Source: a virus
Lineage: Duplodnaviria > Heunggongvirae > Uroviricota > Caudoviricetes
Strand: one strand, 5' to 3'
IMG/VR virus record: IMGVR_UViG_2563366941_000005
DNA: 34,670 nucleotides
How positions within the stretch are numbered: the stretch's first letter is position 1; every line of letters starts with the position of its first letter. The notes under the pieces were generated by a model. The model saw only the letters and a list, made by a program, of their open reading frames with translations, had not been told where the DNA came from and did no database searches. This document shows, piece after piece, positions 1 to 34,670 of the stretch. The translations under genes were made by a program, and so were the position numbers.

Positions 1-74
1 TCCGTAACGCCTCTGCCACGCGCGTAACGTGACAGGGATTAAGGGTAAACTAACTGATTTTACAAGTTTTTATT

Positions 75-1361
75 TTACCCCACTTTCTTATGGGGCATAC
101 ATGGGACACTTTCAGATAGTCTTTTGTTAAGGAGTTCTATCTGTTCGTGATTGTTGTCTTTCATCCATGCTCCGTAAACATTGAATACCATTTGTGCGTT
201 TGTGTGGCCCATCTGGCTTGCGATAAAACTAGGATTAGCTCCAGCGGCAAGTGACCAGCATGCATAAGTATGCCTGGATTGGTACGATTTTCTGTGTCTC
301 AGACCTGCGCGTTTTAAGATACTTGTCCATGACTCCCTGATGGAGTCAACCTTATAGTGCGGTCCGGAAAACTGCCGCTGTTTTATTACCTGAGGACTAA
401 AAACAAAAGTGCATTTATGCACAGTACTTCTCCCATATTCCCTCTGCTTTACCTCTACAGAATGTTGCTTTCCAAGCATGGTCATTTCCGCCTGACTTTT
501 AAGAGCATCAATAGCTGGTTGAACCAGATGAATTGTCCTTCCGGTGCCAGCATCGGTTTTTGGTGGAGTGAATTCGCCAAGTTTTGTATAATTCCTACGG
601 ATGGTTATAGTCCTTGCTTTAAGATCTATATCTTCCCATGCCAGCGATACCAGCTCCCCGTGACGAATACCCGTGTATACAGCGAGAATCCACAGGTTTT
701 TTGTTTGTTGATGACGGCAAGCCTCAATAAAACGAATAAATTCGTCACGGGTGAGAGGATCTGGTTTTACCTTGGACTTTTTTAAGGGTGCCAGACCGTT
801 AAATGGGTTTCCTGAGGTATAACCATTATCTGTTGCAAATTGAAACATTCCAGCTATGGTTGTCATATAGTAGTTTACTGTGACCACTGAGCGCCCTTTT
901 ATGGAAGAAATCTTTCCATTAGAAAGCTTTTGGTAACCGGTCAACAAATCTCTCCTTGCGAAAAGTAAATCCTCTTTTGTTATGGATGAAACCAGTTTTT
1001 TCTCACCCAACATAGGCAACATGTTTTTAATTACTGACTGGTAACGATTAAGTGCATTCGCACAAATCTCAATTTTCTTAAGGTCCAACCATTTTTCCGA
1101 AAGTGCCTTAACGGTTATCTCTCTTTTTCCCAGACCAAAGTGTTTCAGGTTAGGGGAATTAGGGAACTGTGTGGCGTAGTCGAAACACCCCATTCTGATT
1201 GCAAAACAAACGGAAGTGCGAAGTTCACCTGCGATCTTCCGGTTTTTGGCGGTGTCAGGAACACCGAGGTTTTCTCTGACACGTTTGCCATTATAGTGAA
1301 ACCATATACGGAGTGATCCTCCATGGTTTTCAACGCCTGTCGGGTATGATACGTTACTCAT
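75..1361 (-). CDS. int: Phage integrase, tyrosine recombinase with lambda-Int-like N-terminal arm-binding region
   Basis: 428-aa ORF; C-terminal catalytic region with conserved R..H..R..Y context (HTYACW, GHTNAQM, VYGAWM); GGGAGG RBS 7 nt upstream of ATG at 1361; first gene at prophage left end. Confidence 0.9.
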   Translation of the reverse strand: MSNVSYPTGVENHGGSLRIWFHYNGKRVRENLGVPDTAKNRKIAGELRTSVCFAIRMGCFDYATQFPNSPNLKHFGLGKREITVKALSEKWLDLKKIEICANALNRYQSVIKNMLPMLGEKKLVSSITKEDLLFARRDLLTGYQKLSNGKISSIKGRSVVTVNYYMTTIAGMFQFATDNGYTSGNPFNGLAPLKKSKVKPDPLTRDEFIRFIEACRHQQTKNLWILAVYTGIRHGELVSLAWEDIDLKARTITIRRNYTKLGEFTPPKTDAGTGRTIHLVQPAIDALKSQAEMTMLGKQHSVEVKQREYGRSTVHKCTFVFSPQVIKQRQFSGPHYKVDSIRESWTSILKRAGLRHRKSYQSRHTYACWSLAAGANPSFIASQMGHTNAQMVFNVYGAWMKDNNHEQIELLNKRLSESVPCMPHKKVG

Positions 1362-1394
1362 TAAACCTCCCAGACGTCCAGGAGCATTAACAGG

Positions 1395-1649
1395 TTAACC
1401 GGAACTTGCATTTTTGGCACCTGGTTGTTTCTGGTTTTCGATCCATCGCATAATTTCTTCGATGTTGTACAGGCATTCACTGTAATGCCCAGGATCACCT
1501 TCTACAGCGTAATGGCGGTATTCTTTTCCCTGCATCCATGACTTTCTTCTGGCCCGCTCGATGGTGCCGGGCTTTAGCCCTGTTGATGCAATAAGGACTC
1601 TCTCCGTACACCATTTGCTGGGGGTTATCTGATAGATGATTGTCTGCAT
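1395..1649 (-). CDS. Excisionase-like small protein
   Basis: 84-aa ORF directly upstream of int in the same orientation; size and position typical of Xis; GAGG RBS. Confidence 0.6.
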   Translation of the reverse strand: MQTIIYQITPSKWCTERVLIASTGLKPGTIERARRKSWMQGKEYRHYAVEGDPGHYSECLYNIEEIMRWIENQKQPGAKNASSG

Positions 1650-1667
1650 GCCAACCTCATAAAACTT

Positions 1668-1802
1668 TCATCCACGGCAGTGGCACCACACTTCAAACAT
1701 TCGCTTCACAACTTCACGACAGTAGAAACCGTCAACATCTCGCGTCAGATCATAGCGATTGCCGTAACGCTGGTGGACCCATCGTTCAAATGCTTTATTC
1801 AT
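1668..1802 (-). CDS. Small hypothetical protein (44 aa), below ORF-track cutoff
   Basis: ATG at 1802 preceded by AAGGAAG SD; translation MNKAFERWVHQRYGNRYDLTRDVDGFYCREVVKRMFEVWCHCRG; fills the gap between flanking genes in the same operon. Confidence 0.4.
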   Translation of the reverse strand: MNKAFERWVHQRYGNRYDLTRDVDGFYCREVVKRMFEVWCHCRG

Positions 1803-1805
1803 TGT

Positions 1806-2048
1806 TTACTTCCTTTTCATGGCCCGTAATTTTTTCAGATGAGCTTCCTGTTCTGTTTCAGCCAGGATCTGGTGATATTCTCTGTGATCAATGTGTTCGA
1901 ATAAATTATTGAATTTTCTGATGCACACCCTTCCAGGATAGCCATCCATCCTCTTGAAGAACACTGAGTGATCAGTACTACGAATGATTTTTACTGGATA
2001 GCCAGCGCTATCGGTGTATATCTGACCACGTTGAATCAGAGAGAACAT
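1806..2048 (-). CDS. Hypothetical phage protein (80 aa)
   Basis: ORF tightly packed in the leftward early operon; no recognisable domain. Confidence 0.5.
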   Translation of the reverse strand: MFSLIQRGQIYTDSAGYPVKIIRSTDHSVFFKRMDGYPGRVCIRKFNNLFEHIDHREYHQILAETEQEAHLKKLRAMKRK

Positions 2049-2114
2049 TCGTTTATCCCCAGATAAAAATATAGCAATACCAATTACATAAAATACTTCA
2101 GGCCAAGCATCATT

Positions 2115-3062
2115 TCACCCCTGCGGCGGTTCTGGTAGAGGCATCCAGAACAAGGCGTTCCCTAACCACGATAAAGTGCCGTCGCTCAACTCCACGTATT
2201 CCCCTTGCACCTGGCCTGCCATATACTCACCGTGCTTTGAATAAATTAAAATCCAATCATCTTGATCGGGCATTCGCTCACTACAGCTTATCCAACCATC
2301 CGGAGTTACCGGATAGTTGCCAGCCAGTCTACGCAAAACAGCCTTAACCGCCTCAATACGGTCATCATCGCAACTTTCCAGCGTATCTATGCGATCGAGC
2401 ATGATGATGGCGTTATCAATATCAGGATTGCCGGTCCACTCATTACCGCGATTGGATTCGGCAGCCTGGTTGCCGTGTACTGTTTGATTCTCGGCTTTAC
2501 CCAGTCTGTCGTCGCTGCATGAATGCCCTTCCAGCCAGGCCAATGCTTGTCGCATGAAATACGCAATATGTTTGCCGTGGTAATCGTCTTCATCGATGTG
2601 AAAAGCGATACTGCGGATGTATTCAATTGCGTTTTCAATGGCCTCCGGCGTTATCGGCGCTGACATATTTTGATTTTGGAGTGCCAAGACGCGGCTGGCA
2701 TCCTCAACATCTTTAACTGCATCTGCGCAGTAGTTATAGCGATTGCACTCCACTAACTTCTGCTTGAGATTTTCAATTGCTTGCGCGACATCAGCCTGTA
2801 TTACCGGCACAGGCGGAGCGGCGTACAAAGCAATCAAACTGCCAATTGTTCGCTCTTTCGCATCATCCAGACATGGGTAGGCCGGGGTAGATACAATTGC
2901 ATTATCTCTAAGGTCGTCAGCCATTACCCATGCCACCGGCTCTGCTTCCAGCGAGGCTAACGCTATTTCATAAGCCCGGCGCTCAATATTGTCTCTCACG
3001 TCCAGGCTGCCTATGCGCTCTTTGATTTCTTTAATCAGTTCTTTGTCGGTAAAAGTGCTCAT
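2115..3062 (-). CDS. Phage protein with C-terminal DUF551-like domain
   Basis: ORF ending WMPLPEPPQG (typical DUF551 terminus); start moved to ATG at 3062 with AAGGAG SD 6 nt upstream; N-terminus paralogous to the next gene. Confidence 0.75.
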   Translation of the reverse strand: MSTFTDKELIKEIKERIGSLDVRDNIERRAYEIALASLEAEPVAWVMADDLRDNAIVSTPAYPCLDDAKERTIGSLIALYAAPPVPVIQADVAQAIENLKQKLVECNRYNYCADAVKDVEDASRVLALQNQNMSAPITPEAIENAIEYIRSIAFHIDEDDYHGKHIAYFMRQALAWLEGHSCSDDRLGKAENQTVHGNQAAESNRGNEWTGNPDIDNAIIMLDRIDTLESCDDDRIEAVKAVLRRLAGNYPVTPDGWISCSERMPDQDDWILIYSKHGEYMAGQVQGEYVELSDGTLSWLGNALFWMPLPEPPQG

Positions 3063-3063
3063 A

Positions 3064-3513
3064 TCAATCTCCTTTGGTACCAATGTTTACAGCCTGGCAA
3101 GCCTCTTTGAGCACCCAGTCAACAGCGTCTTTCCATGCTCCGGTTTCGACTGGCGGATTTTCACGCTTAACCTGTTCATAGAAGCGCACTGCTTTAATCA
3201 ATCCTTCTGGTGTCAGTGGCACAGGTGGAGCGGTGAATAACGCCTGAATTTCATAGTTCGGCCTGTCGTTGCAATCCTCTTTTGTCGGTACATATTTCCA
3301 GTCACCAACCCACTGCTCCCCCTGAGAGTCCGTAACGCCTTTTTTCACATAGCGATATCGCCACGCTATCGGCTCTGCTTCCAGCGATGCCTGTGCGATA
3401 CGAAACACATTGGCAAGCAGGCTGTCTGAGGATTGGTTATCGTGCGCTGGGTCGCTCAGGAAGCCATTGATGAATGATTTAATCTTCGAGCTTTCTCTGG
3501 TAATAGTGGTCAT
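3064..3513 (-). CDS. Hypothetical phage protein, N-terminal paralog of the DUF551 protein
   Basis: 149-aa ORF sharing ASLEAEP[IV]AW and APPVP motifs with 2115..3062; AAGGAG SD; stop overlaps the next SD. Confidence 0.7.
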   Translation of the reverse strand: MTTITRESSKIKSFINGFLSDPAHDNQSSDSLLANVFRIAQASLEAEPIAWRYRYVKKGVTDSQGEQWVGDWKYVPTKEDCNDRPNYEIQALFTAPPVPLTPEGLIKAVRFYEQVKRENPPVETGAWKDAVDWVLKEACQAVNIGTKGD

Positions 3514-3514
3514 A

Positions 3515-3540
3515 TCACTCTCCTTTGATGCGAATGCCAG
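3515..3540. repeat. Gene-junction 26-mer TCACTCTCCTTTGATGCGAATGCCAG (copy 1)
   Basis: Exact copy of 4009-4034; encodes the C-terminal GIRIKGE plus stop of the upstream gene and the SD of the next. Confidence 0.9.
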
Positions 3541-4006
3541 TGGTACTCATTCTCCTGATTTCCCAGAGCACACGAGGAACACCACCGTTTCCGACCGGAT
3601 CGCGTTTACTCCGCAGGGCGACGCTTGATTCCGCCCAGCTTTTTCTTGGAGGAAGCTCTTTCACACGAACAAAACCAGCTGCGCGGAGAGATGCTCCTGA
3701 TTCATCTGCCTGGGTGTACGTAATACAACGTTGATAACCCATAGCCTTTGCTGCCCGCCAGACAGCACCATAAAGCGCGCTGTTAGCGTTGCGTTCTCCT
3801 GTGGTACATGTGCGATTTACTTCAAGCGTTAATCCATCGTCCAAATGTCGTGCAACAGGTCTACCGGCTGTCGCCACACCTATCAATTCTCCGGCATCAT
3901 TTCTCAGACCAATGCTGAATTTATGCCCCACCGGGGGTTTATTGTGTCGGTGATGTCTGGATATAAACGCCTTCGCAACACGAAGAGTAACCGGTGAAAT
4001 TTGCAT
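3515..4006 (-). CDS. Hypothetical early-left protein (163 aa), possible acetyltransferase-like fold
   Basis: ATG at 4006 with AAAGGAGAG SD; ends GIRIKGE inside the conserved junction 26-mer; the fold suggestion is a weak pattern impression only. Confidence 0.6.
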   Translation of the reverse strand: MQISPVTLRVAKAFISRHHRHNKPPVGHKFSIGLRNDAGELIGVATAGRPVARHLDDGLTLEVNRTCTTGERNANSALYGAVWRAAKAMGYQRCITYTQADESGASLRAAGFVRVKELPPRKSWAESSVALRSKRDPVGNGGVPRVLWEIRRMSTTGIRIKGE

Positions 4007-4008
4007 TC

Positions 4009-4034
4009 TCACTCTCCTTTGATGCGAATGCCAG
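4009..4034. repeat. Gene-junction 26-mer TCACTCTCCTTTGATGCGAATGCCAG (copy 2)
   Basis: Exact copy of 3515-3540 at the Ea22-like gene terminus. Confidence 0.9.
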
Positions 4035-4734
4035 GGGCGCGTGGCACATTAACTTCCACGATGCGCACTGTTGGTTTGTACATCTCAATCGCTGTCAGCC
4101 AGTCAGCTCCTGTCATGCGCTTTTCCACATCGCCATTAGTCCACTGAACCGGTACACCAATAGCCTTCATCGCGATTTCTATTTCCCCGGCGATGGCGCT
4201 TTTTCCGCAACCAGTAAAACCAGAAACAACGACAAGAACTTCGCCTTTGGCTGGTTTTATTTCCCGTGCTTCCAGTTCTGCAATGCGCTTCTCTGCGGCT
4301 TCCAGCTTCTCGCGCATATCGTCAACGTACTCGACCAGAGATCCGCCAGCAGGAATTTCGCATTCCTCGACCAGTTGGAAGTAGATATCAGCTGCGGCCC
4401 GTGTGTTGCTATGCCTAGCGTCGCCCATCTCACCTTCACGAAGAGCATCGCGTTCGGCGGTAAGATTGGCTATTTTGCTGTCTTTGCCTTCCAGCTCAAC
4501 GCGCAGCCTCCCAACCGTAAGCGCAATATCCTCGTTCTCCTGGTCGCGGCGTTTGATGTATTGCTGGTTTCTTTCCCGTTCATCCAACAATACCAGCGCG
4601 ATATCTGGCGAAAAGTGCTTCATAAAATCGTTAAGCGCATTAATTCGCTGATCGAAAGGCATTACAGGTGCTTCACCAGCAATTTTTGTTTTTTCAGCGA
4701 TTTCACGAAGCTTTTGATAATCAATCTTGCTCAC
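4009..4734 (-). CDS. Ea22-like early-left protein (coiled-coil rich)
   Basis: Start reassigned to GTG at 4734 with AAGGAGG SD 6 nt upstream (GTGA overlap with upstream stop); charged coiled-coil composition; position in the ead/Ea region; ends GIRIKGE. Confidence 0.6.
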   Translation of the reverse strand: MSKIDYQKLREIAEKTKIAGEAPVMPFDQRINALNDFMKHFSPDIALVLLDERERNQQYIKRRDQENEDIALTVGRLRVELEGKDSKIANLTAERDALREGEMGDARHSNTRAAADIYFQLVEECEIPAGGSLVEYVDDMREKLEAAEKRIAELEAREIKPAKGEVLVVVSGFTGCGKSAIAGEIEIAMKAIGVPVQWTNGDVEKRMTGADWLTAIEMYKPTVRIVEVNVPRAPGIRIKGE

Positions 4735-5081
4735 TGGTTGCCTCCTTTGCGAAGCTGTTCCGCCCATTCTTCTAGGGATTTCTCCGCATATTCACCGGAC
4801 AGGCCATCAATCGGGTGTGGTTCATTAGCCAACTCTTCTTTCGCTGACAGAATCATGCGTGTAACGTCGAAAACTTCACGTAAAGACTTATTGATAAATC
4901 CGTGATTGAAAGCCGCAGCAAGACGGCTTGCGGTATAGTTAATACCCTCGTTGCGAGCCTCAGCACGTACTTCATCGAATTTACGCACCAGATACTCAGC
5001 ATTTGTTTCATTCACTTTCAGATCTCGTGGTACACATTTCCCGCGAAGAAACCCTTCCATTTCGAAAACATTCATGCGCAT
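4731..5081 (-). CDS. Hypothetical phage protein (116 aa)
   Basis: ORF translationally coupled to both neighbours; GGAG SD. Confidence 0.5.
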   Translation of the reverse strand: MRMNVFEMEGFLRGKCVPRDLKVNETNAEYLVRKFDEVRAEARNEGINYTASRLAAAFNHGFINKSLREVFDVTRMILSAKEELANEPHPIDGLSGEYAEKSLEEWAEQLRKGGNQ

Positions 5082-5608
5082 TTGCGTAACTCCGATAACT
5101 CGTTAAAACGTTCCATAAACATCCCGTAGGCATGGCCTGGCGACAGTGGAATCACTTTGAACATCTCTGTTGCCGGGATACCTTCCAGTACAGGCCAGAA
5201 AGAGCTATCATCAAGCCCGAGATCGCGACGTTCGGTTGCCAGCATAATGAGATCGGCATATTTCACTGGCGTGCTCATAACAGGAGGTAACCCGTATTTC
5301 TCACGGATTACGGCGTCTATTTTTTCTTCCATCCGTTTATAGTCAGGAAGAAGGCGTTTCAGTGGAGCTGGGATGTCCTGGCAATACGCTTCTGTTGCAT
5401 CATGCATTAACGCTTCAAAAGCAAATTCCTGCGGTACCAGCTGGCTGCAAAGCACCGCATGTTGGGCGACGCTGTAGAAGTGTGAAAGATGTCCTGCAAA
5501 GCGACAGATATTTGAAAGGGAAACCGCGATATCGTTAATCACGATGTCGTCTTTATTTATCTTGTCATAATAAAAATGCTTCCCGGAAAAAGTTTTAATA
5601 AATGACAT
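5072..5608 (-). CDS. HD-domain phosphohydrolase (YfdR-like 5-prime-deoxynucleotidase family)
   Basis: H..(28 aa)..HD motif (AQHAVL ... LMHDATEAY); start moved to ATG at 5608 with GGAGAA SD. Confidence 0.8.
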   Translation of the reverse strand: MSFIKTFSGKHFYYDKINKDDIVINDIAVSLSNICRFAGHLSHFYSVAQHAVLCSQLVPQEFAFEALMHDATEAYCQDIPAPLKRLLPDYKRMEEKIDAVIREKYGLPPVMSTPVKYADLIMLATERRDLGLDDSSFWPVLEGIPATEMFKVIPLSPGHAYGMFMERFNELSELRKCA

Positions 5609-5735
5609 TTTGTTCTCCACGTATATGCGCTGCACCGCGCTGAATTTTGGTTAAAGAAAACCCTCGCCATCAGGCGATTATTGAGTCAATTATGTTTCCA
5701 TAAATGCCCCCGCAGGGGCATTTGCAGTAAGGAAA

Positions 5736-6560
5736 TCAGGCGGTAAAAGTACCAATAAAGGTTTCTACTTTGCTGTCTTTGAATTTCTCAACAAGCAGAT
5801 CACGAAATTCGTTAGCCATTTCTTCCTGCACTGCTTCCAGCTGAATAATGCGCAGAACCAGTACAGGACGATCGCCAGTGATAATGCTGAGGCGTAATTT
5901 AAACGGACGTTCTTGCAGCCCTTCAAACGGAACGCATTTAAATTCAAATGCCACTGGCATAATGTCTTTGGTCTTCGCTTCGACAGATTCCATCAGGGAG
6001 CGTTTGCCGCTGAAGTCATTATCTTCAAAATCAGCGGTCTGGTTTGCTTCAATCGTGATTTTACGGACTGCCGCAGCCGCTTTTGTTGCCTGAATGGCGT
6101 CACCATTAGCATCAAAGCCCACAAGGTAGTCGGCCCAGTCTTCAATCCATTCTGCCAGTGACTTCTGGGAGTTACGCTCGCCGTTAACAGACAACAGGGC
6201 AGAGAACGGTGCTGTCTTTTTCAGTTTGAGAGTGGCGGTGTTATCTGCGTGACCTGGTTCATCAATAGTACCCAGGTTAAGCACACTGACGGCACGCATA
6301 TTATCAGCATCGATAAAGCAGCGGGTGCCTTCATCTGCAAGATCTTTAGAATAACGGGTAAAATCATCGATGCTGGCAGTGGAAAGCGCGCCACGGAAAC
6401 GGAAGCGATTTAAATTAAATTTTTCCAGATCATGAATGCGGAAATTCTCAGGCAATGCCACAGCATCGGCACCAATCTTACTGATAATTTCATTAACACC
6501 CTGAGCAGAAATAAGGGCATGGATTTGATTAATTGCGGTTGCGTCTAAGTTCTGAGACAT
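5736..6560 (-). CDS. DUF2303 / YfdQ-like phage protein
   Basis: 274-aa ORF, same length and position as the YfdQ family next to the HD gene; GAGGA SD. Confidence 0.6.
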
Positions 6561-6625
6561 AATAAGTCCTCACTATATAAAGATATTCAGTGATGAGATA
6601 AATAATCAGTTAATTAAGAACGATA

Positions 6626-6988
6626 TTAATGACCTGCTGCGCGTAGTTTTCCGTCAGGTTCACCGGCAAGAGTCAGTAATTGTCCCTGGTCTTCCTGCAG
6701 AATAGTCAGGCGACCACCGCGATTGACATACATCGGCGTTTCGGTGGTGTCTTCTTCGGAAATTTTCCCGCGGTTAGTCGGGCGAACATATGAGAGTTTG
6801 TGTTTGATTTTCACACGGTTCTCATCAAATGGTTCGATTTCCAGGTTGAGTGAGACCTTACCTTTGGTTTTCGTGTTCATCACACCGGAAGCGACTTCAC
6901 TGAGAACTGCGCCGATTTTGGTTTCAAATACGCCGCCGTCCAGCTCCCCGATAAATGCCTGCACATCAGTACTGCGTTCGCTAGCCAT
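6626..6988 (-). CDS. YfdP-like small phage protein (about 120 aa)
   Basis: Start reassigned to the internal ATG at 6988 (MASERSTDVQ) with GAGGAG SD; the upstream part of the tracked ORF is compositionally non-protein-like. Confidence 0.5.
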   Translation of the reverse strand: MASERSTDVQAFIGELDGGVFETKIGAVLSEVASGVMNTKTKGKVSLNLEIEPFDENRVKIKHKLSYVRPTNRGKISEEDTTETPMYVNRGGRLTILQEDQGQLLTLAGEPDGKLRAAGH

Positions 6989-7133
6989 TTTGCTGCTCCT
7001 CATCATATCGACCCTGCAAGGTCGGTTAGTTTCTCCACAAAACAGAGAAGAACACCTGCGGTGGCAGCCGCCCGGATGGATTGGGTTATGAGCCCGTCGT
7101 CCGGTGATGCTCTTCTCTGTTTTGTAAAAAGAG

Positions 7134-7170
7134 CGGTACCAGCCGGAAGTAAGTGTACAAACTGGTACCG
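7134..7170 (-). terminator. Candidate leader hairpin / intrinsic terminator in the early-left leader
   Basis: 9-bp inverted repeat CGGTACCAG / CTGGTACCG with a 19-nt loop; on the minus strand it is followed by CTCTTTTTAC. Confidence 0.3.
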
Positions 7171-7658
7171 CCAAAGCAGTGGCTGTTGTGGTGCCGGTGC
7201 TGATCTCCGGCTTGCGGTTATTTCAGACTCTCACGGGCGTTTAATTGCCCCGCCGAACAGCTCTTTTCCGCAATAGCTGCAATGTCTTTCGCGCATCAGC
7301 CTGCGCATTCACCACAACGCTGAGAGCATTGCCGGTGTCCGAATCGAACGGACCTTTTCCCTGCCCAACCCTCCCATCTGAATGGGACTGTCTGGAATTG
7401 AACCAGCACTTATGCCTTGCTCGTCAATGCTCTCATCGTTGCGTCCTGGTCTCTTCCCAGGCGTCAAACCGAATCGCCACGCTGGTTAGGCGTCTTATCA
7501 GCATCATCATTGACTTGCACATTCCGGCTACCTGGTTTGTTTGCCCGAGCAAGGAGTGGATTGTCCCCTTTAACGTCCCCAGACCGCTAACGACGCATGT
7601 GCCATACGCCGTGTTACAACCAAATTTTGTTTAATCTTGCCTGTGGCATGTTTCTTTT

Positions 7659-7692
7659 AGATACATTATGTATCTCAAGGGTACATTGTCAA
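7659..7692 (-). promoter_or_regulatory. Candidate pL promoter with overlapping OL operator
   Basis: Minus strand -35 TTGACA (7692-7687), 16-bp spacer, -10 CATAAT (7670-7665); perfect 17-bp palindrome AGATACATTATGTATCT (7659-7675) and operator-like ATGTATC-N5-GGTACAT (7668-7686) overlap it. Confidence 0.55.
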
Positions 7693-7693
7693 G

Positions 7694-7719
7694 TATAAAA
7701 AAACCTGCCGAAGCAGGTT
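7694..7719 (-). terminator. Rho-independent terminator downstream of cI
   Basis: Minus-strand stem AACCTGC, loop TTCG, stem GCAGGTT, then a 7-U tract, immediately 3-prime of the cI stop at 7731. Confidence 0.75.
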
Positions 7720-7730
7720 ATAAATATTGA

Positions 7731-8405
7731 TTAGGCCTTTATTTTGTATCTTCTTGGTTTTCCTGAGAAAATTACTGTACCAATTATAGAGCAATTACCG
7801 TTAATCTTAATGTAAGGCTCAGGCCAGTTTGGGTTTAATGCTTTGAGATAACGCTGTGTTCCATCTTCTATCAATCGCTTGAAGGTGGTTTCGCCTGTAT
7901 CGTGCATCAATGCAATAACGTCGTCACCGTGGCAGGCAGGGACTTCGGGATCAACAAAAATCATGTCTCCCGGGCGGTACTCATCAATCATTGAATCACC
8001 AATCACCCGCAAGATATAAGTCATTTCGCCACAGGGTACAGGGCAGGGATAAGTTTCTGCTGTGCTCAAATCAACCTCAGAATAGCCAACTTCTTTCCAT
8101 GCTCCGGCCTGTACCCATGATATGACAGGGACTAACGTTATTTGTTTGTTAGTAATTGAAACATCAGGTTTTTTTGTGATGTTTGTTGTCTGGTGTTCTT
8201 GATCAAGCCATCCGACAGGCAGGTCGAAACATTTTTCGATGTGCCGTGCCATGCTGTCACCGATATTTTTAGTAGCACCATCTCCCATAAACCTGCTGGT
8301 CTGGGTTGGCTCGCGATCAATCATGGTGGCAAAGGAAGAATTCCCGCCAACACCATCTCTCAGTTTTCTGGCGTTAGACCGCCGGATGTCATGGACTGTT
8401 TTCAT
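7731..8405 (-). CDS. cI: CI-like prophage repressor (N-terminal HTH, C-terminal S24 LexA-like peptidase domain)
   Basis: 224-aa ORF; C-terminal VIGDSM...GD..FVD...K signature of S24 autopeptidase; divergent from the cro-like gene; no SD upstream, consistent with a leaderless transcript. Confidence 0.85.
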   Translation of the reverse strand: MKTVHDIRRSNARKLRDGVGGNSSFATMIDREPTQTSRFMGDGATKNIGDSMARHIEKCFDLPVGWLDQEHQTTNITKKPDVSITNKQITLVPVISWVQAGAWKEVGYSEVDLSTAETYPCPVPCGEMTYILRVIGDSMIDEYRPGDMIFVDPEVPACHGDDVIALMHDTGETTFKRLIEDGTQRYLKALNPNWPEPYIKINGNCSIIGTVIFSGKPRRYKIKA

Positions 8406-8421
8406 AACGAAATTAAAACCT

Positions 8422-8440
8422 TTGTACCGATAGGGTACAA
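8422..8440. promoter_or_regulatory. Operator, perfect 7-5-7 inverted repeat TTGTACC-gatag-GGTACAA
   Basis: Perfect palindrome in the cI/cro intergenic region; the same half-site family recurs at 8472-8490 and 7668-7686. Confidence 0.7.
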
Positions 8441-8445
8441 GTATC

Positions 8446-8490
8446 TTGAAGGTTCATCTCAATCATGTAATATGTATATCGGAGGTACAT
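8446..8490 (+). promoter_or_regulatory. Candidate pR promoter with overlapping operator
   Basis: -35 TTGAAG (8446-8451), 16-bp spacer, -10 TAATAT (8468-8473); operator ATGTATA-tcgga-GGTACAT (8472-8490) overlaps the -10 and the cro SD. Confidence 0.5.
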
Positions 8491-8495
8491 ATTGT

Positions 8496-8696
8496 ATGAA
8501 AGCGTATTGGGACTCTTTAACCAAAGAACAGCAGGGCGAGTTGGCCGGAAAAGTTGGCTCAACACCAGGCTACTTACGGCTGGTTTTCAATGGTTATAAA
8601 AAAGCCAGTTTTGTGCTGGCTAAAAAACTTGAGCAATGCACGTCAGGTGCAATTACGAAATCTGACTTAAGACCGGATATCTATCCGAAAGATTAA
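8496..8696 (+). CDS. Cro-like HTH regulator (YdaS-like)
   Basis: 66-aa ORF starting at ATG 8496 with GGAGG SD; divergent from cI; small HTH protein. Confidence 0.65.
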   Translation: MKAYWDSLTKEQQGELAGKVGSTPGYLRLVFNGYKKASFVLAKKLEQCTSGAITKSDLRPDIYPKD

Positions 8697-8727
8697 CAGA
8701 ACACCTTCAATTTTTAACCACAGAACG

Positions 8728-9297
8728 ATGAGGCTAACCGTGGGTAAGCATCACTGGAAAGTAGAAAAACAGCCTGAGTGGTACGTGAAAGCTGTCAGAA
8801 AAACTATCGCGGCGTTGCCGGGGGGTTACGCTGAAGCTGCTGAGTGGCTGGATGTAACAGAGAACGCATTATTCAACCGCCTTCGTGCAGATGGCGATCA
8901 GATTTTCCCGCTGGGATGGGCAATGGTTTTACAGCGTGCGGCTGGCACTCACTACATTGCGGATGCTGTCGCACAGTCTGCTGGTGGGGTGTTCGTATCG
9001 CTTCCTGAAATTGAGGCAGTAGAGAACGCCGATATAAACCAGCGCCTGCTGGAAGTCATTGAACAGATCGGCAGTTATTCCAGACAGATTCGTTCAGCAA
9101 TCGAAGACGGTGTAGTGGAACCGCATGAGAAGACAGCAATTAACGACGAACTGTATCTTTCAATTTCGAAGCTCCAGGAGCATGCAGCACTGGTCTACAA
9201 AATCTTCTGCGCTCCAGAAAAGAGTAACGCCCGCGAGTGTGCAGCTCCGGGCGTCGTGGCGTCGATTGCTTCTGGTTGTGGAGAAACTAACGCATGA
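8728..9297 (+). CDS. CII-like / YdaT-like regulatory protein
   Basis: 189-aa ORF directly after cro; N-terminal segment AEWLDVTENALFNRLRADGDQIFPLGWAMVL resembles the CII HTH region; start may instead be GTG at 8740. Confidence 0.55.
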   Translation: MRLTVGKHHWKVEKQPEWYVKAVRKTIAALPGGYAEAAEWLDVTENALFNRLRADGDQIFPLGWAMVLQRAAGTHYIADAVAQSAGGVFVSLPEIEAVENADINQRLLEVIEQIGSYSRQIRSAIEDGVVEPHEKTAINDELYLSISKLQEHAALVYKIFCAPEKSNARECAAPGVVASIASGCGETNA

Positions 9298-9622
9298 ATA
9301 GTTTAACGGCAAATAACCGTTTGTCGCAACAGCTGGTGGTCAGCGTCGCTGAACACCTGTTGTTACGGCATGAATGCAGATTACCAAATCACCTGGCTGT
9401 AAGTAACCACAGAGAACTTTACCTGACTGTGGGGGGCGAGTTGTGCAGGAACTTAACCGCTGGTTTCGTGACGGAAGAGGGCTTTATGTCCATGTTATTC
9501 GTTGGGAGCCAGAAACACAGCGCGTTATCTATCTTCGCAAAGACTACCCGCATGAGTGCTTTAGTCCTTTGTGGAAATTCAGGCGTGATTTTGTTGAGTG
9601 TGAAGGACCACCAGCATATTGA
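9294..9622 (+). pseudogene. Possible frameshifted small gene (frame 0 N-terminus joined to a protein-like frame +2 segment at a G6 tract)
   Basis: ATGA overlap with the preceding stop; G GGG GGC heptamer at 9431-9437; downstream frame encodes VVQELNRWFRDGRGLYVHVIRWEPETQRVIYLRKDYPHECFSPLWKFRRDFVECEGPPAY up to a stop at 9620-9622. Confidence 0.3.
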
Positions 9623-9893
9623 TTCTGCAATTCCGGGACGTTACACTGTTCAGGCACCTTATAAAGCGGGTGCCGGGATTGGCGTCCTGAAATTCGCACA
9701 TGCGCATAACCGCGCTTCAGCGGTTTTTTTGCGCACGTTTCCTCACATCCAAATTATGGTGGGGCGTGCAGGGGCATCGAAAGATGCGCCGGGGTCATGT
9801 GCGACCGGTTACGCCAACCCTGTACGTCTCACCACCTCTGTGATTGGCGTCCCATGTGGTGAGTTTTCAAAATTCGCACATGAGGATGTCACT

Positions 9894-10439
9894 ATGGCAA
9901 CCACCCCTACCCAAACTCACCCTAAAATTGATGTTATCCATGGGAAGGCTGTTACCTCTTCTTTGGCCGTTGCCGAATATTTCTGCAAGCAGCACAAAAA
10001 CGTTATTCAAAAAATCCAGACGCTTGAGTGCTCTGTTGAATTCACTGAGCTGAATTTTCAGCCCAGTGATTACACCGATTGCACAGGCCGCAAACTCCCT
10101 TGTTACCAAATCACCCGCGACGGTTTTGCGTTTCTTGCCATGGGCTTCACGGGGAAACGTGCTGCCCGGTTCAAAGAGGCATACATCAATGCCTTTAACC
10201 AGATGGAGAAACAGCTTTCAAATCCCTCTGTACTGAGCGACGTTGCACATAACGCCAGCGTTCTCTATTCCTACATTTCATCAATTCATCAGGTCTGGCT
10301 GCAGCAGCTTTATCCCATGTTGGCAAAAGCCGAATCCCCGCTGGCTGTAAGTCTGTATGACCGCATCAACGACGCGGCGCTACTGGCCAGTCTCATAAAT
10401 TTGTCGCTGAACCCTTCAGAGGTAAGGGGGCGCAAATGA
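9894..10439 (+). CDS. Rha-family phage regulatory protein
   Basis: Rha-like core VTSSLAVAEYFCKQHKNVIQKIQTL ... ITRDGFAFLAMGFTGKRAARFKEAYINAFNQME; internal ATG at 9894 has GAGGA SD; the upstream 600 bp of the tracked 381-aa ORF is not Rha-like. Confidence 0.75.
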   Translation: MATTPTQTHPKIDVIHGKAVTSSLAVAEYFCKQHKNVIQKIQTLECSVEFTELNFQPSDYTDCTGRKLPCYQITRDGFAFLAMGFTGKRAARFKEAYINAFNQMEKQLSNPSVLSDVAHNASVLYSYISSIHQVWLQQLYPMLAKAESPLAVSLYDRINDAALLASLINLSLNPSEVRGRK

Positions 10440-10660
10440 TCCGGAATATTTTCAAACGGTTTACCAATCATACTTTCCGTTGTCCTCGTCCGGGTCAGTG
10501 GTACACCACGCCTGCAGGGCATGTTCTACGTGTTAGCCTGGTTGACCGTGAATGTCAGAAGGTGATTTGTGAACCGCTGGGCCGTAATTACCGCATCAGT
10601 ATGCCGCTTATAGCCTTTTGCTCCGGAAAAAACATGAAGCATCTCGGAGGTGCAGCATGA
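10436..10660 (+). CDS. Small hypothetical protein (74 aa, Cys-containing)
   Basis: ATGA overlaps with both neighbours, suggesting translational coupling. Confidence 0.4.
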   Translation: MIRNIFKRFTNHTFRCPRPGQWYTTPAGHVLRVSLVDRECQKVICEPLGRNYRISMPLIAFCSGKNMKHLGGAA

Positions 10661-11475
10661 GTATGGAGCTGATGGTTAAAGCGATGAAAATTCGAGTGGG
10701 TAATCCATTGCGAAAACTGGTTCTGATCAAGCTGGCTGATAATGCCAGCGATCAGGGTGAGTGCTGGCCCAGCTACCAGCATATTGCTGACCAGTGCGAG
10801 ATTAGCAAACGTTCTGTGATGAATCATATTGCGGCCCTTTGTGAGTCCGGGCTGGTAAAAAAAGTCACCCGGAAAGGTGAAAAAGGTAACTCAAGTAATA
10901 TCTATCTCCTTCATCTTGATGGTGCAGGAGATTCACTAGGGGGTAGTGCAAATAATTCACTATCTGGTGCAGCAAATTCACCAGGTAGTGCAGGAGTTGC
11001 ACCAGGGGGTGGTGCAGGAGATTCACCCAGAACCAGTCACTCTTTTGAACCAGTCAAAGAACCAGTCAATGAACCAATAGCTGTTGGTGCATCTGCTGAT
11101 GAGTCTGTGCGAGTTCGTTCAAACCGACCGGAATACTCTCCGGAGTTTGAGCAGGCATGGCTGGCATACCCCAAACGTGCTGGTGGCAATTCAAAATCTG
11201 CAGCCTTCAAAGCCTGGAAAGCCCGTTTGAATGAGGGGGTAAAACCCGAAACCATGCTGGAAGGTGTGAAACGCTACGCGGGCTGGGTATCTGCGATGGG
11301 TAACAGCGGCACACAATTTGTGAAACAGGCTGTCACGTTCTTTGGTCCGGATCGTCATTTCGAAGAATCCTGGGAAGTTCCTGCGGTATCTGCAGCCAGA
11401 CGCGAGGACCCGTACTTCAAAGCCAGTTACGACAACGTGGACTACAGCCAGATCCCGGCAGGATTCAGGGGGTGA
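10657..11475 (+). CDS. Putative replication initiation protein (N-terminal winged HTH, Gly/Ser/Ala linker, YdaU/DUF1376-like C-terminus)
   Basis: ATG at 10657 with GGAGGTG SD; N-terminal HTH LRKLVLIKLADNASDQGECWPSYQHIADQCEISKRSVMNHIAALCESGLV; C-terminal EFEQAWLAYPKRAGGNSKSAAFKAWKARL. Confidence 0.65.
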   Translation: MSMELMVKAMKIRVGNPLRKLVLIKLADNASDQGECWPSYQHIADQCEISKRSVMNHIAALCESGLVKKVTRKGEKGNSSNIYLLHLDGAGDSLGGSANNSLSGAANSPGSAGVAPGGGAGDSPRTSHSFEPVKEPVNEPIAVGASADESVRVRSNRPEYSPEFEQAWLAYPKRAGGNSKSAAFKAWKARLNEGVKPETMLEGVKRYAGWVSAMGNSGTQFVKQAVTFFGPDRHFEESWEVPAVSAARREDPYFKASYDNVDYSQIPAGFRG

Positions 11476-11477
11476 TC

Positions 11478-11966
11478 ATGAGTCTTTTGAATGAAGTTCA
11501 GAAATTCATTGAAGCCCATCCGGGGTGTACTTCCGGAGACATTGCGGATGCTTTTGCAGGTTACTCACGGCAGCGCGTTCTGCAGTCAGCAAGCAAGTTA
11601 CGTCAGAGTGGGCGTGTGGCTCACCGTTGTGAAGGAGATACACGCAGACATTTCCCGCGCCTGACTGAGAGAGCACAGGAGCCGGAACCACAACCAGTTC
11701 GTGAAACCAGACCTGTGCGCAATTTCTGTGTCGGCACTAACGACCCGCAGGTGATTTTGTGCCTGACTCGCCAGGCGGAAGAACTGGAGTCCAGGGGCTT
11801 ATTCCGTCGAGCTGCAACGGTGTGGATGGAGGCATTCCGTGAAAGCCACTCCCAGCCAGAACGAAACAATTTTCTGGCGCATCGTGAGCGGTGCTTACGG
11901 AAAAGCAGCAAGCGCGCTGCATCGGGTGAAGAGTGGTATCTGTCAGGGAATTACGTGGGGGCTTAA
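11478..11966 (+). CDS. Winged-helix protein with PerC/Pch-like C-terminal motif
   Basis: C-terminal QAEELESRGLFRRAATVWMEAF ... ERNNFLAHRERCL resembles the PerC family signature; family assignment is from memory. Confidence 0.45.
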   Translation: MSLLNEVQKFIEAHPGCTSGDIADAFAGYSRQRVLQSASKLRQSGRVAHRCEGDTRRHFPRLTERAQEPEPQPVRETRPVRNFCVGTNDPQVILCLTRQAEELESRGLFRRAATVWMEAFRESHSQPERNNFLAHRERCLRKSSKRAASGEEWYLSGNYVGA

Positions 11967-12619
11967 TGAGTAATAAATATTGCCAGGCGCTGGTGGAGCT
12001 GCGGAACAAACCAGCCCATGAACTGAAGGAAGTGGGCGATCAGTGGCGCACGCCGGACAACATTTTCTGGGGAATTAACACCCTGTTTGGCCCGTTTGTT
12101 CTGGATCTGTTCACTGATGGTGATAACGCCAAATGTGCCGCTTATTACACTGCGGAAGACAACGCGCTGGCGCATGACTGGTCTGAACGTCTTGCGGAGC
12201 TTAAAGGTGCTGCCTTTGGTAATCCCCCGTACAGCCGCGCCAGTCAGCATGAGGGGCAATACATCACCGGCATGCGTTACATCATGAAACATGCCAGTGC
12301 CATGCGTGATAAAGGCGGGCGCTATGTTTTCCTGATCAAAGCTGCCACCAGCGAAGTGTGGTGGCCGGAAGATGCAGATCATATTGCTTTTATTCGCGGG
12401 CGTATTGGTTTTGAACTGCCTGCCTGGTTTATCCCGAAAGACGAAAAGCAGGTGCCAACAGGTGCTTTCTTCGCTGGTGCTATTGCTGTTTTCGACAAGA
12501 CCTGGAAGGGACCGGCAATCAGCTACATAGGGCGCGATGAACTTGAGGCATGTGGTGAGGCGTTTCTGGCGCAGGTTCGCCAGCAGGCGGAAAAACTGGT
12601 CAGGGAGATGGCGGCATGA
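11966..12619 (+). CDS. Phage DNA N6-adenine methyltransferase (Dam-like)
   Basis: NPPY catalytic motif (FGNPPYS); start at ATG 11966 (TAATG overlap with upstream stop). Confidence 0.8.
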   Translation: MSNKYCQALVELRNKPAHELKEVGDQWRTPDNIFWGINTLFGPFVLDLFTDGDNAKCAAYYTAEDNALAHDWSERLAELKGAAFGNPPYSRASQHEGQYITGMRYIMKHASAMRDKGGRYVFLIKAATSEVWWPEDADHIAFIRGRIGFELPAWFIPKDEKQVPTGAFFAGAIAVFDKTWKGPAISYIGRDELEACGEAFLAQVRQQAEKLVREMAA

Positions 12620-12942
12620 CGACGTTAACTCAATGCCAGCAGCAGGTGCTGGATATGCTGATTTCTTATCAGAAAGAACGTGGCTTCCCGCCAACCAATC
12701 AGGAGGTGGCAACCATGCTGGGATACCGTTCGGTGAATGCAGCGGTGGAGCATCTTCGCGCACTGGAGAAAAAAGGCGTCATCACGATAAAGCGTGGCGT
12801 GGCCCGGGGGATAACGCTTCATACTGCGATGAAGGACGACGACAGCGAGGCGGTCGGGATTATCCGCGCACTGCTTGCCGGTGAGGAAAACGCAAGGCTG
12901 CGTGCAACCCACTGGTTACATGAGAGGGGCCTGAAAGTATGA
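12616..12942 (+). CDS. LexA-like protein with DNA-binding domain only (no S24 peptidase domain)
   Basis: 108 aa; alignable by eye with the E. coli LexA N-terminal winged helix (QQVLDML...GFPPTNQEVATMLGYRSVNAAVEHLRALEKKGVITI..ARGITL); ATGA-coupled to both neighbours. Confidence 0.7.
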   Translation: MTTLTQCQQQVLDMLISYQKERGFPPTNQEVATMLGYRSVNAAVEHLRALEKKGVITIKRGVARGITLHTAMKDDDSEAVGIIRALLAGEENARLRATHWLHERGLKV

Positions 12943-13334
12943 AGCTAATACTGCCTTTTCCGCCCAGCGTGAACACGTACTGGCGACACCCCAACAAAGG
13001 GGCGTTTGCTGGTAAGAGCCTGATAAGCGCGGCGGGGCGAAAATTCCAGAGCGCGGCGTGTGCAGCAATAGTTGAGCAGTTACGTCGTCTGCCGAAACCA
13101 ACGTCGGCACCTGCTTCAGTGGAGATCGTGTTGTTTCCTCCGGATAACCGGATCCGCGATCTGGACAACTATAACAAGGCGCTGTTTGACGCCCTGACCC
13201 ACGCGGGTGTGTGGGAAGACGACAGTCAGGTGAAAAGAATGCTGGTGGAGTGGGGACCGGTTATCCCGGAGGGGAAGGTCGAGATCACTATCAGTAAGTA
13301 CGAAAAAGCGAGTTGCAAATTAGCAACTCGGTAA
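12939..13334 (+). CDS. rusA: RusA-family Holliday junction resolvase
   Basis: 131 aa; PFPPSVNTYWR ... DLDNYNKALFDALT ... DDSQV matches the RusA signature. Confidence 0.85.
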   Translation: MKLILPFPPSVNTYWRHPNKGAFAGKSLISAAGRKFQSAACAAIVEQLRRLPKPTSAPASVEIVLFPPDNRIRDLDNYNKALFDALTHAGVWEDDSQVKRMLVEWGPVIPEGKVEITISKYEKASCKLATR

Positions 13335-13379
13335 CGGAATTGAGCAACACCCTAAATTTGGGTATTACCTCGTTAAAGA

Positions 13380-13399
13380 TACTGTATTTATGAACAGTG
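13380..13399. promoter_or_regulatory. SOS box (LexA operator) TACTGTATTTATGAACAGTG
   Basis: Perfect CTGT-N8-ACAG core with AT-rich spacer, about 100 bp upstream of the KilA-N gene and just downstream of candidate -35 TTGAGC (13340-13345) / -10 TATTAC (13363-13368). Confidence 0.7.
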
Positions 13400-13496
13400 T
13401 ATCCTTGATAACTATTAAAAATCGCAGTAAGTTCATCCTGCATCAACGAAAAGGGAGTGCAGTCCCGCTCGTGGATAAAAATTTGTGGAGAAACCA

Positions 13497-14312
13497 ATGA
13501 ATCAGTTGCTTGTAATTGATGGCGTTTCTGTGCGCCAGTACTTCGAATCTAACTACTGTCTTAACGACCTTCAGAAAGCTGCTCTTCTTGCCGCTGGTGA
13601 GAATCGCTCCTCCCGTTCGCTGGAAGTTCACGAGTTTATGCGTCGTCCTGAAACGAAGGCTCTTGTGGAATTATTGGAAGAAGAAACTACGGGAGATTCC
13701 CGTAGTATTCCTGTCATCACCATTCAGGGGCGCAATGGTGGGACGTATGTCTGTAAAGAGCTGGTCTATGCATATGCAATGTGGATCAGCCCGGCATTCA
13801 GCTTAAAAGTGATACGTACTTTTGATGCGCTTCATAATTCATCACCAGAAGAAACCACATCCGACAAAATTAAATCCGGGGTCATTCTGCTTGAATCAGC
13901 AGCAAAGACTCTAAATCTGTCAAACTCCTCGAAACTTGGTGCATACCAGAAATTATCAAAGGTAGCTGGTCTTCCTGAACTTATGCCGATCTATGCCATT
14001 GATGCACCTGCTGATGCGCCAGATGGTTCAAGCCGCCCTACGCTGTCGCTGAGTGCACTGCTGAAGCAGTATGGTATCCGCCTGACGGCTAATCAGGCAT
14101 ATCACCAGATGGCGAAGCTGGGGATCGTTGAACAACGCGAACGATACAGCCGTACCGCGATTAACAACATCAAAAAATTCTGGTCGCTGACCGCGAAAGG
14201 CTGCATGTTCGGCAAGAACATCACCAGTCCTGCAAATCCGCGCGAGACGCAGCCGCATTTCTTCGAATCCCGATTTCCTGAGCTGTTAAAGCTGCTCGAT
14301 ACCGTTCATTGA
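13497..14312 (+). CDS. KilA-N domain protein (antirepressor-like)
   Basis: N-terminal KilA-N-like segment (GGTYVCKELVYAYAMWISPAFSLKVIRTF); ATG at 13497 with GGAG SD. Confidence 0.7.
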   Translation: MNQLLVIDGVSVRQYFESNYCLNDLQKAALLAAGENRSSRSLEVHEFMRRPETKALVELLEEETTGDSRSIPVITIQGRNGGTYVCKELVYAYAMWISPAFSLKVIRTFDALHNSSPEETTSDKIKSGVILLESAAKTLNLSNSSKLGAYQKLSKVAGLPELMPIYAIDAPADAPDGSSRPTLSLSALLKQYGIRLTANQAYHQMAKLGIVEQRERYSRTAINNIKKFWSLTAKGCMFGKNITSPANPRETQPHFFESRFPELLKLLDTVH

Positions 14313-14313
14313 G

Positions 14314-15309
14314 GTGACTGTGAGAGCACTACTGACCCCTGAAATTGCCCCGCGTATGGGGATCGTATTGTTCAGGCCAGGTTCAGAGCTGATGCCCCTG
14401 TTTATGCAGGGGCGTGTCCTGCTGGAGCCTGAGCCGGAGCGTTATTCATCTTTCGCCAGTGGTGCCGTTCCGGCGGCATCACAACCGCTGGCGGATGATC
14501 CTGCCGTTCGGGCCGTGTTCCGCCATGAGGCAGTGATCCGTCGTGCTGGTGGCGTGGAATGTCTTGAAAGCTGGTTACTTCGTGAAAAAGGCTGCCAGTG
14601 GCCTCATTCCGGATGGCACAGCGAGAACATGACCACAATGCGACACGCTCCGGGTGCAATCCGTCTGTGCTGGCACTGCGATAACCAGCTGCGCGATCAG
14701 TTCACGGAACGGCTGGAATCAATGGCAACGGATAACTGTGCCCGCTGGGTGTTGTCTGTTGTGCGTCGGGATCTCGGTTTTGATGACAGTCACGTTGTGA
14801 CAATGCCGGAACTGTGCTGGTGGCTGATTCGTAATGACCTGGCGGATGCCTTACCGGAAAGTGCAGCCCGTAAGGCACTGAGATTACCGAAGCCTGTTGT
14901 GCCGTCTGTCACCCGGGAAAGTGACCTTGTGCCTTCGGTTCCTGCCACCAGCATCATCCAGGATAAAGCGAAAAAGGTGCTGGCGCTGAAAGTGGATCCG
15001 GAGTCGCCGGAGTCTTTTATGTTACGCCCCAAACGTCGCCGCTGGGTTAATGAAAAGTACACGCGCTGGGTTAAGACGCAGCCGTGTGCATGTTGTGGAA
15101 AGCCTGCTGATGATCCCCACCACCTGATAGGCCACGGTCAGGGGGGAATGGGTACAAAAGCGCATGACCTCTTCGTGCTGCCTTTGTGCAGAAAGCATCA
15201 CGACGAGCTGCATGCGGATACCGTGGCATTTGAAGAGAAGTATGGCTCCCAACTGGAGCTGATATTTCGTTTTATCGATCGTGCGCTGGCAATAGGCGTG
15301 CTGGCCTGA
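14314..15309 (+). CDS. DUF968-like phage protein with C-terminal HNH-like zinc-binding motif
   Basis: 331-aa ORF; C-terminal CACCGK...HHLIGHGQGG...CRKHHDELH; start codon uncertain (GTG 14314 or 14320). Confidence 0.6.
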   Translation: MTVRALLTPEIAPRMGIVLFRPGSELMPLFMQGRVLLEPEPERYSSFASGAVPAASQPLADDPAVRAVFRHEAVIRRAGGVECLESWLLREKGCQWPHSGWHSENMTTMRHAPGAIRLCWHCDNQLRDQFTERLESMATDNCARWVLSVVRRDLGFDDSHVVTMPELCWWLIRNDLADALPESAARKALRLPKPVVPSVTRESDLVPSVPATSIIQDKAKKVLALKVDPESPESFMLRPKRRRWVNEKYTRWVKTQPCACCGKPADDPHHLIGHGQGGMGTKAHDLFVLPLCRKHHDELHADTVAFEEKYGSQLELIFRFIDRALAIGVLA

Positions 15310-15326
15310 TTTTGTGGAGAAAGTTG

Positions 15327-15698
15327 ATGCGTGATATTCAAATGGTTCTTGAACGTTGGGGGGCATGGGTGGCAAATAATCACGAGGATGTGGAATGGTC
15401 ATCTGTTGCTGCAGGTTTTAAGGGATTAATTCCTTCGAAAGTAAAATCCCGCCCGCAATGTAGCGATGACGATGGCCTGATCATTAGCTCTGCGATGACA
15501 GTTCTTAAGAAAAAGGAACCGTATCAATACGAATTACTGGAAATGTATTATGTGTATGGGGTTACATTACGGGTGTTGGGGGTAAAACTGGGGATATCAC
15601 TTAATCAGGTTGTTATCAGACTGCAGAAAGCTGAAGGGTTTATTGACGGTTGTCTGGCAATGTTGGGGGTATCTTTAGAAATTGATTGTTACATATAG
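15327..15698 (+). CDS. Q: Late-gene antiterminator Q
   Basis: MRDIQMVLERWGAWV N-terminus typical of the phage antitermination Q family; GGAG SD; immediately upstream of the late region. Confidence 0.7.
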   Translation: MRDIQMVLERWGAWVANNHEDVEWSSVAAGFKGLIPSKVKSRPQCSDDDGLIISSAMTVLKKKEPYQYELLEMYYVYGVTLRVLGVKLGISLNQVVIRLQKAEGFIDGCLAMLGVSLEIDCYI

Positions 15699-15817
15699 TA
15701 ATAAATTCAATCAAAGTAAATAATCATATTTTATTATAACCTCCTGATGATACCTGTTCATTGGTGATGCTGCCAACTTACTGATTTAGTGTATGATGGT
15801 GTTTTTGAGGTGCTCCA

Positions 15818-16093
15818 GTGGCTTCTGTTTCTATCAGCTGTCCCTCCTGTTCAGCTACTGACGGGGTGGTGCGTAACGGCAAAAGCACCGCCGGACATCA
15901 GCGCTATCTCTGCTCTCACTGCCGTAAAACATGGCAACTGCAGTTCACTTACACCGCTTCTCAACCCGGTACGCACCAGAAAATCATTGATATGGCCATG
16001 AATGGCGTTGGATGCCGGGCAACAGCCCGCATTATGGGCGTTGGCCTCAACACGATTTTACGTCACTTAAAAAACTCAGGCCGCAGTCGGTAA
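15818..16093 (+). CDS. insA: IS1 InsA
   Basis: 91-aa [40 protein letters not shown]..., recognised as IS1 InsA. Confidence 0.95.
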
Positions 16094-16515
16094 CCTCGCG
16101 CATACAGCCGGGCAGTGACGTCATCGTCTGCGCGGAAATGGACGAACAGTGGGGCTATGTCGGGGCTAAATCGCGCCAGCGCTGGCTGTTTTACGCGTAT
16201 GACAGGCTCCGGAAGACGGTTGTTGCGCACGTATTCGGTGAACGCACTATGGCGACGCTGGGGCGTCTTATGAGCCTGCTGTCACCCTTTGACGTGGTGA
16301 TATGGATGACGGATGGCTGGCCGCTGTATGAATCCCGCCTGAAGGGAAAGCTGCACGTAATCAGCAAGCGATATACGCAGCGAATTGAGCGGCATAACCT
16401 GAATCTGAGGCAGCACCTGGCACGGCTGGGACGGAAGTCGCTGTCGTTCTCAAAATCGGTGGAGCTGCATGACAAAGTCATCGGGCATTATCTGAACATA
16501 AAACACTATCAATAA
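16012..16515 (+). CDS. insB: IS1 InsB reading frame (transposase made as InsAB-prime by -1 frameshift)
   Basis: 167-aa frame; A6C slippery motif TTAAAAAACTC at about 16066-16076 in the insA/insB overlap. Confidence 0.9.
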
Positions 16516-16551
16516 GTTGGAGTCATTACCCCTGTTCATTGGGAGGTTATT

Positions 16552-17169
16552 ATGGATAAAAATGTAGAGCATGTATTAGTTGATGCAATTGAAAATAAGC
16601 AATCTTTAACAGTCGTTTACTTAGGAGGGAGCCAGCCCGGAACATTAAGGAATATTTCTCCGATTAGTATAAATGGGGATAAATTGCGGGCAAGATGCCA
16701 TAGTTCTGGAGCAGTAAAGGTTTTCAATCTTGGGAAAATACAGTTACCCAGTGACTCCTGCGCGGTATCTATGCACTATGGAGATTTAGAAGTTAAAGCT
16801 TATGAGACGATGCAGAGCGTAAATGACAACTTTCATGCCCTTTATCCTGAAGGACGATGGGGTGTTGATTTTAATGAGCATCGCTTTGCTTTATTTGATT
16901 TTTTTAAAAACGGGAAACGAAAAAAAACGGCATTTATGGCAATTGAGTTCAGGGAAAGAGATGAAGAGAAAATAATAACAGGTGTAACAATTGATATTGG
17001 TATATCTGGAACAGTGATTTCTGAGAAGTCCCGAATCCCAAAAAGACGACCATGGGTAGTGGTTGGTCCCGAACACGGAGAATACAGTACTTATTCAACT
17101 TTGGACAAGGCTGCTACAGCGTTTTTTGAGAGGCTTTCGTTGATAGCATCCGGCCTGGAAGATAATTGA
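16552..17169 (+). CDS. Hypothetical moron protein (205 aa), unknown function
   Basis: AT-rich ORF with GGGAGG SD directly abutting the IS1 right end; followed by its own intrinsic terminator; no recognisable motif. Confidence 0.6.
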   Translation: MDKNVEHVLVDAIENKQSLTVVYLGGSQPGTLRNISPISINGDKLRARCHSSGAVKVFNLGKIQLPSDSCAVSMHYGDLEVKAYETMQSVNDNFHALYPEGRWGVDFNEHRFALFDFFKNGKRKKTAFMAIEFRERDEEKIITGVTIDIGISGTVISEKSRIPKRRPWVVVGPEHGEYSTYSTLDKAATAFFERLSLIASGLEDN

Positions 17170-17298
17170 TTTTATGTTTGGTATTCAGAGTTCGCCGTGC
17201 TTAAGAAAGTCAAGATTCTAAAAATACTGAATGAGCTACTTGTGTTATAACAAAAATGCTATTAGTGTGTTAAGAGTGGTTACTTCGCCACACAACTT

Positions 17299-17325
17299 AA
17301 ACCCGCCACTGAGCGGGTTTTTTGT
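17299..17325 (+). terminator. Rho-independent terminator after the 205-aa ORF
   Basis: Stem ACCCGC, loop CACTGA, stem GCGGGT, then TTTTTT. Confidence 0.7.
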
Positions 17326-17447
17326 ACCTGTAAACTTGGTGCAGTACAGTAAACACGCTGGTGGTCGTGAATACTGGCTTTTTATCTTGCTGGCTTTTTA
17401 GACAAGAGTTATTGGTATGTCACGTTAACCGGAAAGGGTAAAAAGAC

Positions 17448-17645
17448 ATGCTGAAACAGCAGGATATGACAGAAACCGCCAGAGTTGTGTTTGATGAATT
17501 AAGCGTTACCGAACCGGCGACAGTCGGGGAGATTGCGCAGAATACTTACCTTTCACGCGAACGCTGCCAGTTAATACTGACCCAGCTTGTTATGGCGGGT
17601 CTGGCAGACTATCAGTGCGGTTGTTACAGACGCCTTCAGTCCTGA
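17448..17645 (+). CDS. Small winged-helix DNA-binding protein (65 aa)
   Basis: HTH-like segment TVGEIAQNTYLSRERCQLILTQLVMAGL; AT-rich context upstream of the AraC-like gene. Confidence 0.45.
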   Translation: MLKQQDMTETARVVFDELSVTEPATVGEIAQNTYLSRERCQLILTQLVMAGLADYQCGCYRRLQS

Positions 17646-17779
17646 AGGCTTTTTATTTGTGGTGAATGGGCGGCTGGTGGGGGGGCGACACCTGTCAGTC
17701 CTTTGCTTATGTGTTGATGATAATTTACCTTTTGGGGCTATAATTGAGCTAACCAATTGCTAATGAAAGTAAAATTATA

Positions 17780-18493
17780 ATGGCTGTTGTCTGTTCAGTT
17801 ATCATGGTTTGCTCCCCAATTAATATTTTTCTTGAAAAGGATACGTTGTCACTTAAGCCAGGCTCAGTTGTTCTGGCCACCAAATGCATCAGGGAGCTTT
17901 TCCTTATGCATTATGGCAAAGTTAAAATTGTCGATATAAGCGAATCCGTCGTAAGTCAATATCTGGAAAGTCAGCATAAGCTGACGAGGACTCGTCTGAC
18001 TGACATTCCGCTTTACCTGTTGCTGGAACCCAACAATCCTGCGTTGGCTGCGGCTTTAATTACCAGCCAGGGATTTTCCGGAGAGGCCACGGATATGTTT
18101 CTTATGATGGCCTGCCTGTCTCTGTTTGAAACAGATGAACGGATGTCATTGTTTTTAAGTGGATGTTTATCCAGCATAAGTGCCAAAGTCAGGGCGATAA
18201 TTCAGACAGATATATCAGCAAGCTGGACGCTTGGTGCGATTGCTCTACAGTTGCATATGAGTGAGAGTTTGTTAAAGACAAAACTGAAAAATGAAGGGGG
18301 CATGTTCAGTCGCTTGTTGCTGGAAGAGCGGATGCGTGTTGCTGTAAATATGTTATGTTCCCGGCATGGATATGGACAGGCTATAGCAGAAAAATGCGGT
18401 TATTCAAGCAGGTCCTACTTTATTTCTGTATTTCACCGCTATTATGGCTTCCCGCCAGACAGATATGTATCCAGGCAAGGGCTTGATTATTGA
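17780..18493 (+). CDS. AraC-family transcriptional regulator
   Basis: C-terminal AraC-type HTH (WTLGAIALQLHMSESLLKTKLK ... GYSSRSYFISVFHRYYGFPP); low GC; start codon uncertain. Confidence 0.8.
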   Translation: MAVVCSVIMVCSPINIFLEKDTLSLKPGSVVLATKCIRELFLMHYGKVKIVDISESVVSQYLESQHKLTRTRLTDIPLYLLLEPNNPALAAALITSQGFSGEATDMFLMMACLSLFETDERMSLFLSGCLSSISAKVRAIIQTDISASWTLGAIALQLHMSESLLKTKLKNEGGMFSRLLLEERMRVAVNMLCSRHGYGQAIAEKCGYSSRSYFISVFHRYYGFPPDRYVSRQGLDY

Positions 18494-18521
18494 TTTTCAT
18501 CTGATTATTATTTTTTGGCTC

Positions 18522-18597
18522 GGCCCTTTAGCTCAGTGGTGAGAGCGAGCGACTCATAATCGCCAGGTCGCTGGTTCAAATCCAGCAAGGGCCACCA
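18522..18597 (+). tRNA. tRNA with CAU anticodon (Ile2-lysidine type, ileX/ileZ-like; could be scored as Met)
   Basis: 76-nt cloverleaf: acceptor GGCCCTT/AAGGGCC, D arm GCTC/GAGC, anticodon loop CTCATAA, T loop TTCAAAT, encoded CCA. Confidence 0.85.
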
Positions 18598-18604
18598 TCA
18601 CATA

Positions 18605-18681
18605 CCGCCATTAGCTCATCAGGAAAGAGCGCCAGCCTTCGAAGCTGGTTGCGCGGAGTTCGGGTCCCCGAAGGCGGTTCA
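18605..18681 (+). tRNA. tRNA-Arg-like (anticodon UCG), noncanonical
   Basis: D arm GCTC/GAGC, anticodon stem CCAGC/GCTGG with loop CTTCGAA, T loop TTCGGGT; one acceptor and one T-stem mismatch; 3-prime end TCA instead of CCA. Confidence 0.55.
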
Positions 18682-18694
18682 TTATCTGTATCCT

Positions 18695-18771
18695 GCGTTG
18701 TTAGCTCAGCCGGACAGAGCAATTGCCTTCTAAGCAATCGGTCACTGGTTCGAATACAGTAGAACGCGCCA
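18695..18771 (+). tRNA. tRNA-Arg (anticodon UCU)
   Basis: Acceptor GCGTTGT, D arm GCTC/GAGC, anticodon stem ATTGC/GCAAT with loop CTTCTAA, T loop TTCGAAT, encoded CCA; one acceptor mismatch and a G/A at the T-stem closing pair. Confidence 0.65.
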
Positions 18772-18786
18772 CACTTATTTTCCCTG

Positions 18787-18810
18787 GCTCGCTTTTGCGG
18801 GCTTTTTTTT
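18787..18810 (+). terminator. Rho-independent terminator after the tRNA cluster
   Basis: Stem GCTCGC, loop TTTT, stem GCGGGC (one G-U pair), then T8. Confidence 0.7.
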
Positions 18811-19245
18811 AAATGTCTCACAATTCAGGCGGTTGACTGTTGTCTGGTTTGCGGGGAGTTTGTTAAAAGAAACTGGCATGGTGAATCCCCCTGTGCGGAG
18901 GGGCAATCAGCGAGTAGGTATATGGGATAATCGCGGATTCAGGTGCTGGTACTGAATTCACCGGGAGGCACCCGGCACCATGCAATGGCACATAGTGCCA
19001 CTCTCCAGCCCCTCTCCGGAGGGGCTTTCTTGTGGGCAAAAAAAAGCCCGAGTGGGTTCGGGCAACAGCATGAGATATACATTTTTATAATCGAATGGAT
19101 TTTAACCAGAATTCATAAGGCTGCGCAACTGCGCGGTCTTTTTCGAATTGCGGGCTGTCGTCTCTCTTCTGCCATTGTCCTGTAACTTCCGGACTTCAGC
19201 CCGCTCCTTATTTTACTCACAATATTATCCCGGCCGGGAGGATTC

Positions 19246-21207
19246 ATGGCATTTAAACACTATGACGTGGTCAGGGCGGCATCGCCGTCAGACCTTGCGA
19301 AACGACTGACACAAAAACTGAAGGAGGGGTGGCAGCCATTTGGCAGTCCGGTGGCCATCACGCCTTATACCCTGATGCAGGCCATTGCGGCGGAAGGTGA
19401 TGTCACCACACCTGTGGTGGTGAAGCCGTCGGATGGAGAAGGCGCAGTTATCAGCACTACCAGCAACCCGGAGTATTACTTTGTTGTTGCCCTGGCCGGG
19501 CAGTCAAACGGTATGGCGTATGGTGAAGGGCTTCCGCTGCCGGAGACATATGACCGTCCGGACCCGCGTATTAAACAGCTGGCGCGTCGCAGCACTGTCA
19601 CGCCGGGTGGTGCGTCCTGTAACTACAATGACATTATTCCTGCGGACCACTGCCTGCATGATGTTCAGGATTTGAGTAAGTTTTCACACCCGAAAGCCAG
19701 CGCAGCTCAGTATGGATGCGTGGGGCAGGGATTACATATCGCGAAGAAATTGTTGTCGTTTATTCCGGCGAATGCCGGTATTCTTCTGGTTCCGTGCTGC
19801 CGTGGTGGTTCTGCATTTTTGGCGGGCGATGAAGGTACCTTCAGCGAATCCACCGGCGCAAGCGAGACCTCGGCACGCTGGGGTGTAGATAAGCCACTGT
19901 ACAAGGACCTGCTTACCCGTACTCAGGCCGCACTGAAGGCCAACCCTAAAAATATTCTGCTTGCAGTGGTCTGGATGCAGGGCGAGTTTGATTTGAAACA
20001 GGGTGCATACGCCACTCAGCCGGGGCTGTTTGATTCCATGGTGGAAAAATATCGTTCTGACCTGTCGGAATTCGGAGGTCAGTGTCTCGGGGGCTCTCCG
20101 TCATCAGTTCCCTGGATTTGTGGCGACACGACCTACTACTGGAAGCAGACTTATTCTTCGCAATACGATGCGGTGTATGGTGCATATAAGACGAAATCCG
20201 CAAAAAAAATCTTCTTTGTGCCGTTTATGACGGATGAAAACGGGCGAAATGTGGGTACCAACGAGCCGTCAGAAGATCCGGATGTTGCGGATATTGGGTA
20301 TTACGGAGCCGGTGGTCGAACGGACGCCAAAACCTGGACGACGGCTGACCGTAAAACGCATTTTGGATCATGGGCACGTCGTGGGATTATTTCCGACCGT
20401 CTGGCAACGGCGATTCTTGTGCATGCCGGGAGAACCGCTGAATTCATTACCGGAAAACAGCCTGATACGGTGAAGCCCACCGGACCTTCCGGTGAAGGTA
20501 CGGAGAGAGAGCCGGAAGGTCCGGTCAGTAACCGAACCCTGATGAGTCTGCTGGCGTCCGGCGAAGACCTGGCATCACAGGGCTGGCGCTATTATCACAA
20601 ACCGGCGAGCGGAGACAATGTTAACAAAAACATTGCTGAAGCGGTGGTCAGTGATGCGGGGGCTACGGGAGGTAAGGCCCTGCAACTGAATAAACCGGAA
20701 AACCACATCTGGTTTCTGGAGCATGATGCAGCCGGGCAGGGGGCAGAGTTGCTGAAGAAAGGAGGACGTGTGAGCGTACGGTTTAAGTTGCCGGGTTCAC
20801 TGGTGCCGAATCAGTTTGCCCTGGGCATTTACTGGCAGTTGTCGTCCCTGCCGGAGGGAGTGACGCTGGCAGAGGAAGGCAACGACATGCTGATGTCCTT
20901 CTTCCTGCAGACGGATGCGACGAACCTGAACGCGATGCACCACAAGAAGCCGAATGCGAAGCTGGATACGTTCGGGGTCTTTGATAACGGATGGCACACA
21001 CTGGCTTTTGAGTTTGCCGGAAACAACAGCATTCAGGTGACGCCGGTACTGGATGAGAAACGGGGGACGCCGTTCACACTGGTGAAATCTCCGGCATCAG
21101 GGGCGGCGGACAAACTGCAACTGACAGGCATATCAAAGGCGGCGACATATACGCTGCTGATTGACAGTGTGAAGGTGGAAGTGAACAACGCGGATGCCGC
21201 GGCATGA
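19246..21207 (+). CDS. Prophage sialate O-acetylesterase (NanS-p-like; SGNH/SASA hydrolase)
   Basis: 653-aa ORF; GQSN catalytic motif (VALAGQSNGMAYGEG); GGGAGG SD; located between the tRNAs and the lysis genes as in Stx-phage-like prophages. Confidence 0.75.
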   Translation: MAFKHYDVVRAASPSDLAKRLTQKLKEGWQPFGSPVAITPYTLMQAIAAEGDVTTPVVVKPSDGEGAVISTTSNPEYYFVVALAGQSNGMAYGEGLPLPETYDRPDPRIKQLARRSTVTPGGASCNYNDIIPADHCLHDVQDLSKFSHPKASAAQYGCVGQGLHIAKKLLSFIPANAGILLVPCCRGGSAFLAGDEGTFSESTGASETSARWGVDKPLYKDLLTRTQAALKANPKNILLAVVWMQGEFDLKQGAYATQPGLFDSMVEKYRSDLSEFGGQCLGGSPSSVPWICGDTTYYWKQTYSSQYDAVYGAYKTKSAKKIFFVPFMTDENGRNVGTNEPSEDPDVADIGYYGAGGRTDAKTWTTADRKTHFGSWARRGIISDRLATAILVHAGRTAEFITGKQPDTVKPTGPSGEGTEREPEGPVSNRTLMSLLASGEDLASQGWRYYHKPASGDNVNKNIAEAVVSDAGATGGKALQLNKPENHIWFLEHDAAGQGAELLKKGGRVSVRFKLPGSLVPNQFALGIYWQLSSLPEGVTLAEEGNDMLMSFFLQTDATNLNAMHHKKPNAKLDTFGVFDNGWHTLAFEFAGNNSIQVTPVLDEKRGTPFTLVKSPASGAADKLQLTGISKAATYTLLIDSVKVEVNNADAAA

Positions 21208-21358
21208 TAAAAAAAGGCCGCCAGCAATGAAGGAAAGGGATGAACTGTGTCCACTACATGAATGCTGGCGGCTGGTAAAACGACCACGATGACACCGAAG
21301 TTTGCGATATTTTTCTACAAAAATAAGTAAATCATGTCAACTATCACGGTGAGAAACC

Positions 21359-21541
21359 ATGACATTTCTGAACCAGTTAATGCTGTACTTCTGTACGGCA
21401 GTCTGTGTTATGTATCTTCTTTCGGGTGGGTACAGGGCAGTGCGCGATTTCTGGCGCAGGCAGATTGATAAAAGGGCCGCTGAGAGAATCAGCGCCAGTC
21501 AGTCAGCCGGAAGCAAACCCGAAGATCCGCTCATTCCGTAG
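21359..21541 (+). CDS. Small membrane protein (60 aa)
   Basis: N-terminal hydrophobic helix LMLYFCTAVCVMYLLSGG; GGTGAGAAA SD. Confidence 0.45.
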   Translation: MTFLNQLMLYFCTAVCVMYLLSGGYRAVRDFWRRQIDKRAAERISASQSAGSKPEDPLIP

Positions 21542-21578
21542 TCACTTTCTTGACAACACCTTTCAACGAGAAAATCCC

Positions 21579-21848
21579 ATGTCAGAAATCACATCCCTGG
21601 TCACTGCTGAGGCAGTGAAGGAAGTCCTGCGCTCTGAAGAAGTCCTGAGCGCACTGAAACAGAAACTCCGCCAGAACCTTGAGGCGCGTCTTGATGCAGA
21701 AGTGGATGCCATTCTGGATGAGCTGCTGGGCGTACCAGCGGTTCCGGAGCCGGAAGGCATTGCGGATGACAGTACTGTTTCAGATGGCGTCGGGTCTCAG
21801 CCTGACGGTAGTGAAGAGCCTCAGCCTGACGGCGAAATGATGATGTAA
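21579..21848 (+). CDS. Small acidic hypothetical protein (89 aa)
   Basis: Internal ATG of tracked ORF 21405..21848; weak SD. Confidence 0.4.
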   Translation: MSEITSLVTAEAVKEVLRSEEVLSALKQKLRQNLEARLDAEVDAILDELLGVPAVPEPEGIADDSTVSDGVGSQPDGSEEPQPDGEMMM

Positions 21849-21923
21849 CCATGCGCAGGGGGTGTCGGTGTGAGCTGATGCCCCACTTGTTGTTGTGAGC
21901 TTCCGGATTGCGGGAGACGGGGT

Positions 21924-22139
21924 ATGTACCAGATGGAAAAAATCACAACAGGTGTGTCATACACCACGTCAGCGGTGGGAACGGGCTACTGGTTCCTGCA
22001 GTTGCTGGACAGGGTTTCCCCGTCTCAGTGGGCGGCAATAGGCGTGCTGGGGAGTCTGCTGTTTGGGCTGCTGACATATCTGACTAACCTGTATTTCAAA
22101 ATCAGAGAGGACCGTCGTAAGGCTGCACGGGGAGAGTAA
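21924..22139 (+). CDS. S: Holin, pinholin type (phage 21 S-like)
   Basis: 71 aa, two TM segments, dual-start motif MYQMEK, C-terminal [13 protein letters not shown]; precedes a SAR endolysin. Confidence 0.8.
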
Positions 22140-22143
22140 TTCA

Positions 22144-22488
22144 ATGACTCAAAACTATGAACTGATTGTGAAAGGGATCCGCAATTTTGAGAATAAAGTT
22201 ACGGTAACTTTAGCGTTACGGGACAAAAAACGCTTTGACGGTGAAATTTTTGACCTGGACATCTCGCTGGACCGTGTTGAAGGTGCCGCGCTGGAGTTTT
22301 ATGAGGCAGCAGCCAGAAGGAGCATCAGACAGGTCTTCCTGGATGTTGCTGCCGGGTTATGTGAAGGGGATGAGCAGTCGCCGGAAAAGCGCCCCGTAAT
22401 TTTAGAGGCGCAGGATGTGTTGATAACCTACAGAGGAAAACTACCGGGAATAATTACGGGTTCTCTGAAGAGTCCGCCGAAATGGTAA
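22144..22488 (+). CDS. DUF1327 / YdfR-like protein inserted between holin and endolysin
   Basis: 114-aa ORF 4 nt after the holin stop; family assignment is from memory. Confidence 0.5.
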   Translation: MTQNYELIVKGIRNFENKVTVTLALRDKKRFDGEIFDLDISLDRVEGAALEFYEAAARRSIRQVFLDVAAGLCEGDEQSPEKRPVILEAQDVLITYRGKLPGIITGSLKSPPKW

Positions 22489-22726
22489 TTTTACCAGCAT
22501 ATTTTTCATCCAGTAATACAGCAAGCCGCCTGAAAGAGTCTTGTTGTTCCTGAGACCATTTGGGATTGCATGATTCAAACTGGATTGATGCCAGCGTTGA
22601 TTGCATCTGTTCCCTTGGAATTGAGAATGCCAGATATGAGAAGGCGACGGTAAGGGTATTCACGTCTTCCCGAAGCCTGGAAATGCTGTCGAGCAACTCC
22701 TGTAGAGAAATGGTGTTATTGTCCAT
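22454..22726 (-). CDS. Hypothetical protein (90 aa), antisense to the lysis cassette
   Basis: Protein-like translation in an AT-richer segment; converges on and overlaps the YdfR-like gene by 35 bp. Confidence 0.35.
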   Translation of the reverse strand: MDNNTISLQELLDSISRLREDVNTLTVAFSYLAFSIPREQMQSTLASIQFESCNPKWSQEQQDSFRRLAVLLDEKYAGKITISADSSENP

Positions 22727-22831
22727 AAATAATCCTCATGATTGTATTGACCTGTTAGCAGCCTGAGGCAACAGGCTGGAACTGATAAACATATCCAGGG
22801 CTCAGAAACCGATAAATCCTGATAAATATCC

Positions 22832-23365
22832 ATGAACGCAAAAATCAGATACGGCCTGTCGGCTGCCGTTCTGGCGCTGATTGCCGCTGGTGCGCCTGCG
22901 CCTGACATTCTCGACCAGTTTCTGGATGAAAAGGAAGGTAACCACACCACGGCATACCGTGATGGCGCGGGTATCTGGACCATCTGCCGCGGTGCCATCC
23001 TGGTGGATGGCAAACCTGTCGTTCCGGGCATGAAGTTGTCGAAGGAAAAATGCGACCGGGTTAACGCCATTGAGCGTGATAAGGCGCTGGCATGGGTGGA
23101 GAAAAACATCAGAGTGCCATTGAGTGAACCCCAGAAAGCGGGGATCGCGTCATTCTGTCCGTACAACATTGGTCCCGGTAAGTGTTTCCCGTCGACGTTT
23201 TATAAACGAATTAATGCAGGTGATCGCAGGGGAGCGTGTGAGGCGATTCGCTGGTGGATTAAGGACGGTGGCAGAGACTGCCGTATCCGCTCAAATAACT
23301 GTTATGGTCAGGTATCCCGTCGTGACCAGGAGAGCGCGCTGGCGTGCTGGGGAATCGACAGATAA
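22832..23365 (+). CDS. R: SAR endolysin (T4-lysozyme family with N-terminal signal-anchor-release domain)
   Basis: N-terminal hydrophobic SAR segment YGLSAAVLALIAAGA; catalytic E-8aa-D-5aa-T triad (EGNHTTAYRDGAGIWT). Confidence 0.85.
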   Translation: MNAKIRYGLSAAVLALIAAGAPAPDILDQFLDEKEGNHTTAYRDGAGIWTICRGAILVDGKPVVPGMKLSKEKCDRVNAIERDKALAWVEKNIRVPLSEPQKAGIASFCPYNIGPGKCFPSTFYKRINAGDRRGACEAIRWWIKDGGRDCRIRSNNCYGQVSRRDQESALACWGIDR

Positions 23366-23460
23366 GCAGAATATTTTGCTGAAAAATAAGGTATGGCCAC
23401 GCGGGCGGATAACACGAAATCCTGCGAACTGGCGAAACGTAAGTGAATAAAAGTAAAAAC

Positions 23461-23494
23461 CCCGTTTGTTGGCACCAAGCGGGGTTTTGTGTTT
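23461..23494 (+). terminator. Terminator-like hairpin between endolysin and Rz
   Basis: Stem CCCGTTTG, loop TTGGCAC, stem CAAGCGGG, then GTTTTGTGTTT. Confidence 0.45.
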
Positions 23495-23524
23495 CCTGAC
23501 TCCGGAAAAGTCAAAGGAGAAAGT

Positions 23525-23662
23525 GTGTTTGATTTTAGCAAACTGATTCGGGAGATTCGAGTGATGGCTGAAAAATTATCCACCTGGAAGTTCATTCTTA
23601 TCTGGCTGGTGTTTGTGATTATGGCCTCCGGTTATTTCATCGGTCAGATACGCTGGTGGTGA
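23525..23662 (+). CDS. Small hydrophobic ORF (45 aa) between endolysin and Rz
   Basis: GTG at 23525 with AAAGGAGAAAG SD; one predicted TM segment [20 protein letters not shown]; stop overlaps the Rz start. Confidence 0.3.
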
Positions 23663-23663
23663 A

Positions 23664-24131
23664 ATGAACCGCGTACTGTGCGTGGTCATCATTGCCCTGC
23701 TGGTGGCCTGTGGTGCGCTTAGTCTGGGGCTGAATCATTACCGTGATAACGCCATTACCTACAAAGCCCAGCGCGACAAAAATGTCAGAGAACTGAAGCT
23801 GGCGAACGCGGCAATTACTGACATGCAGATGCGTCAGCGTGATGTTGCTGCGCTCGATGCAAAATACACGAAGGAGTTAGCTGATGCGAAAGCTGAAAAT
23901 GAAACTCTTCGCGCTGACGTTGCCGCTGGTCGTAAGCGCCTGCGTATCAACGCCACCTGTCCAGGTCCCGTGCGTGAAGCCACCGGCACCGCCCGCGTGG
24001 ATAATGCAACCGGCCCCCAACTGGCAGACACCGTTACACGGGATTATTTCACCCTCAGAGAGCGGCTGATGACGATGCAGAAGCAACTGGAAGGGGCGCA
24101 GGAATATATCCGTACTCAGTGCCTGAAATAA
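23664..24131 (+). CDS. Rz: Rz i-spanin
   Basis: N-terminal TM anchor then coiled-coil periplasmic domain; follows the endolysin; Rz1 embedded in +1 frame. Confidence 0.8.
23884..24069 (+). CDS. Rz1: Rz1 o-spanin lipoprotein (embedded in Rz)
   Basis: Lipobox LVVSAC and proline-rich mature region, wholly inside Rz in another frame. Confidence 0.75.
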
Positions 24132-24481
24132 GTTTTGTTGATGCGCCGTATCGTCGCTGTATTCCCTCATTAACAGAGACCGCAGCCCGACAGGGAGACT
24201 CCTCTGCGCGAGTGTGCGGGGATAATCAAAAACGATACACACCGGGGTTTACCGCGTTAACGGAGCGCGGCGTTGTCCCCTCATAGTCGCCTGTCCGGTG
24301 CGATGGTGGAAGAAACCGGATGTTTATCACTATTAATTGATGACACAGAAATGGATTCATTGAATTTCAGCACGTTTTTGTATTCGTGTTATTGAACATC
24401 TGTTTATTTTACTTTTAACATATTGATAATAAAAAGAGCTGTAAATCTTTAGATGAGTCGATTTTGTCCGGGGAAGTTCAA

Positions 24482-24622
24482 ATGGATTTTATGCTGACGG
24501 TTTCTGGTGTGGTTATCCTGTCCATTGCTTATACTGCAGATAAATATGGCTGCCATTTGTTATCACGTATTGGCGCTTATTGTTCGTTGATGCTGATTTT
24601 CTCGTCGCTTTTTTTTGAGTAA
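24482..24622 (+). CDS. Small hydrophobic ORF (46 aa) in the AT-rich island
   Basis: MDFMLTVSGVVILSIAYTADKYGCHLLSRIGAYCSLMLIFSSLFFE; weak SD; below ORF-track cutoff. Confidence 0.25.
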   Translation: MDFMLTVSGVVILSIAYTADKYGCHLLSRIGAYCSLMLIFSSLFFE

Positions 24623-24754
24623 GTTATATTAATTATAACAAATAATTTTCTGTGTTATTTTTTCAGGCTATCCCGTCAGAGGGGAAGCCTGTACTGCCGG
24701 GGAGCGAATGGAAAACTGATGTGTCCGGTAACTGCGTGTTCTGTGAACACCATG

Positions 24755-24940
24755 TTACTTAATTATGTAATTCATACCCGAACTCTCTGTTGACAGCCTT
24801 CTTCTGCAGGCTTCAATAACCCACGCTGAAAAGTTTCCTGAACCTTTCAGATCAAGAGCGATGTTAATTTGTTCAATCATCTGGTTTGGAAATCGGATGT
24901 TGCGGGTTGTTGTTCTGCGGGTTCTGTTCTTTGATGACAT
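24755..24940 (-). CDS. Small ribbon-helix-helix-like DNA-binding protein (61 aa)
   Basis: Basic N-terminus then RFPNQMIEQINIALDLKGSGNFSAWVIEACRRRL, consistent with a beta-strand/helix/helix pattern. Confidence 0.45.
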   Translation of the reverse strand: MSSKNRTRRTTTRNIRFPNQMIEQINIALDLKGSGNFSAWVIEACRRRLSTESSGMNYIIK

Positions 24941-25147
24941 AATGTTTCCCCATATTCAGTGTTGCTGATTTGTATTATCTGAAGTTGCTTTTACGTTAAT
25001 TTGACGCAGATCAATTAATACGATACCTGCGTCATAATTGATTATTTCTCGTGGTTTGATGGCGTACACACATGTTGTGATAAACCTTATATAGATGATA
25101 ATCATTATCATTTTCGTGGGTCCTTTCCGGCGATCCGACCGGTTACG

Positions 25148-25159
25148 GGGCGGCGACCT
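25148..25159. other. cos: cosN cohesive-end site (GGGCGGCGACCT)
   Basis: CGGGGCGGCGACCTCGCGGATTTTCACTATTTATGAAAATTTTCCGG closely matches the lambda left end beginning with the 12-nt cohesive sequence; about 185 bp upstream of the Nu1-like gene. Confidence 0.8.
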
Positions 25160-25196
25160 CGCGGATTTTCACTATTTATGAAAATTTTCCGGGATC

Positions 25197-25304
25197 CATG
25201 TCCGGTTTCTCTGCAAGTTAACCATATGAAAAATATAAAAACATGCTTTCCATGAACCGGACATGCGCAAAAAATAGACACTAAAACCGGACATGACCGG
25301 TTTT
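25197..25304. repeat. Candidate cosB terminase-binding repeats (AACCGGACATG x3)
   Basis: AACCGGACATG at 25255-25265 and 25285-25295 (second inside the palindrome AAAACCGG-ACATGA-CCGGTTTT) and inverted at 25197-25207; between cosN and Nu1. Confidence 0.5.
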
Positions 25305-25343
25305 GTTGTGATTGTGAGGTGAGAGTTTTTTGCGAGGTGAGGA

Positions 25344-25853
25344 GTGGCTACGCAGACTGAAGTTGCCAGGCATTTAAGTCTGACCGATCGCCAGCTTCGC
25401 AGATTGCAGAAATTGCCGGGTGCCCCGATATCGAATAAGCGAGGGCAACTGGATCTGGATGCCTGGCGCGATTTTTACATATCGTATCTGAGAAGAAGTA
25501 AAAACGATGTGCCTGATGGCGATAGCGAAGACGACTATGAGGAGAAATTGCTTATTGCCAGATGGGAACTGACAGCAGAACAGGCTGTTACACAGCAGTT
25601 AAAAAATGAGGTGTCAAAAGGAAAACTTATTGACACCGGGTTCTGTATTTTTGCCCTCAGCAAGCTGGCAATGGCGTTATCCAGTACGCTTGATTCCATC
25701 CCTTTATCCATGCAGCGACAGTTTCCTGATTTAACACCGCGCCATCTTGACCATCTGAAAACCCTTATTGCGAAGGGGGCAAATCAGTGTGCGCGGGCGG
25801 GGGATAAATTACCGGATTTACTCGATGAATATATCAGAGCAACAACTGAATAA
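25344..25853 (+). CDS. nu1: Terminase small subunit (lambda Nu1-like)
   Basis: C-terminal alignment by eye with lambda Nu1 (FCIFALSKLAMALSSTLDSIPLSMQRQFPDLTPRHLDHLK). Confidence 0.85.
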   Translation: MATQTEVARHLSLTDRQLRRLQKLPGAPISNKRGQLDLDAWRDFYISYLRRSKNDVPDGDSEDDYEEKLLIARWELTAEQAVTQQLKNEVSKGKLIDTGFCIFALSKLAMALSSTLDSIPLSMQRQFPDLTPRHLDHLKTLIAKGANQCARAGDKLPDLLDEYIRATTE

Positions 25854-27753
25854 TATGATGAGTGCTGTCACAACAGCATTACAGCCCCTGATAAGGGCAT
25901 TGCCGGTGACGCCAGTTGAATGGGCTGATCAAAATTATTATCTGCCTAAAGAATCTTCATATGGTGAGGGAGAATGGAAAACGCTGCCGTTCCAGATCGC
26001 CATCATGAACAGCATGGGGAATGATCAGATCCGGACTGTTAATCTGATTAAATCTGCCCGTGTTGGCTATACAAAGATGTTGCTGGGAGTCGCCGGGTAT
26101 TTTATTGAGCATAAATCCCGAAACAGTCTGCTTTTTCAGCCCACGGATTCTGCCGCTGAAGATTTTATGAAGTCTCACGTGGAGGCGACGATTCGCGATG
26201 TTCCCTGCCTGAAAAAACTTTCTCCCTGGCTGGGACGTAAACATCGTGATAATACCATCACGCTGAAACGCTTTTCATCGGGTGTGGGCTTCTGGTGCCT
26301 GGGCGGCGCTGCCGCCAAAAACTACCGTGAAAAATCCGTGGACGTGGTCTGCTATGACGAACTTTCCTCGTTCGAGCCGGATGTCGAAAAAGAGGGCTCG
26401 CCAACCCTGCTGGGGGATAAGCGTATTGAGGGCTCGGTATGGCCAAAATCCATTCGCGGCTCGACGCCTAAAATAAAAGGCTCCTGCCAGATCGAAAAAG
26501 CGGCCAACGAGTCGGCGCATTTCATGCGTTTTTATGTGCCCTGCCCGCACTGTGGGGAGGCGCAGTATCTGAAATTTGGCGATGAGTCCACGCCTTTTGG
26601 CCTTAAATGGGAGAAGGACAGCCCCGAAAGCGTTTTCTACCTCTGTGAACATCATGGCTGCGTGATCCATCAGTCTGAGCTTGACCAGAGCAACGGGCGG
26701 TGGATCTGTGAAAACACGGGGATGTGGACCCGTGACGGTCTGACGTTTTTCAGCGCCGCGGATAATGAAATTCCGCCGCCGCGCTCCATCACGTTCCATA
26801 TCTGGACGGCGTACAGTCCGTTCACCACCTGGGTACAGATAGTCTATGACTGGCTGGATGCACTGAAAGATCCCAACGGCCTGAAAACCTTTGTGAACAC
26901 CACGCTGGGCGAGACCTGGGAAGAGGCCGTGGGCGAAAAACTCGATCACCAGGTACTGATGGATAAGGTCGTGCATTACACGGCGGCGGTGCCAGCCCGG
27001 GTGGTTTATCTGACGGCGGGCATTGACTCGCAGCGAAACCGTTTTGAGATGTATGTCTGGGGATGGGCTCCGGGAGAGGAAGCCTTTCTGGTGGATAAAA
27101 TCATCATTATGGGGCGTCCCGATGAGGAAGAGACGCTGTTACGTGTGGATGTGGCGATCAACAAAAAATACCGCCATGCAGACGGAACCGAAATGACCAT
27201 TTCCCGTGTCTGCTGGGACACCGGGGGGATCGATGGCGAAATTGTCTATCAGAGGTCAAAAAAACACGGTGTTTTCCGGGTGCTGCCGGTAAAAGGTGCA
27301 TCTGTTTATGGCAAGCCGGTGATCACCATGCCAAAAACCCGCAATCAGCGGGGCGTGTATCTGTGCGAAGTGGGGACGGACACCGCAAAAGAAATTCTCT
27401 ATGCCCGTATGAAAGCCGATCCCACGCCTGCGGATGAAGCCACGTCGTATGCCATCCGTTTTCCTGATGATCCGGAGATTTTTTCGCAGACAGAGGCGCA
27501 GCAACTGGTGGCGGAAGAGCTTGTGGAGAAGTGGGAAAAAGGAAAGATGCGTCTGCTGTGGGATAACAAAAAGCGGCGTAACGAAGCGCTGGACTGCCTG
27601 GTGTATGCCTACGCGGCATTACGTGTGTCCGTGCAACGCTGGCAGCTTGATCTGGCTGTACTGGCAAAATCCCGGGAAGAAGAGACGACCCGGCCAACCC
27701 TTAAAGAACTGGCAGCGAAGCTGTCCGGAGGAGTGAATGGTTACAGTCGCTGA
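25825..27753 (+). CDS. A: Terminase large subunit (lambda gpA-like)
   Basis: Near-colinear similarity to lambda gpA (VEWADQNYYLPKES, KSARVGYTKMLLGV, FWCLGGAAAKNYREKSVDV, HIWTAYSPFTTWVQIV); start at ATG 25825 overlapping the Nu1 end as in lambda. Confidence 0.9.
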   Translation: MNISEQQLNNMMSAVTTALQPLIRALPVTPVEWADQNYYLPKESSYGEGEWKTLPFQIAIMNSMGNDQIRTVNLIKSARVGYTKMLLGVAGYFIEHKSRNSLLFQPTDSAAEDFMKSHVEATIRDVPCLKKLSPWLGRKHRDNTITLKRFSSGVGFWCLGGAAAKNYREKSVDVVCYDELSSFEPDVEKEGSPTLLGDKRIEGSVWPKSIRGSTPKIKGSCQIEKAANESAHFMRFYVPCPHCGEAQYLKFGDESTPFGLKWEKDSPESVFYLCEHHGCVIHQSELDQSNGRWICENTGMWTRDGLTFFSAADNEIPPPRSITFHIWTAYSPFTTWVQIVYDWLDALKDPNGLKTFVNTTLGETWEEAVGEKLDHQVLMDKVVHYTAAVPARVVYLTAGIDSQRNRFEMYVWGWAPGEEAFLVDKIIIMGRPDEEETLLRVDVAINKKYRHADGTEMTISRVCWDTGGIDGEIVYQRSKKHGVFRVLPVKGASVYGKPVITMPKTRNQRGVYLCEVGTDTAKEILYARMKADPTPADEATSYAIRFPDDPEIFSQTEAQQLVAEELVEKWEKGKMRLLWDNKKRRNEALDCLVYAYAALRVSVQRWQLDLAVLAKSREEETTRPTLKELAAKLSGGVNGYSR

Positions 27754-27943
27754 ACTGCAGGCGCTGCGTCAGGCGCGCCTTGATTTATTAACCGGTAAAC
27801 GGGTGGTGTCTGTCCAGAAAGATGGTCGCAGAATTGAATATACGGCAGCTTCTCTGGATGAGCTTAACCGGGCGATCAATGATGCGGAGTCGGTACTGGG
27901 GACAACCCGCCGTCGCCGTCGTCCGCTGGGAGTGAGGTTATGA
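27737..27943 (+). CDS. W: Head-tail joining protein (lambda gpW-like)
   Basis: 68 aa; LLTGKRVVSVQKDGRRIEYTAASL matches the lambda W pattern. Confidence 0.85.
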   Translation: MVTVAELQALRQARLDLLTGKRVVSVQKDGRRIEYTAASLDELNRAINDAESVLGTTRRRRRPLGVRL

Positions 27944-29532
27944 AACGAACGCCTGTCCTGATTGATGTGAACGGCGTTCCGCTTCGGGAGAGCCTCAGCT
28001 ACAACGGTGGCGGTGCAGGATTTGGCGGGCAAATGGCGGAGTGGTTGCCACCAGCGCAGAGTGCCGATGCAGCCCTGCTGCCTGCGTTGCGTCTGGGGAA
28101 TGCCCGGGCAGATGATCTGGTGCGCAATAACGGGATAGCGGCTAATGCGGTGGCCCTGCATAAGGATCATATTGTCGGGCATATGTTTCTGATCAGCTAC
28201 CGTCCGAACTGGCGCTGGCTGGGGATGCGGGAGACTGCGGCAAAAAGTTTTGTCGATGAGGTGGAGGCGGCCTGGTCGGAATACGCCGAAGGGATGTTTG
28301 GCGAGATCGACGTGGAAGGGAAACGCACGTTTACGGAATTTATCCGTGAAGGTGTGGGCGTTCATGCGTTTAACGGCGAAATCTTTGTGCAGCCGGTCTG
28401 GGATACGGAAACCACGCAGTTATTCCGTACGCGTTTTAAAGCCGTGAGTCCGAAACGGGTGGACACGCCAGGACACGGTATGGGGAACCGTTTTCTGCGG
28501 GCCGGTGTGGAGGTCGATCGATATGGTCGTGCCGTTGCGTACCATATCTGTGAGGATGATTTTCCGTTCTCTGGTAGTGGACGATGGGAACGGATCCCGC
28601 GTGAACTTCCCACCGGGCGTCCGGCCATGCTGCATATTTTCGAGCCGGTGGAGGACGGGCAGACCCGTGGGGCCAATCAGTTTTACAGCGTCATGGAACG
28701 GCTGAAGATGCTCGATTCCCTGCAGGCAACACAGCTTCAGTCGGCCATAGTGAAGGCGATGTATGCAGCGACGATTGAAAGTGAACTTGATACCGAAAAG
28801 GCCTTTGAATATATCGCCGGCGCGCCACAGGAGCAGAAGGATAATCCGCTTATTAATATTCTGGAGAAGTTCTCCACCTGGTATGACACGAATAGCGTGA
28901 CGCTGGGCGGTGTCAAAATTCCGCACCTTTTCCCCGGTGATGATCTGAAACTTCAGACCGCGCAGGATTCAGACAATGGATTTTCGGCGCTTGAACAGGC
29001 GCTGCTGCGGTATATCGCCGCCGGTCTTGGCGTTTCCTACGAACAGTTGTCCCGTGATTACTCGAAGGTCAGTTATTCAAGTGCCCGCGCATCCGCCAAT
29101 GAGTCGTGGCGCTATTTTATGGGGCGGCGAAAATTTATTGCGTCCCGGCTGGCCACGCAGATGTTTTCCTGCTGGCTGGAAGAGGCACTTCTTCGGGGGA
29201 TTATTCGTCCGCCACGGGCACGTTTTGATTTTTATCAGGCGCGATCAGCCTGGTCACGGGCTGAGTGGATTGGAGCCGGAAGAATGGCCATTGACGGGCT
29301 CAAGGAGGTTCAGGAATCAGTGATGCGCATTGAGGCCGGACTGAGCACGTATGAGAAAGAGCTGGCGCTGATGGGCGAGGATTATCAGGACATTTTCCGC
29401 CAGCAGGTCAGGGAATCTGCAGAGCGGGAAAAAGCCGGACTCTCACGTCCGGTGTGGATAGCGCAGGCGTATCAGCAGCAGATAGCGGAGAGTCGCAGGC
29501 CGGAAGAGGAGACAACACCACGTGAGACGTAA
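27940..29532 (+). CDS. B: Portal protein (lambda gpB-like)
   Basis: 530 aa, lambda-B length and position; ATGA overlap with W. Confidence 0.85.
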   Translation: MKRTPVLIDVNGVPLRESLSYNGGGAGFGGQMAEWLPPAQSADAALLPALRLGNARADDLVRNNGIAANAVALHKDHIVGHMFLISYRPNWRWLGMRETAAKSFVDEVEAAWSEYAEGMFGEIDVEGKRTFTEFIREGVGVHAFNGEIFVQPVWDTETTQLFRTRFKAVSPKRVDTPGHGMGNRFLRAGVEVDRYGRAVAYHICEDDFPFSGSGRWERIPRELPTGRPAMLHIFEPVEDGQTRGANQFYSVMERLKMLDSLQATQLQSAIVKAMYAATIESELDTEKAFEYIAGAPQEQKDNPLINILEKFSTWYDTNSVTLGGVKIPHLFPGDDLKLQTAQDSDNGFSALEQALLRYIAAGLGVSYEQLSRDYSKVSYSSARASANESWRYFMGRRKFIASRLATQMFSCWLEEALLRGIIRPPRARFDFYQARSAWSRAEWIGAGRMAIDGLKEVQESVMRIEAGLSTYEKELALMGEDYQDIFRQQVRESAEREKAGLSRPVWIAQAYQQQIAESRRPEEETTPRET

Positions 29533-31027
29533 TCTTTCACACATTATTGCCGCAGCATTCAATGAACCGCTGCTTCTGGAGCCCGCCTATGCGCGGGTTT
29601 TCTTTTGCGCGCTCGGGCGCGAGATGGGGGCAGCAAGTCTTTCGGTACCACAACAGCAGGTACAGCTTGATGCTCCCGGAATGCTGGCTGAAACGGACGA
29701 GTACATGGCCGGAGGTAAACGACCGGCCCGTGTTTACCGGGTGGTGAACGGTATTGCTGTACTGCCGGTGACCGGCACGCTGGTGCACCGGCTGGGCGGT
29801 ATGCGGCCATTTTCCGGAATGACAGGCTATGACGGCATTGTCGCCTGTCTTCAGCAGGCAATGGCAGATAGCCAGGTGCGGGGCGTACTGCTGGACATTG
29901 ACAGTCCGGGCGGGCAGGCCGCCGGCGCGTTTGACTGCGCTGACATGATTTACCGCCTCCGTCAGCAGAAGCCGGTCTGGGCACTGTGCAATGACACGGC
30001 CTGTTCTGCAGCCATGCTGCTGGCGTCGGCCTGCTCCCGACGGCTGGTTACCCAGACATCCCGTATCGGCTCCATTGGCGTGATGATGAGCCATGTCAGC
30101 TATGCCGGTCATCTGGCGCAGGCCGGGGTGGATATCACGCTGATTTATGCCGGGGCGCACAAGGTGGATGGCAATCAGTTTGAAGCCTTACCGGCAGAGG
30201 TGCGTCAGGACATGCAGCAGCGGGTTGATGCGGCGCACCGGATGTTTGCCGAAAAAGTGGCGATGTATACGGGGCTGTCTGTGGAAGCTGTCACGGGGAC
30301 AGAGGCTGCCGTTTTTGAAGGTCAGTCCGCTATTAAGGCCGGACTGGCGGATGAATTAATCAATGCGTCGGATGCCATCAGCGTGATGGCTGCGGCGCTG
30401 AACACTCATGATACAGGAGGCACTATGCCGCAATTAACTGCAACGGAAGCTGCCGCGCAGGAGAACCAGCGAGTGATGGGGATCCTGACGTGTCAGGAAG
30501 CGAAAGGACGTGAACAGCTTGCCACGATGCTGGCAGGACAACAGGGCATGAGCATTGAACAGGCCCGGGCGATTCTGGCCGCGGCGGCACCACAGCAGCC
30601 GGTGGCATCCGCGCAGAGTGAAGCCGATCGCATTATGGCGTGTGAAGAAGCGAAAGGTCGTGAACAACTGGCGGCAACGCTGGCGGCGATGCCGGAGATG
30701 ACGGTGGAAAAAGCCCGCCCGATCCTGGCTGCCTCACCGCAGGCGAATGCCGGGCCCTCACTTCGTGATCAGATCATGGCCCTGGATGAGGCAAAAGGGG
30801 CAGAAGCGCAGGCTGAAAAACTGGCGGCCTGCCCGGGAATGACCGTGGAGAACGCCCGGGCTGTGCTGGCTGCGGGATCAGGTAAGGCCGAACCGGTCTC
30901 TGCATCCACAACCGCCTTGTTTGAACATTTCATGGCGAATCATTCACCGGCAGCGGTGCGGGGTGGCGTGTCACAGACGTCAGCAGACGGTGATGCGGAC
31001 GTGAAAATGCTCATGGCCATGCCATGA
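29522..31027 (+). CDS. C: Head protease / scaffold (lambda gpC-Nu3-like, S49 family)
   Basis: N-terminal NEPLLLEPAYARVFFCAL and S49-like core match lambda C; C-terminal region has three tandem 45-aa repeats (Nu3-like scaffold). Confidence 0.85.
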   Translation: MRRNLSHIIAAAFNEPLLLEPAYARVFFCALGREMGAASLSVPQQQVQLDAPGMLAETDEYMAGGKRPARVYRVVNGIAVLPVTGTLVHRLGGMRPFSGMTGYDGIVACLQQAMADSQVRGVLLDIDSPGGQAAGAFDCADMIYRLRQQKPVWALCNDTACSAAMLLASACSRRLVTQTSRIGSIGVMMSHVSYAGHLAQAGVDITLIYAGAHKVDGNQFEALPAEVRQDMQQRVDAAHRMFAEKVAMYTGLSVEAVTGTEAAVFEGQSAIKAGLADELINASDAISVMAAALNTHDTGGTMPQLTATEAAAQENQRVMGILTCQEAKGREQLATMLAGQQGMSIEQARAILAAAAPQQPVASAQSEADRIMACEEAKGREQLAATLAAMPEMTVEKARPILAASPQANAGPSLRDQIMALDEAKGAEAQAEKLAACPGMTVENARAVLAAGSGKAEPVSASTTALFEHFMANHSPAAVRGGVSQTSADGDADVKMLMAMP

Positions 31028-31063
31028 AGTCAGTGCTGACCATCAATATGAGGTTTTAACAAA

Positions 31064-31411
31064 ATGGTGACGAAAACCATCACTGAACAGCGTGCGGAAG
31101 TACGTATTTTTGCCGGTAATGATCCGGCTCATACCGCCACAGGCAGCAGCGGGATTTCTTCTGCAACACCGGCTCTGACGCCCCTGATGCTGGATGAAGC
31201 CACCGGGAAACTGGTGGTCTGGGATGGACAGAAAGCCGGTAGTGCGGTTGGCATACTGGTACTGCCGCTTGAAGGCACAGAGACGGTGCTGACCTATTAC
31301 AAGTCGGGGACCTTTGCGACGGAGGCAATCCGCTGGCCTGACAGTGTGGATGAACACAAAAAGGCAAATGCCTTTGCCGGCACAGCCCTGAGTCACGCGG
31401 CTCTGCCGTAA
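31064..31411 (+). CDS. D: Head decoration protein (lambda gpD-like)
   Basis: 115 aa; DPAHTATG ... TPLMLD ... YKSGTF ... AFAGTA matches lambda D. Confidence 0.85.
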   Translation: MVTKTITEQRAEVRIFAGNDPAHTATGSSGISSATPALTPLMLDEATGKLVVWDGQKAGSAVGILVLPLEGTETVLTYYKSGTFATEAIRWPDSVDEHKKANAFAGTALSHAALP

Positions 31412-31468
31412 CACGTTATCAGGCCACCATGGCGGCCTGACTGATTTCTGAATGAAAGGAACTGATTT

Positions 31469-32497
31469 ATGGGATTGTTTACGACCCGCCAGTTACTCGG
31501 TTATACCGAACAAAAAGTGAAATTCCGTGCGCTGTTTCTGGAGCTGTTTTTCCGCCGTACGGTGAATTTCCACACCGAAGAGGTGATGCTGGACAAAATT
31601 ACCGGAAAAACGCCGGTGGCGGCCTATGTCTCCCCGATCGTTGAAGGAAAAGTGCTTCGCCATCGCGGTGGTGAAACCCGCGTGTTACGTCCGGGCTACG
31701 TCAAGCCCAAACACGAATTTAATTACCAGCAGGCGGTTGAGCGCCTTCCTGGTGAAGATCCGGCTCAGCTGAACGACCCGGCCTACCGTCGTCTGCGTAT
31801 CATTACCGATAACCTCAAACAGGAAGAGCACGCCATTGTCCAGGTGGAAGAAATGCAGGCGGTGAATGCCGTGCTGTATGGCAAATACACCATGGAAGGG
31901 GATCAGTTTGATACTGTCGAGGTGGATTTCGGGCGCTCTGAAGGAAATAACATTGAGCAGGCTGACGGTAAAAAATGGTCTGAGCAGGACCGTGATACGT
32001 TTGATCCGACGCATGATATTGACCTCTACTGCGATCAGGCCAGCGGCCTTGTGAATATCGCCATTATGGACGGTACGGTCTGGCGTCTGCTGAATGGCTT
32101 TAAGCTGTTCCGCGAAAAACTGGATACCCGTCGCGGCTCAAATTCACAACTCGAAACGGCAGTGAAAGATCTGGGCGCAGTGGTGTCCTTCAAGGGGTAT
32201 TACGGCGATCTGGCCATTGTGGTGGCGAAAACGTCTTATGTGGCAGAGGACGGTACCGAAAAACGTTATCTGCCGGAGGGCATGCTGGTGCTGGGGAATA
32301 CGGCGGCAGAGGGGATTCGTTGCTATGGTGCCATTAAGGATGCACAGGCGTTGTCTGAAGGAGTGGTGGCTTCTTCCCGTTACCCGAAACACTGGCTGAC
32401 CGTGGGCGATCCGTCCTGTGAATTCACCATGACGCAGTCCGCTCCGCTGATGGTGCTGCCGGATCCGGATGAGTTTGTGGTGGTACAGGTGAAATAA
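31469..32497 (+). CDS. E: Major capsid protein (lambda gpE-like)
   Basis: 342 aa; colinear with lambda E (YVSPIV, PGYVKPKHE, TRRGSNSxLETAVKDLG, MTQSAPLM, DPDEFV). Confidence 0.9.
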   Translation: MGLFTTRQLLGYTEQKVKFRALFLELFFRRTVNFHTEEVMLDKITGKTPVAAYVSPIVEGKVLRHRGGETRVLRPGYVKPKHEFNYQQAVERLPGEDPAQLNDPAYRRLRIITDNLKQEEHAIVQVEEMQAVNAVLYGKYTMEGDQFDTVEVDFGRSEGNNIEQADGKKWSEQDRDTFDPTHDIDLYCDQASGLVNIAIMDGTVWRLLNGFKLFREKLDTRRGSNSQLETAVKDLGAVVSFKGYYGDLAIVVAKTSYVAEDGTEKRYLPEGMLVLGNTAAEGIRCYGAIKDAQALSEGVVASSRYPKHWLTVGDPSCEFTMTQSAPLMVLPDPDEFVVVQVK

Positions 32498-32548
32498 TCC
32501 GTGAGCGGGGGCGAAATGCCCCCGTGTCTTTTTTCACAGGAGGCTGAG

Positions 32549-32932
32549 ATGGCAACAAAAGAAGAAAATCTGAATCGTCTTCGTCAACTGGCTGGCCTGC
32601 TGGGGCGCGAGGCGGATATGTCGGGGAGTGCTGCGGATATTGCTCAACGTGTGTCTGAGTGGGAAGAGGAGCTTGCTGTTTCCCCGGAGGGCATTATGCA
32701 CTCTGATGAGAGCGGGGCTGATCAAAATCACACAGACGATGGTGAGCAGTTGAACAACACGGATGCTCCGGATGATGTTAAAGCCGTCCGGGTACGGAAG
32801 TGCCTGCAAGTAATGGGGTATTGCCCGGAGACAGGTCGTCCCGTTGAGCTGGCGTTACGGGGTATGCGTGTTCTGGTGCCATCATCACTGGCAACGGCCA
32901 TGATACAGCACGGAACGGCTGAATATGCGTGA
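32549..32932 (+). CDS. FI: DNA packaging protein (lambda FI-like)
   Basis: Position between E and FII; internal ATG at 32549 with AGGAGG SD; acidic composition. Confidence 0.6.
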   Translation: MATKEENLNRLRQLAGLLGREADMSGSAADIAQRVSEWEEELAVSPEGIMHSDESGADQNHTDDGEQLNNTDAPDDVKAVRVRKCLQVMGYCPETGRPVELALRGMRVLVPSSLATAMIQHGTAEYA

Positions 32933-33278
32933 TTTTCAGAATGCCTTTGATGCTGCCCTCGCCGGGGTAGACAGTACGATCGTTGAAGTGATGGGGCTCT
33001 GTGCGCAGTTCACCTCGGGGGCACAGTGTGGCAGCGAAGTTCAGGGGGTTTTTGACGATCCGGAGTCGCTGGGGTTTGCCGGTGGCGGGGTCCGTATTGA
33101 AGGAAGCAGCCCGTCATTATTTGTGCGGACGGATACGGTTCGTGCCGTGCGGCGTGGTGACACGCTGACCATTAATGGTGAGATATTCTGGGTGGATCGT
33201 GTTTCTCCGGATGACGGGGGCAGCTGTTATCTCTGGCTCAACCGTGGTCAACCACCCGCAGTTAACCGGCGACGATAA
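32925..33278 (+). CDS. FII: Head-tail connector (lambda FII-like)
   Basis: 117 aa; GVFDDPE, GSSPSLFVRTD, FWVDRVSPDDGGSC, PPAVNRRR match lambda FII. Confidence 0.9.
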   Translation: MRDFQNAFDAALAGVDSTIVEVMGLCAQFTSGAQCGSEVQGVFDDPESLGFAGGGVRIEGSSPSLFVRTDTVRAVRRGDTLTINGEIFWVDRVSPDDGGSCYLWLNRGQPPAVNRRR

Positions 33279-33293
33279 ACGCAGGGTGAAATT

Positions 33294-33827
33294 ATGGCGA
33301 TAAAAGGGCTTGATCAGGCGATTGACAATCTGAGCCGGGTTCGTAAAAACGCCATTCCGGCGGCTTCAGCAATGGCCATTAACCGCGTGGCCACAACGGC
33401 GATTAATCAGTCTTCATCACAGGTTGCCCGGGAGACAAAGGTTCGCCGGAAACTGGTTAAGGAACGGTCCAGACTGAAACGGGCGACGGTCAGAAATCCG
33501 AATGCCAGAATTATCGTTAACCGCGGTGATCTCCCTGTGATTAAGCTGGGGATCAGGATGCTGGGGCGTCGCCCGAACAGCATACTTAAAGCCGGTCAGC
33601 ATCGGTATCAGCGGGCATTTATTCAGCGATTAAAAAATGGTCGCTGGCATGTCATGCAGCGTGTGGCCGGGAAAAACCGTTACCCCATTGATGTGGTGAA
33701 AATCCCGATGGCGGCCCCACTGAAACAGGCATTTGATGAGAATGTTGACCGTATCCGGCGTGAACGCCTGCCTAAAGAACTGGCATACGCGCTGAAACAA
33801 CAACTGAGGATTGCGATAAAACGATGA
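33294..33827 (+). CDS. Z: Tail completion protein (lambda gpZ-like)
   Basis: MAIKGL...VARETKVRRKLVKER..LKRATV...LKNGRWHVMQRVAGKNRYPIDVVKIPMA matches lambda Z. Confidence 0.9.
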   Translation: MAIKGLDQAIDNLSRVRKNAIPAASAMAINRVATTAINQSSSQVARETKVRRKLVKERSRLKRATVRNPNARIIVNRGDLPVIKLGIRMLGRRPNSILKAGQHRYQRAFIQRLKNGRWHVMQRVAGKNRYPIDVVKIPMAAPLKQAFDENVDRIRRERLPKELAYALKQQLRIAIKR

Positions 33828-34219
33828 AACACACTGACATTCGTGCCGCAGTGCTGGATGCACTCGAGCAGCATGAACACGGGGCGACGCTGTTTGATGG
33901 TCGCCCCGTTGTTTTTGACGAAGAGGATTTTCCTGCGATCGCGGTTTATCTGACGGATGCAGAGTATACCGGTGAAGAGCTGGATGCAGATACCTGGCGG
34001 GCCACACTGCATATTGAGGTGTTTTTACCGGCACAGGTACCGGATTCAGAGCTCGATCAGTGGATGGAAAGCCGGATTTACCCGGCGATGACCGCGATCC
34101 CGGCACTGGCAGGACTGATTACCACGATGGTTACGCAGGGCTATGAGTATCGTCGTGATGACGATATGGCGTTATGGAGTTCTGCAGATCTGACTTATTC
34201 CATTACATACGAGATGTGA
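33824..34219 (+). CDS. U: Tail terminator (lambda gpU-like)
   Basis: 131 aa; near-identical pattern to lambda U ([15 protein letters not shown], [16 protein letters not shown], SSADLTYxITYEM). Confidence 0.9.
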
Positions 34220-34226
34220 GGACGAT

Positions 34227-34670
34227 ATGGCAACACCAAATCCCCTTGAGCCGGTAAAAGGTGCCGGTACCACTCTGTGGGTTTACAACGGCAAGGGTGA
34301 TGCTTATGCAAACCCGTTGTCAGACGATGACTGGCAGCGACTGGCTAAGGTGAAGGATCTGACGCCGGGCGAGATGACGGCAGAATCCTACGATGATAAC
34401 TACCTGGATGATGAAGACGCGGACTGGACCGCGACCGGGCAGGGGCAGAAATCTGCAGGTGATACCAGTTTTACGCTGGCCTGGAAACCGGGAGAGGAAG
34501 GCCAGAAAGGGCTTATAGGCTGGTTTGAAAGCGGCGATGTCCGGGCCTATAAAATCCGTTTTCCGAATGGCACGGTGGATGTGTTTCGTGGCTGGGTCAG
34601 CAGTATCGGTAAGGCCGTGACGGCGAAAGAAGTGATCACCCGCACGGTGAAAGTCACTAACGTGGGTAAA
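34227..34670 (+). CDS. V: Major tail protein (lambda gpV-like), 3-prime partial
   Basis: ATG at 34227 with GAGGA SD; translation [12 protein letters not shown]...SFTLAW...[40 protein letters not shown] matches lambda V; open to the window edge. Confidence 0.9.

Follow-up and report, generated by a model that had tools for sequence, protein, structure and literature searches.

Results

The DNA analysed here (34,670 nt; the whole stretch is referred to as the window) includes a region of a lambdoid prophage operon that runs leftward on the minus strand. In the direction of transcription this region comprises an Ead/Ea22-like gene (4009..4734, minus strand; PF13935), the GTG start of which overlaps the stop of orf116, a gene for a Mom-like protein of 163 aa (3515..4006, minus strand; phrog_1384 "Mom-like DNA modification protein", E 4e-42; "XF1762 family protein" in RefSeq), orf149 (3064..3513, minus strand; phrog_660 / phrog_26213, no assigned function) and a DUF551-domain gene (2115..3062, minus strand). 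The only integrase of the window is a prophage tyrosine integrase (75-1361), and an excisionase (1395-1649) and a cI-like repressor (7731-8405) are also present. Gene annotation recognised no recombinase gene in the early-left operon of the window.

Two consecutive junctions of this operon carry the same sequence, TCACTCTCCTTTGATGCGAATGCCAG, which lies with 0 mismatches on the plus strand at 3515-3540 (copy A) and 4009-4034 (copy B), i.e. with a start-to-start spacing of 494 nt. No extra copy is present in the whole window at up to 3 mismatches, and none occurred in 100 dinucleotide-preserving shuffles. The bases adjoining the two copies differ on either side (A/C and T/G), which limits the exact repeat to 26 nt. 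On the minus strand, the coding one, it reads CT GGC ATT CGC ATC AAA GGA GAG TGA, and each copy encodes the residues GIRIKGE and the stop codon of one gene and supplies the Shine-Dalgarno sequence of the next, ending 1-2 nt before the following start. Copy B thus holds the last 8 codons (..P-GIRIKGE) and the TGA of the Ead/Ea22-like gene together with the Shine-Dalgarno sequence AAGGAG for the Mom-like gene (ATG at 4006-4004), and copy A the last 8 codons (..T-GIRIKGE) and the TGA of the Mom-like gene together with the Shine-Dalgarno sequence for orf149 (ATG at 3513-3511). These readings bear out the original prediction, in which the 26-mer was said to occur exactly twice and to combine a shared protein end, a stop and a Shine-Dalgarno sequence. 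AAGGAG is placed 6 nt upstream of the next ATG, and AAAGGAGAGTGA is followed by TATG or GAATG, which gives the stop/start arrangements TGA-T-ATG and TGA-GA-ATG. The C-termini read ...VPRAPGIRIKGE in the Ead/Ea22-like protein and ...RMSTTGIRIKGE in the Mom-like protein, each followed by the stop, and the 7-residue tail is all that BLASTP aligns between the two proteins.

A diverged member of the same boundary family lies on the minus strand at 3064..3085, between orf149 and the DUF551 gene, where orf149 ends in ...NIGTKGD and a stop (AAAGGAGATTGATATG). This junction had been proposed to be related to the 26-mer, and the relationship is real: it is about 85% identical to the core of the 26-mer, and a repeat search joins all three junctions in one 38-nt family (3048-3085, 3499-3536 at 84% and 3993-4030 at 68%). 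Intermediate junctions fuse an orf149-type end to the core at varied points, giving the protein ends NIGIKGE and NIRIKGE elsewhere and NIGTKGD in the window. No RNA structure is indicated: shuffled sequences fold as well as the three junctions or the motif alone, and none of the 7 Rfam 15 matches in the window falls between 3000 and 4100.

Far from being absent from related phages or confined to this one duplication, the 26-mer was found in at least 120 IMG/VR viral contigs (exact-match scan), in 376 phage records (blastn, 34-nt query) and in about half of the complete E. coli genomes (2654 of 5426). In the latter it occupies 4904 places, 236 of them on plasmids, with up to 8 per genome; the sampled prophages are often closely related, so that such occurrence counts are not counts of independent events. 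Among the IMG/VR contigs listed most have one copy only. The phage records include HK620 (between hkaG and hkaF), lambda (3' end of ea22), P7, many Stx-converting phages and P22-like phages of Salmonella. The sequence is hence short and conserved at the nucleotide level, as a 24-26-mer, among different phages. Nearly all of the 122 occurrences examined end an ORF and continue as TGA-N-ATG or TGA-N-GTG, and the patch sits at a gene boundary in constant orientation relative to transcription. The exception is the relic form seen in lambda, where the exact 26-mer ends ea22 (..MMSDAGIRIKGE and stop) and is followed by GATCGG without a start codon, which marks the junction there as a relic.

The ORFs flanking the 26-mer were catalogued using 109 distinct occurrences, defined by different 150-nt flanks, and flank classes obtained by clustering 60-nt flanks. 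The 13 left and 25 right classes were seen in 65 combinations, one left class having 12 right partners and one right class 9 left partners, and in 82% of pairs neither flank was common to both occurrences. Non-homologous flanks thus surround the same sequence in different genomes, and the modules on its two sides have been reassorted; that unrelated ORFs border the 26-mer, as originally stated for the window, applies to the phage population as well. By the 70 residues that precede the tail, at least 9 unrelated groups of protein ends can be told apart, among them Ea22-type coiled coils, the Mom-like protein, an HNH endonuclease and a "..FRNAEYIGIRNWL" protein, and the downstream proteins form at least 16 clusters. 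Single-linkage clustering of whole upstream ORFs had placed 111 of 121 in one cluster, because Ead/Ea22-type proteins are themselves mosaic, and was replaced by the C-terminal 70 aa and the 60-nt flanks.

Linkage changes sides across the core. Codon -2 before the core is tied to the left class (AMI 0.66) and hardly to the right class (0.06), and the corresponding values are 0.38 and 0.07 for codon -1. For the base after the TGA they are 0.06 (left) and 0.27 (right), and for the second codon of the next gene 0.10 and 0.69. Left against right class gives an AMI of 0.11, close to independence. Near independence of the flanks, together with a switch of linkage across the core, brackets the exchange points to the patch itself.

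The breakpoints themselves were located by alignment. HSP endpoints had first been taken in loci selected by the motif, many of them falling inside genes, and the test was redone on 80 loci fetched via the Mom-like protein, without use of the motif; 69 of these have an alignment across the middle of that gene. In 53 of the 69, similarity to the window ends at 3510/3511, at the start codon that immediately follows copy A and opens the next gene, and in 6 more it ends at 3493-3503. At the opposite boundary, 39 of the 69 loci lose similarity within copy B (4018-4034). Read-through on both sides was seen in only 2 of the 69, and these two are one and the same prophage at 100% identity. Even in loci that were chosen independently of the patch, similarity is therefore lost where the patch lies. 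In three loci (L003, L013 and L110) the cassette matches window positions 3505-4030 at 99.4%. The C-terminal part of orf149, downstream of the cassette in the window, lies upstream of it in L003, so that gene order is permuted. Recurrent breakpoints are also found inside Ea22, around 4258-4290, 4490 and 4603-4608, where there is no such patch. Since many mosaic breakpoints lie inside genes that lack the patch, the patch is not required for mosaicism.

A site without the cassette was identified with a synthetic query, in which the orf149 side and the Ea22 side were joined through a single 26-mer. All 402 nt of this query are present at 100% and in one piece in E. coli FDAARGOS_1268. In 19AR1724 and like genomes the query is found in two pieces that span 896 nt, i.e. 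in the filled form, and filled forms occur at 99.8-100% identity in other genomes. Compared with the window, FDAARGOS_1268 matches 2108-3543 at 99.2% and 4009-4608 at 98.8%; the two matches abut, overlapping by 29 nt that correspond to one 26-mer, and the 494-bp cassette is absent. A second, more diverged empty site is found in strain N32. The cassette between the two copies is thus polymorphic by exact presence and absence, which agrees with the originally proposed exchange of cassettes; the pattern in FDAARGOS_1268 is the signature expected of cassette gain or loss by exchange within direct repeats. The prophage with the empty site in FDAARGOS_1268 encodes RecT and a PD-(D/E)XK nuclease.

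Conservation of the patch is at the level of DNA and not of the peptide. A degenerate scan for any DNA encoding GIRIKGE and TGA, which could return synonymous variants only, yielded 120 rows, 106 with the identical 24-mer and 14 with a single synonymous change (GAA 7, GGT 6, ATT 1). The Arg, Ile and Gly codons of the motif are essentially fixed in these rows, and the 5' half of the patch, CTGGCATTCGCATC, is as invariant as the 3' half, synonymous sites included. The C-terminal tail GIRIKGE is dispensable. In the Mom-like protein of the window the core ends ..VLWEIRR and the tail MSTTGIRIKGE is an add-on; homologues share this end of the core and then continue with MSTTGIRIKGE, MK, GV, AV or R before the stop. 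Other Mom-like homologues carry a different type of junction, with the ends SAAGIKVEVK and RAAGIKWEAE. The string GIRIKGE was not found in the literature searched.

A variant of the patch, GCTGGCATCAAGGTGGAGGCTGAGTGATG, encodes AGIKVEAE and a stop with a TGATG overlap and comes chiefly from Klebsiella phages, which account for 80 of its 90 records. Its 105 distinct occurrences in IMG/VR pair 40 left classes with 29 right classes in 90 different ways. Some cassettes of the Klebsiella type are orthologous to cassettes of the E. coli pool, among them the Mom-like gene, the "MALTH.ELCQIA" gene and the "..RNWL" protein, and one locus (L053) has a Klebsiella-type junction 5' and an E. coli-type junction 3' of the Mom-like gene. 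The patch is near-identical within a pool whatever its neighbours are, and divergent between pools.

Discussion

In lambdoid and P22-like phages of enterobacteria, the 26-mer probably belongs to the early-left accessory "ea" region as a conserved boundary (linker) sequence and, judged from the genome comparisons, would serve both as a translational junction and as a homology patch. The 3' half, AAAGGAGAGTGA-N-ATG, would act as a compact junction, with the Shine-Dalgarno sequence in the last codons of the upstream gene and stop and start 1-2 nt apart, and any gene placed behind the patch should then be translated within the operon. With the whole patch identical in DNA between otherwise unrelated neighbours, crossovers inside it could swap, insert or delete whole genes in frame and leave expression undisturbed. 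The tail GIRIKGE would be a by-product, because the genes of the operon are so tightly packed that the patch must extend into coding sequence. In the window, the two direct copies bracket a 494-bp Mom-like cassette that would have been inserted by such an exchange or could be lost by it. The original prediction had seen the junctions as homology patches for the exchange of cassettes, and in this exchange an explanation for the C-terminus common to unrelated ORFs. This interpretation gains support from the spread of the sequence, the many combinations of unrelated ORFs that flank it, the position of the breakpoints and the presence/absence polymorphism of the cassette. From these comparative data we infer that homologous recombination, and not selection on illegitimate joints, would make the exchanges.

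The identity guaranteed by the patch is 24-26 nt, often about 26-34 nt with the adjoining bases. PMC3945230 gives minimal efficient pairing segments of 23-27 bp (Red-beta) and 31-34 bp (RecA). The length of the patch would therefore be at the minimum for recombinases of the Red-beta/RecT type and close to that of RecA, and the comparison with the published segments makes phage single-strand annealing recombinases the likeliest catalysts. That the guaranteed identity is below the pairing segment of RecA counts against a role in recombination, as does the early-left operon of the window, where gene annotation found no recombinase. Co-resident prophages are common, as the presence of up to 8 motifs per genome indicates.

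The most serious competing explanation holds that the motif is kept only as an optimal signal for translational coupling or re-initiation: illegitimate joints would form anywhere, and those at a functional junction would survive (a Hendrix-type model). The 3' half looks as such a model expects, with a canonical AAGGAG placed 6 nt from the ATG and a gap of 1-2 nt between stop and start; this half would be conserved for its translational function anyway and to that extent counts against the reading as a patch. It also finds support in the Klebsiella version, where the Shine-Dalgarno sequence and the overlapping TGATG are kept and the rest differs, and in the many breakpoints of the region that use no patch. 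However, other junctions of the same operons, in HK620 as well as in the window, obtain their stop/start overlap from unrelated sequences, so that coupling does not need the 26-mer, and the 5' half has no Shine-Dalgarno role and yet is equally invariant even at synonymous sites. Furthermore, illegitimate joints would neither regenerate one exact patch between flanks that are 99% identical nor put the break in linkage so tightly within the patch. We thus regard conservation for translation alone as unlikely. Less probable by a good margin is a functional (A)GIRIKGE peptide, acting as a tag for degradation, localisation or interaction, with the identity of the DNA following from selection on the peptide. 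Such a tag would account for a tail that is translated on at least 9 unrelated protein ends, and the variants in the degenerate scan are indeed synonymous, a scan that could return no other kind. On the other hand, it predicts free synonymous variation where only 14 single changes were seen in 120 rows, close Mom-like homologues do without the tail, and the Klebsiella pool has a different peptide. The lambda ea22 end keeps the sequence without a following gene, and nothing there favours a tag.

A target for a dedicated enzyme, be it an attC-like cassette site, a homing-endonuclease site or a Chi-like hotspot, is highly improbable. HNH endonuclease genes do occur among the cassettes that end in the patch (loci L064, H103 and, in Klebsiella, H132), and the patch begins with GCTGG, like Chi (GCTGGTGG). 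But there is no hairpin or inverted repeat (fold z-scores -0.40, +0.46 and +0.28), and no recombinase or endonuclease is consistently adjacent, the flanks being highly varied. An attC-type site was rejected on the non-significant z-scores and on the sole integrase of the window being that of the prophage; Chi was rejected as well, the patch reading GCTGGCAT with 5 of 8 bases matching. Two exact direct copies 494 bp apart, in a data set where most other contigs listed hold one copy, might finally suggest a recent local tandem duplication peculiar to this genome. The chance of this is negligible: neither the DNA between the copies nor that around them is duplicated, the two genes are not related, and thousands of other genomes carry the motif with different neighbours.

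Phage HK620 was reportedly the source in which Clark, Inwood, Cloutier and Dhillon described boundary sequences in 2001 (J Mol Biol 311:657), building on a linker idea that is said to go back to Susskind and Botstein in 1978 and Botstein in 1980. PMC3029335, PMC2327257 and PMC3945230 credit Susskind and Botstein 1978 and Clark et al. 2001 with the proposal that homologous recombination between lambdoid modules is focused at such boundaries. As far as these accounts go, the 26-mer does not differ in kind from the lambdoid boundary sequences of Clark et al. 2001: both are short and conserved, sit at boundaries of genes or modules and have been proposed as foci of recombination, and the very 26-mer is present in HK620. 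The concept is thus already published. Only a handful of genomes could be consulted in 2001, and our counts at population scale, the exact empty site and the version in Klebsiella reach further; they extend the concept and do not change it. The value of the present data accordingly lies in confirmation and quantification and not in discovery, and the finding would not surprise a specialist.

Other known systems share some features with the patch. Relaxed or homeologous recombination by Rad52-like phage recombinases (Martinsohn et al. 2008, PMC2327257; De Paepe et al. 2014, PMC3945230) is likewise an exchange between temperate phages and prophages via limited homology. The mosaics described there are flanked by longer, diverged "shoulders" of 50-100 bp or more, whereas here a very short identical patch is found, the length of which matches the 23-27 bp segment of Red-beta (PMC3945230). 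Translationally coupled phage junctions also have the Shine-Dalgarno sequence in the 3' end of the upstream ORF and stop and start overlapping or a few nt apart. The 26-mer junctions have this layout, as read from their sequence; unlike the 26-mer, coupled junctions of the ordinary kind differ in sequence from one unrelated gene pair to the next. Integron gene cassettes are similar in being promoterless single genes in one orientation with a recurring boundary element and variable content. In contrast to integrons with attC, the 26-mer is no imperfect palindrome, an integron integrase is lacking, and the boundary is placed within coding sequence; exchange at the 26-mer would presumably proceed by general and not by site-specific recombination.

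Near-identity within a pool and divergence between pools are what concerted evolution through recombination would produce, and pool-specific functional drift would be a possible cause too. A more far-reaching scenario, which we consider possible though doubtful, sees the patches as "dialects" specific to host genera (GGCATTCGCATCAAAGGAGAGTGA in E. coli/Shigella/Salmonella, GGCATCAAGGTGGAGGCTGAGTGATG in Klebsiella). Each dialect would be kept uniform by concerted evolution, and together they might form an integron-like but recombinase-independent cassette system that defines which phages trade cassettes and is itself kept by selection for exchangeability.

The origin of phage mosaicism is debated between homologous recombination at short linkers and random illegitimate joining followed by selection. 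For the linker model the locus offers an unusually clean natural example, with an identical 24-26-bp patch between dozens of unrelated gene pairs, a break in linkage inside the patch and an exact pair of filled and empty sites. The genes shuttled by the patch include some with likely roles in the conflict between phage and host, such as the Mom-like DNA-modification protein and HNH endonucleases. The presence of the 26-mer in Stx-converting phages and in phage-plasmids of the P1/P7 type makes it relevant to the spread of accessory traits among prophages of pathogenic E. coli. The early-left operon of the window also carries a second, different conserved boundary sequence, CAGCTTCGCAAAGGAGGCAACCAGTGAGCAAGATTGA (4721..4757, minus strand), in which the end of orf116 (..LRKGGNQ and stop) is followed by the GTG start of the Ea22 gene; a near-identical form of it is found between hkaH and hkaG of HK620.

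Results and Discussion

The exact 26-mer also forms the end of ea22 in phage lambda, where it is read as ..SDAGIRIKGE* (2501-2531 of the fetched lambda locus). No start codon follows it there, the next bases being GATCGG, and in this reference phage the junction is a relic.

The cassette between the two 26-mer copies of the window (3515-4006, minus strand) codes for a Mom-like DNA-modification protein, as identified by phrog_1384 (E 4e-42), a weak match to PF25680 and the RefSeq name “XF1762 family protein”. This gene may provide an anti-restriction or DNA-modification function that moves as a single-gene cassette. Junctions of the E. coli and the Klebsiella version alike also enclose cassettes with HNH endonuclease genes; examples are the ORF upstream of the motif in locus L064 and the genome matches in E. 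coli CFSAN061763 (H103) and Klebsiella phage VLCpiS10a (H132). On a single contig (L053, 501-526 and 990-1018) a Mom-like gene is flanked by a Klebsiella-type junction on its 5´ side and an E. coli-type junction on its 3´ side. This hybrid arrangement suggests transfer between the E. coli and Klebsiella pools.

Phage-plasmids of the P1/P7/D6 type (phage records D6, P1, P7 and RCS47) carry both the 26-mer and the same cassettes of the ea type, so that lambdoid prophages and phage-plasmids have one cassette pool in common. The number of plasmid-borne places of the 26-mer in E. coli amounts to 236. In the prophage of E. coli FDAARGOS_1268 the same Ea22, orf149 and DUF551 cassettes as in the window were observed at 4770-7476 of the fetched locus. 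Here they follow the replication genes (replication protein P, DUF1064) and adjoin the terminase, rather than lying within an integrase-proximal early-left operon. Given this different placement, the cassettes move between operon positions.

A second conserved boundary sequence, CAGCTTCGCAAAGGAGGCAACCAGTGAGCAAGATTGA, which is distinct from the 26-mer, is located between orf116 and the Ea22-like gene (4721-4757, minus strand). It encodes the end of orf116 (..LRKGGNQ*) followed by the GTG start of Ea22. A nearly identical sequence is found at the hkaH-hkaG boundary of HK620, and in the fetched loci the boundary sequence occurs in at least six different upstream contexts.

Mosaicism in the window also extends below the gene level (2115-3513 and 4009-4734). 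The orf149 and DUF551 proteins have paralogous N-terminal segments in common (repeat families D3, D6 and D9; phrog_660, phrog_5117), and within Ea22 breakpoints recur close to 4258-4290, 4490 and 4603-4608.

Elsewhere in the window (9654-9839 and 18522-19093) several RNA features were matched in Rfam at gathering score: isrK (9654-9730), C4 antisense RNA (9752-9839), three tRNAs (18522-18768), STnc100 (18847-19037) and, on the minus strand, the anti-stx2 sRNA AsxR (19041-19093). Features such as these are typical of Stx-type lambdoid prophages.

Follow-up and report, generated by a model that had tools for sequence, protein, structure and literature searches.

A near-identical yfdP-yfdQ-yfdR cassette in the presumed leftward early region of a lambdoid phage genome, composed of an obligate YfdP-YfdQ pair and an optional HD-domain gene

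The genes yfdP, yfdQ and yfdR (b2359-b2361) lie side by side in CPS-53 (KpLE1), a prophage of E. coli K-12, where they encode proteins of 120, 274 and 178 amino acids. The same cassette is found in phages SfV (orf29-31), mEp460 (gp33-35), ST64B (sb35-37) and LLS (gp37-39), in each case with the immunity region on one side in the operon and the ead/xis/int end on the other. It has been described as a cluster of unknown function that is common in lambdoid early-left operons, including those of Rec-less phages (PMC12315714, Genome Research 2025).

For the HD-domain member there is a published, if tentative, link to DnaA. K-12 YfdR binds DnaA domain I through Phe46, competing moderately with DiaA and DnaB, and this binding is specific and was reproduced with purified protein (PMC4776307). 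Multicopy yfdQ and yfdR, in combination with either yfdS or yfdT, inhibit initiation at oriC; both yfdQ and yfdR are needed for the suppression, and yfdP is dispensable (PMC4776307). In this respect K-12 YfdR works like the regulators DiaA, SirA (of B. subtilis) and Dps, all of which bind DnaA domain I, and like lambda P, a phage protein that inhibits host initiation. It is an HD hydrolase with no sequence or fold kinship to any of them, and its effect required over-expression and the presence of YfdQ plus YfdS or YfdT (PMC4776307). In the same study the DnaA effects appeared on over-expression only, a yfdQRST deletion had no initiation phenotype, pulldowns gave no strong binding of YfdQ to YfdR or DnaA, and the authors allow that the DnaA effect may be an artefact. 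Thus, the view in the original prediction that the module has no established role was out of date.

The window, by which we mean the whole stretch of 34,670 nucleotides analysed here, is apparently a complete lambdoid genome whose leftward early operon has no canonical Rec module. Between positions 5072 and 6988 the list of open reading frames contains three co-oriented genes on the minus strand, exactly where they had been predicted. The first, yfdP (6626-6988, with its ATG at 6988), encodes a protein of 120 aa with no assigned function and stands first in the YfdP-YfdQ pair. It is followed, across a 65-nt minus-strand spacer (6561-6625) that bears the yfdQ Shine-Dalgarno sequence GAGGA, by yfdQ (5736-6560), which encodes an acidic DUF2303 protein of 274 aa (pI 4.9). 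The third reading frame, for a predicted HD-domain phosphohydrolase, stops at 5072, and its longest version opens at GTG 5635; we take yfdR to start at ATG 5608, behind a GGAG Shine-Dalgarno sequence at 5618-5615, which gives the 178-aa protein annotated in K-12 (5072-5608).

The three proteins are 99.2% (YfdP), 98.9% (YfdQ) and 97.8% (YfdR) identical to their CPS-53 counterparts, so that the resemblance originally noticed goes well beyond mere likeness; YfdR agrees with the K-12 protein at 174 of 178 residues, the differences being at 135, 151, 156 and 170. Gene order and protein lengths are those of CPS-53, and the gaps between the genes (65 and 127 nt) equal the K-12 spacers. Given gaps of this size, and three hairpins in the second of them, to call the genes ‘tightly linked’ was an overstatement.

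At the DNA level the window is 97.4% identical to K-12 across 2033 bp, and this similarity forms a single blastn segment (4975-7007, minus strand), a match far beyond chance. The mosaic exchange block held in common with CPS-53 ends 19 nt upstream of the yfdP ATG on one side and at about codon 36 of a yfdS-like ORF (4731-5081) on the other; many phage matches stop at the left junction, query position 274, which is window position 4973. Outside the block the flanks differ from those of CPS-53, the window having a cI-like repressor gene and a pL-like promoter upstream. Downstream, ORF 4731-5081 has only its first 42 residues in common with YfdS, and what the downstream genes share with YfdS and YfdT is confined to the first 42 residues. 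Full equivalents of YfdS and YfdT are thus missing from the window, although a DUF551 domain lies at the end of ORF 2115-3083. Matches to the block occur in 251 phage records, among them those of Stx2 phages, mEp460 and SfV. Against ST64B-type copies its identity is merely about 57-69%, and the accessory genes around the cassette are reshuffled in comparison with the SfV, mEp460, ST64B and LLS clusters. The viral_contigs scan returned only loci that are 99-100% identical. We conclude that this is the yfdP-yfdQ-yfdR cassette known from lambdoid phages of the SfV/mEp460/CPS-53 type, here present as one mosaic segment. It is a near-identical copy of an already catalogued prophage cassette: a real finding, largely ordinary, which adds one more copy to those on record.

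Upstream of the block lies a setting consistent with a leftward early operon. A cI-like repressor gene of the Peptidase_S24 family (7731-8405) is followed on the minus strand by a terminator-like hairpin (7719-7702) and by a pL-like promoter, TTGACA-16-CATAAT (7692-7665), located by a consensus scan. The leader of about 670 nt between this site and yfdP (6989-7664) is poor in open reading frames: no convincing ORF and no tRNA was found in it, and on some tRNA-like strings there ARAGORN returns nothing. The pL-like site would thus drive a leftward operon through the leader into yfdP. The placement of the genes in an early-left operon, as predicted, fits the position of this site after the repressor gene; the operon and its promoter remain readings of the DNA sequence. 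No SSAP or exonuclease gene was found in the window's left operon, and the window has a single replication protein, which is O-like/DnaD-like, and no helicase or loader of its own.

Our best explanation for the locus is a composite cassette that dampens host initiation and adjusts DNA and nucleotide metabolism for the benefit of the phage, and we assign it a probability of roughly 45%. In this scheme, YfdP and YfdQ would form one unit, a DNA-metabolism factor with YfdQ as a large oligomer, and YfdR would form the other, an HD phosphohydrolase add-on that occupies the DnaA Phe46 surface used by DiaA and DnaB. When over-supplied, YfdR with YfdQ and either YfdS or YfdT would block initiation at oriC. 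Early after induction or infection, the cassette would dampen initiation on the host chromosome and tune DNA and nucleotide metabolism for the phage, and such damping would suit a phage equipped with only an O-like/DnaD-like initiator. The scheme builds on gene identity, residue conservation and co-occurrence, all of which are observed, and on the published DnaA binding of K-12 YfdR, an orthologue of the window protein. DnaA binding and oriC inhibition by the window YfdR would carry over by analogy with the K-12 protein, and a role in phage growth, a physical YfdP-YfdQ complex, and a DNA-related activity of that pair are what we would expect in addition. Among the points against it, YfdS or YfdT is required for the inhibition, and the window has only their first 42 residues; in addition, the nearness of the YfdP-YfdQ pair to SSB, exonuclease and SSAP genes may simply reflect location in the early region.

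The enzymatic side of this explanation depends upon the family and the residues of YfdR. The protein matches phrog_318 at E=4e-111, and its PHROG and RefSeq labels are dNMP phosphatase or 5'-deoxynucleotidase. Its score against PF12917 (YfbR-like) is 24.2 bits, below the cut-off of 25.9; the HD_3 match in Pfam is also just under its cut-off, and NCBIfam NF003009 gives 19.9 bits against a cut-off of 122. The profile searches suggested in the original prediction therefore gave a clear answer for DUF2303 in YfdQ (PF10065, E=9e-93) and near-misses for the YfbR-like and HD_3 families in YfdR. Across Pfam and PHROGs, YfdR matches HD families only, YfdQ matches DUF2303, and YfdP matches an unnamed family. 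The nearest solved relative of YfdR, found with a profile at E=1.5e-22, is Atu1052 (2gz4), a protein without an assigned function, and a single-sequence phmmer search of the PDB with YfdR did not find YfbR.

The HD metal-ligand set H...HD...D is present in YfdR as H50, H69-D70 and D119, the first histidine and the last aspartate being assigned through the 2gz4 alignment and their invariance. Among 25 homologues, ranging down to 41% identity, R36, F37, H50, H69, D70, D78 and D119 are invariant and E73 is at least 90% conserved; the metal-binding residues, whose loss would have counted against the original prediction, are all kept. YfdR H69, D70, E73 and D78 align to the HD..E..D motif of YfbR (PDB 2paq, 2par, 2pau), which has an HD fold and an alignable motif hHDxxExxxxDxPxPxK, but the relation is very distant, with a profile E of 0.027 over only about 40 aligned residues. 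We take the YfbR counterparts of these four residues to be H68, D69, E72 and D77. Zimmerman and colleagues are said to have described, in 2008, the catalytic roles of those YfbR residues, including E72 and D77. By residue conservation, YfdR thus appears catalytically intact, with a nucleoside-monophosphatase activity that is reportedly weak. The predicted membership in the 5'-deoxynucleotidase family holds up in the alignment of E73 and D78 and falls short in the profile scores, so that YfdR is at best a tentative member of the YfbR family.

These residues bear upon a simpler explanation, in which YfdR is a mere nucleotide-pool hydrolase of the 5'-(deoxy)nucleotidase type, its DnaA binding an over-expression artefact, as the authors of the DnaA study concede may be so (PMC4776307), and YfdP-YfdQ an unrelated neighbour. 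The invariance of the catalytic residues and the family labels agree with this. So does the distribution of the gene: 333 phage records contain a member of the HD family, which is found in phages of very different hosts without YfdP-YfdQ and assorts independently of that pair. Many of these phages infect Bacillus, Caulobacter, Rhizobium and other groups that are absent from the 184 phage records with YfdQ matches, and the wide spread of the family in phages of Gram-positive and alphaproteobacterial hosts argues that its primary selected function is enzymatic rather than DnaA binding. On the other hand, the binding of YfdR to DnaA is specific, dependent on Phe46 and seen with purified protein (PMC4776307), and deletion of yfdR left the CMP yield of an engineered strain unraised (PMC10870394). 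The nucleotide affinities of YfdR, reported by Zimmerman 2008 according to the account in PMC4776307, are much below those of YfbR. Furthermore, in many Enterobacterales lineages the HD gene follows YfdP-YfdQ across a conserved, structured spacer. We regard the nucleotide-pool explanation as doubtful, and as the likeliest of the alternatives to the composite cassette.

We compared the occurrence of the three genes across 57 YfdQ lineages, 56 of which could be assessed for YfdP and 55 for the HD gene; the diversity sample was drawn from phage records, from GTDB, and from scans that took distant homologues as seeds. A YfdP gene immediately precedes YfdQ in 55 of the 56 lineages, with gaps of 3-67 nt. 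An adjacent HD gene is present in only 25 of 55, and 31 of 55 have one within 4 kb. Pairwise identities are correlated between YfdP and YfdQ at r=0.77, compared with 0.48 for YfdQ-YfdR and 0.45 for YfdP-YfdR. YfdP and YfdQ are obligately adjacent and, to judge from these sequences, diverge together; the HD gene is a facultative add-on, found beside them mostly in Enterobacterales prophages. The cassette is therefore composite, an obligate YfdP-YfdQ duo plus an optional yfdR. Of the co-occurrence expected across related phages, the part concerning YfdP and YfdQ is borne out and the part concerning the HD gene is not, and the picture of an enzyme with two partners has to be turned around, since the pair is the constant element and the HD gene is common without it.

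The pair is also broad: at 50% identity its sequences fall into about 1,800 clusters. YfdQ matches PF10065 (DUF2303) with 310.8 bits against a cut-off of 26.6, over profile positions 2-269 of 269, and family members in a global library are uniformly about 265-285 aa long. The motifs RFRG, PGH and QK..AEW.EDW are conserved: over 65 sequences of 32-53% identity, R56 (in RFRG), P102-G103-H104, Q132, E140-D141, R166 and R223 are at least 90% conserved, and all are present in the window protein. YfdP, in which residues 70-104 form a conserved segment, matches phrog_204 at E=1.2e-49; PF27127 is listed on 99%-identical homologues, and is absent from the copy of Pfam that was run on the window protein. 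No fold relative of either protein was found in the PDB libraries searched, apart from 9o7m, itself a YfdQ; a PDB profile search with a deeper YfdQ alignment returned 9o7m as its sole match, and for YfdP no PDB relative was found. We found no similarity in sequence or fold to DNA-binding or recombination proteins, and neither protein resembles Red-beta/RecT/Erf, lambda Exo/YqaJ or Gam; the AF2 models of both are of moderate confidence only. NCBIfam and PADLOC gave nothing for YfdP or YfdQ. That YfdP might be homologous to YfdQ was ruled out by hhalign.

In lineages lacking the HD gene, YfdP-YfdQ is flanked by SSB, exonuclease, Erf or RecT genes, and since it is wedged between such genes we infer a DNA-related role: the targets of the pair would be intermediates of DNA replication or recombination, or else host proteins that deal with such intermediates. 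It occurs alongside complete Rec modules too (PA2, CP2). This neighbourhood points to DNA replication or recombination in preference to nucleotide signalling. A stronger version of the same idea holds that YfdP-YfdQ is an unrecognised two-protein component of phage replication/recombination modules, in which YfdQ is a megadalton oligomer and YfdP its obligate partner, and that the pair may handle single-stranded DNA or DNA ends, or capture a host replication or recombination protein. It would explain the site of the pair in virulent podophages, flanked by exonuclease and SSB genes, its carriage by some lambdoid phages without a Rec module, and the need for YfdQ in the YfdR-dependent block of oriC. 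In this stronger form, we consider the idea unlikely. The re-framing could nonetheless matter, because the conserved unit is then YfdP-YfdQ, without a recognisable fold. The pair is an open lead in DNA metabolism: if it turned out to be a new factor in DNA handling or host takeover, a gap that recurs in lambdoid early-left operons, and in numerous phages of Vibrio, Xanthomonas and Pseudomonas, would be closed.

The only YfdQ structure found is PDB entry 9o7m (‘YfdQ Protein’), which contains 36 chains and thereby suggests that YfdQ forms a large oligomer. The protein is a full-length DUF2303 member about 38% identical to the window YfdQ (E=1e-44; 2e-89 with a profile), and its sequence is nearest those of Xanthomonas phage MET23-P3 and CP2 ORF37. 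In its relative CP2 a YfdP homologue precedes YfdQ, as in the window; unlike the window, the podophage from which the protein comes has no adjacent HD gene, and Erf, exonuclease and SSB genes lie downstream. Full-text literature searches found no paper describing 9o7m, and the structure is apparently unpublished. A preprint on PhiXacm4-11, a CP2-like podovirus studied by cryo-EM, was considered as its source and rejected, its deposits being 11BX and 11DM and YfdQ going unmentioned.

An assembly of this size, from a homologue nearest CP2-like podophages, could also mean that YfdQ, along with YfdP, is associated with the particle or injected, and has its role when the DNA enters, for instance in the protection of DNA ends. 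Mass spectrometry of purified virions of Burkholderia phage JC1 did detect its DUF2303 protein, gp10 (PMC9144972). However, a megadalton oligomer could co-purify with virions, and at every locus examined the pair lies in early or DNA-metabolism clusters, never in structural modules. The PhiXacm4-11 cryo-EM text, moreover, contains neither YfdQ nor DUF2303, and the core-protein candidates named there belong to another gene cluster. A virion role therefore seems to us highly improbable.

Somewhat better placed, and still quite improbable, is the proposal that the cassette mainly serves the lysogen and not lytic growth, in the manner of a moron that, for example, confers stress tolerance or controls co-resident phages. 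The cassette is still intact in the decayed CPS-53 prophage, and deletion and complementation of yfdQ altered plaque production by phage SW1 (preprint 10.1101/413146). Deletion of yfdQ in K-12 raises sensitivity to H2O2 and MMS, according to a report cited in PMC4776307. Yet Vibrio and Xanthomonas podophages that appear to be virulent keep the pair as well, within DNA-metabolism clusters, and in the window the genes lie downstream of a presumably repressor-controlled pL-like promoter, and should therefore be silent in a lysogen.

It is natural, for a nucleotide hydrolase with intact residues in an accessory early region, a frequent home of anti-defence genes, to ask whether the HD enzyme with YfdP and YfdQ degrades or sequesters CBASS, Pycsar or Thoeris signals, or counters another defence; a high-copy YfdQ assembly could in principle be a sponge. 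No tool result or paper ties the three proteins to defence, which is absence of evidence only: PADLOC gave nothing on the block, and it models defence proteins, not anti-defence proteins. To our knowledge, the known anti-CBASS and anti-Pycsar nucleases, and the Acb1, Apyc1, Tad and Acb2-type families, use non-HD folds; YfdR matches none but HD families. Since, in addition, the known substrates of its HD clade are monophosphates and the YfdP-YfdQ pair does without the HD gene in most lineages, we consider an anti-defence function very unlikely.

We return to the composite cassette and to the boundary between its two parts, the 127-nt spacer between yfdQ and yfdR, which bears three hairpins on the minus strand. 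Hairpin 1 (5702-5723; AAATGCCCC-TGCG-GGGGCATTT) lies 12 nt past the yfdQ stop and has no U-run in the window. Over 17 loci it exhibits compensatory changes, at columns 18/39 (AU:8, UA:7, GC:1) and 20/37 (GC:12, CG:2, GU:3). In 20 of 23 further lineages the yfdQ stop is followed, within some 15 nt, by a stable hairpin (-14 to -27 kcal/mol), whether or not the HD gene comes next. Hairpin 1 marks the 3' boundary of the YfdP-YfdQ unit. Hairpin 2 (5653-5677), TCGCC-TGAT-GGCGA followed by GGGTTTTCTTT, is terminator-like according to a terminator scan, and covaries at columns 69/82 (CG:12, UA:3, UG:2).

Hairpin 3 (5627-5640) has a short stem and a hexaloop GUGCAG, the last five bases of which (TGCAG) are invariant, and lies about 10 nt upstream of the yfdR Shine-Dalgarno sequence. 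Its stem is weaker in the window and in K-12. Among 15 sequences there are compensatory changes at 5 of 6 stem pairs, and the covariation score is 0.687, compared with 0.18 for shuffles (0 of 500 reach 0.687) and at most 0.26 for slid controls. A boxA-like TTCTTTAACCAA together with a 5-bp stem suggested a nut/boxB-like site; we reject this because the boxA-like element is unconserved in other loci and no second copy of the hairpin was found near pL or pR. In Rfam, the spacer gives a sub-threshold match to STnc100 only (22 bits versus 47), and stronger matches to STnc100, still sub-threshold, occur upstream of yfdP in ST64B-type loci. The structured spacer before yfdR is a small extra lead on how expression of the HD add-on is set.

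The interval 5072-6988 is filled exactly by three minus-strand open reading frames: yfdP (6626-6988; 120 aa, ATG at 6988), yfdQ (5736-6560; 274 aa) and yfdR, the HD gene (5072-5608; 178 aa). An automatic ORF call starts yfdR further upstream, at a GTG at 5635; we chose the ATG at 5608, which has GGAG ahead of it (5618-5615) and gives the length annotated in E. coli K-12. YfdQ is a full-length DUF2303/YfdQ protein (PF10065, 310.8 bits); YfdP matches phrog_204 (E=1e-49), and homologues nearly identical to it are assigned to a newer Pfam family, PF27127; YfdR matches HD-type phosphohydrolase families (phrog_318, E=4e-111) and scores 24.2 bits against PF12917 (YfbR-like), slightly below the cut-off of 25.9. 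The original prediction likened these genes to the yfdP-yfdQ-yfdR block of cryptic E. coli prophages, and that observation is confirmed: relative to the CPS-53 region of K-12, the proteins are 99.2, 98.9 and 97.8% identical, respectively, the intergenic gaps (65 and 127 nt) are equal, and window positions 4975-7007 form a single 2033-bp DNA segment of 97.4% identity. The block recurs in 251 phage records, among them Stx2a and Stx2c phages, mEp460, SfV and SfIV. These are genes already known and annotated, one of them with published biochemistry.

To examine whether the genes co-occur, YfdQ loci were collected from annotated phage records, from one genome per GTDB species, and from viral contigs seeded with distant homologues; their ORFs were called and searched with iterated profiles of all three proteins, and YfdQ was clustered at 90% identity into 57 lineages. 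In 55 of the 56 assessable lineages, a YfdP homologue lies immediately 5' of YfdQ on the same strand, 3-67 nt away; the sole exception is a truncated YfdQ fragment. The pair persists in phages of Vibrio, Pseudomonas, Hahella and Xanthomonas in which YfdQ identity is 29-47%, and ORF38 of phage CP2 is 39% identical to YfdP (E=8e-18). Thus, co-occurrence holds for yfdP and yfdQ but not for all three genes, since the HD gene stands immediately 3' of yfdQ in only 25/55 lineages (within 4 kb in 31/55). The lineages with an HD gene near the pair are all Enterobacterales prophages, except for one Pseudomonas phage in which it is 2 kb away. In HD-less lineages, DNA-metabolism genes often flank the pair. 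A gene for SSB lies immediately 3' of it in Proteus, Hahella and Vibrio lineages, and an exonuclease of DEDD or YqaJ type immediately 5' in Vibrio podophages; the order is RecT-exo-SSB-P-Q in Stx phage PA2 and P-Q-(DUF1351-like)-Erf-exo-endonuclease-SSB in CP2. In the 24 lineages that have the full set of three, the correlation of pairwise identities is r=0.77 for P versus Q, as opposed to 0.48 for Q-R and 0.45 for P-R.

The Q-R spacer (5609-5735; 127 nt, minus strand) holds three hairpins that Enterobacterales lineages keep through compensatory changes. A 17-sequence alignment shows covariation in hairpin 1 (5723-5702) and hairpin 2 (5677-5664, then a T-run); hairpin 3 (5640-5627) lies just 5' of the yfdR ribosome-binding site and retains its hexaloop GUGCAG (last five bases TGCAG invariant) while five of its six stem pairs vary on both sides, with a covariation score of 0.687, compared to 0.18 in shuffles (0/500 reach 0.687) and at most 0.26 in slid controls. 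Short-spacer lineages retain hairpin 1 only. An Rfam search of the spacer found no family at threshold, the best match being a weak STnc100 (22 bits). In 20 of 23 further lineages (loci including L085, L086, L088, L002, L146, L172 and L181), the first 60 nt after the yfdQ stop contain a stable GC-rich hairpin, which in Vibrio phage VvAW1 leads into a U-run, as in an intrinsic terminator. Since this hairpin is present regardless of the next gene, P-Q seems to form a transcript or stability unit of its own, and it is plausible that the spacer hairpins end or stabilise the P-Q message and set yfdR translation.

Given the adjacency counts, the identity correlations and the hairpin after yfdQ, we conclude that the module is composite: an obligate P-Q unit joined by a facultative, independently mobile HD gene. 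It is this organisation that is new here, namely that P-Q is the true conserved unit with its own 3' hairpin, that the HD gene is an independent add-on, and that the spacer is structured. Some database entries (P0011, P0074, P0160, P0244 and P0254) place YfdP and YfdQ (PF27127+PF10065), or YfdQ and HD, in one predicted protein; no such fusion occurs among the top 150 cluster representatives, and the entries are most likely frameshift or gene-calling artefacts as opposed to natural fusions.

Upstream of yfdP, on the same strand, lie a cI-like Peptidase_S24 repressor gene (7731-8405), a terminator-like hairpin directly 3' of it (7719-7702), and a strong, near-consensus promoter-like site, TTGACA-16-CATAAT (7692-7665). 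This site is separated from yfdP by some 670 nt of ORF-poor leader (region 6989-7719, minus strand). The leader contains tRNA T-arm-like strings; ARAGORN finds no tRNA in it, and it matches no Rfam family, including C4, isrK and STnc100. ST64B-type relatives carry C4 antisense RNA and isrK RNA beside the immunity region, both above the Rfam threshold, and show STnc100 hits below threshold (35-37 bits) in the leader 5' of yfdP; these RNA matches lie in L083:617-805 and L119:134-335, and in L083:3227-3345 and L093:3402-3530.

Downstream of yfdR, the minus-strand ORF at 4731-5081 is a mosaic, with 88% identity to K-12 YfdS over the first 42 residues, the only part shared with YfdS, and then an Eae-like C-terminus; the yfdPQR exchange block has its left junction inside this ORF, near 4975. 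Next on this strand come an Ead/Ea22-like gene (4009-4767) and a gene at 3515-4012 whose 165-aa product is a strong member of NCBIfam XF1762 (E=5e-61) and also hits phrog_1384 ('Mom-like DNA modification protein') and, with a weak score, Pfam Mom; this gene of the early-left operon may serve DNA modification or encode an acetyltransferase fold. Among further mosaic ORFs, that at 2115-3083 (minus strand) is 83% identical to YfdT over its first 42 residues and ends in DUF551, a domain found in YfdS. The operon's left end holds an excisionase-like gene (1395-1649) and the integrase (75-1361), and the operon contains no annealing-protein, exonuclease or Gam module. The plus-strand early region (genes at 10618-11475, 11933-12619, 12939-13334 and 14314-15309) includes a PAPS-reductase-like/DNA-methyltransferase-like gene, a RusA-type resolvase and a large HNH endonuclease besides a lone O-like/DnaD-like initiator, with no helicase or loader gene in the replication region. 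Because a repressor and promoter-like site lie upstream, the xis/int end downstream and the replication region rightward, and because the late genes are lambda-like, it is a reasonable reading of the layout that yfdPQR sits in the early-left operon. A 2025 Genome Research study finds a 'yfbR, yfdQ, yfdP' cluster fairly common in such operons of lambdoid phages, both without a Rec module (LLS, ST64B) and with one (ArgO145), and assigns yfdQ and yfdP no function (PMC12315714).

The HD protein retains its metal-binding residues. Across 25 homologues down to 41% identity, R36, F37, H50, H69, D70, D78 and D119 are invariant, and E73 is at least 90% conserved. The profile built from these homologues aligns LhHDaxEayxqDiPaPlK with YfbR AMYHDASEVLTGDLPTPVK and, at that position, also with the E72A mutant of YfbR (entries 2par and 2pau). 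The kinship to YfbR, the 5'-deoxynucleotidase, is nevertheless only distant (profile E=0.027; NF003009 19.9 bits versus 122), and among solved structures the nearest is that of Atu1052 (2gz4, E=1.5e-22), which has no assigned function. Zimmerman et al. (2008), as cited in PMC4776307, describe YfdR as structurally homologous to YfbR but far weaker in nucleotide affinity. The main rival to the reading we favour below is that YfdR acts only as an enzyme of the nucleotide pool, with P-Q an adjacent but unrelated unit; the very wide distribution of its HD clade, found in 333 phage records that include many Bacillus, Caulobacter, Rhizobium and Stenotrophomonas phages, speaks for it. Degradation of defence signals, also proposed originally, finds no positive support.

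We favour instead a composite host-takeover and DNA-metabolism cassette. Noguchi and Katayama found that yfdQ-yfdR-yfdS-yfdT in multicopy suppresses the over-initiation of hda-185; suppression needs yfdQ and yfdR, plus yfdS or yfdT, with yfdP dispensable. Purified YfdR binds DnaA, dependent on Phe46 of domain I, and competes moderately with DiaA and DnaB, and extracts over-supplied with YfdQRST inhibit oriC replication in vitro; gene deletions have no phenotype, and the authors concede that the effect may be an artefact (PMC4776307). Because of this work, the statement that the module has no established role is out of date for YfdR, while it holds for YfdP and YfdQ, so that the original interpretation is partly supported. 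The direct support for the takeover reading is published for K-12: YfdR, whose orthologue here differs at 4 of 178 residues, binds DnaA at the surface that also serves DiaA and DnaB, and YfdQ was genetically required for the effect in vivo. The phage relies wholly on host helicase loading, which is consistent with takeover, and the travel of P-Q with ssDNA-handling genes is suggestive only.

The remaining upside lies in the function of the widespread P-Q pair. At 50% identity, DUF2303 forms 1776 clusters in a global library, and each of the top 150 is a stand-alone protein with a length of about 265-285 aa. YfdQ is acidic (pI 4.9); across 65 sequences T61 is invariant, and R56, P102-G103-H104, Q132, E140-D141, R166 and R223 are the other best-conserved positions. 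A homologue has been solved (PDB 9o7m, 'YfdQ Protein'; 98.8% identical to Xanthomonas phage MET23-P3 and 93.5% to CP2 ORF37), for which our literature search found no publication; since the entry holds 36 chains of a single sequence, it suggests that YfdQ forms a large oligomer. Deletion of yfdQ is reported, via PMC4776307, to cause mild sensitivity to H2O2 and MMS, and yfdQ affects plaque production by phage SW1 (preprint 10.1101/413146); a benefit to the lysogen is a minor alternative. So is virion association: in Burkholderia phage JC1 a DUF2303 protein, detected in purified virions, is reported together with a CsrA homologue as virion-associated by mass spectrometry (PMC9144972). In VvAW1, a gene for a CsrA-like RNA-binding regulator (L085:2816-3028) lies two genes 5' of YfdP-YfdQ; the link between CsrA and DUF2303 may be coincidence, or may reflect large YfdQ oligomers co-purifying with virions.

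What the first reader, a model, noticed from the sequence alone, without database searches (positions are those of the whole stretch)
6989..7658. 670-nt non-coding early-left leader with a hairpin and no N-like gene
Between the candidate pL/OL (7659-7692) and the first early-left gene (start 6988) no convincing ORF exists on either strand. Minus-strand reading gives only peptides of 28 aa or less, and the tracked plus-strand ORFs are compositionally implausible. The leader contains a 9-bp inverted repeat with a U-rich tail on the transcribed strand (7134-7170). A lambdoid phage lacking an N analogue may use RNA-based, HK022 put-like antitermination, or the region may encode a small RNA.
Basis: inference. 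Interest (0 to 1): 0.55.

Follow-up and report, generated by a model that had tools for sequence, protein, structure and literature searches.

The report
Modular structured-RNA leader of a prophage
The 670-base gap between this prophage's early-left promoter and its first gene is non-coding but full of conserved folded RNA, including a tRNA-shaped RNA family found in many phages and in no RNA catalogue, followed by a conserved transcription stop signal; it is not a put-type antiterminator.

Summary
pL (TTGACA-16-CATAAT, 7692-7665, minus strand) starts transcription near 7658. yfdP starts at 6988. No ORF in between shows a coding signature, and the window has no N-like or Nun-like gene. The reported hairpin is part of a conserved, covarying intrinsic terminator (7172-7126).

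The put idea fails. A covariance model built from seven put RNAs finds nothing in the interval.

The leader is an array of conserved RNA modules:
- **B (7625-7441):** shared with the phage P1 ban operon and with phiV10.
- **L (7441-7315):** a long hairpin.
- **M (7318-7185):** a four-way junction with strong covariation in its closing stem and compensatory changes in a loop-loop contact.
- **Terminator:** DicF-like.
- **D (7125-7037):** an 89-nt long hairpin just upstream of the yfdP ribosome site.

M's exact 21-nt core occurs in at least 120 viral contigs and 69 bacterial species. It is co-oriented with nearby tRNA genes and in some phages lies about 34 nt upstream of N-like genes. Rfam 15 has no family for M, B, L or D.

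Best reading: a non-coding RNA cassette plus attenuator, processed and partly read through like the Qin dicBF operon. M's biochemical role is unknown.

The parts
7697..7719 (-). Intrinsic terminator of the cI-like repressor gene (AACCUGCUUCGGCAGGUUUUUUU)
   Evidence: Sequence. Terminator scan. Annotated as a terminator in phage Ayreon.
7660..7692 (-). pL promoter (TTGACA 7692-7687, CATAAT 7670-7665) with an overlapping operator palindrome at 7660-7674. The transcription start is inferred at about 7658.
   Evidence: Promoter scan gives 11 of 12 matches. The sequence shows the palindrome. Ayreon annotates a promoter at the same place.
7441..7625 (-). Module B, a conserved element of about 185 nt. 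It holds hairpin H1 (7612-7590), an invariant core CCAGGUAGCCGGAAUGUGCAAG (7535-7514), and hairpin CCUGG-GAAGAGA-CCAGG (7461-7445).
   Evidence: 79-88% identical to the unannotated spacer between trnI and ban in phage P1/P7/D6/SJ46 and to phiV10/TL-2011b. The exact core is in at least 120 IMG/VR contigs, but in only three sequence types. RNAalifold gives 6 pairs with changes on both sides, three of them in the last hairpin. No Rfam family matches.
7315..7441 (-). Module L, a long hairpin. Arms 7441-7426 and 7330-7315 form 16 bp with 1 mismatch. It encloses two T-arm-like hairpins (7406-7392 CUGG-UUCAAUU-CCAG; 7353-7337 GUCCG-UUCGAUU-CGGAC). ARAGORN calls no tRNA here.
   Evidence: Sequence and fold. 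81-88% identical in SPC32H/SPN1S, 118970_sal3 and phiNP. In phiV10 and SPC32H the same stem is followed directly by a real tRNA-Arg. mEp460 lacks the interior at 7425-7329. ARAGORN negative.
7185..7318 (-). Module M, a tRNA-shaped four-way junction. Closing stem P1 is GUUGUGGU/ACCACAAC (7318-7311 with 7192-7185). The 5' core GAAUGCGCAGGCUGAUGCGCG (7310-7290) forms a D-arm-like hairpin. The variable arm spans 7289-7212. The 3' core GCCGGAGAUCAGCACCGG (7211-7194) forms a T-arm-like hairpin. Loop GCUGAU pairs with loop AUCAGC.
   Evidence: P1: 9 of 10 pairs change on both sides across 59 distinct copies, with 0 of 500 shuffles reaching the observed values. The T-like stem covaries. The D-like stem shows one compensatory case in P1 (GCAC/GUGC). 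The loop-loop contact is compensated in 2 of 3 variants. The middle arm is hypervariable, 24-186 nt. The M model finds only this copy in the window. Rfam has nothing. This variant is in 846 of 5426 complete E. coli genomes and is never annotated.
7126..7172 (-). [quoted passage not shown] Stem GGCGGUACCAG/CUGGUACCGCU, a 19-nt loop, then CUUUUU. Its 5' arm and tail resemble those of DicF.
   Evidence: Fold. Stem covariation in sal3, Kp4866-6 and LLS, with the U-tract conserved (8 of 13 pairs change on both sides). Alignment with DicF. The simple scanner missed it because the loop is longer than 8 nt.
7037..7125 (-). Module D, a long hairpin with a stem of about 25 bp. Its apical part is nearly invariant (GCGACGGGCUCAUAACCCAAUCCAyCCGGGCG). 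It may be a processing site.
   Evidence: Folding z-score -5.95 for 6975-7200. Of its 25 long-stem pairs, 4 change on both sides and 5 on one side; of its 10 apical pairs, 1 changes on both sides. In the 54-pair count of which D's 35 pairs are part (with the terminator stem and the small hairpin), 90.2% of cells pair, against 44-53% when partners are slid. G.U versus A.C cells are 34 to 4, which fixes the strand. Matches to some part of 6989-7730 occur in 2944 of 5426 E. coli genomes; in the records sampled, most cover only the first ~185 nt (terminator plus D), including e14 under the 'ymfH' CDS.
7009..7024 (-). Small hairpin CGACC-UUGCAG-GGUCG just 5' of the ribosome-binding site
   Evidence: Fold. 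In sal3, phiNP, Kp4866-6 and LLS it is replaced by GGCGG-UGGCA-(G/A)CCGCC at the same place.
6986..7000 (-). Shine-Dalgarno AGGAG (7000-6996) and the ATG (6988-6986) of yfdP, the first early-left gene
   Evidence: PGAP calls YfdP WP_000135680.1. The gene has a coding signature.

Best explanation
The interval is the untranslated leader of the early-left operon. It is a cassette of structured, non-coding RNA modules that ends in its own intrinsic terminator.

Proposed sequence of events after repressor loss:
1. pL fires at about 7658, and RNA polymerase transcribes modules B, L and the tRNA-shaped module M.
2. Most transcripts stop at the conserved terminator (7172-7126). This gives a leader RNA of about 530 nt. 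Host RNases (III, E or P) probably cut it into stable pieces: an M RNA protected by its closing stem, and a 3'-terminal DicF-like hairpin piece.
3. The fraction that reads through forms the long ~25-bp-stem hairpin D and a small hairpin just 5' of the yfdP ribosome site. Processing there would separate the leader from the yfdP-yfdQ-yfdR...xis-int message.

The leader therefore acts both as an attenuator or insulator of the early-left genes and as a source of phage RNAs.

Shown here: the interval is non-coding; the promoter and terminator are present; modules M and D have conserved structure, and B is conserved in sequence with partial structural support; the modules are mobile and widely distributed.

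Inferred: the termination efficiency, the processing steps, and what M and B do.
For: - **Promoter, start codon, no genes:**
- **Terminator:** it covaries and its U-tract is conserved in e14, sal3, phiNP, Kp4866-6, LLS and Eeyore. No minus-strand promoter-like site lies between it and yfdP or further down the operon.
- **Module M is a real RNA structure:**
- **Orientation of M:** it is co-oriented with tRNA genes (36 of 38 within 600 nt). It is often followed within 10-70 nt by an intrinsic terminator (at least 29 of 78 contexts), as expected for an RNA gene or cassette.
- **Same layout elsewhere:** phiV10 has B, then L, then a tRNA, then a DicF-like terminator. A Serratia prophage has M, then a terminator, then yfdP.
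- **Modules are separable:** cdtI/Ayreon lack 7425-7194 and mEp460 lacks 7425-7329.
- **Experimental precedent:** in the DicA-repressed Qin dicBF operon, which its authors liken to lambda's PL operon, DicF carries its own terminator inside the operon. Transcripts either end there (1146 nt) or read through (1608 nt), and RNase III plus RNase E release DicF (PMC10448788). The window's terminator shares UUUGGCGGUAyCAGUUU and CCGCyCUUUUUA with DicF.
Against: - No expression data were available. Termination, read-through and processing are all inferred.
- The terminator loop is unusually large (19 nt), so its strength is uncertain.
- If the terminator is efficient, some way of reading through it is needed for xis and int expression. 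That is what the antitermination rival supplies.
- M's invariant 21-nt and 18-nt cores, conserved across proteobacterial classes, argue for a specific conserved binding partner. A plain processing or stability role does not obviously require that.
- The structural support for B is thin, because only three sequence types are known.
Confidence: 0.55

Rival explanations
1. RNA-mediated processive antitermination of a new kind, functionally like put but not a put family member. Module B (and/or M) would fold on the nascent transcript, bind RNA polymerase, and carry it through the leader terminator and later terminators. This would replace the missing N protein.
For: - The window has no N or Nun.
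- A conserved terminator sits between pL and all early-left genes, with no other promoter-like site.
- B starts about 34 nt after the start site and is kept in all relatives of this group, even those that lack M.
- B also lies upstream of ban in the long P1 ban operon.
- M's core is invariant across very distant hosts, as expected for a contact with a universally conserved machine such as RNA polymerase.
- A published genome paper raises put-like antitermination for the related N-less phage LLS, untested (PMC12315714).
Against: - No sequence or structure similarity to put.
- M also occurs immediately upstream of N-like genes and inside tRNA arrays of virulent phages.
- In P1, B lies more than 2 kb downstream of Pban, after the operon's first terminator-like hairpin and three tRNA genes. 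That is not where a promoter-proximal antiterminator is expected.
- The N-less Qin dicBF operon is expressed past the DicF terminator, and the study of it mentions neither a terminator nor antitermination.
Confidence: 0.17
2. M and hairpin D are cis-acting 5'-UTR elements that set the translation or stability of the first downstream gene. They would be the counterpart of the RNase III-sensitive hairpin between nutL and the N start codon in lambda. The RNAs would have no function of their own.
For: - M ends about 34 nt before the start codon of N-like genes in at least four lineages and in Pantoea prophages.
- An M-like element with an 18-bp closing stem fills the dicF-dicB spacer and ends about 20 nt before the dicB ribosome site.
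- Hairpin D and the small hairpin lie directly against the yfdP ribosome site, or the xisE site in e14.
- The lambda N-leader precedent comes from my own knowledge (Kameyama 1991; Wilson 2002) and was not checked here.
Against: - In the window M is separated from yfdP by a terminator.
- In many contexts M is followed by a terminator or a tRNA rather than by a gene.
- A simple RNase III stem does not explain the invariant loops or the loop-loop contact.
Confidence: 0.15
3. The leader is decaying debris left by recombination with phage tRNA arrays (tRNA pseudogenes and spacers) and has no present function.
For: - L encloses two T-arm-like hairpins that no tRNA finder accepts.
- The interval is a mosaic with different pieces missing in close relatives.
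- B and M have homologues next to tRNA genes in P1-like plasmids and other phages.
Against: - Compensatory changes keep P1, the T-like stem, the loop-loop contact, the terminator and D paired.
- An exact 21-mer is kept across proteobacterial classes.
- The same M variant is 97-100% conserved in 846 E. coli genomes, in P1-like plasmids and in a Klebsiella siphophage.
Confidence: 0.08
4. A small protein gene is hidden in the interval, for example one of the ORFs annotated in mEp460 or Ayreon, or the in-frame upstream extension of yfdP from TTG 7174.
For: - mEp460, Ayreon and e14 ('ymfH') carry CDS annotations over parts of the homologous region.
- The frame from 7174 runs open into yfdP.
Against: - No third-position bias in any candidate ORF, against 11/15/156 for yfdP.
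- Frameshifts in 13 of 15 homologues of ORF71.
- Indels that are not multiples of three between relatives.
- PGAP annotates nothing.
- Substitutions follow RNA pairing instead.
Confidence: 0.03

Closest known systems
dicBF operon of the Qin prophage (DicF sRNA, Rfam RF00039)
   Same: Both are operons under a cI-type repressor (the Qin authors liken dicBp to lambda PL), and no N-like gene is evident in either. An RNA with its own intrinsic terminator lies between the promoter and downstream genes. In Qin, transcripts either end there or read through, and RNase III plus RNase E release DicF (PMC10448788). The terminator's 5' arm and tail are nearly identical in sequence. An M-like four-way element lies next to DicF.
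   Different: The Rfam DicF model does not match the window, and the sequence 5' of the terminator, where DicF carries pairing sequence, is unrelated. The order is reversed: M comes before the terminator here and after it in Qin. No protein genes precede the RNA here. Processing has not been shown.
RNase III-sensitive hairpin of the phage lambda N leader (my own knowledge: Kameyama et al. 1991; Wilson et al. 2002)
   Same: A large stem-closed structure lies in the pL leader just upstream of the first gene's ribosome site. In N-bearing relatives M occupies this position, about 34 nt before N.
   Different: By eye I found no sequence similarity between M's cores and the lambda leader; lambda itself was not fetched or scored. 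M has an invariant core and a loop-loop contact that a plain RNase III stem does not need. M also occurs outside N leaders.
HK022 put antiterminator RNAs (putL, putR; HK639 putL-like)
   Same: Both are structured RNAs encoded just downstream of pL in a lambdoid phage that lacks N.
   Different: There is no match to a put covariance model or by blastn. The architecture differs: put is two stem-loops of about 70 nt, whereas B is about 185 nt and M is a four-way junction. No functional test was made.
tRNA and tRNA-like structures (Rfam RF00005). The C4 antisense RNA of P1/P7 (RF01695) has a comparable layout of a closing stem around two hairpins.
   Same: M has a four-way junction with a closing stem, a 4-bp hairpin with an 8-nt loop, a variable arm, and a 5-bp hairpin stacked next to the closing stem. 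The two loops contact each other as tRNA D and T loops do. M is co-oriented with tRNA genes and, in the window, sits after L where phiV10 and SPC32H have a tRNA.
   Different: Neither ARAGORN nor the Rfam tRNA model calls M a tRNA. It has no anticodon arm, no T-loop consensus and no CCA end, and its closing stem varies in length. The loop contact is six Watson-Crick pairs. C4 is present elsewhere in the window (9752-9839) but does not match here.
RydB sRNA of E. coli (Rfam RF00118)
   Same: RydB contains GCCGGAGAUAAGCGCCGG, 17 of 18 nt identical to the commonest variant of M's T-like hairpin (GCCGGAGAUCAGCGCCGG) and 16 of 18 to the window's own copy. It lies next to the 3' strand of a closing stem and is followed by a terminator.
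   Different: The rydB model scores only 13.7-17.7 bits on M, against a gathering score of 50. The M model scores only 12.8 bits on rydB. RydB lacks M's 5' core. The link is a lead, not a membership.

Membership tests
HK022-type put antiterminator RNA | Sequence and structure match to known put RNAs (two stem-loops, about 70 nt) | tested here: not met
   Model R1, built from 7 put RNAs, gives no hit in 6989-7658. The best hit in the window is 9.1 bits, E 0.19, at 19079-19148. blastn with putL finds no phage that carries this leader.
HK022-type put antiterminator RNA | Promotes read-through of downstream terminators in cis, and is blocked by RNA polymerase beta-prime zinc-binding-domain mutations | not testable with these tools
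   This needs reporter fusions or in vitro transcription.
Lambda N / nut antitermination | An N-family protein gene at the start of the pL operon | tested here: not met
   tblastn with lambda N, four N-like proteins and Nun gives nothing below E 0.08. PGAP products list no N. The same N-like queries score well against Pfam PF25694 and phrog_271.
Lambda N / nut antitermination | A boxA plus boxB nut site in the leader | tested here: inconclusive
   The hairpin CCUGG-GAAGAGA-CCAGG (7461-7445) covaries. From memory, its loop recalls the lambda nutL boxB loop GAAGA. By eye I found no GCUCUUUA-type boxA next to it, only UGCUCUCAGC inside the L stem. No model-based test was made.
DicF sRNA (RF00039) | Match to the Rfam DicF covariance model | tested here: not met
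   No DicF hit at E up to 10 in 6800-7800.
DicF sRNA (RF00039) | An sRNA ending in its own intrinsic terminator inside a repressor-controlled early-left operon | tested here: met
   The position and terminator are shown, and the terminator arm and tail are shared with DicF. Whether a discrete RNA accumulates was not testable.
tRNA (RF00005) | Recognition by tRNA models (anticodon arm, T-loop consensus, 7-bp acceptor stem) | tested here: not met
   ARAGORN finds only the three tRNAs at 18.5 kb. There is no RF00005 hit in 6800-7800 at E up to 10.
tRNA-like structure (by shape only) | A four-way junction in which the two side-arm loops contact each other | tested here: met
   The closing stem and the T-like stem covary. 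MFE folds of 50 diverse copies mostly give the same layout. The loop-loop pair 27-50 is compensated in 2 of 3 variant contigs.
RydB (RF00118) | Match to the Rfam rydB model at its gathering score (50 bits) | tested here: not met
   13.7 bits in the window and 17.7 bits on a minimal M copy. Only the 18-nt hairpin aligns.
Rho-independent terminator | A G+C-rich stem directly followed by a U-tract on the transcribed strand, conserved in relatives | tested here: met
   An 11-bp stem plus CUUUUU. 8 of 13 stem pairs change on both sides across 7 phages and the U-tract is conserved.

The most novel reading that the evidence does not exclude
Module M is the first recognised member, in this window, of a widespread and so far uncatalogued class of tRNA-shaped phage RNAs. 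The class has a nearly invariant core of about 40 nt: a D-arm-like and a T-arm-like hairpin locked by a six-base-pair loop-loop contact. This core is held on a free-sequence closing stem and carries a hypervariable arm. It is conserved from Escherichia to Pseudomonas, Burkholderia, Janthinobacterium and Rhizobium prophages and in virulent phages. Such conservation implies binding to a universal host machine, such as RNA polymerase, RNase P or another tRNA-handling enzyme, or the ribosome. The variable arm could be a swappable payload, as in a natural tRNA scaffold.
Probability: 0.4. Interest if true: 0.85.

Novelty: new variant of a known kind. Interest (0 to 1): 0.66.

Why it matters
N-less lambdoid phages of the SfV, ST64B, cdtI, mEp460 and LLS type are common. 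They include Stx2a and Stx2c phages. How they express their early-left genes is an open question; a 2025 genome paper could only guess at a put-like mechanism (PMC12315714).

This analysis removes that guess for this leader. It replaces it with a concrete, testable map: promoter, three RNA modules, a conserved terminator, and a candidate processing hairpin.

It also brings out an RNA family (M) with strong comparative support that is absent from Rfam 15. M is unannotated in about one in six complete E. coli genomes. It lies in the N leader of other lambdoid phages, in P1's ban operon region, and in prophages across the Proteobacteria. It would give phage RNA biology a new object with an obviously conserved partner still to be found.

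Several database CDS calls (e14 ymfH, P1 plp/upl, small ORFs in mEp460 and Ayreon) overlap these RNAs and may be spurious.

Tried and rejected
- **Rfam 15.** Gathering threshold on the whole window, and E up to 10 on 6800-7800, on a minimal M copy, and at gathering on 12 related loci. Only tRNAs were found, plus known sRNAs elsewhere in the window.
- **put covariance model.** No hit.
- **tRNA finders.** ARAGORN negative on the T-arm-like hairpins in L and on M. In three other contigs (L075, L108, L119) ARAGORN does call a tRNA that overlaps M; in L075 and L108 a T-arm-like GGGTTCGATTCCC lies inside M's variable arm.
- **N and Nun search.** Nothing.
- **Coding tests on four ORFs.** Negative.
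- **Hammerhead reading** of CUGAUG...GAAA in M. Rejected by eye because the core does not fit, and there is no Rfam hit.
- **tmRNA-like reading of M.** Rejected. It has no CCA end, no G.U identity pair, and no tag ORF in its variable arm.
- **DNA-level readings** of M's flanking inverted repeat (integron attC, or a transposon with terminal repeats). Rejected. The repeat sequence is free while the inner cores are fixed, the loops co-vary, and M is co-oriented with transcription.
- **boxA-like GUGCUCUUUCC** in front of many M copies. The window has UGCUCUCAGC and it lies inside a stem, so I did not pursue it.
- **M model R2.** It was built from flank concatenates and splits real copies into two partial hits, because the variable arm is modelled as an insertion. 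It is usable for presence or absence but not for scoring. It does not detect the Qin or LLS M-like variants or RydB.
- **G.U versus A.C count for M's strand.** Uninformative, 36 versus 31. The strand rests on context instead.
- **Full-text search for the core sequences.** No paper holds them. King et al. 2011 on put-like RNAs is not held.
Full report
**What the window is.** The window is 100% identical over the 742 bases searched (6989-7730) to a prophage integrated next to mlrA in E. coli 19AR1724, NZ_CP195804. Its immunity region is of the e14 type: a LexA-family repressor ymfK at 7731-8405 on the minus strand, then ymfT and ymfL. Its early-left genes are yfdP, yfdQ, yfdR and onwards to xis and int. 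The closest phages are cdtI, mEp460, Ayreon, 2H10, 1720a-02 and several Stx2a and Stx2c phages. SfV, ST64B, phiNP and LLS are more distant relatives.

**Checking the observation.**
- Downstream of the repressor gene lies its own terminator (7719-7697).
- Next comes a near-consensus promoter on the minus strand, TTGACA 7692-7687, 16 nt, CATAAT 7670-7665. This is 11 of 12 matches.
- A palindrome, GATACATTATGTATC, overlaps the promoter at 7660-7674. The inferred start is about A7658.
- yfdP begins at ATG 6988 behind AGGAG.
- PGAP annotates nothing in it.
- None of its ORFs behaves like a gene. For yfdP, substitutions among 41 homologues fall 11/15/156 on codon positions 1/2/3. For the 129-codon plus-strand ORF they fall 4/1/0. 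The 71-codon ORF is frameshifted in 13 of 15 homologues. Two minus-strand ORFs give 19/30/12 and 11/7/12.
- Close relatives differ by large indels that are not multiples of three.
- tblastn with lambda N, four N-like proteins and HK022 Nun finds nothing in the window.
- The reported 9-bp repeat is the core of an 11-bp stem (7172-7162 with 7142-7132) followed by CUUUUU.

**The put hypothesis.**
- I took putL and putR of HK022 from its genome.
- I collected put homologues by blastn. This gave 21 records, including the annotated putL-like RNA of HK639. None belongs to the phage group that carries this leader.
- I aligned seven of them, built a covariance model and scanned the whole window without filters.
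- Nothing scores in 6989-7658. The best hit is 9.1 bits at 19079-19148 on the other strand.
- The leader is not a put family member.

**What the leader contains.** Comparison with other phages shows a mosaic of separable modules.

Module B (7625-7441):
- It is 79-88% identical to an unannotated spacer in the phage P1 ban operon, between trnI and ban and in the same orientation. The same holds for P7, D6, SJ46 and RCS47, and for the epsilon15-like phages phiV10 and TL-2011b.
- Its 22-nt core is in at least 120 IMG/VR contigs, but only three sequence types exist.
- RNAalifold gives several hairpins. The last one, CCUGG-GAAGAGA-CCAGG, has three pairs with changes on both sides.
- I regard B as conserved and probably structured, but weakly tested.

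Module L (7441-7315):
- It is a 16-bp stem enclosing two T-arm-like hairpins that ARAGORN does not accept as tRNA.
- In phiV10 and SPC32H the same stem is followed directly by a real tRNA-Arg.

Module M (7318-7185), the best-supported part:
- In most copies (about 87% of the 126 first found) a second core, GCCGGAGAUCAGC(A/G)CCGG, follows downstream of the 5' core.
- The stretch between the cores differs completely in sequence and length (24-186 nt).
- The bases just outside the two cores are complementary in nearly every copy, although their sequences differ entirely. Examples are GUUGUGGU/ACCACAAC in the window, CAUGGAGCCG/CGGCUCCAUG, GUGUGAUCU/AGAUCACAC, GAAGUAGGU/ACCUACUUC and UUGCUGG/CCAGCAA.
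- I concatenated the flanks of 59 distinct copies, cutting out the variable middle myself, and counted pairs.
  - 9 of 10 closing-stem pairs change on both sides.
  - 91.9% of cells pair, against 83.0% in shuffles and 28-48% when partners are slid.
  - The covariation score is 0.246 against 0.082.
  - 0 of 500 shuffles reach any of the measures.
- The 5-bp T-like stem also covaries (GCCAG/CUGGC, GCUGG/CCAGC, GCAGG/CCUGC, GCGGG/CCCGC, GCCUG/CAGGC).
- The search pattern fixed the 4-bp D-like stem, so the main set cannot test it. P1's own copy shows a compensatory GCAC/GUGC.
- The two hairpin loops are complementary (GCUGAU with AUCAGC). I scanned IMG/VR for copies with a changed central loop base.
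  - Both copies with U27 changed to C carry the matching A50 to G change in the other loop. They sit in different stem backgrounds.
  - One copy with G28 changed to U is uncompensated.
- Unconstrained folding of 50 diverse full-length copies mostly reproduces the same layout. The smallest copies (94-95 nt) are clean four-way junctions.
- M is therefore a genuine RNA structure shaped like a tRNA cloverleaf. It has a closing stem, a D-arm-like hairpin, a variable arm, and a T-arm-like hairpin, with the two side loops paired.
- Neither ARAGORN nor Rfam recognises it as a tRNA, and no Rfam 15 family matches it.
- The only weak echo is RydB, which shares the 18-nt T-like hairpin at 16-17 of 18 positions.

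**Where M occurs.**
- This exact M variant is in 846 of 5426 complete E. coli genomes, with 716 chromosomal and 237 plasmid places. It is never annotated.
- It is 97-98% identical in P1-like IncY plasmids, just after tRNA-Thr in the ban operon, and in the Klebsiella siphophage IME207, 117 nt upstream of tRNA-Ser and tRNA-Arg.
- The core, with a different middle arm, is in a Klebsiella Ackermannviridae phage and, by blast, in T1-like phages.
- The exact 21-mer is present in 69 GTDB species representatives. These include Pseudomonas, Stenotrophomonas, Aeromonas, Burkholderia, Pandoraea, Janthinobacterium, Massilia, Polaromonas, Rhizobium and others. In the roughly two-thirds of these where the 3' core was located, the architecture is the same, with a closing stem of 4-12 complementary pairs.
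- When a tRNA gene lies within 600 nt, it is on the same strand in 36 of 38 cases.
- Downstream of M there is often an intrinsic terminator within 10-70 nt, in at least 29 of 78 distinct contexts.
- Alternatively, about 34 nt downstream there is the start codon of an N-like antiterminator gene: Pfam PF25694 with E down to 1e-18, and phrog_271 with E down to 4e-36.
- In the N-bearing phages M therefore sits in the pL leader just before N. From my own knowledge, this is where lambda has its RNase III-sensitive leader hairpin.
- M is thus not a replacement for N. In this window it sits in the same leader position, but no N gene follows.

**The end of the leader.**
- The terminator and what follows it (7172-6989) are the most widespread part. 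2944 of 5426 E. coli genomes match some part of the interval, and in the records sampled most cover only this segment.
- In e14 of K-12 the segment lies upstream of xisE, under the 'ymfH' CDS.
- I aligned seven diverged copies: the window, e14, 118970_sal3, phiNP, Kp4866-6, LLS and Eeyore.
- The terminator stem changes sequence but stays paired (GUCGGCGUC/GACGCCGAC, GGCGGUUAUCC/GGAUAACCGCC, GCCCAUCG/CGGUGGGC). The U-tract stays conserved.
- Pair counts cover 54 pairs: the terminator, the long hairpin 7125-7037 and the small hairpin 7024-7009.
  - 15 pairs change on both sides.
  - 90.2% of cells pair, against 44-53% when partners are slid.
  - 0 of 500 shuffles reach the observed values.
  - One caveat applies: the structure was derived from the window's own fold.
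- G.U cells outnumber A.C cells 34 to 4, which fixes the transcribed strand as the minus strand.
- The segment 6975-7200 folds with a z-score of -5.95.
- No promoter-like site exists on the minus strand between the terminator and yfdP or further down the operon. The early-left genes therefore depend on read-through from pL.

**Link to DicF.**
- The terminator's 5' arm and tail (UUUGGCGGUACCAGUUU ... CCGCUCUUUUUA) match DicF (UUUGGCGGUAUCAGUUUU ... CCGCCCUUUUUA). The sequence 5' of them differs, and the Rfam DicF model does not match.
- In Qin-type phages an M-like element with an 18-bp closing stem follows DicF and ends about 20 nt before the dicB ribosome site.
- The Qin dicBF operon has been studied experimentally (PMC10448788). 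It is transcribed from a promoter under a cI-like repressor. Transcripts either end at DicF (1146 nt) or read through (1608 nt). RNase III and RNase E cut DicF out of the polycistronic RNA.
- This is the closest studied system, and I use it as the model for how the leader works.

**Mechanism.** The mechanism I commit to is a non-coding RNA cassette plus attenuator, as set out in the Best explanation section.
- Shown: the promoter, the absence of genes, the conserved structure of M and D (B's is only partly supported), a conserved terminator, and the absence of a second promoter.
- Inferred: how much transcription stops at the terminator, processing by RNase III, E or P, and what B and M do.

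**Rivals.**
- The main rival is a new kind of RNA-based antitermination by B and/or M. Several points favour it:
  - N is missing.
  - A terminator precedes every early-left gene.
  - B stays promoter-proximal in all relatives, even those without M.
  - M's core is extremely conserved.
- Several points count against it:
  - There is no put similarity.
  - M occurs upstream of N genes and within tRNA arrays.
  - B's position in P1 is far from the promoter.
- A purely cis-regulatory role for M and D, decayed tRNA-array debris, and a hidden small gene are less likely, for the reasons given under each rival.

**Novelty.** The leader's overall logic (an RNA with its own terminator inside a repressor-controlled early-left operon) is a variant of the known dicBF arrangement. 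The M family appears to be undescribed:
- It is absent from Rfam 15.
- No paper in the searchable library contains its core sequences.
- It is unannotated in every record examined.

I cannot exclude a description in a paper outside that library.

Noticed in passing
window 9654-9730 and 9752-9839 (+): Rfam finds isrK (62 bits) and a C4 antisense RNA (75 bits) side by side in the early-right region. They lie within the span PGAP annotates as a Rha-family regulator gene (9294-10439). This is a P1 immI-like RNA control module in a lambdoid prophage.
   Followed up: no
window 18522-19093: Three tRNA genes (Met/Ile2-type CAU, Arg UCG, Arg UCU) are followed by STnc100 (138 bits). AsxR lies on the opposite strand and scores exactly its gathering score. 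This is the arrangement known downstream of Q in Stx phages.
   Followed up: no
L007 (phage P1 AF234172) 1802-1900, about 69,811-69,909 in the record: P1 carries its own M copy, with D-stem GCAC/GUGC and T-like stem GUCGG/CCGAC, on the ban-operon strand. It lies under the annotated opposite-strand CDSs plp and upl. A second, degenerate copy is at 1569-1638. Those two CDS calls may be spurious.
   Followed up: partly
L007 (phage P1) 935-967; L012 (Klebsiella phage UPM 2146) 1313-1345: In the same non-coding arrays both phages carry a short frame that starts GCA AAC GAU and reads ANDDLMMVAA* (P1) or ANDNTFLAVA* (UPM 2146). Each is preceded by the conserved UUAGAAACUGACCA...AAAU. It looks like a tmRNA tag-coding region (E. 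coli tag ANDENYALAA, from memory). ARAGORN calls no tmRNA there.
   Followed up: no
L003 (E. coli K-12-type e14) 3002-3313: The annotated protein gene ymfH of e14 lies over the conserved terminator and long hairpin D, just upstream of xisE. Given the RNA covariation and the lack of coding signal in the window's homologous stretch, ymfH is probably not a protein gene.
   Followed up: partly
L244 (Qin-type phage PhiR42_1) 1360-1520: The dicF-dicB spacer folds into an M-like element. It has an 18-bp closing stem, GAAUUUUGUGAUGUGGUG/CACUGCAUCACAAAAUUC, and a T-like hairpin CCUGG-AGGCA-CCAGG. LLS and 118970_sal3 carry the same AGGCA-loop variant just before their leader terminators. The M model built here does not detect this subfamily.
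   Followed up: partly
L245 (E. coli K-12-type chromosome) 7709-7769 (-): The orphan sRNA RydB shares the 18-nt T-like hairpin of M (17 of 18 nt with the commonest M variant, 16 of 18 with the window's copy). It also has M's layout of a closing stem around two hairpins, followed by a terminator. It may be a chromosomal relic of an M-type element.
   Followed up: partly
window 7392-7406 and 7337-7353 (-): Two hairpins with tRNA T-arm-like stems and loops (CUGG-UUCAAUU-CCAG and GUCCG-UUCGAUU-CGGAC) lie inside the L stem. No tRNA finder accepts them. They could be decayed tRNA genes or deliberate T-arm mimics. The same interior is conserved at 81-88% identity in SPC32H, 118970_sal3 and phiNP.
   Followed up: partly
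window 6626-7174 (-): The reading frame of yfdP stays open for 62 codons upstream of its ATG, back to a TTG at 7174, across hairpin D and the terminator. Some phage records annotate extended YfdP proteins. The stretch shows RNA-type substitutions rather than coding-type ones.
   Followed up: partly
window 5664-5677 (-): A weak terminator-like hairpin (UCGCC-UGAU-GGCGA followed by GGGUUUUCUU) lies between yfdQ and yfdR. Phage Ayreon annotates a terminator at the same place. It would be a second stop signal inside the early-left operon.
   Followed up: no

Follow-up and report, generated by a model that had tools for sequence, protein, structure and literature searches.

The immunity region of this prophage raises the question of which DNA sites its repressor recognizes, and whether these sites define an immunity of their own. 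The window, that is, the whole stretch of DNA analyzed (34,670 nucleotides; record IMGVR_UViG_2563366941_000005, Caudoviricetes), had previously been interpreted from its letters alone. That sequence-only reading proposed that three palindromes with 7-bp arms and a 5-bp spacer, situated on both sides of a leaderless cI gene, are the repressor operators and set the immunity specificity of the prophage. The analysis described here indicates that the segment from about 7635 to 8700 is very probably a lambdoid prophage immunity cassette of the e14/SfV type, whose CI/Cro switch is built on five sites. This immunity type (ymfK-ymfT) is already on record, and the switch is an ordinary lambda-style prophage on/off switch that represents no new kind of system.

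The regulatory genes of the region are the following:

7731..8405, minus strand: cI repressor gene (ymfK/cohE type), 224 aa, with a domain for DNA binding at its N terminus and an S24 autopeptidase domain
8496..8696, plus strand: cro (ymfT/croE type, YdaS-like HTH), 66 aa, assigned from Pfam and RefSeq
8728..9297, plus strand: cII-like regulator gene in the ymfL position (Pfam Phage_CP76, 3.5e-15)

The cI and cro genes are divergent and 90 bp apart, which is the gene layout of a lambdoid switch. Their RefSeq names in E. coli are ymfK for the former and "ymfT: YdaS family helix-turn-helix protein" for the latter. The CI protein matches Pfam Peptidase_S24 (1.5e-26) and the structural matches of its C-terminal domain are lambda CI, UmuD and LexA. 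In the alignment of CI proteins, the Ala-Gly site (A100-G101) and the Ser/Lys dyad (S138 and K176) are invariant. These residues, together with the domain, predict a repressor capable of autocleavage, as is the S24 autopeptidase of a lambdoid switch. The N-terminal 73 residues match the chain called "Repressor" of PDB 5d50 (E about 9e-4), and distant homologues of this domain are found in Variovorax, Cupriavidus and Giesbergeria (n = 3). The Cro protein matches Pfam HTH_3 and also YdaS_toxin, the latter with 25.1 bits and thus below the 30-bit cut-off, and shows weak structure matches to the Cro entries 8co2 and 8c7k.

The promoters and the terminator that accompany these genes are:

7665..7692, minus strand: pL, with -35 TTGACA (7692..7687), a 16-nt spacer and -10 CATAAT (7670..7665)
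7702..7719, minus strand: intrinsic terminator, a stem-loop followed by a T-run, which ends cI transcripts right before the -35 of pL
8412..8440, minus strand: pRM, with -35 TTGTAC (8440..8435), a 17-nt spacer and -10 TTTAAT (8417..8412)
8446..8473, plus strand: pR, with -35 TTGAAG (8446-8451), a 16-nt spacer and -10 TAATAT (8468-8473)

The leftward near-consensus promoter of the sequence-only reading is confirmed as pL, which matches the consensus at 11 of 12 positions, is conserved among relatives and has its predicted +1 near 7658. The rightward promoter that was proposed next to it is also present. This promoter, pR, is weaker (8 of 12 positions, under the threshold of the promoter scanner), with a predicted +1 near 8480. 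Its position is kept in all the relatives, in which the -10 column reads CATAAT or TATAAT. The terminator stem is retained in relatives with another sequence (CCTGC/GCAGG versus CCCGC/GCGGG). When 7000-8800 was scanned against Rfam at E ≤ 1, the sole match was to STnc50, over this terminator and at chance level.

Five sites of a single operator family are distributed over these three promoters:

7648..7666: OL2, ATGTTTC-TTTTA-GATACAT, 15.6 bits, covering the -10 and predicted +1 of pL
7668..7686: OL1, ATGTATC-TCAAG-GGTACAT, 24.9 bits, the top site of the window, filling the pL spacer and overlapping the -10
8422..8440: operator in the OR3 position, TTGTACC-GATAG-GGTACAA, a perfect palindrome, 22.5 bits, between the -35 and -10 of pRM
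8439..8457: OR2, AAGTATC-TTGAA-GGTTCAT, 12.4 bits, covering the -35 of pR
8472..8490: OR1, ATGTATA-TCGGA-GGTACAT, 20.8 bits, overlapping the -10 and +1 of pR

Thus, from left to right, the region consists of OL2-OL1 over pL, the terminator, cI, pRM, OR3-OR2-OR1, and pR-cro. The three 19-mers proposed earlier are all where they had been placed: the perfect palindrome TTGTACC-N5-GGTACAA is found at 8422-8440, and its two degenerate copies overlap the -10 elements of pR (OR1) and pL (OL1). The count of three was, however, too low, since OL2 and OR2 had been missed. The consensus of the family is ATGTAYC-N5-GRTACAT (19 bp), in which two GTAC cores are 11 bp, i.e., one helical turn, apart. OL2 and OL1 are separated by 1 bp (20 bp from centre to centre). 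OR2 shares 2 bp with OR3, and the centres of the two are 17 bp (about 1.6 turns) apart, so that they lie on roughly opposite faces of the helix. OR1 contains the Shine-Dalgarno (SD) sequence of cro, GGAGG (8481-8485).

The signal of these sites stands above chance because of their recurrence and clustering, not because of a lone perfect palindrome. In fact, the window contains seven perfect 7-N5-7 palindromes versus 2.2 ± 1.6 expected, and a single one is unremarkable; the other six (at 330, 10998, 13687, 22194, 32506 and 34148) are unrelated to the operator family. By contrast, TGTAYC-N5-GRTACA with up to two mismatches has 11 matches in the window versus 2.5 expected, a number that none of 100 shuffles reached, and five of these 11 form two clusters flanking cI. 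Exact half-sites amount to 35 in the 34.7 kb, six of them inside 151 bp. A symmetric weight matrix, trained exclusively on the OR3, OR1 and OL1 sites of relatives from other genera and then scanned over the window, recovered the five sites with 12.4 to 24.9 bits. All of them are inside the immunity region; the next best score anywhere else in the prophage was 4.6 bits, and therefore neither further sites of the family nor a third OL site exceed this value. The matrix null (maximum score per window) has a mean of 7.1 and a 95th percentile of 13.5 bits; OL2 (15.6) is above this percentile and OR2 (12.4) slightly below it.

The conservation of the sites was analyzed in 25 non-redundant cI-cro regions, which comprise the window, two diverged phages (Hafnia phage yong2 and Edwardsiella phage EPP-1) and 22 distinct genomic loci collected via a cI alignment. 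Their CI proteins are 61-100% identical to that of the window, and their hosts include Escherichia, Klebsiella, Hafnia, Edwardsiella, Serratia, Proteus and Symbiopectobacterium, among others. The alignment is gap-free from OR3 to OR1. The half-site columns of OR3 and OL1 carry 1.5-2.0 bits, compared with 0.2-0.9 bits in the columns of the 5-bp spacers. For instance, TGTACC and GGTACAA of OR3 are invariant or nearly so across about 20 different spacer sequences, and the OL1 half-sites are invariant in all 25 loci around a variable spacer. OR1 is also kept in every locus. With respect to OR2, 24 of the 25 loci keep the right half GGTTCAT, and most relatives have AAGTACC as the left half. In the case of OL2, the right half GGTACAT, including the junction GGTACAT-T-ATGTAYC, is found in 22-23 of the 25; the left half is weak and absent from some relatives. 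No compensatory changes of the kind expected from RNA hairpins were detected between the arms in the 25 aligned loci. Conserved arms that do not covary, together with variable spacers, therefore denote a protein-binding site and not an RNA hairpin. The conservation of the half-sites, their overlap with the promoters and their absence elsewhere in the prophage support, at the sequence level, the proposal that the palindromes are operators of the repressor.

The sequence-only reading had also stated that cI lacks an SD sequence and would be translated from a leaderless mRNA, as from lambda pRM. In the window, the stretch 3-11 nt upstream of the cI start codon (ATG at 8405) is devoid of an SD core, and 6 nt separate the -10 of pRM from a +1 that is the A of this ATG. 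The start codon is correctly assigned, since the N-terminal residues of CI are conserved from M1. Among the 25 loci, 23 have no SD core before cI, whereas cro is preceded by GGAGG in all of them. A TnnAAT hexamer precedes the cI ATG by exactly 6 nt in 19 loci and by 4-9 nt in the rest, and the bases in between vary freely. Experimental evidence comes from e14, in which a class I transcription start site (TSS) coincides with the first base of ymfK, with a leader length of 0 (Romero et al. 2014, PMC4681348, text and Table S3). Between the cI ATG and the edge of OR3, -10 included, e14 and the window have identical sequences, and a leaderless cI is therefore experimentally established for pRM. Among the starts listed in the supplement of that work, none is close to the pR and pL positions predicted for e14, both of which are expected to be repressed in the lysogen.

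How many of the five sites are real operators, and of which molecule, can be weighed on these data. It might be argued that only the three strong palindromes are operators, one per promoter, OR2 being conserved as the -35 of pR plus spacer, and OL2 as the -10/+1 of pL. The score of OR2 below the null percentile speaks for this, as does the fact that the TTG of OR2 belongs to the -35, which accounts for part of its conservation; the left half of OL2, weak and missing in several relatives, points in the same direction. However, of the nearly invariant GGTTCAT only the first G falls within the -35 hexamer, AAGTAYC is likewise preserved, OL2 stands out window-wide and preserves its right half, and both sites occupy lambda-like positions. 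We thus consider a switch of one site per promoter distinctly unlikely. Much less probable still, to the point of being hardly tenable, is that the palindromes function at the RNA level, as hairpins such as a terminator or attenuator of a leftward transcript across 8440..8422. The scanner does call this minus-strand stretch terminator-like (a 7-bp stem followed by AGGTTTTAAT), but the arms are conserved as sequence, as described above, and the half-site recurs at five places with a fixed core spacing of 11 bp, some of them devoid of any hairpin plus T-run. In addition, the TSS of e14 ymfK is downstream of 8440..8422 on the cI strand, so that the lysogenic transcript excludes the hairpin.

A different possibility is that the sites are recognized by the host LexA protein and not by the phage repressor, as proposed for e14. 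The genes of e14 are inducible by DNA damage (SOS), and a 2024 study found that its induction depends on LexA cleavage and attributed the induction to weak LexA boxes (PMC11228462). Nevertheless, the LexA SOS box is a 16-mer of the form CTGT-N8-ACAG, while the sites described here are TGTAYC-N5-GRTACA, that is, TGT-N11-ACA with GTAC cores. The motif accompanies the cI/cro pair in different genera and is found nowhere else in the prophage. Moreover, the Ala-Gly/Ser/Lys autocleavage apparatus predicted in the repressor could explain the SOS dependence without LexA binding, so recognition by LexA appears extremely improbable. The predicted autocleavage of YmfK, in conjunction with operators of its own over pR and pL, would explain the SOS dependence of e14 more directly.

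The preferred reading is hence that of five sites of one family, which cover pR, pRM and pL. According to the mechanism that we propose, the SOS-cleavable CI (YmfK type) and Cro (YmfT type) would bind the 19-bp sites as dimers. In the lysogen, CI at OR1/OR2 and at OL1/OL2 would keep pR and pL off, and CI at OR2 would probably activate the weak pRM in a lambda-like manner. OR3 would be filled by excess CI, or first by Cro, turning pRM off. The transcript from pRM starts at the A of the cI AUG, so that cI is translated from a leaderless mRNA. We infer the pairing of proteins with sites and its order, the activation from OR2, cooperativity, and the starts of pR and pL.

This switch resembles that of lambda in its divergent cI and cro genes, in three OR operators over pR and pRM and further operators over pL downstream of cI, in a repressor with an S24 autocleavage domain, in a leaderless cI expressed from pRM, and in a middle operator placed at about -42/-43 of pRM. 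Relative to the pRM +1 (8405), the centres of OR3, OR2 and OR1 are at -26, -43 and -76, whereas those of lambda are at -19, -42 and -66 of the cI ATG (NC_001416 coordinates). The location of OR2, whose centre is also at about -32 of pR, would by analogy be that of the lambda site from which pRM is activated. There are also clear differences. The sites are 19-bp 7-5-7 palindromes with half-site TGTAYC and not 17-mers as in lambda, and OL is composed of two sites instead of three; three operators per side are a particularity of lambda and not a requirement for lambdoid switches in general. The OR2-OR3 centres are 17 bp apart (23 in lambda) and those of OR1-OR2 33 bp (24 in lambda), and OR2 and OR3 face roughly opposite sides of the helix. 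OL is only about 0.8 kb from OR, without rex genes. Cro has a YdaS-type HTH, and the N-terminal domain of CI is not detectably lambda-like. Furthermore, the best palindrome is found at the OR3 position, the reverse of the affinity order of lambda CI, and therefore the order of occupancy may differ from that of lambda.

A related system is the PaaR2/YdaS/YdaT switch of CP-933P, described by Jurenas et al. 2021 (PMC8630535). Its repressor mRNA is leaderless by 5' RACE and its Cro binds pRM first. Both switches share a YdaS-family Cro, a CII analogue downstream, a leaderless repressor mRNA, a divergent intergenic region (97 bp in CP-933P) and a pL with related operators (PMC8630535). On the other hand, PaaR2 is a protein of about 15 kDa for which no S24 domain is mentioned in the passages considered here, and the CP-933P operators are four 18-bp palindromes with the repeat consensus GTTTAGTAA (PMC8630535). 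The window switch is not of the PaaR2 type, since its repressor carries an S24 domain and its half-site differs from GTTTAGTAA. A scan for the CII site of the YdaT type, TTGATT-N6-AATCAA, gave no match in the immunity region. By analogy with this system, a Cro that first occupies the perfect OR3 would fit the order in which the CP-933P Cro binds pRM.

The genes and the intergenic DNA of the window are those of e14 and of phages SfV, SfIV, cdtI and Ayreon and the Stx2c-converting phages, and the switch itself does not differ among them. In cI, cro and the operator DNA, the window is nearly identical to e14 and SfV, which makes it a member of this immunity type. Phages cdtI, SfV, SfIV, Ayreon and 2H10, as well as a number of Stx2c-converting phages, carry an almost identical region; between 8150 and 8700 the identity is 100% with cdtI, 99.8% with the Stx2c phages and 99.1% with SfV. 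Moreover, 1324 of 5426 complete E. coli genomes (24%) match at 90% or more, with the genes annotated as ymfK/ymfT. The OR region is 100% identical to those of SfV and cdtI and differs from that of e14 at six positions: the outermost OR3 base (n = 1), the OR3 spacer (n = 2), and one each in the interval from OR2 to the -10, the OR1 spacer and the OR1 left half. The latter is the sole e14 difference in a core half-site position, and there e14 is nearer to the consensus. Across relatives of the e14/SfV type, OL1, pL and the terminator are unchanged or almost unchanged.

The OR operators had, in fact, been annotated before. The GenBank record of SfV (U82619) contains a "putative operator region" at 26377-26445, which corresponds to window positions 8422-8490; mapped via the cI coordinates, the limits of this feature are the first base of OR3 and the last base of OR1. 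Searches of the accessible literature returned no YmfK or YmfT binding data or sites, and a gSELEX review only lists YmfK and CroE as regulators of e14. The operators are thus still putative, though not new.

The window departs from these relatives at the borders of the cassette. The homology shared with SfV and e14 begins at about 7635, 13 bp to the left of OL2, and that shared with Stx2a phages carrying other immunity regions stops at 7631, which situates a mosaic junction at 7631-7635. Since this junction is left of OL2, OL2 travels with the cassette. To its left, the pL leader of the window (7175-7647, minus strand) is a mosaic piece other than that of SfV and e14, of about 470 nt, with no convincing ORF. 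Within it, 7565-7625 is about 96% identical to P1/P7 DNA beside trnI, and 7312-7532 is about 88% identical to a stretch of Salmonella phage SPC32H annotated as tRNA-Arg. Neither ARAGORN nor Rfam detected a tRNA in the leader, in which T-arm-like motifs are present; it may be a decayed tRNA cluster. The possibility that 7565-7625 is a P1 c4-like RNA was discarded, because the P1 match lies beside trnI and not in immI, and a true C4 is located at 9752-9839. An inverted repeat in the pL leader at 7133-7172 (GCGGTACCAG-N20-CTGGTACCGC, then a T-run on the minus strand) is terminator-like. Its GTAC cores resemble operator half-sites, but with the wrong spacing, and the operator matrix gives no match there.

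On the right side, the window carries a cdtI-like isrK/C4/Rha module where SfV has orf37. This segment (9654-10439, plus strand) comprises isrK at 9654-9730 (62 bits) and the C4 antisense RNA at 9752-9839 (75 bits). Both RNAs lie inside a mechanically called ORF, the C-terminal part of which is a regulator of the Rha type (Phage_pRha, aa 221-306), and the cdtI record has a "putative antirepressor" at this position. Directly to the right of the cII-like gene, the segment looks like an RNA-controlled antirepressor module similar to P1 immI. If this module is real, CI and its operators are not the sole determinant of immunity. Thus, the statement that the sites set the immunity specificity of the prophage is incomplete. 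Farther to the right, positions 18522-19093 contain tRNA-Met, tRNA-Arg and tRNA-Arg, followed by STnc100 (138 bits) and AsxR on the opposite strand, which is the arrangement of Stx phages downstream of Q. There is apparently no space for stx genes ahead of the 653-aa ORF at 19246-21207.

Certain details of the operators could have a meaning beyond the basic switch. The outermost base pair separates OL1 and OR1 (A...T) from OR3 (n...A), and the "defect" of OR2, GGTTCA instead of GGTACA, is nearly invariant (24 of 25 loci). Together with a perfect OR3, the sole fully symmetric site, located inside pRM and abutting OR2 on roughly the opposite helix face, these features could encode the discrimination between CI and Cro and a strongly autorepressed, low-level repressor, unlike the lambda logic. 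We put this forward tentatively, as an idea that is rather doubtful. If true, it would mean an uncharacterised operator code for a repressor found in roughly one in four complete E. coli genomes and in Stx2c and serotype-converting phages.

This immunity type is very common, being that of e14 of E. coli K-12, Stx2c-converting phages, the cdtI phage, and the Shigella serotype-converting phages SfV and SfIV. The five-site map and the cross-genus consensus can be used to predict homo-immune prophages, and the operator map supplies targets for footprinting and reporter assays. For e14 and Stx2c prophages, the sequence features suggest that SOS induction may be read more simply through autocleavage of YmfK than through weak LexA boxes.

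What the first reader, a model, noticed from the sequence alone, without database searches (positions are those of the whole stretch)
9294..9893. Cryptic ORF split at a G6 tract, plus a duplicated 13-mer, upstream of Rha
The tracked 381-aa ORF is a composite; only its last 181 aa are Rha-like, starting at an internal ATG with a good SD. In the upstream 600 bp, frame 0 runs into the heptamer G GGG GGC (9431-9437) and a different frame then encodes a strongly protein-like 59 residues up to a stop at 9620. One extra G, or a -1 slip on this X XXY YYZ shaped heptamer, would fuse them into a protein of about 109 aa. The 13-mer AAATTCGCACATG occurs twice (9690-9702 and 9870-9882), bracketing the segment before the Rha start.
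Basis: seen in the sequence. Interest (0 to 1): 0.5.

Follow-up and report, generated by a model that had tools for sequence, protein, structure and literature searches.

The report
Antisense-RNA switch guarding a prophage antirepressor
The "split gene" is two separate small phage genes, and the repeated 13-mer is the pair of docking sites for a known antisense RNA (C4/IsrK type) that keeps a prophage antirepressor silent; all of it belongs to known families.

Summary

**Upstream half (9294-9622).** This holds two adjacent genes, not one broken gene.
- The first is a YmfM-like N-terminal gene in frame 0.
- The second is a 59-aa DUF4222 gene in the -1 frame. It has its own start codon, conserved across genera, and the G6 tract sits where its Shine-Dalgarno should be.
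- G6 is the normal state: 840 exact matches in complete E. coli genomes, against 6 records with G7.
- In Yersinia phage YeP2 the two genes are separate and joined by an ATGA stop/start overlap.

**Downstream half (9654-9893).** This is a P1 immI / Gifsy-1 isrK-type RNA switch.
- It contains an IsrK sRNA (Rfam 62 bits) and a C4 antisense RNA (75 bits).
- The 13-mer copies are the b1 and b2 target boxes. A second repeat, GATTGGCGTCC, gives a1 and a2.
- Across phage variants, 9 b-types and 4 a-types co-vary three ways with the C4 loops.
- b2 abuts the Shine-Dalgarno of the Rha antirepressor gene (ATG 9894).

**Unexplained residue.** Frame 0 stays stop-free across both RNA genes in all 59 variants, yet shows no amino-acid constraint.

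The parts
8728..9297 (+). ymfL-like CII-family gene. Its TGA stop overlaps the ATG at 9294 (ATGA).
   Evidence: ORF list. Pfam Phage_CP76, E=3.5e-15. PGAP names it 'protein YmfL' in the 100%-identical FORC_069 prophage.
9294..9442 (+). YmfM-like N-terminal gene in frame 0, about 49 conserved codons. It has no stop of its own here, so the frame runs on to 10439.
   Evidence: The protein is conserved across genera, with M1, Q12 and V46 invariant and G47 nearly so. Codon-position diversity is 0.12/0.12/0.21. In Yersinia phage YeP2 it is a separate 53-codon ORF whose TGA stop overlaps the DUF4222 ATG.
9431..9436 (+). G6 tract. It supplies the Gly-Gly codons at the end of the N-gene (the preceding GTG encodes the conserved Val) and lies at Shine-Dalgarno distance, 6 nt, from GTG 9443.
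   Evidence: It aligns with AAGGAG (e14), GGAGGG (Enterobacter and Kluyvera) and AAGGAGG (Atlantibacter), all upstream of the same start position. G6 is an exact match in 840 complete-genome records, against 6 with G7. In IMG/VR, G6 is in more than 120 contigs, G7 in 2 and G5 in 1.
9443..9622 (+). DUF4222 (RgdR-family) small-protein gene: 59 aa, GTG start, TGA stop.
   Evidence: Pfam PF13973, E=9.4e-14; PHROG 1343, E=2e-36. Codon-position diversity in this frame is 0.17/0.13/0.41. The start codon (ATG, GTG or TTG) is conserved in 20 diverged loci. PGAP annotates the CDS at the same place.
9619..9647 (+). Candidate IsrK promoter: TTGATT, 17 nt, TACACT. The transcription start would fall near 9654.
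   Evidence: Read from the sequence. It is an 8/12 match, below the scan tool's cut-off. The predicted start coincides with position 1 of the Rfam isrK match. This is an inference.
9654..9730 (+). IsrK-like sRNA. It carries a1 (9677-9687, in a hairpin loop) and b1 (9690-9702), and ends at an intrinsic terminator (9708-9730).
   Evidence: Rfam RF01394, 62.3 bits against a gathering score of 50, full length 1-77. Terminator scan. Fold.
9690..9702 (+). b1 box, the first 13-mer copy. It is complementary to the C4 b' loop.
   Evidence: For a1-a' plus b1-b', 97.9% of cells are paired and 13 of 16 pairs change on both sides.
9752..9839 (+). C4-type antisense RNA. The b' loop is CAUGUGCGA (9796-9804) and a' is ACGCCAA (9811-9817).
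   Evidence: Rfam RF01695, 75.1 bits against a gathering score of 45, full length 1-87. MFE fold -46.5 kcal/mol with b' in a hairpin loop.
9756..9893 (+). Analogue of Gifsy-1 orf45. The ATG at the 5' end of C4 opens 46 codons that run in frame into Rha with no stop.
   Evidence: In about 110 unique loci this ATG is always in frame with the downstream gene and no stop intervenes. The role of orf45 in Gifsy-1 is described in PMC4825925.
9842..9852 (+). a2 box (GATTGGCGTCC), complementary to a'.
   Evidence: RNAduplex energy -10.3 kcal/mol.
9870..9883 (+). b2 box, the second 13-mer copy plus one base. It pairs with b' over 10 bp, and its last bases overlap the Shine-Dalgarno GAGGA at 9882-9886.
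   Evidence: Inverted repeat 9795-9804 / 9874-9883. b'-b2 is 95.4% paired, with a covariation score of 0.97 against 0.23 in shuffles. Duplex energy -16.6 kcal/mol.
9894..10439 (+). Rha-family antirepressor-like gene (181 aa), the regulated output of the switch.
   Evidence: Pfam Phage_pRha, E=1e-32. PHROG hits to 'Rha-like transcriptional regulator' and 'anti-repressor Ant'.

Best explanation
The 600 bp hold two unrelated things that an over-long ORF call has merged.

**(1) Two small, translationally linked genes of the early rightward operon.**
- A YmfM-like N-terminal gene starts at the ATGA overlap with ymfL at 9294.
- A 59-aa DUF4222 (RgdR-family) gene starts at GTG 9443 in the -1 frame.
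- That frame offset is what an ancestral ATGA stop/start overlap produces.
- In this clade the upstream gene has lost its stop and simply reads on.
- The G6 tract encodes the two Gly codons that follow the conserved Val (GTG) at the end of the upstream gene. It also lies at Shine-Dalgarno distance from the DUF4222 start. It is not a frameshift site.

**(2) A P1 immI / P4 / Gifsy-1 isrK-type antisense-RNA switch controlling the Rha-family antirepressor.**
- A promoter overlapping the DUF4222 stop probably starts transcription near 9654. This is inferred.
- Most transcripts end at the terminator, giving the 77-nt IsrK sRNA, which carries boxes a1 and b1.
- Read-through transcripts contain the C4 RNA.
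- The C4 loops a' and b' pair with boxes a2 and b2, which lie immediately 5' of, and overlap, the Rha Shine-Dalgarno. Pairing blocks Rha translation. By analogy with P1 and P4, the untranslated message would then be open to premature termination.
- IsrK carries the same boxes as the target, so it can titrate C4 or remodel the read-through RNA and switch Rha on, as shown for Gifsy-1.
- The variable a and b boxes set the specificity of each phage's switch, as they do between P1 and P7.

**Shown here:** the RNA family matches, the complementarity, the three-way covariation and the gene boundaries.
**Inferred:** the promoter, RNA processing, the direction of regulation and antirepressor activity.
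For: **RNA switch**
- Rfam isrK scores 62.3 bits (gathering score 50) and C4 scores 75.1 bits (gathering score 45). Both matches are full length.
- The terminator is at 9708-9730.
- In 59 unique variants there are 9 b-types and 4 a-types. Box 1, the C4 loop and box 2 change together. b1 uses G-U wobbles, for example GAUUACUG against CGGUAGUC.
- Formal counts: a1-a' plus b1-b' are 97.9% paired, against 67% in shuffles and 30-51% with slid partners. 13 of 16 pairs change on both sides.
- b'-b2 is 95.4% paired, with a covariation score of 0.97 against 0.23.
- The b'-b2 duplex is 10 bp and -16.6 kcal/mol, ending at the Shine-Dalgarno.
- The Gifsy-1 mechanism and the IsrK/P4 seqA analogy are in PMC4825925. 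P1 immI is summarised in PMC8198154.

**Two genes**
- DUF4222 has Pfam and PHROG hits.
- Its start codon and Shine-Dalgarno are conserved in 20 diverged loci.
- Codon-position diversity is 0.17/0.13/0.41 in the DUF4222 frame, so the frame-0 tail is unconstrained.
- The N-part protein family aligns across genera.
- YeP2 and Morganella phage have separate upstream genes with their own stops.
- Stand-alone DUF4222 genes occur in distant phages.
- G-tract census.
Against: - No expression data were available. The promoter is only an 8/12 consensus match that the scan tool did not report.
- GGGGGG is an imperfect Shine-Dalgarno, and GTG is a weaker start than the ATG used by most homologues.
- The upstream gene has no stop for 381 codons here. 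Ribosomes starting at 9294 would in principle read through DUF4222, both RNA genes and Rha, and the model does not need or explain that.
- Rare in-frame N-part-DUF4222 fusions exist and persist in a small lineage, so a fusion protein is at least tolerated.
- Unlike P1 there is no icd gene between C4 and the antirepressor. Unlike Gifsy-1 the orf45 analogue has no stop.
Confidence: 0.82

Rival explanations
1. Programmed -1 ribosomal frameshifting, or transcriptional slippage, on G GGG GGC fuses the YmfM-like N-part to DUF4222 and makes a 109-aa protein alongside the separate products.
For: - The heptamer is in the X XXY YYZ phase, and the DUF4222 frame is open from 9407.
- Both halves are under purifying selection. 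The frame relation 0 to -1 is the same in 22 of the 23 distinct diverged loci examined; the Morganella phage is the exception, and the more distant EKP1 has no recognisable N-part ORF.
- The N-part has no stop of its own.
- In-frame fusion alleles occur naturally (P0001, P0044).
Against: - The heptamer is not conserved. Other clades have GTG GGG GTC or GTG GGT GAT.
- e14 has a TGA in the DUF4222 frame directly after its G run, which leaves no slippery site.
- The start codon and Shine-Dalgarno of DUF4222 are conserved in every lineage.
- There is no stimulatory structure 3' of the heptamer (z = +0.5).
- In YeP2 the N-gene stops at the DUF4222 ATG, so the frame relation is explained by an ATGA overlap.
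- Distant DUF4222 genes stand alone.
Confidence: 0.06
2. The locus is a 109-aa gene recently inactivated by loss of one G, that is, a pseudogene or sequencing error in this window.
For: G7 alleles encoding an uninterrupted 109-aa protein exist (P0001: 19 sequences, 44 contigs). Six complete genomes carry G7.
Against: - G6 is an exact match in 840 complete-genome records, against 6 with G7.
- In IMG/VR, G6 is in more than 120 contigs, G7 in 2 and G5 in 1.
- The same two-frame layout occurs in Citrobacter, Enterobacter, Kluyvera, Klebsiella, Kosakonia and Atlantibacter, each with a different junction sequence.
- The other 'fused' database proteins each carry a different indel and are mostly singletons.
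Confidence: 0.03
3. The duplicated 13-mers are operator half-sites bound by a protein such as CI, Cro or Rha.
For: They are direct repeats flanking a regulatory region upstream of a regulator gene.
Against: - They co-vary with the complementary loop of the C4 RNA that lies between them. The co-variation includes G-U wobble states, which only make sense at the RNA level.
- They are not palindromic.
- They fall inside Rfam-defined RNA elements.
Confidence: 0.03
4. The 381-aa ORF is one real protein, as GenBank and PGAP annotate it ('Rha family phage regulatory protein', 'peptidase', 'antirepressor').
For: - Frame 0 is open in every variant. There are 32 distinct stop sites in the other two frames and none in frame 0 (P about 2e-6).
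- Indels are multiples of 3.
- Pfam Phage_ASH matches aa 117-211.
Against: - There is no codon periodicity in frame 0 across 9621-9893.
- Over the DUF4222 overlap, frame-0 second codon positions are the most variable.
- The stretch contains two Rfam RNA genes and an intrinsic terminator.
- Rha has its own Shine-Dalgarno and ATG, conserved in all variants.
- PGAP itself starts the protein at different internal codons in different genomes.
Confidence: 0.05

Closest known systems
Gifsy-1 isrK-orf45-anrP locus of Salmonella (Hershko-Shalev et al. 2016, PMC4825925)
   Same: - The order of parts is the same: IsrK sRNA with a leaky intrinsic terminator, then a processed C4/CI-like RNA (STnc1160) overlapped by a short ORF starting about 103-107 nt from the IsrK 5' end, then an antirepressor gene.
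- IsrK shares sequence with the downstream target.
- The Rfam isrK model matches full length above its gathering score.
   Different: - Here the orf45 analogue has no stop and runs in frame into the antirepressor.
- The module sits inside the early rightward operon, after ymfL / ymfM-like / DUF4222, rather than next to antQ.
- No isrJ was looked for.
- Nothing here has been tested experimentally.
immI operon of phages P1 and P7 (c4 - icd - ant1/ant2; Citron & Schuster 1990, cited in PMC8198154)
   Same: - A C4 antisense RNA has a' and b' loops.
- Upstream a1/b1 and downstream a2/b2 boxes are present, and the downstream pair covers a ribosome-binding site ahead of an antirepressor.
- Sequence variation in the boxes gives specificity types, as between P1 and P7.
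- The Rfam C4 model matches at 75 bits.
- A possible long and short antirepressor from in-frame starts would resemble Ant1/Ant2.
   Different: - There is no icd gene between C4 and the antirepressor.
- The antirepressor is Rha-family rather than P1 Ant.
- The upstream boxes lie in a terminated sRNA (IsrK).
- The host element is a lambdoid, e14/SfV-like prophage.
Phage P4 immunity (CI RNA with seqA and seqC)
   Same: - A small RNA is processed from the leader transcript.
- It pairs with two repeated sites, one upstream and one downstream of itself.
- PMC4825925 calls IsrK a structural homologue of P4 seqA.
   Different: - In P4 the outcome is premature transcription termination of the replication operon, not control of an antirepressor.
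- No P4 sequence was compared here.
e14 ymfM (annotated 'cell division inhibitor YmfM', K-12 b1148) and the DUF4222/RgdR family
   Same: - The window's 9294 ORF starts like ymfM (MNSLT..., overlapping the ymfL stop).
- e14 also contains the DUF4222 ORF nested in the -1 frame, with an AAGGAG Shine-Dalgarno and a TTG start.
- RgdR (ECs1581) is the one studied DUF4222 protein, a prophage regulator of LEE1 and motility (PMC3378721).
   Different: - e14 lacks the IsrK-C4-Rha module.
- In e14 frame 0 stops just before the next gene, giving the 112-aa annotation.
- RgdR is 99 aa, sits on a P4-like element, and was not aligned to this protein here.
dnaX-type -1 programmed frameshift sites and homopolymeric phase-variation tracts
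   Same: A G-rich heptamer lies in the X XXY YYZ phase at the junction of two coding frames. Tract-length variants (G5, G7) exist.
   Different: The site is not conserved, it has no stimulatory structure, the downstream frame has its own start, and length variants make up about 1% or less of copies.

Membership tests
C4 antisense RNA (Rfam RF01695; P1/P7 immI) | Sequence and structure match to the covariance model above the curated gathering score | tested here: met
   75.1 bits against 45; model positions 1-87 of 87; window 9752-9839.
C4 antisense RNA (Rfam RF01695; P1/P7 immI) | Loops a' and b' are complementary to downstream a2/b2 boxes that cover a ribosome-binding site | tested here: met
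   b' 9796-9804 pairs with b2 9874-9882, with T9795 pairing A9883 for 10 bp in all. a' 9811-9817 pairs with a2 9844-9850. The Shine-Dalgarno GAGGA at 9882-9886 overlaps b2. b'-b2 is 95.4% paired with a covariation score of 0.97.
C4 antisense RNA (Rfam RF01695; P1/P7 immI) | Upstream duplicate boxes a1/b1 | tested here: met
   a1 is 9677-9687 and b1 is 9690-9702. 97.9% of cells are paired and 13 of 16 pairs change on both sides. The Rfam c4-a1b1 model itself scores only 21.6 bits against a gathering score of 46.7, because the stretch fits isrK better.
C4 antisense RNA (Rfam RF01695; P1/P7 immI) | An icd-like ORF between c4 and ant whose translation is the direct target | tested here: not met
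   There is no separate ORF. The only ORF (ATG 9756) overlaps C4 and continues in frame into Rha.
C4 antisense RNA (Rfam RF01695; P1/P7 immI) | Processing of C4 from a precursor by RNase P, and repression of the antirepressor in vivo | not testable with these tools
   Needs northern blots or primer extension, and reporter assays.
IsrK sRNA (Rfam RF01394; Gifsy-1) | Covariance-model match above the gathering score, ending in a Rho-independent terminator | tested here: met
   62.3 bits against 50; model positions 1-77 of 77; window 9654-9730. Terminator stem 9708-9725 plus a T run.
IsrK sRNA (Rfam RF01394; Gifsy-1) | Its own promoter directly upstream | tested here: inconclusive
   TTGATT, 17 nt, TACACT at 9619-9647 places the start near 9654. 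It is only an 8/12 match and was not reported by the scan.
IsrK sRNA (Rfam RF01394; Gifsy-1) | A downstream short ORF (orf45) coupled to an antirepressor gene | tested here: met
   ATG 9756 lies at +103 from the IsrK start, against +107 in Gifsy-1. It is followed by the Rha-family gene. The ORF here lacks a stop and is in frame with Rha.
DUF4222 (Pfam PF13973; RgdR family) | Domain match above the gathering score in a small stand-alone protein | tested here: met
   51.1 bits against 27; residues 3-52 of 59. PGAP makes the same call. Stand-alone 62-70-aa homologues occur in distant phages.
Programmed -1 ribosomal frameshift site | Slippery X XXY YYZ heptamer in the zero-frame phase, with the -1 frame open downstream | tested here: met
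   GT G GGG GGC in frame 0. The -1 frame is open from 9407 to 9619.
Programmed -1 ribosomal frameshift site | Conservation of the slippery site in homologues with the same two-frame layout | tested here: not met
   Other clades have GTG GGG GTC or GTG GGT GAT. e14 has a TGA in the -1 frame immediately after.
Programmed -1 ribosomal frameshift site | Stimulatory structure 5-9 nt downstream | tested here: not met
   Folds of 9438-9480 and 9438-9500 give z = +0.5 and +0.6 against shuffles.
Programmed -1 ribosomal frameshift site | The downstream frame lacks independent initiation | tested here: not met
   ATG, GTG or TTG at the same aligned position, with a purine-rich Shine-Dalgarno, in all 20 diverged loci.
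Phase-variable homopolymeric tract | Frequent tract-length polymorphism among closely related isolates | tested here: not met
   G6 is an exact match in 840 records and G7 occurs in 6 of 989 complete-genome records. In IMG/VR there are 2 contigs with G7 and 1 with G5, against more than 120 with G6.
Rha family (Pfam PF09669) | Domain match above the gathering score | tested here: met
   113 bits against 29.9; residues 21-106 of the 181-aa product.

The most novel reading that the evidence does not exclude
Selection keeps frame 0 free of stop codons from the ymfM-like start at 9294, across DUF4222, the IsrK sRNA, its terminator, the C4 RNA and the a2/b2 boxes, into Rha. The encoded amino acids are not constrained. 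What is selected would then be ribosome transit itself.

On lytic transcripts from the early promoter, ribosomes coupled from ymfL would melt the IsrK terminator and the C4 structures. That would override the antisense lock, or protect the downstream replication genes from polarity. Transcripts from the IsrK promoter in a lysogen would lack that start and stay locked.

A related point concerns K-12: the conserved product inside the annotated 'cell division inhibitor' ymfM may be the nested DUF4222 protein, the N-part, or both, rather than the 112-aa chain.
Probability: 0.25. Interest if true: 0.6.

Novelty: already known. Interest (0 to 1): 0.3.

Why it matters
- **Annotation.** Hundreds of E. 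coli, Shigella and Stx-phage records annotate one 278-434-aa 'Rha / antirepressor / peptidase / ash' protein here. That call hides a DUF4222 gene, two regulatory RNAs and the true antirepressor start.
- **Immunity types.** The a and b box types (9 x 4 seen here) give a simple sequence readout of which prophages share, or escape, each other's antisense control of antirepressor expression. This bears on induction of Stx and other lambdoid prophages.
- **Side issues worth a bench test.** The stop-free frame across two RNA genes is unexplained. The nested DUF4222 ORF lies inside K-12 ymfM, whose filamentation phenotype was assigned using whole-ORF clones.

Tried and rejected
1. **Split gene or frameshift.** Rejected on the G-tract census, the conserved start and Shine-Dalgarno, the non-conserved heptamer, the e14 in-frame TGA, the lack of downstream structure, and the separate genes in YeP2 and Morganella phage.
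2. **Fused database proteins as evidence for an ancestral 109-aa gene.** On inspection each carries a different indel. P0002-4, P0024, P0046, P0058 and P0060 are tiny clusters. Only P0001 (G7) and P0044 (e14 type with one extra G) have several members.
3. **Synonymous-codon resampling.** I asked whether frame-0 openness over DUF4222 exceeds chance. The probability is 0.15-0.39 per lineage, so the test is uninformative.
4. **Codon periodicity over the RNA region.** A real protein in frame 0 should show it. None was found.
5. **Duplex energy alone.** For b' against the target the separation from shuffles is weak (-16.6 against -10.5 +/- 2.4 kcal/mol). The case rests on covariation.
6. **The a'-a2 helix.** I could not count it formally, because a 3-nt indel puts the box types out of register in alignment A3. 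It is supported only by the table.
7. **The 10-nt inverted repeat 9332-9341 / 9606-9615.** It is not a structure signal. It is two opposed Chi octamers.
8. **Literature.** Nothing found links DUF4222 with ymfM or with ribosome-profiling data.
Full report
**Origin and context.** The window is a lambdoid (e14/SfV/mEp460-like) E. coli prophage.
- The target region is 100% identical to a prophage of strain FORC_069 and 99.4% identical to phage Lys8385Vzw.
- About 1,490 of 5,426 complete E. coli genomes carry a related stretch.
- The gene order is: a LexA-like repressor (7731-8405, minus strand), a cro-like gene, ymfL (CII family, 8728-9297), the target region, Rha (9894-10439), a 74-aa gene, then a replication gene.

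**Observation check.**
- The G6 tract is at 9431-9436 and is followed by C.
- In frame 0 the codons read GTG GGG GGC.
- A 59-codon ORF runs from GTG 9443 to TGA 9620-9622 in the -1 frame.
- The 381-codon ORF is open from 9294 to 10439.
- The 13-mer lies at 9690-9702 and 9870-9882.
- An exact 13-mer repeat appeared in 0.1% of shuffles of the 600 nt.
- The Rha start is ATG 9894, preceded by GAGGA at 9882-9886.

**Upstream half: two genes, not one broken gene.**
- The 59-aa ORF is a DUF4222 protein (Pfam E=9e-14; PHROG 1343, E=2e-36). PGAP annotates exactly this CDS in genomes where it does not extend Rha over it.
- I examined 20 diverged loci from Citrobacter, Phytobacter, Atlantibacter, Enterobacter, Kluyvera, Buttiauxella, Kosakonia, Shigella and E. 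coli e14. In all of them the DUF4222 ORF begins with ATG, GTG or TTG at the same aligned position as GTG 9443.
- That start is always preceded by a purine-rich Shine-Dalgarno: GGAGGG, AAGGAG or AAGGAGG. The window's GGGGGG occupies the same place, 6 nt from the start.
- Across 12 diverged loci, nucleotide diversity by codon position in the DUF4222 frame is 0.17/0.13/0.41. This frame is the coding one. Frame-0 second positions are the most variable, so the frame-0 continuation is not constrained as protein.
- The first ~50-60 codons of frame 0, upstream of the DUF4222 start, are a genuine conserved protein: MNSLT..Q..FRYE.R..N..V..NH....VG. V46 is invariant and G47 nearly so, and they are encoded by the GTG GGG at the start of the G run. 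Diversity there is 0.12/0.12/0.21.
- In Yersinia phage YeP2 this N-part is a separate 53-codon ORF whose TGA stop overlaps the DUF4222 ATG (GTATGA). In a Morganella phage the upstream gene ends 8 nt inside DUF4222. In a more distant phage (EKP1) DUF4222 stands alone.
- An ATGA overlap produces exactly the 0 to -1 frame relation seen in the window. In the E. coli, Klebsiella and Enterobacter clade the upstream gene has lost that stop and reads on. That read-on is what K-12 annotates as the 112-aa YmfM.

**G-tract census.**
- In complete E. coli genomes the 76-mer with G6 matches exactly in 840 records.
- The G7 version occurs in 6 of 989 records: one exact match, and five that also carry CAGG>CGGG. 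Two of the six were read directly and confirmed.
- The protein database holds a 109-aa G7 fusion (P0001: 19 sequences, 44 contigs). It also holds a scatter of other fused forms, each with a different indel. These compare with DUF4222 59-aa clusters of 81-289 members.
- The heptamer is absent from other clades, and e14 has a TGA in the DUF4222 frame directly after its G run.
- There is no structure 3' of the heptamer (z = +0.5).
- I therefore reject the pseudogene, programmed frameshift and phase-variation readings. None of them is formally excluded at low efficiency.

**Downstream half: a C4/IsrK antisense switch.**
- Rfam finds IsrK at 9654-9730 (62.3 bits, gathering score 50) and C4 antisense RNA at 9752-9839 (75.1 bits, gathering score 45). 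Both matches are full length.
- IsrK ends at the terminator 9708-9730.
- A second repeat, GATTGGCGTCC at 9677-9687 and 9842-9852, gives boxes a1 and a2.
- The C4 hairpin loop CAUGUGCGA (9796-9804) is complementary to both b boxes. ACGCCAA (9811-9817) is complementary to both a boxes.
- In 59 unique variants of this region, drawn from about 200 loci, I found 9 b-types and 4 a-types. Box 1, the C4 loop and box 2 always change together.
- Two b1 types pair through G-U wobbles (GAUUACUG against CGGUAGUC; CAAUAUAG against CUAUGUUG). That fits RNA pairing, not protein operators.
- Formal counts on 12 representative types:
  - a1-a' plus b1-b' are 97.9% paired, against 67% in shuffles and 30-51% with slid partners. 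13 of 16 pairs change on both sides, and the covariation score is 0.83 against 0.21.
  - b'-b2 is 95.4% paired, with a score of 0.97 against 0.23.
- The last base of the 13-mer (G9882) is the first base of the Shine-Dalgarno GAGGA.

**Mechanism.** The architecture is that of Gifsy-1 isrK-orf45-anrP.
- In Gifsy-1, IsrK transcripts that read through the terminator form a translationally silent mRNA. Short IsrK acts in trans to open it. Translation of orf45, which lies over the C4/CI-like RNA STnc1160, is coupled to the antirepressor gene (PMC4825925).
- It also matches P1/P7 immI, where C4 RNA blocks expression of the antirepressor (PMC8198154).
- My inference for this window:
  - A promoter TTGATT-17-TACACT (9619-9647) overlaps the DUF4222 stop and starts IsrK at about 9654.
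  - C4, made from read-through transcripts, pairs with a2 and b2 and occludes the Rha ribosome-binding site.
  - IsrK carries the same boxes, so it competes for C4 and de-represses Rha.
- The promoter, RNA processing and direction of regulation are inferences. The complementarity and covariation are shown.

**The long ORF.** One feature is not trivial, however.
- Across 9621-9893 the 59 variants are only 59-100% identical to each other (median 73%).
- Frame 0 has no stop in any of them. The other two frames have 32 distinct stop sites, 30 of them polymorphic (P about 2e-6 under equal thirds). Indels are multiples of three.
- There is no codon periodicity.
- The ATG at the 5' end of C4 (9756, the position of Gifsy-1 orf45) is always in frame with the downstream gene, whatever that gene is, with no stop between them.
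- Openness downstream of 9756 fits the known need for orf45 translation. Openness upstream, over b1, the terminator and the spacer, is unexplained.
- Pfam Phage_ASH matches aa 117-211 of the ORF. That stretch is the translation of IsrK plus C4.

**Comparison and novelty.**
- All components belong to curated families (Rfam isrK and C4; Pfam DUF4222 and Rha). The logic is that of P1 immI, P4 immunity and Gifsy-1 IsrK.
- The differences from the known systems are:
  - there is no icd gene;
  - the orf45 analogue has no stop;
  - the antirepressor is Rha-family;
  - the module sits in the early operon, after a DUF4222 gene.
- The DUF4222 family has one studied member, RgdR (PMC3378721, PMC10877973).
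- I rate the finding as already known in kind, and of low to moderate interest. The stop-free frame and the ymfM/DUF4222 nesting are the only points that might repay experiments.

Noticed in passing
L008 (E. coli K-12 e14) 2823-3181; equivalent to window 9294-9622: K-12 ymfM (b1148, annotated 'cell division inhibitor YmfM', 112 aa) contains a complete DUF4222 ORF nested in the -1 frame: TTG at L008:3002, preceded by AAGGAG, 59 codons. Between lineages the DUF4222 frame shows the coding signature, while the C-terminal half of YmfM does not. A text search of the ymfM filamentation preprint found only whole-ORF clones in pBAD24 and no frame-specific controls.
   Followed up: partly
window 9621-9893 (frame of ATG 9294): Frame 0 is free of stops in all 59 sequence variants of the IsrK-C4 region. 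The other two frames have 32 distinct stop sites. All indels preserve the frame, yet there is no codon periodicity. The frame seems to be kept open without amino-acid constraint, including upstream of the orf45-like ATG at 9756.
   Followed up: partly
window 9642-9927: The Pfam 'Ash protein family' (PF10554) match, aa 117-211 of the 381-aa ORF, coincides with the IsrK and C4 RNA genes. PGAP's 'ash family protein' calls in related genomes cover the same stretch. The family's apparent conservation may largely reflect RNA conservation.
   Followed up: partly
window, whole; inside the finding at 9332-9339 (+) and 9608-9615 (-): The Chi octamer GCTGGTGG occurs 17 times in the 34.7-kb window (13 on the + strand), against 1.4 expected from shuffles. 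Two opposed copies account for the 10-nt inverted repeat found inside the target region.
   Followed up: no
window 10436-10660: The 74-aa ORF after Rha starts with an ATGA overlap on the Rha stop. It is PHROG 1153 (E=8e-45). That family also hits the DUF4222 59-mer weakly (E=0.008; pairwise BLASTP E=0.047). It may be a distant paralogue flanking the RNA/antirepressor module on the other side.
   Followed up: partly
L233, L234 (E. coli 2014C-3011 and 720632); protein P0001: A small lineage carries G7 instead of G6: 6 of 989 complete-genome records, and 44 contigs in the protein database. G7 fuses the N-part to DUF4222 (109 aa) and closes the long frame-0 ORF at 9620. PGAP still annotates only the 59-aa protein there.
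   Followed up: yes
protein P0064 (78 aa; 22 member sequences): Deletion derivatives exist in which the YmfM-like N-part (about 46 aa) is joined in frame directly to the last ~30 residues of Rha. DUF4222, IsrK, C4 and most of Rha are gone.
   Followed up: no
alignment of 59 variants of window 9652-9900: The a boxes (4 types) and b boxes (9 types) assort in different combinations, and with at least four different downstream genes (ORFs of 88, 123, ~230 and 328 codons from the C4 ATG). This suggests modular exchange of specificity determinants among E. coli prophages.
   Followed up: partly

Follow-up and report, generated by a model that had tools for sequence, protein, structure and literature searches.

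A LexA-like DNA-binding protein without a protease domain, encoded in the nin operon of a lambdoid prophage, and its family's proximity to SOS-box promoters

Introduction

The closest precedent for the protein described here is gp6 of GIL01, a tectivirus of Bacillus thuringiensis: this truncated LexA homologue is phage-encoded and has been characterised (Fornelos et al. 2018, PMC6182141), so that a phage-borne LexA DNA-binding domain is not new in kind. [quoted passage not shown]

In LexA itself, the contact residues of helix III are S39, N41, A42, E44 and E45 (PMC3091678). As far as the account of Dmitrova 1998 given in PMC7160566 goes, the LexA DNA-binding domain alone does not repress sulA-lacZ, while the same domain joined to any dimerising protein does.

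A further point of reference is provided by the Gifsy prophages, whose dinI-antirepressor-irsA operon is LexA-controlled by experiment (Lemire et al. 2011, PMC3121763). Gifsy induction was unaffected when dinI or irsA was removed by non-polar deletion (PMC3121763), indicating that the accessory genes of such operons can be phenotypically silent. GIL01 gp7, DinI, Tum and PsiB likewise represent mobile-element genes that tune LexA/RecA signalling, in their case by acting on the LexA or RecA proteins.

Here we describe a LexA-like gene found in a 34,670-nucleotide stretch of viral DNA (IMG/VR record IMGVR_UViG_2563366941_000005; hereafter, the window) and compare it with these systems. Text searches of the literature found no published study of the enterobacterial family of LexA DNA-binding-domain proteins to which its product belongs: the mentions of a 'LexA family transcriptional regulator' in PMC8044961 concern CI-type repressors and not this family (PHROG 362), and it is Cro, and not a LexA mimic, that is used in the 'bully phage' preprint.

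Results

A short LexA-like protein conserved in lambdoid prophages

The features of the locus are collected in Table 1. The 108-aa product of the LexA-like gene carries the RefSeq label 'LexA family transcriptional regulator' and matched the phrog_362 ('transcriptional repressor') profile from end to end (residues 1-108 vs. positions 1-106 of 106, E=1.2e-59); it is therefore a member of an already annotated family. PHROG 362 consists of short proteins (104-135 aa) with a LexA DNA-binding domain, encoded by lambdoid prophages of Enterobacteriaceae, and its features are all present here, i.e. the DNA-binding domain, a C-terminal hairpin and a length within the family range. Members were found in Escherichia, Salmonella, Citrobacter, Cronobacter, Kosakonia, Enterobacter, Cedecea and Klebsiella. 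Stx2 phages (Stx2a, Stx2c and Stx2k) are among the carriers of the family.

Table 1. Features of the LexA-like locus in the window (positions are those of the whole stretch).
Feature	Position	Strand	Basis and remarks
Prophage CI-type repressor with Peptidase_S24	7731..8405	-	Pfam Peptidase_S24 E=1.5e-26
Dam-type N6-adenine methyltransferase	11966..12619	+	Pfam Dam E=1e-45; stop overlaps LexA-like start (ATGA)
LexA-like gene	12616..12942	+	ATG start, 108 aa; WP_000210143.1, PHROG 362 (ORF call, Pfam, RefSeq)
Winged helix-turn-helix, residues 1-68	12616..12819	+	AF2 secondary structure, Foldseek to 3jso
Recognition helix, residues 40-52	12733-12771	+	AF2; marked residues S39, N41, A42, V44, E45
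C-terminal two-helix hairpin, residues 75-87 and 93-103	12838..12924	+	AF2 pLDDT about 88
rusA Holliday-junction resolvase	12939..13334	+	Pfam RusA E=6e-15; start overlaps LexA-like stop (ATGA)
Possible weak sigma-70 promoter	13358..13385	+	TTGGGT -35, 16-nt spacer, -10 TACTGT = left arm of the SOS box; by eye
SOS (LexA) box TACTGTATTTATGAACAGTG	13380..13399	.	CTGT-N8-ACAG core perfect; 16/20 matches to the 20-nt consensus
KilA-N domain protein, 271 aa, phrog_129	13497..14312	+	Pfam KilA-N E=1e-15; phrog_129 E=4e-109
DUF968 / HNH-nuclease-like protein	14314..15309	+	Pfam DUF968 E=2e-81; synteny in diverged loci
Antiterminator Q	15312..15698	+	Pfam Phage_antitermQ E=1.5e-47; last gene past the SOS box

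The possibility, raised in an earlier note on this DNA, that the ORF is a truncated fragment of a longer gene in its relatives was ruled out, as close and distant relatives are all 104-135 aa in length; the longer database entries proved to be frameshift or fusion calls rather than true members. One might still suppose the gene to be the decaying remnant of a captured lexA, now functionless, given that it covers only the N-terminal half of LexA and that no experimental phenotype is known. However, family length and both modules are kept from 98% down to 41% identity across eight genera, the gene occurs at at least 90% identity in 2233 of 5426 complete E. coli genomes (41%), and it is translationally coupled to both of its neighbours. 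Conservation of this kind effectively refutes decay, which we regard as scarcely credible.

A LexA winged helix joined to a family-specific hairpin

The earlier note had aligned the N-terminal part of the protein by eye with the LexA winged-helix domain, and both profile and structure comparisons bear this out. The Pfam LexA_DNA_bind profile (PF01726) was matched over all of its 65 positions by residues 1-65 (E=2.9e-19; 69 bits vs. a cutoff of 23.7). Among solved structures, 1lea, the DNA-binding domain of E. coli LexA, came closest (E=6e-16), with 34 identities in 69 aligned residues; overall identity to this domain is 49-51%. The winged helix of the AF2 model superposes on LexA in its complex with DNA (3jso; Foldseek) with an rmsd of 1.2 A over 68 columns at 50% identity.

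Peptidase_S24 (PF00717) was not matched by the 108-aa protein in the Pfam search, as the earlier note had claimed, and the protein stops at residue 108, with rusA starting at its stop codon. Only positions 1-91 of 203 of the TIGR00498 LexA equivalog were matched, and the score of 70.4 bits lies below the cutoff for bona fide LexA (110.95). Compared to host LexA, with which it shares the N-terminal winged helix-turn-helix, most of the helix-III contact residues and probably a preference for CTGT-type half-sites, the 108-aa protein thus lacks the S24 domain, Ser119/Lys156 and the conserved Ala84-Gly85 site, and it cannot dimerise through the LexA C-terminal domain. Without a protease domain or cleavage site, a RecA* response of the LexA kind is impossible for this protein, which should therefore be RecA*-insensitive.

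In place of the S24 protease/dimerisation domain, the family has a module of its own, a two-helix hairpin separated from the winged helix by a 7-residue linker. Relatives as distant as 41% identity retain the hairpin, in which A97 and L101 are invariant across the family alignment, and we propose that it serves in dimerisation. Such an arrangement would be reminiscent of the LexA fusions used in one- and two-hybrid assays (Dmitrova 1998, as described in PMC7160566), in which the LexA DNA-binding domain is likewise combined with a heterologous dimerisation module, yielding a repressor of SOS operators that has no need of the LexA C-terminal domain. Those fusions are artificial and carry the authentic E. 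coli domain, whereas the hairpin is natural and its dimerisation and operator are putative.

The earlier note had also recognised a LexA-like hinge in the tail, a homology that we reject. Residues 69-108 aligned to the post-DNA-binding-domain part of two full-length LexA homologues with a score of 22, compared to a shuffle mean of 21-22, and 41-52% of shuffled tails scored as well as the real one (local alignment, 2000 shuffles). The supposed hinge falls in the AF2 helix 75-87, and is thus half of the conserved hairpin. There is an A88-G89 dipeptide at the turn after this predicted helix, with neither residue conserved in the family.

The gene lies in the nin operon, next to rusA

The prophage is lambdoid, and the LexA-like gene belongs to its delayed-early (nin) operon, where it stands between dam and rusA and is translationally coupled to both. 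The cleavable switch of this prophage is the CI-type S24 repressor, encoded separately from the LexA-like gene. The conserved neighbours of the family are rusA, the DUF968/HNH gene and Q, and the order found in the window (LexA-like gene, rusA, DUF968, Q) recurs in both close and diverged loci. The most conserved of the three is rusA, which adjoins the LexA-like gene in 80/80 close loci and in diverged loci as well.

This synteny raises the question of whether the protein is a DNA-binding accessory of the RusA resolvase and the DUF968/HNH protein, targeting or regulating these enzymes on DNA rather than acting in transcription. In all lineages examined, to identities as low as 41%, rusA is the next gene downstream, its start often overlapping the LexA-like gene by 4 nt, and DUF968 comes after it, while the presence of the SOS box and of the KilA-N or Rha/ANT gene varies. 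Two fusions point in the same direction, one of LexA_DNA_bind to HNH_3 (P0208) and one to the C-terminal part of DUF968 (P0158). However, P0208 lacks the family tail, and P0158, found on one contig only, has the look of two neighbouring genes joined by a deletion, so that the Rosetta-stone link it suggests is a weak lead at most. Furthermore, rusA is absent from most of a sister branch of the family that has retained the LexA-like gene, and lambdoid nin gene order is conserved through modular inheritance regardless of function. Taken together, we consider a role as an enzyme accessory improbable.

An SOS box downstream, in a minority of close loci

The SOS box that the earlier note had placed about 440 bp downstream was confirmed: it has a perfect core and lies, on the strand of the LexA-like gene, 438 bp past the stop codon of that gene, where 162 bp separate rusA from the KilA-N gene. 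It is the sole 20-mer in the window with CTG and CAG in register and at least 12 consensus matches. The bare 16-nt core, by contrast, is not above chance in the window (11 matches with at most one mismatch vs. 11.9 expected; 2 exact). The first gene downstream of the box encodes the KilA-N protein, a candidate antirepressor-like regulator to judge from its position.

The same box sequence is found, identical, in 98 viral contig stretches. The self-contained circuit that the earlier note proposed between this box and the LexA-like gene does not correspond to a fixed partnership: of 80 near-identical loci carrying the gene, no more than 20 have the box, and five diverged relatives of the locus have no SOS box within 5 kb. 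The sigma-70 consensus scan gave no promoter at the box; the possible weak promoter listed in Table 1 was read by eye after the pattern of the TTGAAC/TTGAAT-17-TACTGT promoters found in the sister branch and in Gifsy-2.

SOS-box promoters recur at the level of the family

In the sister branch, which is about 41% identical, an SOS-box promoter is found 400-720 bp upstream of the LexA-like gene in 67/76 loci. These boxes have a perfect core in 45 different sequence contexts, and each overlaps a TTGAAC-17-TACTGT promoter located after a terminator. The usual gene order of the operon is dinI, a small ORF and the LexA-like gene, with dinI in first place in 66/80 loci. DinI, a modulator of RecA*, is thus co-encoded with the LexA-like family in this branch; tblastn detected no DinI homologue in the window.

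When seven diverged loci were searched without bias for palindromes in common (perfect 5-6-nt arms, within some 5 kb), ACTGT-N8-ACAGT was the only one present in at least four of them, and no others were shared. When loci were anchored on Q, an SOS box was found within 8 kb upstream in 16/34 loci with the gene vs. 1/38 without, a contrast that is confounded by shared ancestry and rests on essentially one linked module. The proximity of the gene to SOS-box promoters is real at the family level. It should be noted that host LexA alone would suffice to account for all of the SOS boxes found.

The sister-branch operon closely resembles that of the Gifsy prophages: both begin with a terminator, after which comes a TTGAAx-17-TACTGT promoter bearing an SOS box; dinI, a small ORF with a GUG start and a third gene follow, and then phrog_1212, a resolvase gene and finally Q. 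In both, the box overlaps the -10 and +1 positions of the promoter. They differ in the small ORF (phrog_4847 in Gifsy-2, phrog_1813 in the sister branch) and in the third gene, which in Gifsy-2 is irsA and not LexA-like; we considered IrsA as a possible LexA-like protein and rejected it, STM1020 of Gifsy-2 being a DUF1367, NinB/Orf-like protein. The window shares with Gifsy an SOS box ahead of an antirepressor-like gene upstream of Q. It differs in lacking dinI, in having the LexA-like gene upstream of the box, under pR, and in the cleavable S24 repressor of its prophage.

Recognition helix and choice of operator

Four of the five LexA contact residues are retained in the 108-aa protein (S39, N41, A42 and E45); the fifth, E44, is replaced by V. 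Family-wide, S39 is invariant, N41 nearly so and A42 is present in most members. Positions 43-45 of helix III, on the other hand, are variable: AVE here, VLL, VAL, AAE, IAE, ALT or AFS in the sister branch, and ATD, AFE, VFI or IAG elsewhere in the family. The boxes adjoining members that vary at 43-45 all retain one CTGT core. This combination fits either diversification towards operators of their own or tolerance at positions 43-45. Of the earlier description of the protein as a non-cleavable LexA mimic, the first part holds, no S24 domain or conserved cleavage site being present, while binding of SOS boxes by the protein itself, rather than by host LexA, is putative.

The comparison with GIL01 gp6 bears directly on this choice. 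[quoted passage not shown] They differ in that gp6, which comes from a Gram-positive linear plasmid-prophage, has by its published description no C-terminal two-helix module, and in that it activates a late promoter through a palindrome unrelated to the host SOS box. The 108-aa protein, in contrast, has kept S39, N41, A42 and E45, and is encoded in a lambdoid nin region beside rusA.

Like gp6, the protein could be a phage-specific transcription factor whose specificity has drifted from the SOS box to an operator of its own; it would then activate or repress particular phage promoters, e.g. those of late or nin-region genes, leaving host LexA alone to read the SOS boxes. The precedent of gp6 speaks for this, as do the change of E44 to V, the many loci without a nearby SOS box, and the fact that positions 43-45 differ between branches when the nearby boxes do not. 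However, no other palindrome with perfect arms of 5-6 nt is common to diverged loci or conspicuous near the gene, the sole enriched palindrome being the SOS box, and residues 39, 41 and 42 are largely conserved. In LexA408, an altered-specificity variant, residues 40-42 are changed, so positions 40-42 would be the specificity-setting ones. A private operator thus seems possible, if somewhat doubtful.

Discussion

The explanation that we tentatively prefer, while according it less than even weight, is that the LexA-like protein acts as a dimeric repressor insensitive to RecA, binding SOS boxes and exerting feedback on SOS promoters of the phage and perhaps of the host. The hairpin would dimerise the protein, and the dimer would bind operators of the CTGT-N8-ACAG type. 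Being uncleavable, it could re-close LexA-controlled promoters while RecA* is still active. Its target in the window would be the promoter of the box ahead of kilA-N, DUF968 and Q; for sister-branch members it would be the promoter that drives their own dinI/small-ORF operon, and SOS genes of the host are possible additional targets. Produced only after the prophage or the SOS operon has fired, the protein would provide SOS-controlled transcription with a shut-off or negative-feedback element that is insensitive to damage. Unlike GIL01 gp7, DinI, Tum and PsiB, it would act on operators.

The same DNA-binding fold could in principle have the opposite effect, if the protein occupied boxes or half-sites without repressing, or interfered with host LexA, and so favoured SOS and prophage expression. 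Its production in the lytic programme would suit such an antagonist, and a monomeric DNA-binding domain would bind weakly, the principle on which the LexA fusion assay is built. However, the boxes overlap the promoter -10 and +1, and their occupancy should therefore repress; the conservation of the tail speaks for a defined oligomer, and co-expression with dinI points to a damping of the SOS response. We judge antagonism to be very improbable.

A broader version of the repressor hypothesis can also be envisaged, in which, after the firing of a prophage or of its LexA-controlled operon, a RecA-proof LexA surrogate re-occupies SOS boxes genome-wide and shuts off the SOS regulon while DNA damage persists, with colicins, SulA, Pol V and the LexA-controlled antirepressors of rival prophages all coming under its control. 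About 41% of E. coli genomes, Stx2 phages among them, would then contain a phage-encoded SOS off-switch. This extension, as a whole, appears rather unlikely to us.

If the protein instead has an operator of its own, the family would provide a second, Gram-negative case of the gp6 principle, in which a LexA DNA-binding domain is recycled as a private regulator. If it binds SOS boxes, a large proportion of E. coli, Salmonella, Klebsiella and Enterobacter strains would possess a second, uncleavable SOS repressor that appears exactly when LexA is destroyed, including strains with Stx2a, Stx2c and Stx2k phages. The bundling of dinI with a LexA look-alike in LexA-controlled phage operons would then make sense, because both would damp the activating signal. 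The duration of the SOS response after antibiotics, SOS mutagenesis, competition between co-resident prophages with LexA-controlled antirepressors and the timing of Shiga-toxin phage induction would all be affected.

Gene context and domain architecture

The 108-codon LexA-like ORF starts with an ATG that overlaps the stop codon of the phage Dam methyltransferase gene (ATGA), and its own stop codon overlaps the rusA start codon in the same way (ATGA), so that the gene is translationally coupled on both sides and lies inside a long rightward operon. The window, a lambdoid prophage, carries in order genes for a CI-type repressor, a cII-like protein, a Rha/Ash protein, an HTH/DnaD-like replication protein, a PerC-family protein and Dam, followed by the LexA-like gene and rusA; after a gap of 162 bp come genes for a KilA-N protein, a DUF968/HNH protein and the antiterminator Q. 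Since the CI-type repressor bears an S24 peptidase domain, the lysis-lysogeny switch has its own cleavable repressor. A consensus promoter scan found no promoter in front of the LexA-like gene, and its place in the delayed-early operon suggests that the protein is produced only upon derepression or infection.

Three other features of this region may be recorded. The PerC-family gene occupies a yfdN-like position in the early operon; in pathogenic E. coli, PerC/Pch homologues regulate virulence loci. At its 3' end, rusA contains a near-perfect palindrome of 22 nt, CGAGTTGCAAATTAGCAACTCG; no plus-strand T-run accompanies it. Just past Q lies an IS1 transposase ORF, where divergence from the O104:H4 reference prophage begins; the latter has two minus-strand genes there, encoding a hypothetical protein and a nucleoid-associated protein.

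Positions of features in the window, the LexA-like protein (AlphaFold2 model) and the compared viral loci
Feature	Sequence	Position	Strand	Remark
CI-type repressor gene	window	7731-8405	-	
PerC-family gene	window	11472-11966		
LexA-like gene	window	12616-12942	+	
Palindrome CGAGTTGCAAATTAGCAACTCG	window	13309-13330		
Start of rusA/kilA-N gap	window	13335-13375		first ~40 nt
SOS box TACTGTATTTATGAACAGTG	window	13380-13399		
IS1 transposase ORF	window	16012-16515		
Winged helix, helices	protein	6-22, 28-35, 40-52		
Winged helix, strands	protein	56-58, 66-68		
Linker	protein	69-75		low confidence
Two-helix hairpin	protein	75-87, 93-103		confident
phrog_1813 ORF	locus L325	4586-4876		
phrog_1813 ORF	locus L087	4713-4961		
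phrog_1813 ORF	locus L090	4724-4951		
Repressor-internal SOS box	locus L026	1109-1128		
Third recurrent SOS box	locus L090	7739-7758		
Split RecA homologue	locus L266	4576-5584		

The earlier note had read the protein as a LexA DNA-binding domain (DBD) lacking the protease, and this was borne out by the profiles: Pfam LexA_DNA_bind matches residues 1-65 over all 65 profile positions (E=2.9e-19, 69 bits vs. a cutoff of 23.7), while Peptidase_S24 has no match in the 108-aa protein. The NCBIfam LexA equivalog is matched over its first 91 positions only (70 vs. a cutoff of 111 bits). The closest solved structures are the E. coli LexA DBD and full-length LexA (E about 1e-15), the former alignment having 34 of 69 residues identical by our own count. 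The AlphaFold2 model (mean pLDDT 78) consists of a winged helix, a linker and a hairpin. The winged helix fits LexA of the DNA complex 3jso to 1.2 A across 68 columns; the hairpin has no LexA counterpart.

The stretch AVGIIRALLAGEE, previously taken for what is left of LexA's hinge and cleavage region, did not hold up as such. Aligned to what follows the DBD in two full-length LexA homologues, residues 69-108 score 22, no better than shuffled tails (means 21.3 and 22.4, with 41-52% reaching the real score). In the model the stretch lies mostly within the first hairpin helix and the ensuing turn, and A88 and G89 vary across the family (G, N, K, R, D, C, E); the tail positions that are conserved are L86, L87, A93, A97 and L101. 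Judged from alignment and model, the tail is a family-specific module and not a hinge; it appears to be undescribed in the literature searched.

The family and its neighbours

The gene is 100% identical to a copy in E. coli O104:H4 and other genomes, is named 'LexA family transcriptional regulator' in RefSeq (WP_000210143.1) and matches PHROG 362 ('transcriptional repressor') over its whole length (E=1e-59). It is carried by 50 deposited phage genomes, including mEp460, SfIV, SfII, SfV, cdtI, Ayreon and Stx2a/2c/2k phages, and by 2233 of 5426 complete E. coli genomes, at up to 4 copies each. Existing annotation already covers both the gene and its DBD-only architecture, and truncated LexA homologues of phages are a known kind (gp6 of phage GIL01). 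A fragment of a longer LexA-like gene, the alternative the earlier note had allowed for, is not what the relatives look like: close homologues are all 104-108 aa, longer entries being frameshift or fusion calls, and a search of 1.84 billion representative proteins gave full-length relatives (41-52% identity, 106-135 aa, same tail) from Cronobacter, Kosakonia, Enterobacter, Cedecea, Klebsiella and Salmonella. This conservation contradicts a functionless relic, which we regard as scarcely credible.

In all the diverged lineages examined, rusA comes next after the gene or is separated from it by one small ORF, with DUF968 and an antiterminator behind it, while methylases, KilA-N or Rha/ANT genes and morons vary around it. 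This strict nin-region cassette appears to be undescribed in the literature searched. That the protein is a DNA-binding accessory of RusA or DUF968 is improbable, being favoured by the tight synteny and two odd fusions only.

Other LexA_DNA_bind architectures were also seen. Nine proteins (P0132, P0133, P0147, P0148, P0153, P0155, P0161, P0230, P0235) have two tandem domains without S24, as single-chain 'pseudo-dimers' of the LexA winged helix, P0153 also having a PTPS domain. The domain is fused to HNH_3 in P0208, to the C-terminal part of DUF968 in P0158 (seen on a single contig and probably the product of a deletion) and to a CN_hydrolase fragment in P0190 (possibly chimeric). In L266, a degenerate prophage, separate ORFs for RecA_N and RecA_C, the two parts of a split RecA homologue, lie immediately upstream of a small ORF and a fused LexA-like gene.

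The SOS box downstream of the gene

The SOS box (LexA operator) placed downstream of the gene by the earlier note does have a perfect CTGT-N8-ACAG core, with 16 of 20 consensus matches, and no other 20-mer of the window combines in-register CTG and CAG with at least 12 matches; the bare core is no more frequent in the window than expected by chance. A weak promoter, TTGGGT-16-TACTGT, can be read by eye, its -10 element being the left arm of the box, a design shared with Gifsy-2 and the sister branch (relatives ~41% identical to the window protein); a sigma-70 consensus scan did not report it.

A fixed pairing of the gene with this box was not upheld. Of the 80 best viral loci in which the gene is at least 98% identical, many of them near-clonal, only 20 have the gap and box; in 58, rusA runs directly into a different KilA-N allele, without the box. 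Conversely, 64 of 70 loci with the exact box have the LexA-like gene upstream. With Q as the anchor, an SOS box was found in the preceding 8 kb in 16/34 loci that have the gene vs. 1/38 that lack it, a contrast resting on essentially one linked module. No SOS box was found within 5 kb in five diverged relatives. The linkage is one-sided, and the box belongs to one mosaic variant rather than being an obligate partner. The start of the gap, GAATTGAGCAACACCCTAAATTTGGGTATTAC, resembles a near-perfect palindrome (GAATTGACCAACACCCAGAATTTGGGTGTTGAC) inside the box-less KilA-N allele, so the SOS-box module may stem from recombination within an ancestral KilA-N gene.

Two further boxes recur elsewhere. 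A near-perfect one, TACTGTATATAAAAACAGTA (coding strand), lies in the linker region of a CI-type HTH+S24 repressor CDS in L026; it also occurs in L027, L030, L043, L052, L053, L058, L066, L071 and L081, and in L194 and L239 about -7.16 kb from Q. It is absent from the window's own repressor gene. The other, (T/C)ACTGTAAAAATAAACAGTG, follows Q, 3.4-3.9 kb downstream of the LexA-like gene in about 12 E. coli viral loci (e.g. L020, L025, L029); in L090 an N6_N4 DNA methyltransferase gene follows it directly.

Predicted LexA-controlled operons in the sister branch

An unbiased search of seven diverged loci for perfect palindromes returned only ACTGT-N8-ACAGT in at least four, which led to loci L087 and L090. 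In each, the LexA-like gene and an ORF of 75-82 aa before it are immediately preceded by a terminator, a promoter (TTGCA(A/T)-17-AATAAT/AATACT) and an SOS box. We then scanned for the sister branch (best 80 loci, 47-97% identity to P0139, many near-clonal). A perfect-core box lies 400-720 bp before the gene in 67 of the 76 loci with at least 800 nt upstream; these boxes comprise 18 different 20-mers and stand in 45 different sequence contexts. Overall, about 105 perfect cores were found in 752 kb vs. 11.5 expected. In 66 of the 80, dinI (Pfam E=1.6e-25) comes first behind the box, and after it a GUG-started phrog_1813 ORF (75-96 aa), the LexA-like gene, phrog_1212, in some loci rusA, and then DUF968 and Q.

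This is the layout of the LexA-controlled operon demonstrated in Gifsy prophages by Lemire et al. (PMC3121763): terminator, LexA box, dinI, small antirepressor, irsA. Checked directly, Gifsy-2 has a promoter built in the same way, dinI, and phrog_1212 behind its third gene. That gene, irsA, is DUF1367 in Gifsy-2, which rules out irsA as a LexA-like protein; the sister branch has the LexA-like gene there. A LexA look-alike within such LexA/dinI operons appears to be undescribed in the literature searched. The phrog_1813 ORF holds the slot of the antirepressor GftA/GfoA and, by analogy, is a candidate new family of LexA-controlled antirepressors.

Does the protein read the SOS box?

Residues 40-42 are altered in LexA408, a variant of changed specificity, and would thereby be positions that determine specificity; the isolated LexA N-terminal domain binds cooperatively. 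According to a secondary source (PMC3091678), the helix-III contacts of LexA are S39, N41, A42, E44 and E45; the window protein has S39, N41, A42, V44 and E45, S39 being invariant and N41 nearly so across the family. In the LexA-based dimerisation assay (PMC7160566), the LexA DBD represses sulA only if joined to a dimerising partner, and the modelled hairpin, conserved after a short linker, could plausibly be a natural one.

Positions 43-45 vary widely among branches (AVE, VLL, VAL, AAE, IAE, ALT, AFS, ATD, VFI, IAG) while adjacent boxes keep the same core, which favours a private regulator of the gp6 kind: gp6, with a LexA DBD at 44% identity, has a completely different operator and can activate transcription (PMC6182141). 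We consider such a regulator rather unlikely. An SOS antagonist, with the opposite direction of action, seems very improbable. Every SOS box found can be explained by host LexA alone.

Our tentative preference is for a RecA-insensitive, dimeric repressor that binds SOS boxes. The analysis shows the fold, the missing protease, the place in the genome and the association with SOS boxes and dinI; we infer dimerisation, operator and repression. In a large branch of the family, the Gifsy-type layout means that the LexA-like gene itself is predicted to be SOS-induced, co-transcribed with a modulator of activated RecA. Production would begin once pR (window) or the LexA-controlled operon (sister branch) is on; the protein would then re-occupy LexA operators overlapping the -10 and +1 of phage SOS promoters, and possibly host ones, resulting in delayed negative feedback.

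Follow-up and report, generated by a model that had tools for sequence, protein, structure and literature searches.

A predicted LexA operator in an optional leader cassette adjoining a KilA-N gene promoter of an SfIV-like lambdoid prophage

Introduction

Prophage genes under LexA control set the timing and the manner of the prophage response to DNA damage and antibiotics. Ant of Salmonella phage SPC32H is reportedly a LexA-controlled antirepressor. [quoted passage not shown] 2011, PMC3121763).

The locus that we describe here was found in a window of 34,670 nucleotides (the whole stretch of viral DNA analyzed, IMG/VR record IMGVR_UViG_2563366941_000005). Like the Gifsy operons, it has a LexA box and a promoter of its own within a lambdoid early-right region and, as predicted here, SOS-timed expression independent of the prophage repressor; the Gifsy operon, which follows the replication genes at a distance of about 1.3 kb, is also a precedent for the present site (PMC3121763). 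However, the Gifsy products are small antirepressors and a DinI homologue, without similarity to the 271-aa KilA-N/APSES protein encoded here, their repressors are not cleaved while the CI of this prophage is an S24 repressor, and their box follows terminator-like palindromes whereas no plus-strand terminator precedes the box here. With Tum, AntC, and Ant the locus shares what we predict to be a host LexA operator on a phage regulatory gene silent in the lysogen, but those genes are the sole route to induction and have no sequence or domain relationship to the KilA-N protein.

Two other systems are relevant, and the first, taken together with host LexA/gp7, is gp6 of phage GIL01, a truncated LexA that is 44% identical to the host LexA and has its palindrome at -43.5 (PMC6182141). 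The likeness lies in a phage LexA homologue reduced to little more than its DNA-binding domain (44% identity there, 43% here) and in a later-gene promoter with LexA-type operators (Fornelos et al. 2018, PMC6182141). However, GIL01 is a Gram-positive tectivirus without CI, and the gp6 site (GaCACAC GTGTGaC, centered at -43.5) differs from a LexA box and overlaps the -35, whereas the only candidate site for the phage protein here is a consensus host SOS box centered near -50.

The second comprises the AriS-like two-domain regulators, whose build the Roi-type nin-region proteins of HK022 and 933W are said to share. As in the protein described here, an exchangeable N-terminal DNA-binding domain is joined to a conserved C-terminal domain (Azulay et al. 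2022, PMC9043618). Their genes, located in the early lytic module, are routinely annotated as "antirepressor," but the roles that have been tested are temporal regulation and SOS modulation (PMC9043618). They differ in their C-terminal domain, ANT/KilAC (PF03374), whereas here the C-terminal half falls into no known family, in their N termini (AntA/B, Bro-N, or pRha instead of KilA-N), and in not being reported as LexA controlled.

We propose, with a probability of roughly 0.6, that the locus contains a LexA-repressed, SOS-inducible internal promoter for a KilA-N DNA-binding protein. The features on which the argument depends are as follows.

7731 to 8405, minus strand: CI-type repressor with S24 autocleavage domain (PF00717, Peptidase_S24)
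12616 to 12942, plus strand: LexA DNA-binding-domain-only protein (LexA-DBD), 108 aa, no S24 domain (PF01726, phrog_362)
12939 to 13334, plus strand: RusA Holliday-junction resolvase (PF05866), its 3' end from about 13305 lying in the mosaic segment
13305 to 13990, plus strand: allele-specific mosaic segment (from alignments, boundaries approximate)
13340 to 13368, plus strand: P1, the promoter first proposed, TTGAGC-17-TATTAC (weak, allele specific)
13380 to 13399, no strand: predicted LexA operator (SOS box) TACTGTATTTATGAACAGTG, heterology index 5.05/6.11
13405 to 13433, plus strand: P2, conserved sigma-70-type promoter (layout conserved in relatives)
13442 to 13476, plus strand: 5'-leader hairpin (minimum free energy [MFE] fold, covariation)
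13487 to 13499, plus strand: Shine-Dalgarno (SD) GGAG (13487-13490) and ATG start (13497-13499), from sequence
13497 to 14312, plus strand: KilA-N/APSES-type DNA-binding protein, 271 aa (PF04383 and fold)
14314 to 15309, plus strand: DUF968/HNH-like protein (PF06147, phrog_96)
15312 to 15698, plus strand: Q antiterminator (PF06530)

Results

The SOS box and its promoters

The box has the full CTGT-N8-ACAG core (13382-13397), with exactly the letters and coordinates given in the original prediction, and an AT-rich spacer within its 20-bp palindrome, as in the LexA regulon; compared with TACTGTATATATATACAGTA, it matches at 16 of 20 positions and the core is intact. Scoring by heterology index (HI), the check that had been proposed for it, was done with a matrix built from 16 MG1655 SOS boxes, each located in the genome sequence, and gave 5.05 (asymmetric) or 6.11 (symmetrized), low values that predict a strong site. 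The leave-one-out HI of the 16 true MG1655 sites was 1.0 to 10.8, and the symmetrized matrix agreed within about 0.8 with the published HI of 13 SOS genes (PMC11228462, Table 1). The box falls inside the range of classical SOS genes, HI 1.8 to 13 in the same table, with a value comparable to those of recA, sulA, and uvrA, the symmetrized one adjoining uvrA and yebG (6.2 to 6.3). Nothing else in the window approached it (runner-up, 8.7 to 9.7), and no 20-mer with HI ≤6.11 appeared in 20 Mb of Markov-1 random sequence of the window composition. All 40+ viral-contig copies of its kilA-N allele carried an identical box. However, the allele with the perfect box varies so little from copy to copy that purifying selection on the box as such cannot be deduced from them. 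Taken as a sequence prediction, a high-quality LexA operator adjoining a KilA-N gene promoter is thus supported.

The operator does lie upstream of the KilA-N gene, but "directly," as had been claimed, has to be qualified, given a gap of 97 nt between box and ATG. The promoter first assigned to it, P1, was read correctly in its letters (TTGAGC, 13340-13345, followed after 17 bp by TATTAC, 13363-13368) but found no support as a promoter: the near-invariant T at -7 is replaced by C, it is not conserved, and it failed the criteria of the promoter scan, which left it unreported because of this C at position 6 of the -10. No counterpart was found in the relatives, in which the rusA coding sequence extends to the box. 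If used, P1 would place the box at about +6 to +25. The conserved promoter, P2, is downstream of the box instead, with TTGATA (13405-13410) as -35 and TAAGTT (13428-13433) as -10, separated by 17 bp (hexamers assigned by eye), and a transcript start predicted near 13440. Only 5 nt separate the box from this -35, and the box center is consequently at ca. -50 relative to the predicted start, so that, with P2 as the promoter, the "classic" position for LexA repression would not apply. The same layout, i.e., box, 5 nt, TTGAAA/TTGATA/TTGCTA, 17 nt, and TAAGGT/TAATGT/TAAGTT, was shared by Enterobacter, Superficieibacter, Atlantibacter, Leclercia, Phytobacter, Kluyvera, and the viral contig L137. The -10 of P2 is poor, and in the relatives the -35 is poor as well.

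The leader hairpin

At the predicted 5' end of the P2 transcript there is a hairpin, AUC.ACGA...GGGA[GUGCAG]UCCC..UCGU.GAU, with its loop at 13457-13462 and an invariant UGCAG, which is present in the MFE fold of the leader. In eight relatives it was 95% paired, with two compensatory pairs, and when 12 different stem variants flanking the invariant TGCAG were compared, 97.9% of the cells were paired and all four of four pairs covaried, a result reached by none of 500 shuffles; per-locus folds with the hairpin span 13 genera. An Rfam search (E ≤10) over 12500-14500 gave no match at the leader. On inspection, loop and flanks suited neither a boxB/nut site nor a minus-strand terminator nor an element sequestering the SD, and these roles were rejected. 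Further downstream, GTGGAG was kept in all the leaders compared, and in O104:H4, where the locus is identical, the RefSeq start corresponds to 13497.

Two other candidates were discarded. The CTGT-N8-ACAG pattern occurs twice in the window (0.43 expected), and the second copy (9397-9412, HI 20.3, not LexA-like) precedes a GTGCAG-loop hairpin (9438-9454) upstream of a Rha/Ash gene; given this HI, leaders that cannot be aligned, and the abundance of small hairpins (16 in the window), this second cassette is probably due to chance. A minus-strand terminator-like hairpin (13330-13309) suggested a divergent LexA-controlled sRNA, an idea dropped because neither the scan nor our own reading found a minus-strand promoter.

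The KilA-N protein and its neighbors

That the downstream gene encodes a KilA-N protein was confirmed by profile (PF04383, E = 1.3e-15), and its N-terminal KilA-N/APSES DNA-binding domain was recognized by fold as well. P1 KilA, said to be the founder of the KilA-N domain as described in 2002 by Iyer, Koonin and Aravind, has the same N-terminal fold and is also the product of an early lytic operon gene, but its gene is controlled by C1, not LexA, and it has a C-terminal KilAC/ANT domain that is absent here. The protein consists of a variable N-terminal domain (aa 10 to 114) and a highly conserved C-terminal half without an assigned family: residues 115 to 271 matched no Pfam family even at E ≤10, including ANT/KilAC, and had no relatives in NCBIfam or, by sequence, in the PDB. 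No Bro-N, AntA/B, Tum/DinI, or GfoA-like region was detected, and the PHROG label of the family is "transcriptional regulator," not anti-repressor. The description "antirepressor-like" therefore goes beyond what is recognizable, i.e., the KilA-N/APSES fold at the N terminus. A KilA-N domain alone does not make an antirepressor, which corrects a frequent annotation reflex.

Only 1 nt separates kilA-N from the DUF968/HNH-like gene, with which it is probably cotranscribed; no plus-strand terminator was found within 12500-14500, either between rusA and kilA-N or between kilA-N and DUF968.

On the other side of rusA, the gene predicted to encode a LexA DNA-binding domain only does so: PF01726 (LexA_DNA_bind) covers residues 1 to 65 (E = 2.9e-19), and TIGR00498 matched positions 1 to 91, below its cutoff. 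It is a truncated LexA, with the winged-helix domain but no S24 domain, 43% identical to LexA residues 1 to 90 by BLASTP, and its LLAGE aligns with the cleavage site VAAGE. It keeps S39, N41, A42, and E45, which we take to be the recognition-helix residues that contact the CTGT bases in the crystal structure. The S24 domain of CI, also part of the original prediction, is corroborated by PF00717 and by the motifs QAG/A, GDSM, and KRL; this predictably cleavable CI, 100% identical to those of SfIV and PhiR49_1, is the canonical SOS route to induction.

An optional cassette

The mosaic segment extends from the rusA 3' end through a 162-bp spacer, which contains the box, promoter, and hairpin, into the N-terminal KilA-N domain. 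In SfII, Stx2a_1447, and mEp460 it is replaced, and the gap between rusA and kilA-N is 19 bp, with no box and no promoter, from which we conclude that kilA-N, box-less and adjacent to rusA, is there an ordinary nin-region gene. These alignments show box, promoter, and hairpin as an optional, mobile cassette. The box-bearing kilA-N allele was found in 187 of 5,426 complete E. coli genomes (~3%), and its carriers include E. coli O104:H4, ExPEC S88, O111:H8, and Shigella phage SfIV. The 100% identical box and kilA-N allele occurred with two heteroimmune CI types that share only 24% identity, an indirect sign that KilA-N and CI are not a dedicated pair.

KilA-N homologues of many genera are likewise preceded by LexA-like boxes at the equivalent position. 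Among long-leader KilA-N loci of other genera, 14 of 26 had such a box (HI ≤14 within 300 nt upstream, expected by chance at ~1 to 2% per locus), versus 0 of 17 short-gap loci (best HI 17.3). A loose search of 1.3 Mb for the combination of a box and, downstream of it, a TGCAG hairpin retrieved 24 cassettes, ~19 of them directly upstream of KilA-N genes, and the cassette appears widespread on KilA-N genes of Enterobacterales and Orbales. The scan of viral contigs retrieved mostly identical copies and added little diversity. In loci of Pantoea, Rosenbergiella, and Erwinia, the LexA-like box overlaps the leader promoter at its -35 or -10, and a LexA-DBD gene of the phage was not found within 4 kb, pointing to host LexA as the ligand. 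On the other hand, the closest relatives of the same architecture have either a degenerate left half-site (GTGG or GTGT, HI 9 to 14) or no box, as in L139 and L176, which keep leader and hairpin, so that the lineage has no conserved need for strong LexA binding.

Discussion

The reading that we prefer takes positions 13380-13499, between rusA and kilA-N in the nin region of this prophage, which is lambdoid and SfIV-like, as a putative self-contained regulatory cassette consisting of LexA operator, sigma-70 promoter, 5' hairpin, and ribosome-binding site. In the lysogen, host LexA would most likely occupy the operator, abutting the P2 -35 and just downstream of the weak P1, and keep transcription low. 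The strong LexA site ahead of kilA-N suggests that DNA damage probably switches the gene on: once LexA is cleaved the promoter would fire, and KilA-N, probably together with the DUF968/HNH protein, would be made on an SOS schedule that depends neither on CI cleavage nor on N-dependent read-through from pR. In the lytic cycle both genes would also be transcribed from pR, as in the relatives lacking the cassette. The product is presumably a sequence-specific DNA-binding protein of KilA-N/APSES type, and in joining a variable N-terminal domain to a conserved C-terminal half it resembles modular phage temporal regulators. Against this model, a box centered near -50 is in an atypical position for repression, and its distance of 97 nt from the ATG recalls the distant boxes of Salmonella, which correlate with LexA-independent expression patterns (PMC8072944).

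In a rival model, the main ligand of the operator would be the phage truncated LexA, and host LexA would compete for the site in the lysogen. The phage protein, produced from pR once CI has been cleaved, would bind the box just upstream of the weak P2 and either activate it, as gp6 activates in GIL01 a late promoter that host LexA represses (PMC6182141), or re-repress P2 and host SOS genes as an uncleavable mimic. The conserved recognition-helix residues are compatible with this, a box upstream of the -35 combined with a poor -10 (or, in relatives, a poor -35) is an activator-like geometry, and where the box precedes the -35 a LexA-DBD gene is nearly always present, in contrast to the lineages in which the box covers the promoter. 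There is also a weak covariation: residue 45 is E/T where the left half-site begins with C (3 of 3 lineages; E with CTGT) and D/A where it begins with G (6 of 6; GTGG/GTGT). However, it concerns changes in a single half-site across a handful of related lineages, and we treat residue-operator coevolution as a lead only. A center near -50 suits neither class I nor class II activator spacing, the LexA-DBD gene is equally common beside box-less kilA-N alleles, and L017 has the operator layout without the gene. The regulatory module of box and LexA-DBD gene that had been suggested is therefore not supported, although a functional link between them is possible, and we consider the phage protein a rather unlikely main ligand.

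Still less probable is a LexA-controlled antirepressor, i.e., that KilA-N acts on its own CI or on the repressors of coresident prophages and opens a second, cleavage-independent SOS route. The strong box ahead of the gene would fit, as would the annotation of some KilA-N-domain proteins as antirepressors. In the Qin prophage on the K-12 map, rem is presumably located just upstream of ydfU, a DUF968 gene, a neighborhood that would also favor it. Rem is an antirepressor of DicA (PMC10448788), and the location downstream of replication genes parallels the Gifsy dinI-antirepressor operon (PMC3121763). However, the protein showed neither homology to such antirepressors nor an antirepressor domain, its C-terminal half and PHROG label point elsewhere, and the characterized LexA-controlled antirepressors serve noncleavable repressors (PMC3121763), while the CI here is a cleavable S24 protein. 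In many phages, moreover, the gene is box-less and coupled to rusA, and identical alleles pair with highly divergent CIs. That box-less relatives manage without the operator, that L139 and L176 retain leader and hairpin alone, and that its position relative to P2 is atypical could instead mean that the box is functionally irrelevant, a leftover or chance site in an imported mosaic, with kilA-N expressed only by read-through from pR. We find this highly improbable, since a near-consensus site never came up in 20 Mb of random sequence, this place is enriched for LexA-like boxes across genera, and the conserved promoter elements would be pointless without independent transcription.

Should the preferred model of a LexA-controlled promoter be correct, lysogens would make a phage DNA-binding regulator, and perhaps the HNH protein, in any SOS response, even in those too weak for CI cleavage, and host physiology, coresident prophages, or late-gene timing could be affected. 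Our literature search retrieved no expression, ChIP, EMSA, or start-site reports for the box/KilA-N locus, no direct study of this KilA-N family or its LexA control, and none of the lambdoid LexA-DBD protein; truncated LexA proteins of lambdoid phages are a family for which it returned no functional report.

A more speculative extension, which we hold to be doubtful, is that host LexA and the uncleavable phage LexA-DBD share the one box and, with a factor reading the hairpin, form a CI-independent timing circuit. Repression by host LexA in the lysogen would be followed, after induction, by activation or re-repression by the phage mimic, and the circuit would control the KilA-N regulator and might feed into Q. 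If true, it would be a lambdoid, Gram-negative counterpart of GIL01 gp6/LexA with a new cis-regulatory RNA element. Ahead of Q, positions 14738-15308 contain seven plus-strand terminator-like sites, including those at 15243-15308, versus 1.4 expected.

A probable LexA operator between rusA and kilA-N

The 20-mer TACTGTATTTATGAACAGTG (13380-13399) lies in the 162-bp spacer between rusA (12939-13334) and the KilA-N open reading frame, whose ATG at 13497, preceded by a GGAG Shine-Dalgarno sequence, is also the RefSeq start in the identical locus of E. coli O104:H4. All sequence features named in the original prediction, the site, the genes and the CI with an S24 domain among them, were found as stated. 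The features of the locus are as follows.

Features of the kilA-N locus and its surroundings
7731-8405, minus strand: CI with a Peptidase_S24 domain match, then Cro-like, CII/YmfL-like and Rha/Ash genes
After the Rha/Ash gene and before the LexA_DNA_bind-only gene: replication protein, PerC, Dam
12616-12942: LexA_DNA_bind-only protein of 108 aa, then RusA
13405-13410 and 13428-13433: -35 and -10 of the conserved promoter; predicted start near 13440, box centre near -50
13442-13476: leader hairpin (loop 13457-13462), between the promoter and the Shine-Dalgarno sequence
13497-14312: KilA-N, after the box; then DUF968/HNH, Q and IS1

The motif CTGT-N8-ACAG is present at two positions of the 34.7-kb window, where 0.43 would be expected. 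To score the site, a Berg-von Hippel heterology index (HI; lower values are closer to consensus) was built, in symmetrised and unsymmetrised versions, from 16 known E. coli SOS boxes, each located at its expected promoter in MG1655 sequence. The symmetrised matrix agreed within about 0.8 with the published HI of 13 SOS genes (PMC11228462, Table 1). The box scored 6.11 (symmetrised) and 5.05 (unsymmetrised), the level of recA, sulA, uvrA and yebG, and outscored half of the true sites in leave-one-out scoring. It was the top site of the window by a wide margin, and 20 Mb of Markov-1 sequence of window composition held no 20-mer as good. An index near that of recA and sulA, together with this lack of equals in random sequence, makes LexA binding in vitro very likely. 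The second-best LexA-like site, AAGTGGATGTTTATCCAGCA (18157-18176, HI 8.7-9.7, about 0.02 expected per window), falls inside an AraC-family ORF (17780-18493).

The box belongs to a mosaic allele

Many E. coli genomes, O104:H4 among them, carry a 1.8-kb region around the box with 100% identity; in Shigella phage SfIV and Escherichia phage PhiR49_1 the identity is 98.5-99%. The CI is identical to that of both phages and an IS1 (InsA and InsB ORFs, 15818-16515) follows Q directly, as in SfIV; by these matches, the prophage is SfIV-like. In the O104:H4 prophage, identical in other respects, two genes on the minus strand take the place of IS1 after Q. The mosaic allele runs from ~13305 to ~13990 and takes in the end of rusA, the spacer and the part of kilA-N that encodes the N-terminal domain. 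The sequence flanking this segment is >90% identical in Stx2a_1447, SfII and mEp460, but these phages have only 19 bp between rusA and kilA-N; they lack the box and carry another N-terminal domain, although the last 110 residues of the protein are almost identical. Of 5426 complete E. coli genomes, 187 had the box-bearing allele, and the box did not vary among its copies.

A homologue scan using one genome per species yielded 79 loci, in which the full-length homologues split into two classes. None of the 17 short-gap loci (≤42 bp after the upstream gene) had a LexA-like site (best HI 17.3), while 14 of the 26 long-leader loci had one of HI ≤14 within 300 nt upstream, for which background frequency predicts about 1-2% per locus. 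Members of the window's lineage often have GTGG or GTGT as the left half-site (HI 9-14), and the box has been lost in two of them (L139 and L176), so that the near-consensus box is, on this comparison, a feature of the window's allele that the lineage as a whole does not share. When TGCAG hairpins preceded by a LexA-like box were searched for with loose criteria, 1.3 Mb yielded 24 cases, some 19 of which stand immediately before a KilA-N gene; judged by this enrichment, the cassette of box, promoter and hairpin and the gene family belong together.

Promoter and leader hairpin

The closest architectural relatives (Enterobacter, Superficieibacter, Atlantibacter, Leclercia, Phytobacter, Kluyvera and viral contig L137) share a fixed layout of box, 5 nt, -35 (TTGAAA, TTGATA or TTGCTA), 17 nt and -10 (TAAGGT, TAATGT or TAAGTT). 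The original prediction had placed the promoter on the other side of the box (TTGAGC at 13340, TATTAC at 13363). That candidate has a C at -7 and failed the promoter scan. In relatives the corresponding stretch encodes RusA, so it can be no more than a weak promoter specific to this allele. Read by eye, the loci of Pantoea, Rosenbergiella and Erwinia show the classical arrangement, with the LexA-like box overlapping the leader promoter at its -35 or -10.

A hairpin whose apical loop carries an invariant UGCAG is found in every long leader (besides the window, in loci L017-L068, L137, L139, L176 and L178). The predicted transcription start falls only a few nucleotides from where the hairpin begins, and this gives the promoter assignment independent support. 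Across eight close relatives, pairing holds for 95% of cells and two pairs are compensatory. Among 12 distinct versions of the four loop-closing base pairs, 97.9% of cells pair, with double changes at all four, and no shuffle reached this covariation, with some ascertainment bias possible because the 14-mers were hand-cut around the conserved loop. Folding individual sequences gave the hairpin in 13 genera, Gilliamella included, and no Rfam family matches it. This by-product of the analysis is a previously undescribed element that could stabilise the 5' end of the mRNA, but the invariant UGCAG suggests a specific reader of the loop. Near the predicted start site, 11-20 nt upstream, there is a second (G)UGCA(A/U) copy. 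The start of the annotated 381-aa Rha/Ash ORF also holds CTGTAAGTAACCACAG (9397-9412, HI 20.3) and a GTGCAG-loop hairpin (9438-9454), a resemblance to a second cassette of this type that is probably due to chance.

Regulatory interpretation

We favor, with a probability of about 0.6, a LexA-repressed, DNA-damage-inducible internal promoter that would supply the KilA-N DNA-binding protein, and probably the adjacent DUF968/HNH protein, independently of CI; the same genes would also be reached from pR during lytic growth. The principle is already known from the phages Gifsy, 186, N15 and GIL01. What would be new here is LexA-type control attached to an uncharacterised protein family, and literature searches found no publication on this locus. 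A functionless box is the least probable reading.

Control mainly by a phage LexA mimic, the 108-aa protein, seems rather unlikely. This member of phage family phrog_362 has 43% identity to LexA residues 1-90 and keeps recognition-helix residues S39, N41, A42 and E45; LLAGE in this protein is aligned to the cleavage site VAAGE of LexA although a protease domain is absent, and a C-terminal tail of ~35 residues (..RALLAGEENARLRATHWLHERG..) is conserved among phage homologues. The gene had been proposed to form a candidate module with the box, but it accompanies box-bearing and box-less kilA-N alleles and is absent from cassettes in several genera, and is therefore not an obligatory partner. A link is kept possible by GIL01 gp6, a truncated LexA that activates a late promoter repressed by host LexA (PMC6182141), by the position of the box, which precedes the -35 element of a weak promoter, and by the presence of the 108-aa gene in nearly all loci of such geometry. 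The residue that aligns with E45 was also seen to vary together with the first left half-site base, but this co-variation is weak and not convincing.

The view of the KilA-N protein as an antirepressor, as originally predicted, is possible but improbable, and found no positive support. The protein has no antirepressor-associated domain, kilA-N is an ordinary, box-less and promoter-less nin-region gene in many phages, and the identical allele occurs in prophages whose CI proteins are only 24% identical to each other. Known LexA-controlled antirepressors serve non-cleavable repressors (PMC3121763), whereas the CI here has the QAG/A, GDSM and KRL motifs and is thus cleavable. AriS-like regulators likewise join an exchangeable N-terminal DNA-binding domain to a conserved C-terminal half; they had been annotated as antirepressors, but their roles are in temporal regulation and SOS modulation (PMC9043618). 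By homology, the Rha/Ash gene (pRha domain, anti-repressor PHROGs) would be the better antirepressor candidate in the window. Its true start is probably ATG 9486; the first ~190 nt of the ORF (9294-9486) lie outside PHROG and Pfam profile coverage. Database ORFs such as P0095, P0107 and P0066, in which LexA_DNA_bind or RusA domains are joined to the conserved C-terminal part of the KilA-N protein, are probably deletion or frameshift products of the gene row.

Other regulatory signals

A minus-strand terminator-like hairpin followed by CTTTTTCG lies at 13309-13330, within the allele-specific rusA 3' end; a search for a minus-strand promoter feeding it found none. On the plus strand, seven terminator-like sites (1.4 expected) fall at 14738-15308, towards the 3' end of the DUF968 gene and shortly ahead of Q. 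They may be nin-type terminators limiting unmodified transcripts, and may keep transcripts from the internal promoter from extending into Q.

Four genera also have strong SOS boxes (HI 5.9-9.7) on the downstream side of kilA-N, at a distance of 2.5-3.9 kb (L021:7156, L036:6951, L056:6460 and L068:7890), each preceded by the conserved context gatctatgaaaaa; they may mark another LexA-controlled prophage locus near Q and the lysis region. Two prophages whose kilA-N has no box, from Shigella flexneri (L029) and Citrobacter (L026), carry near-perfect SOS boxes at 371-390 (TACTGTTTTTATATACAGTA, HI 1.9) and 270-289 (HI 4.4), respectively. Both boxes fall within the coding sequence for a CI-type repressor on the minus strand, between the stretches that encode HTH and S24.
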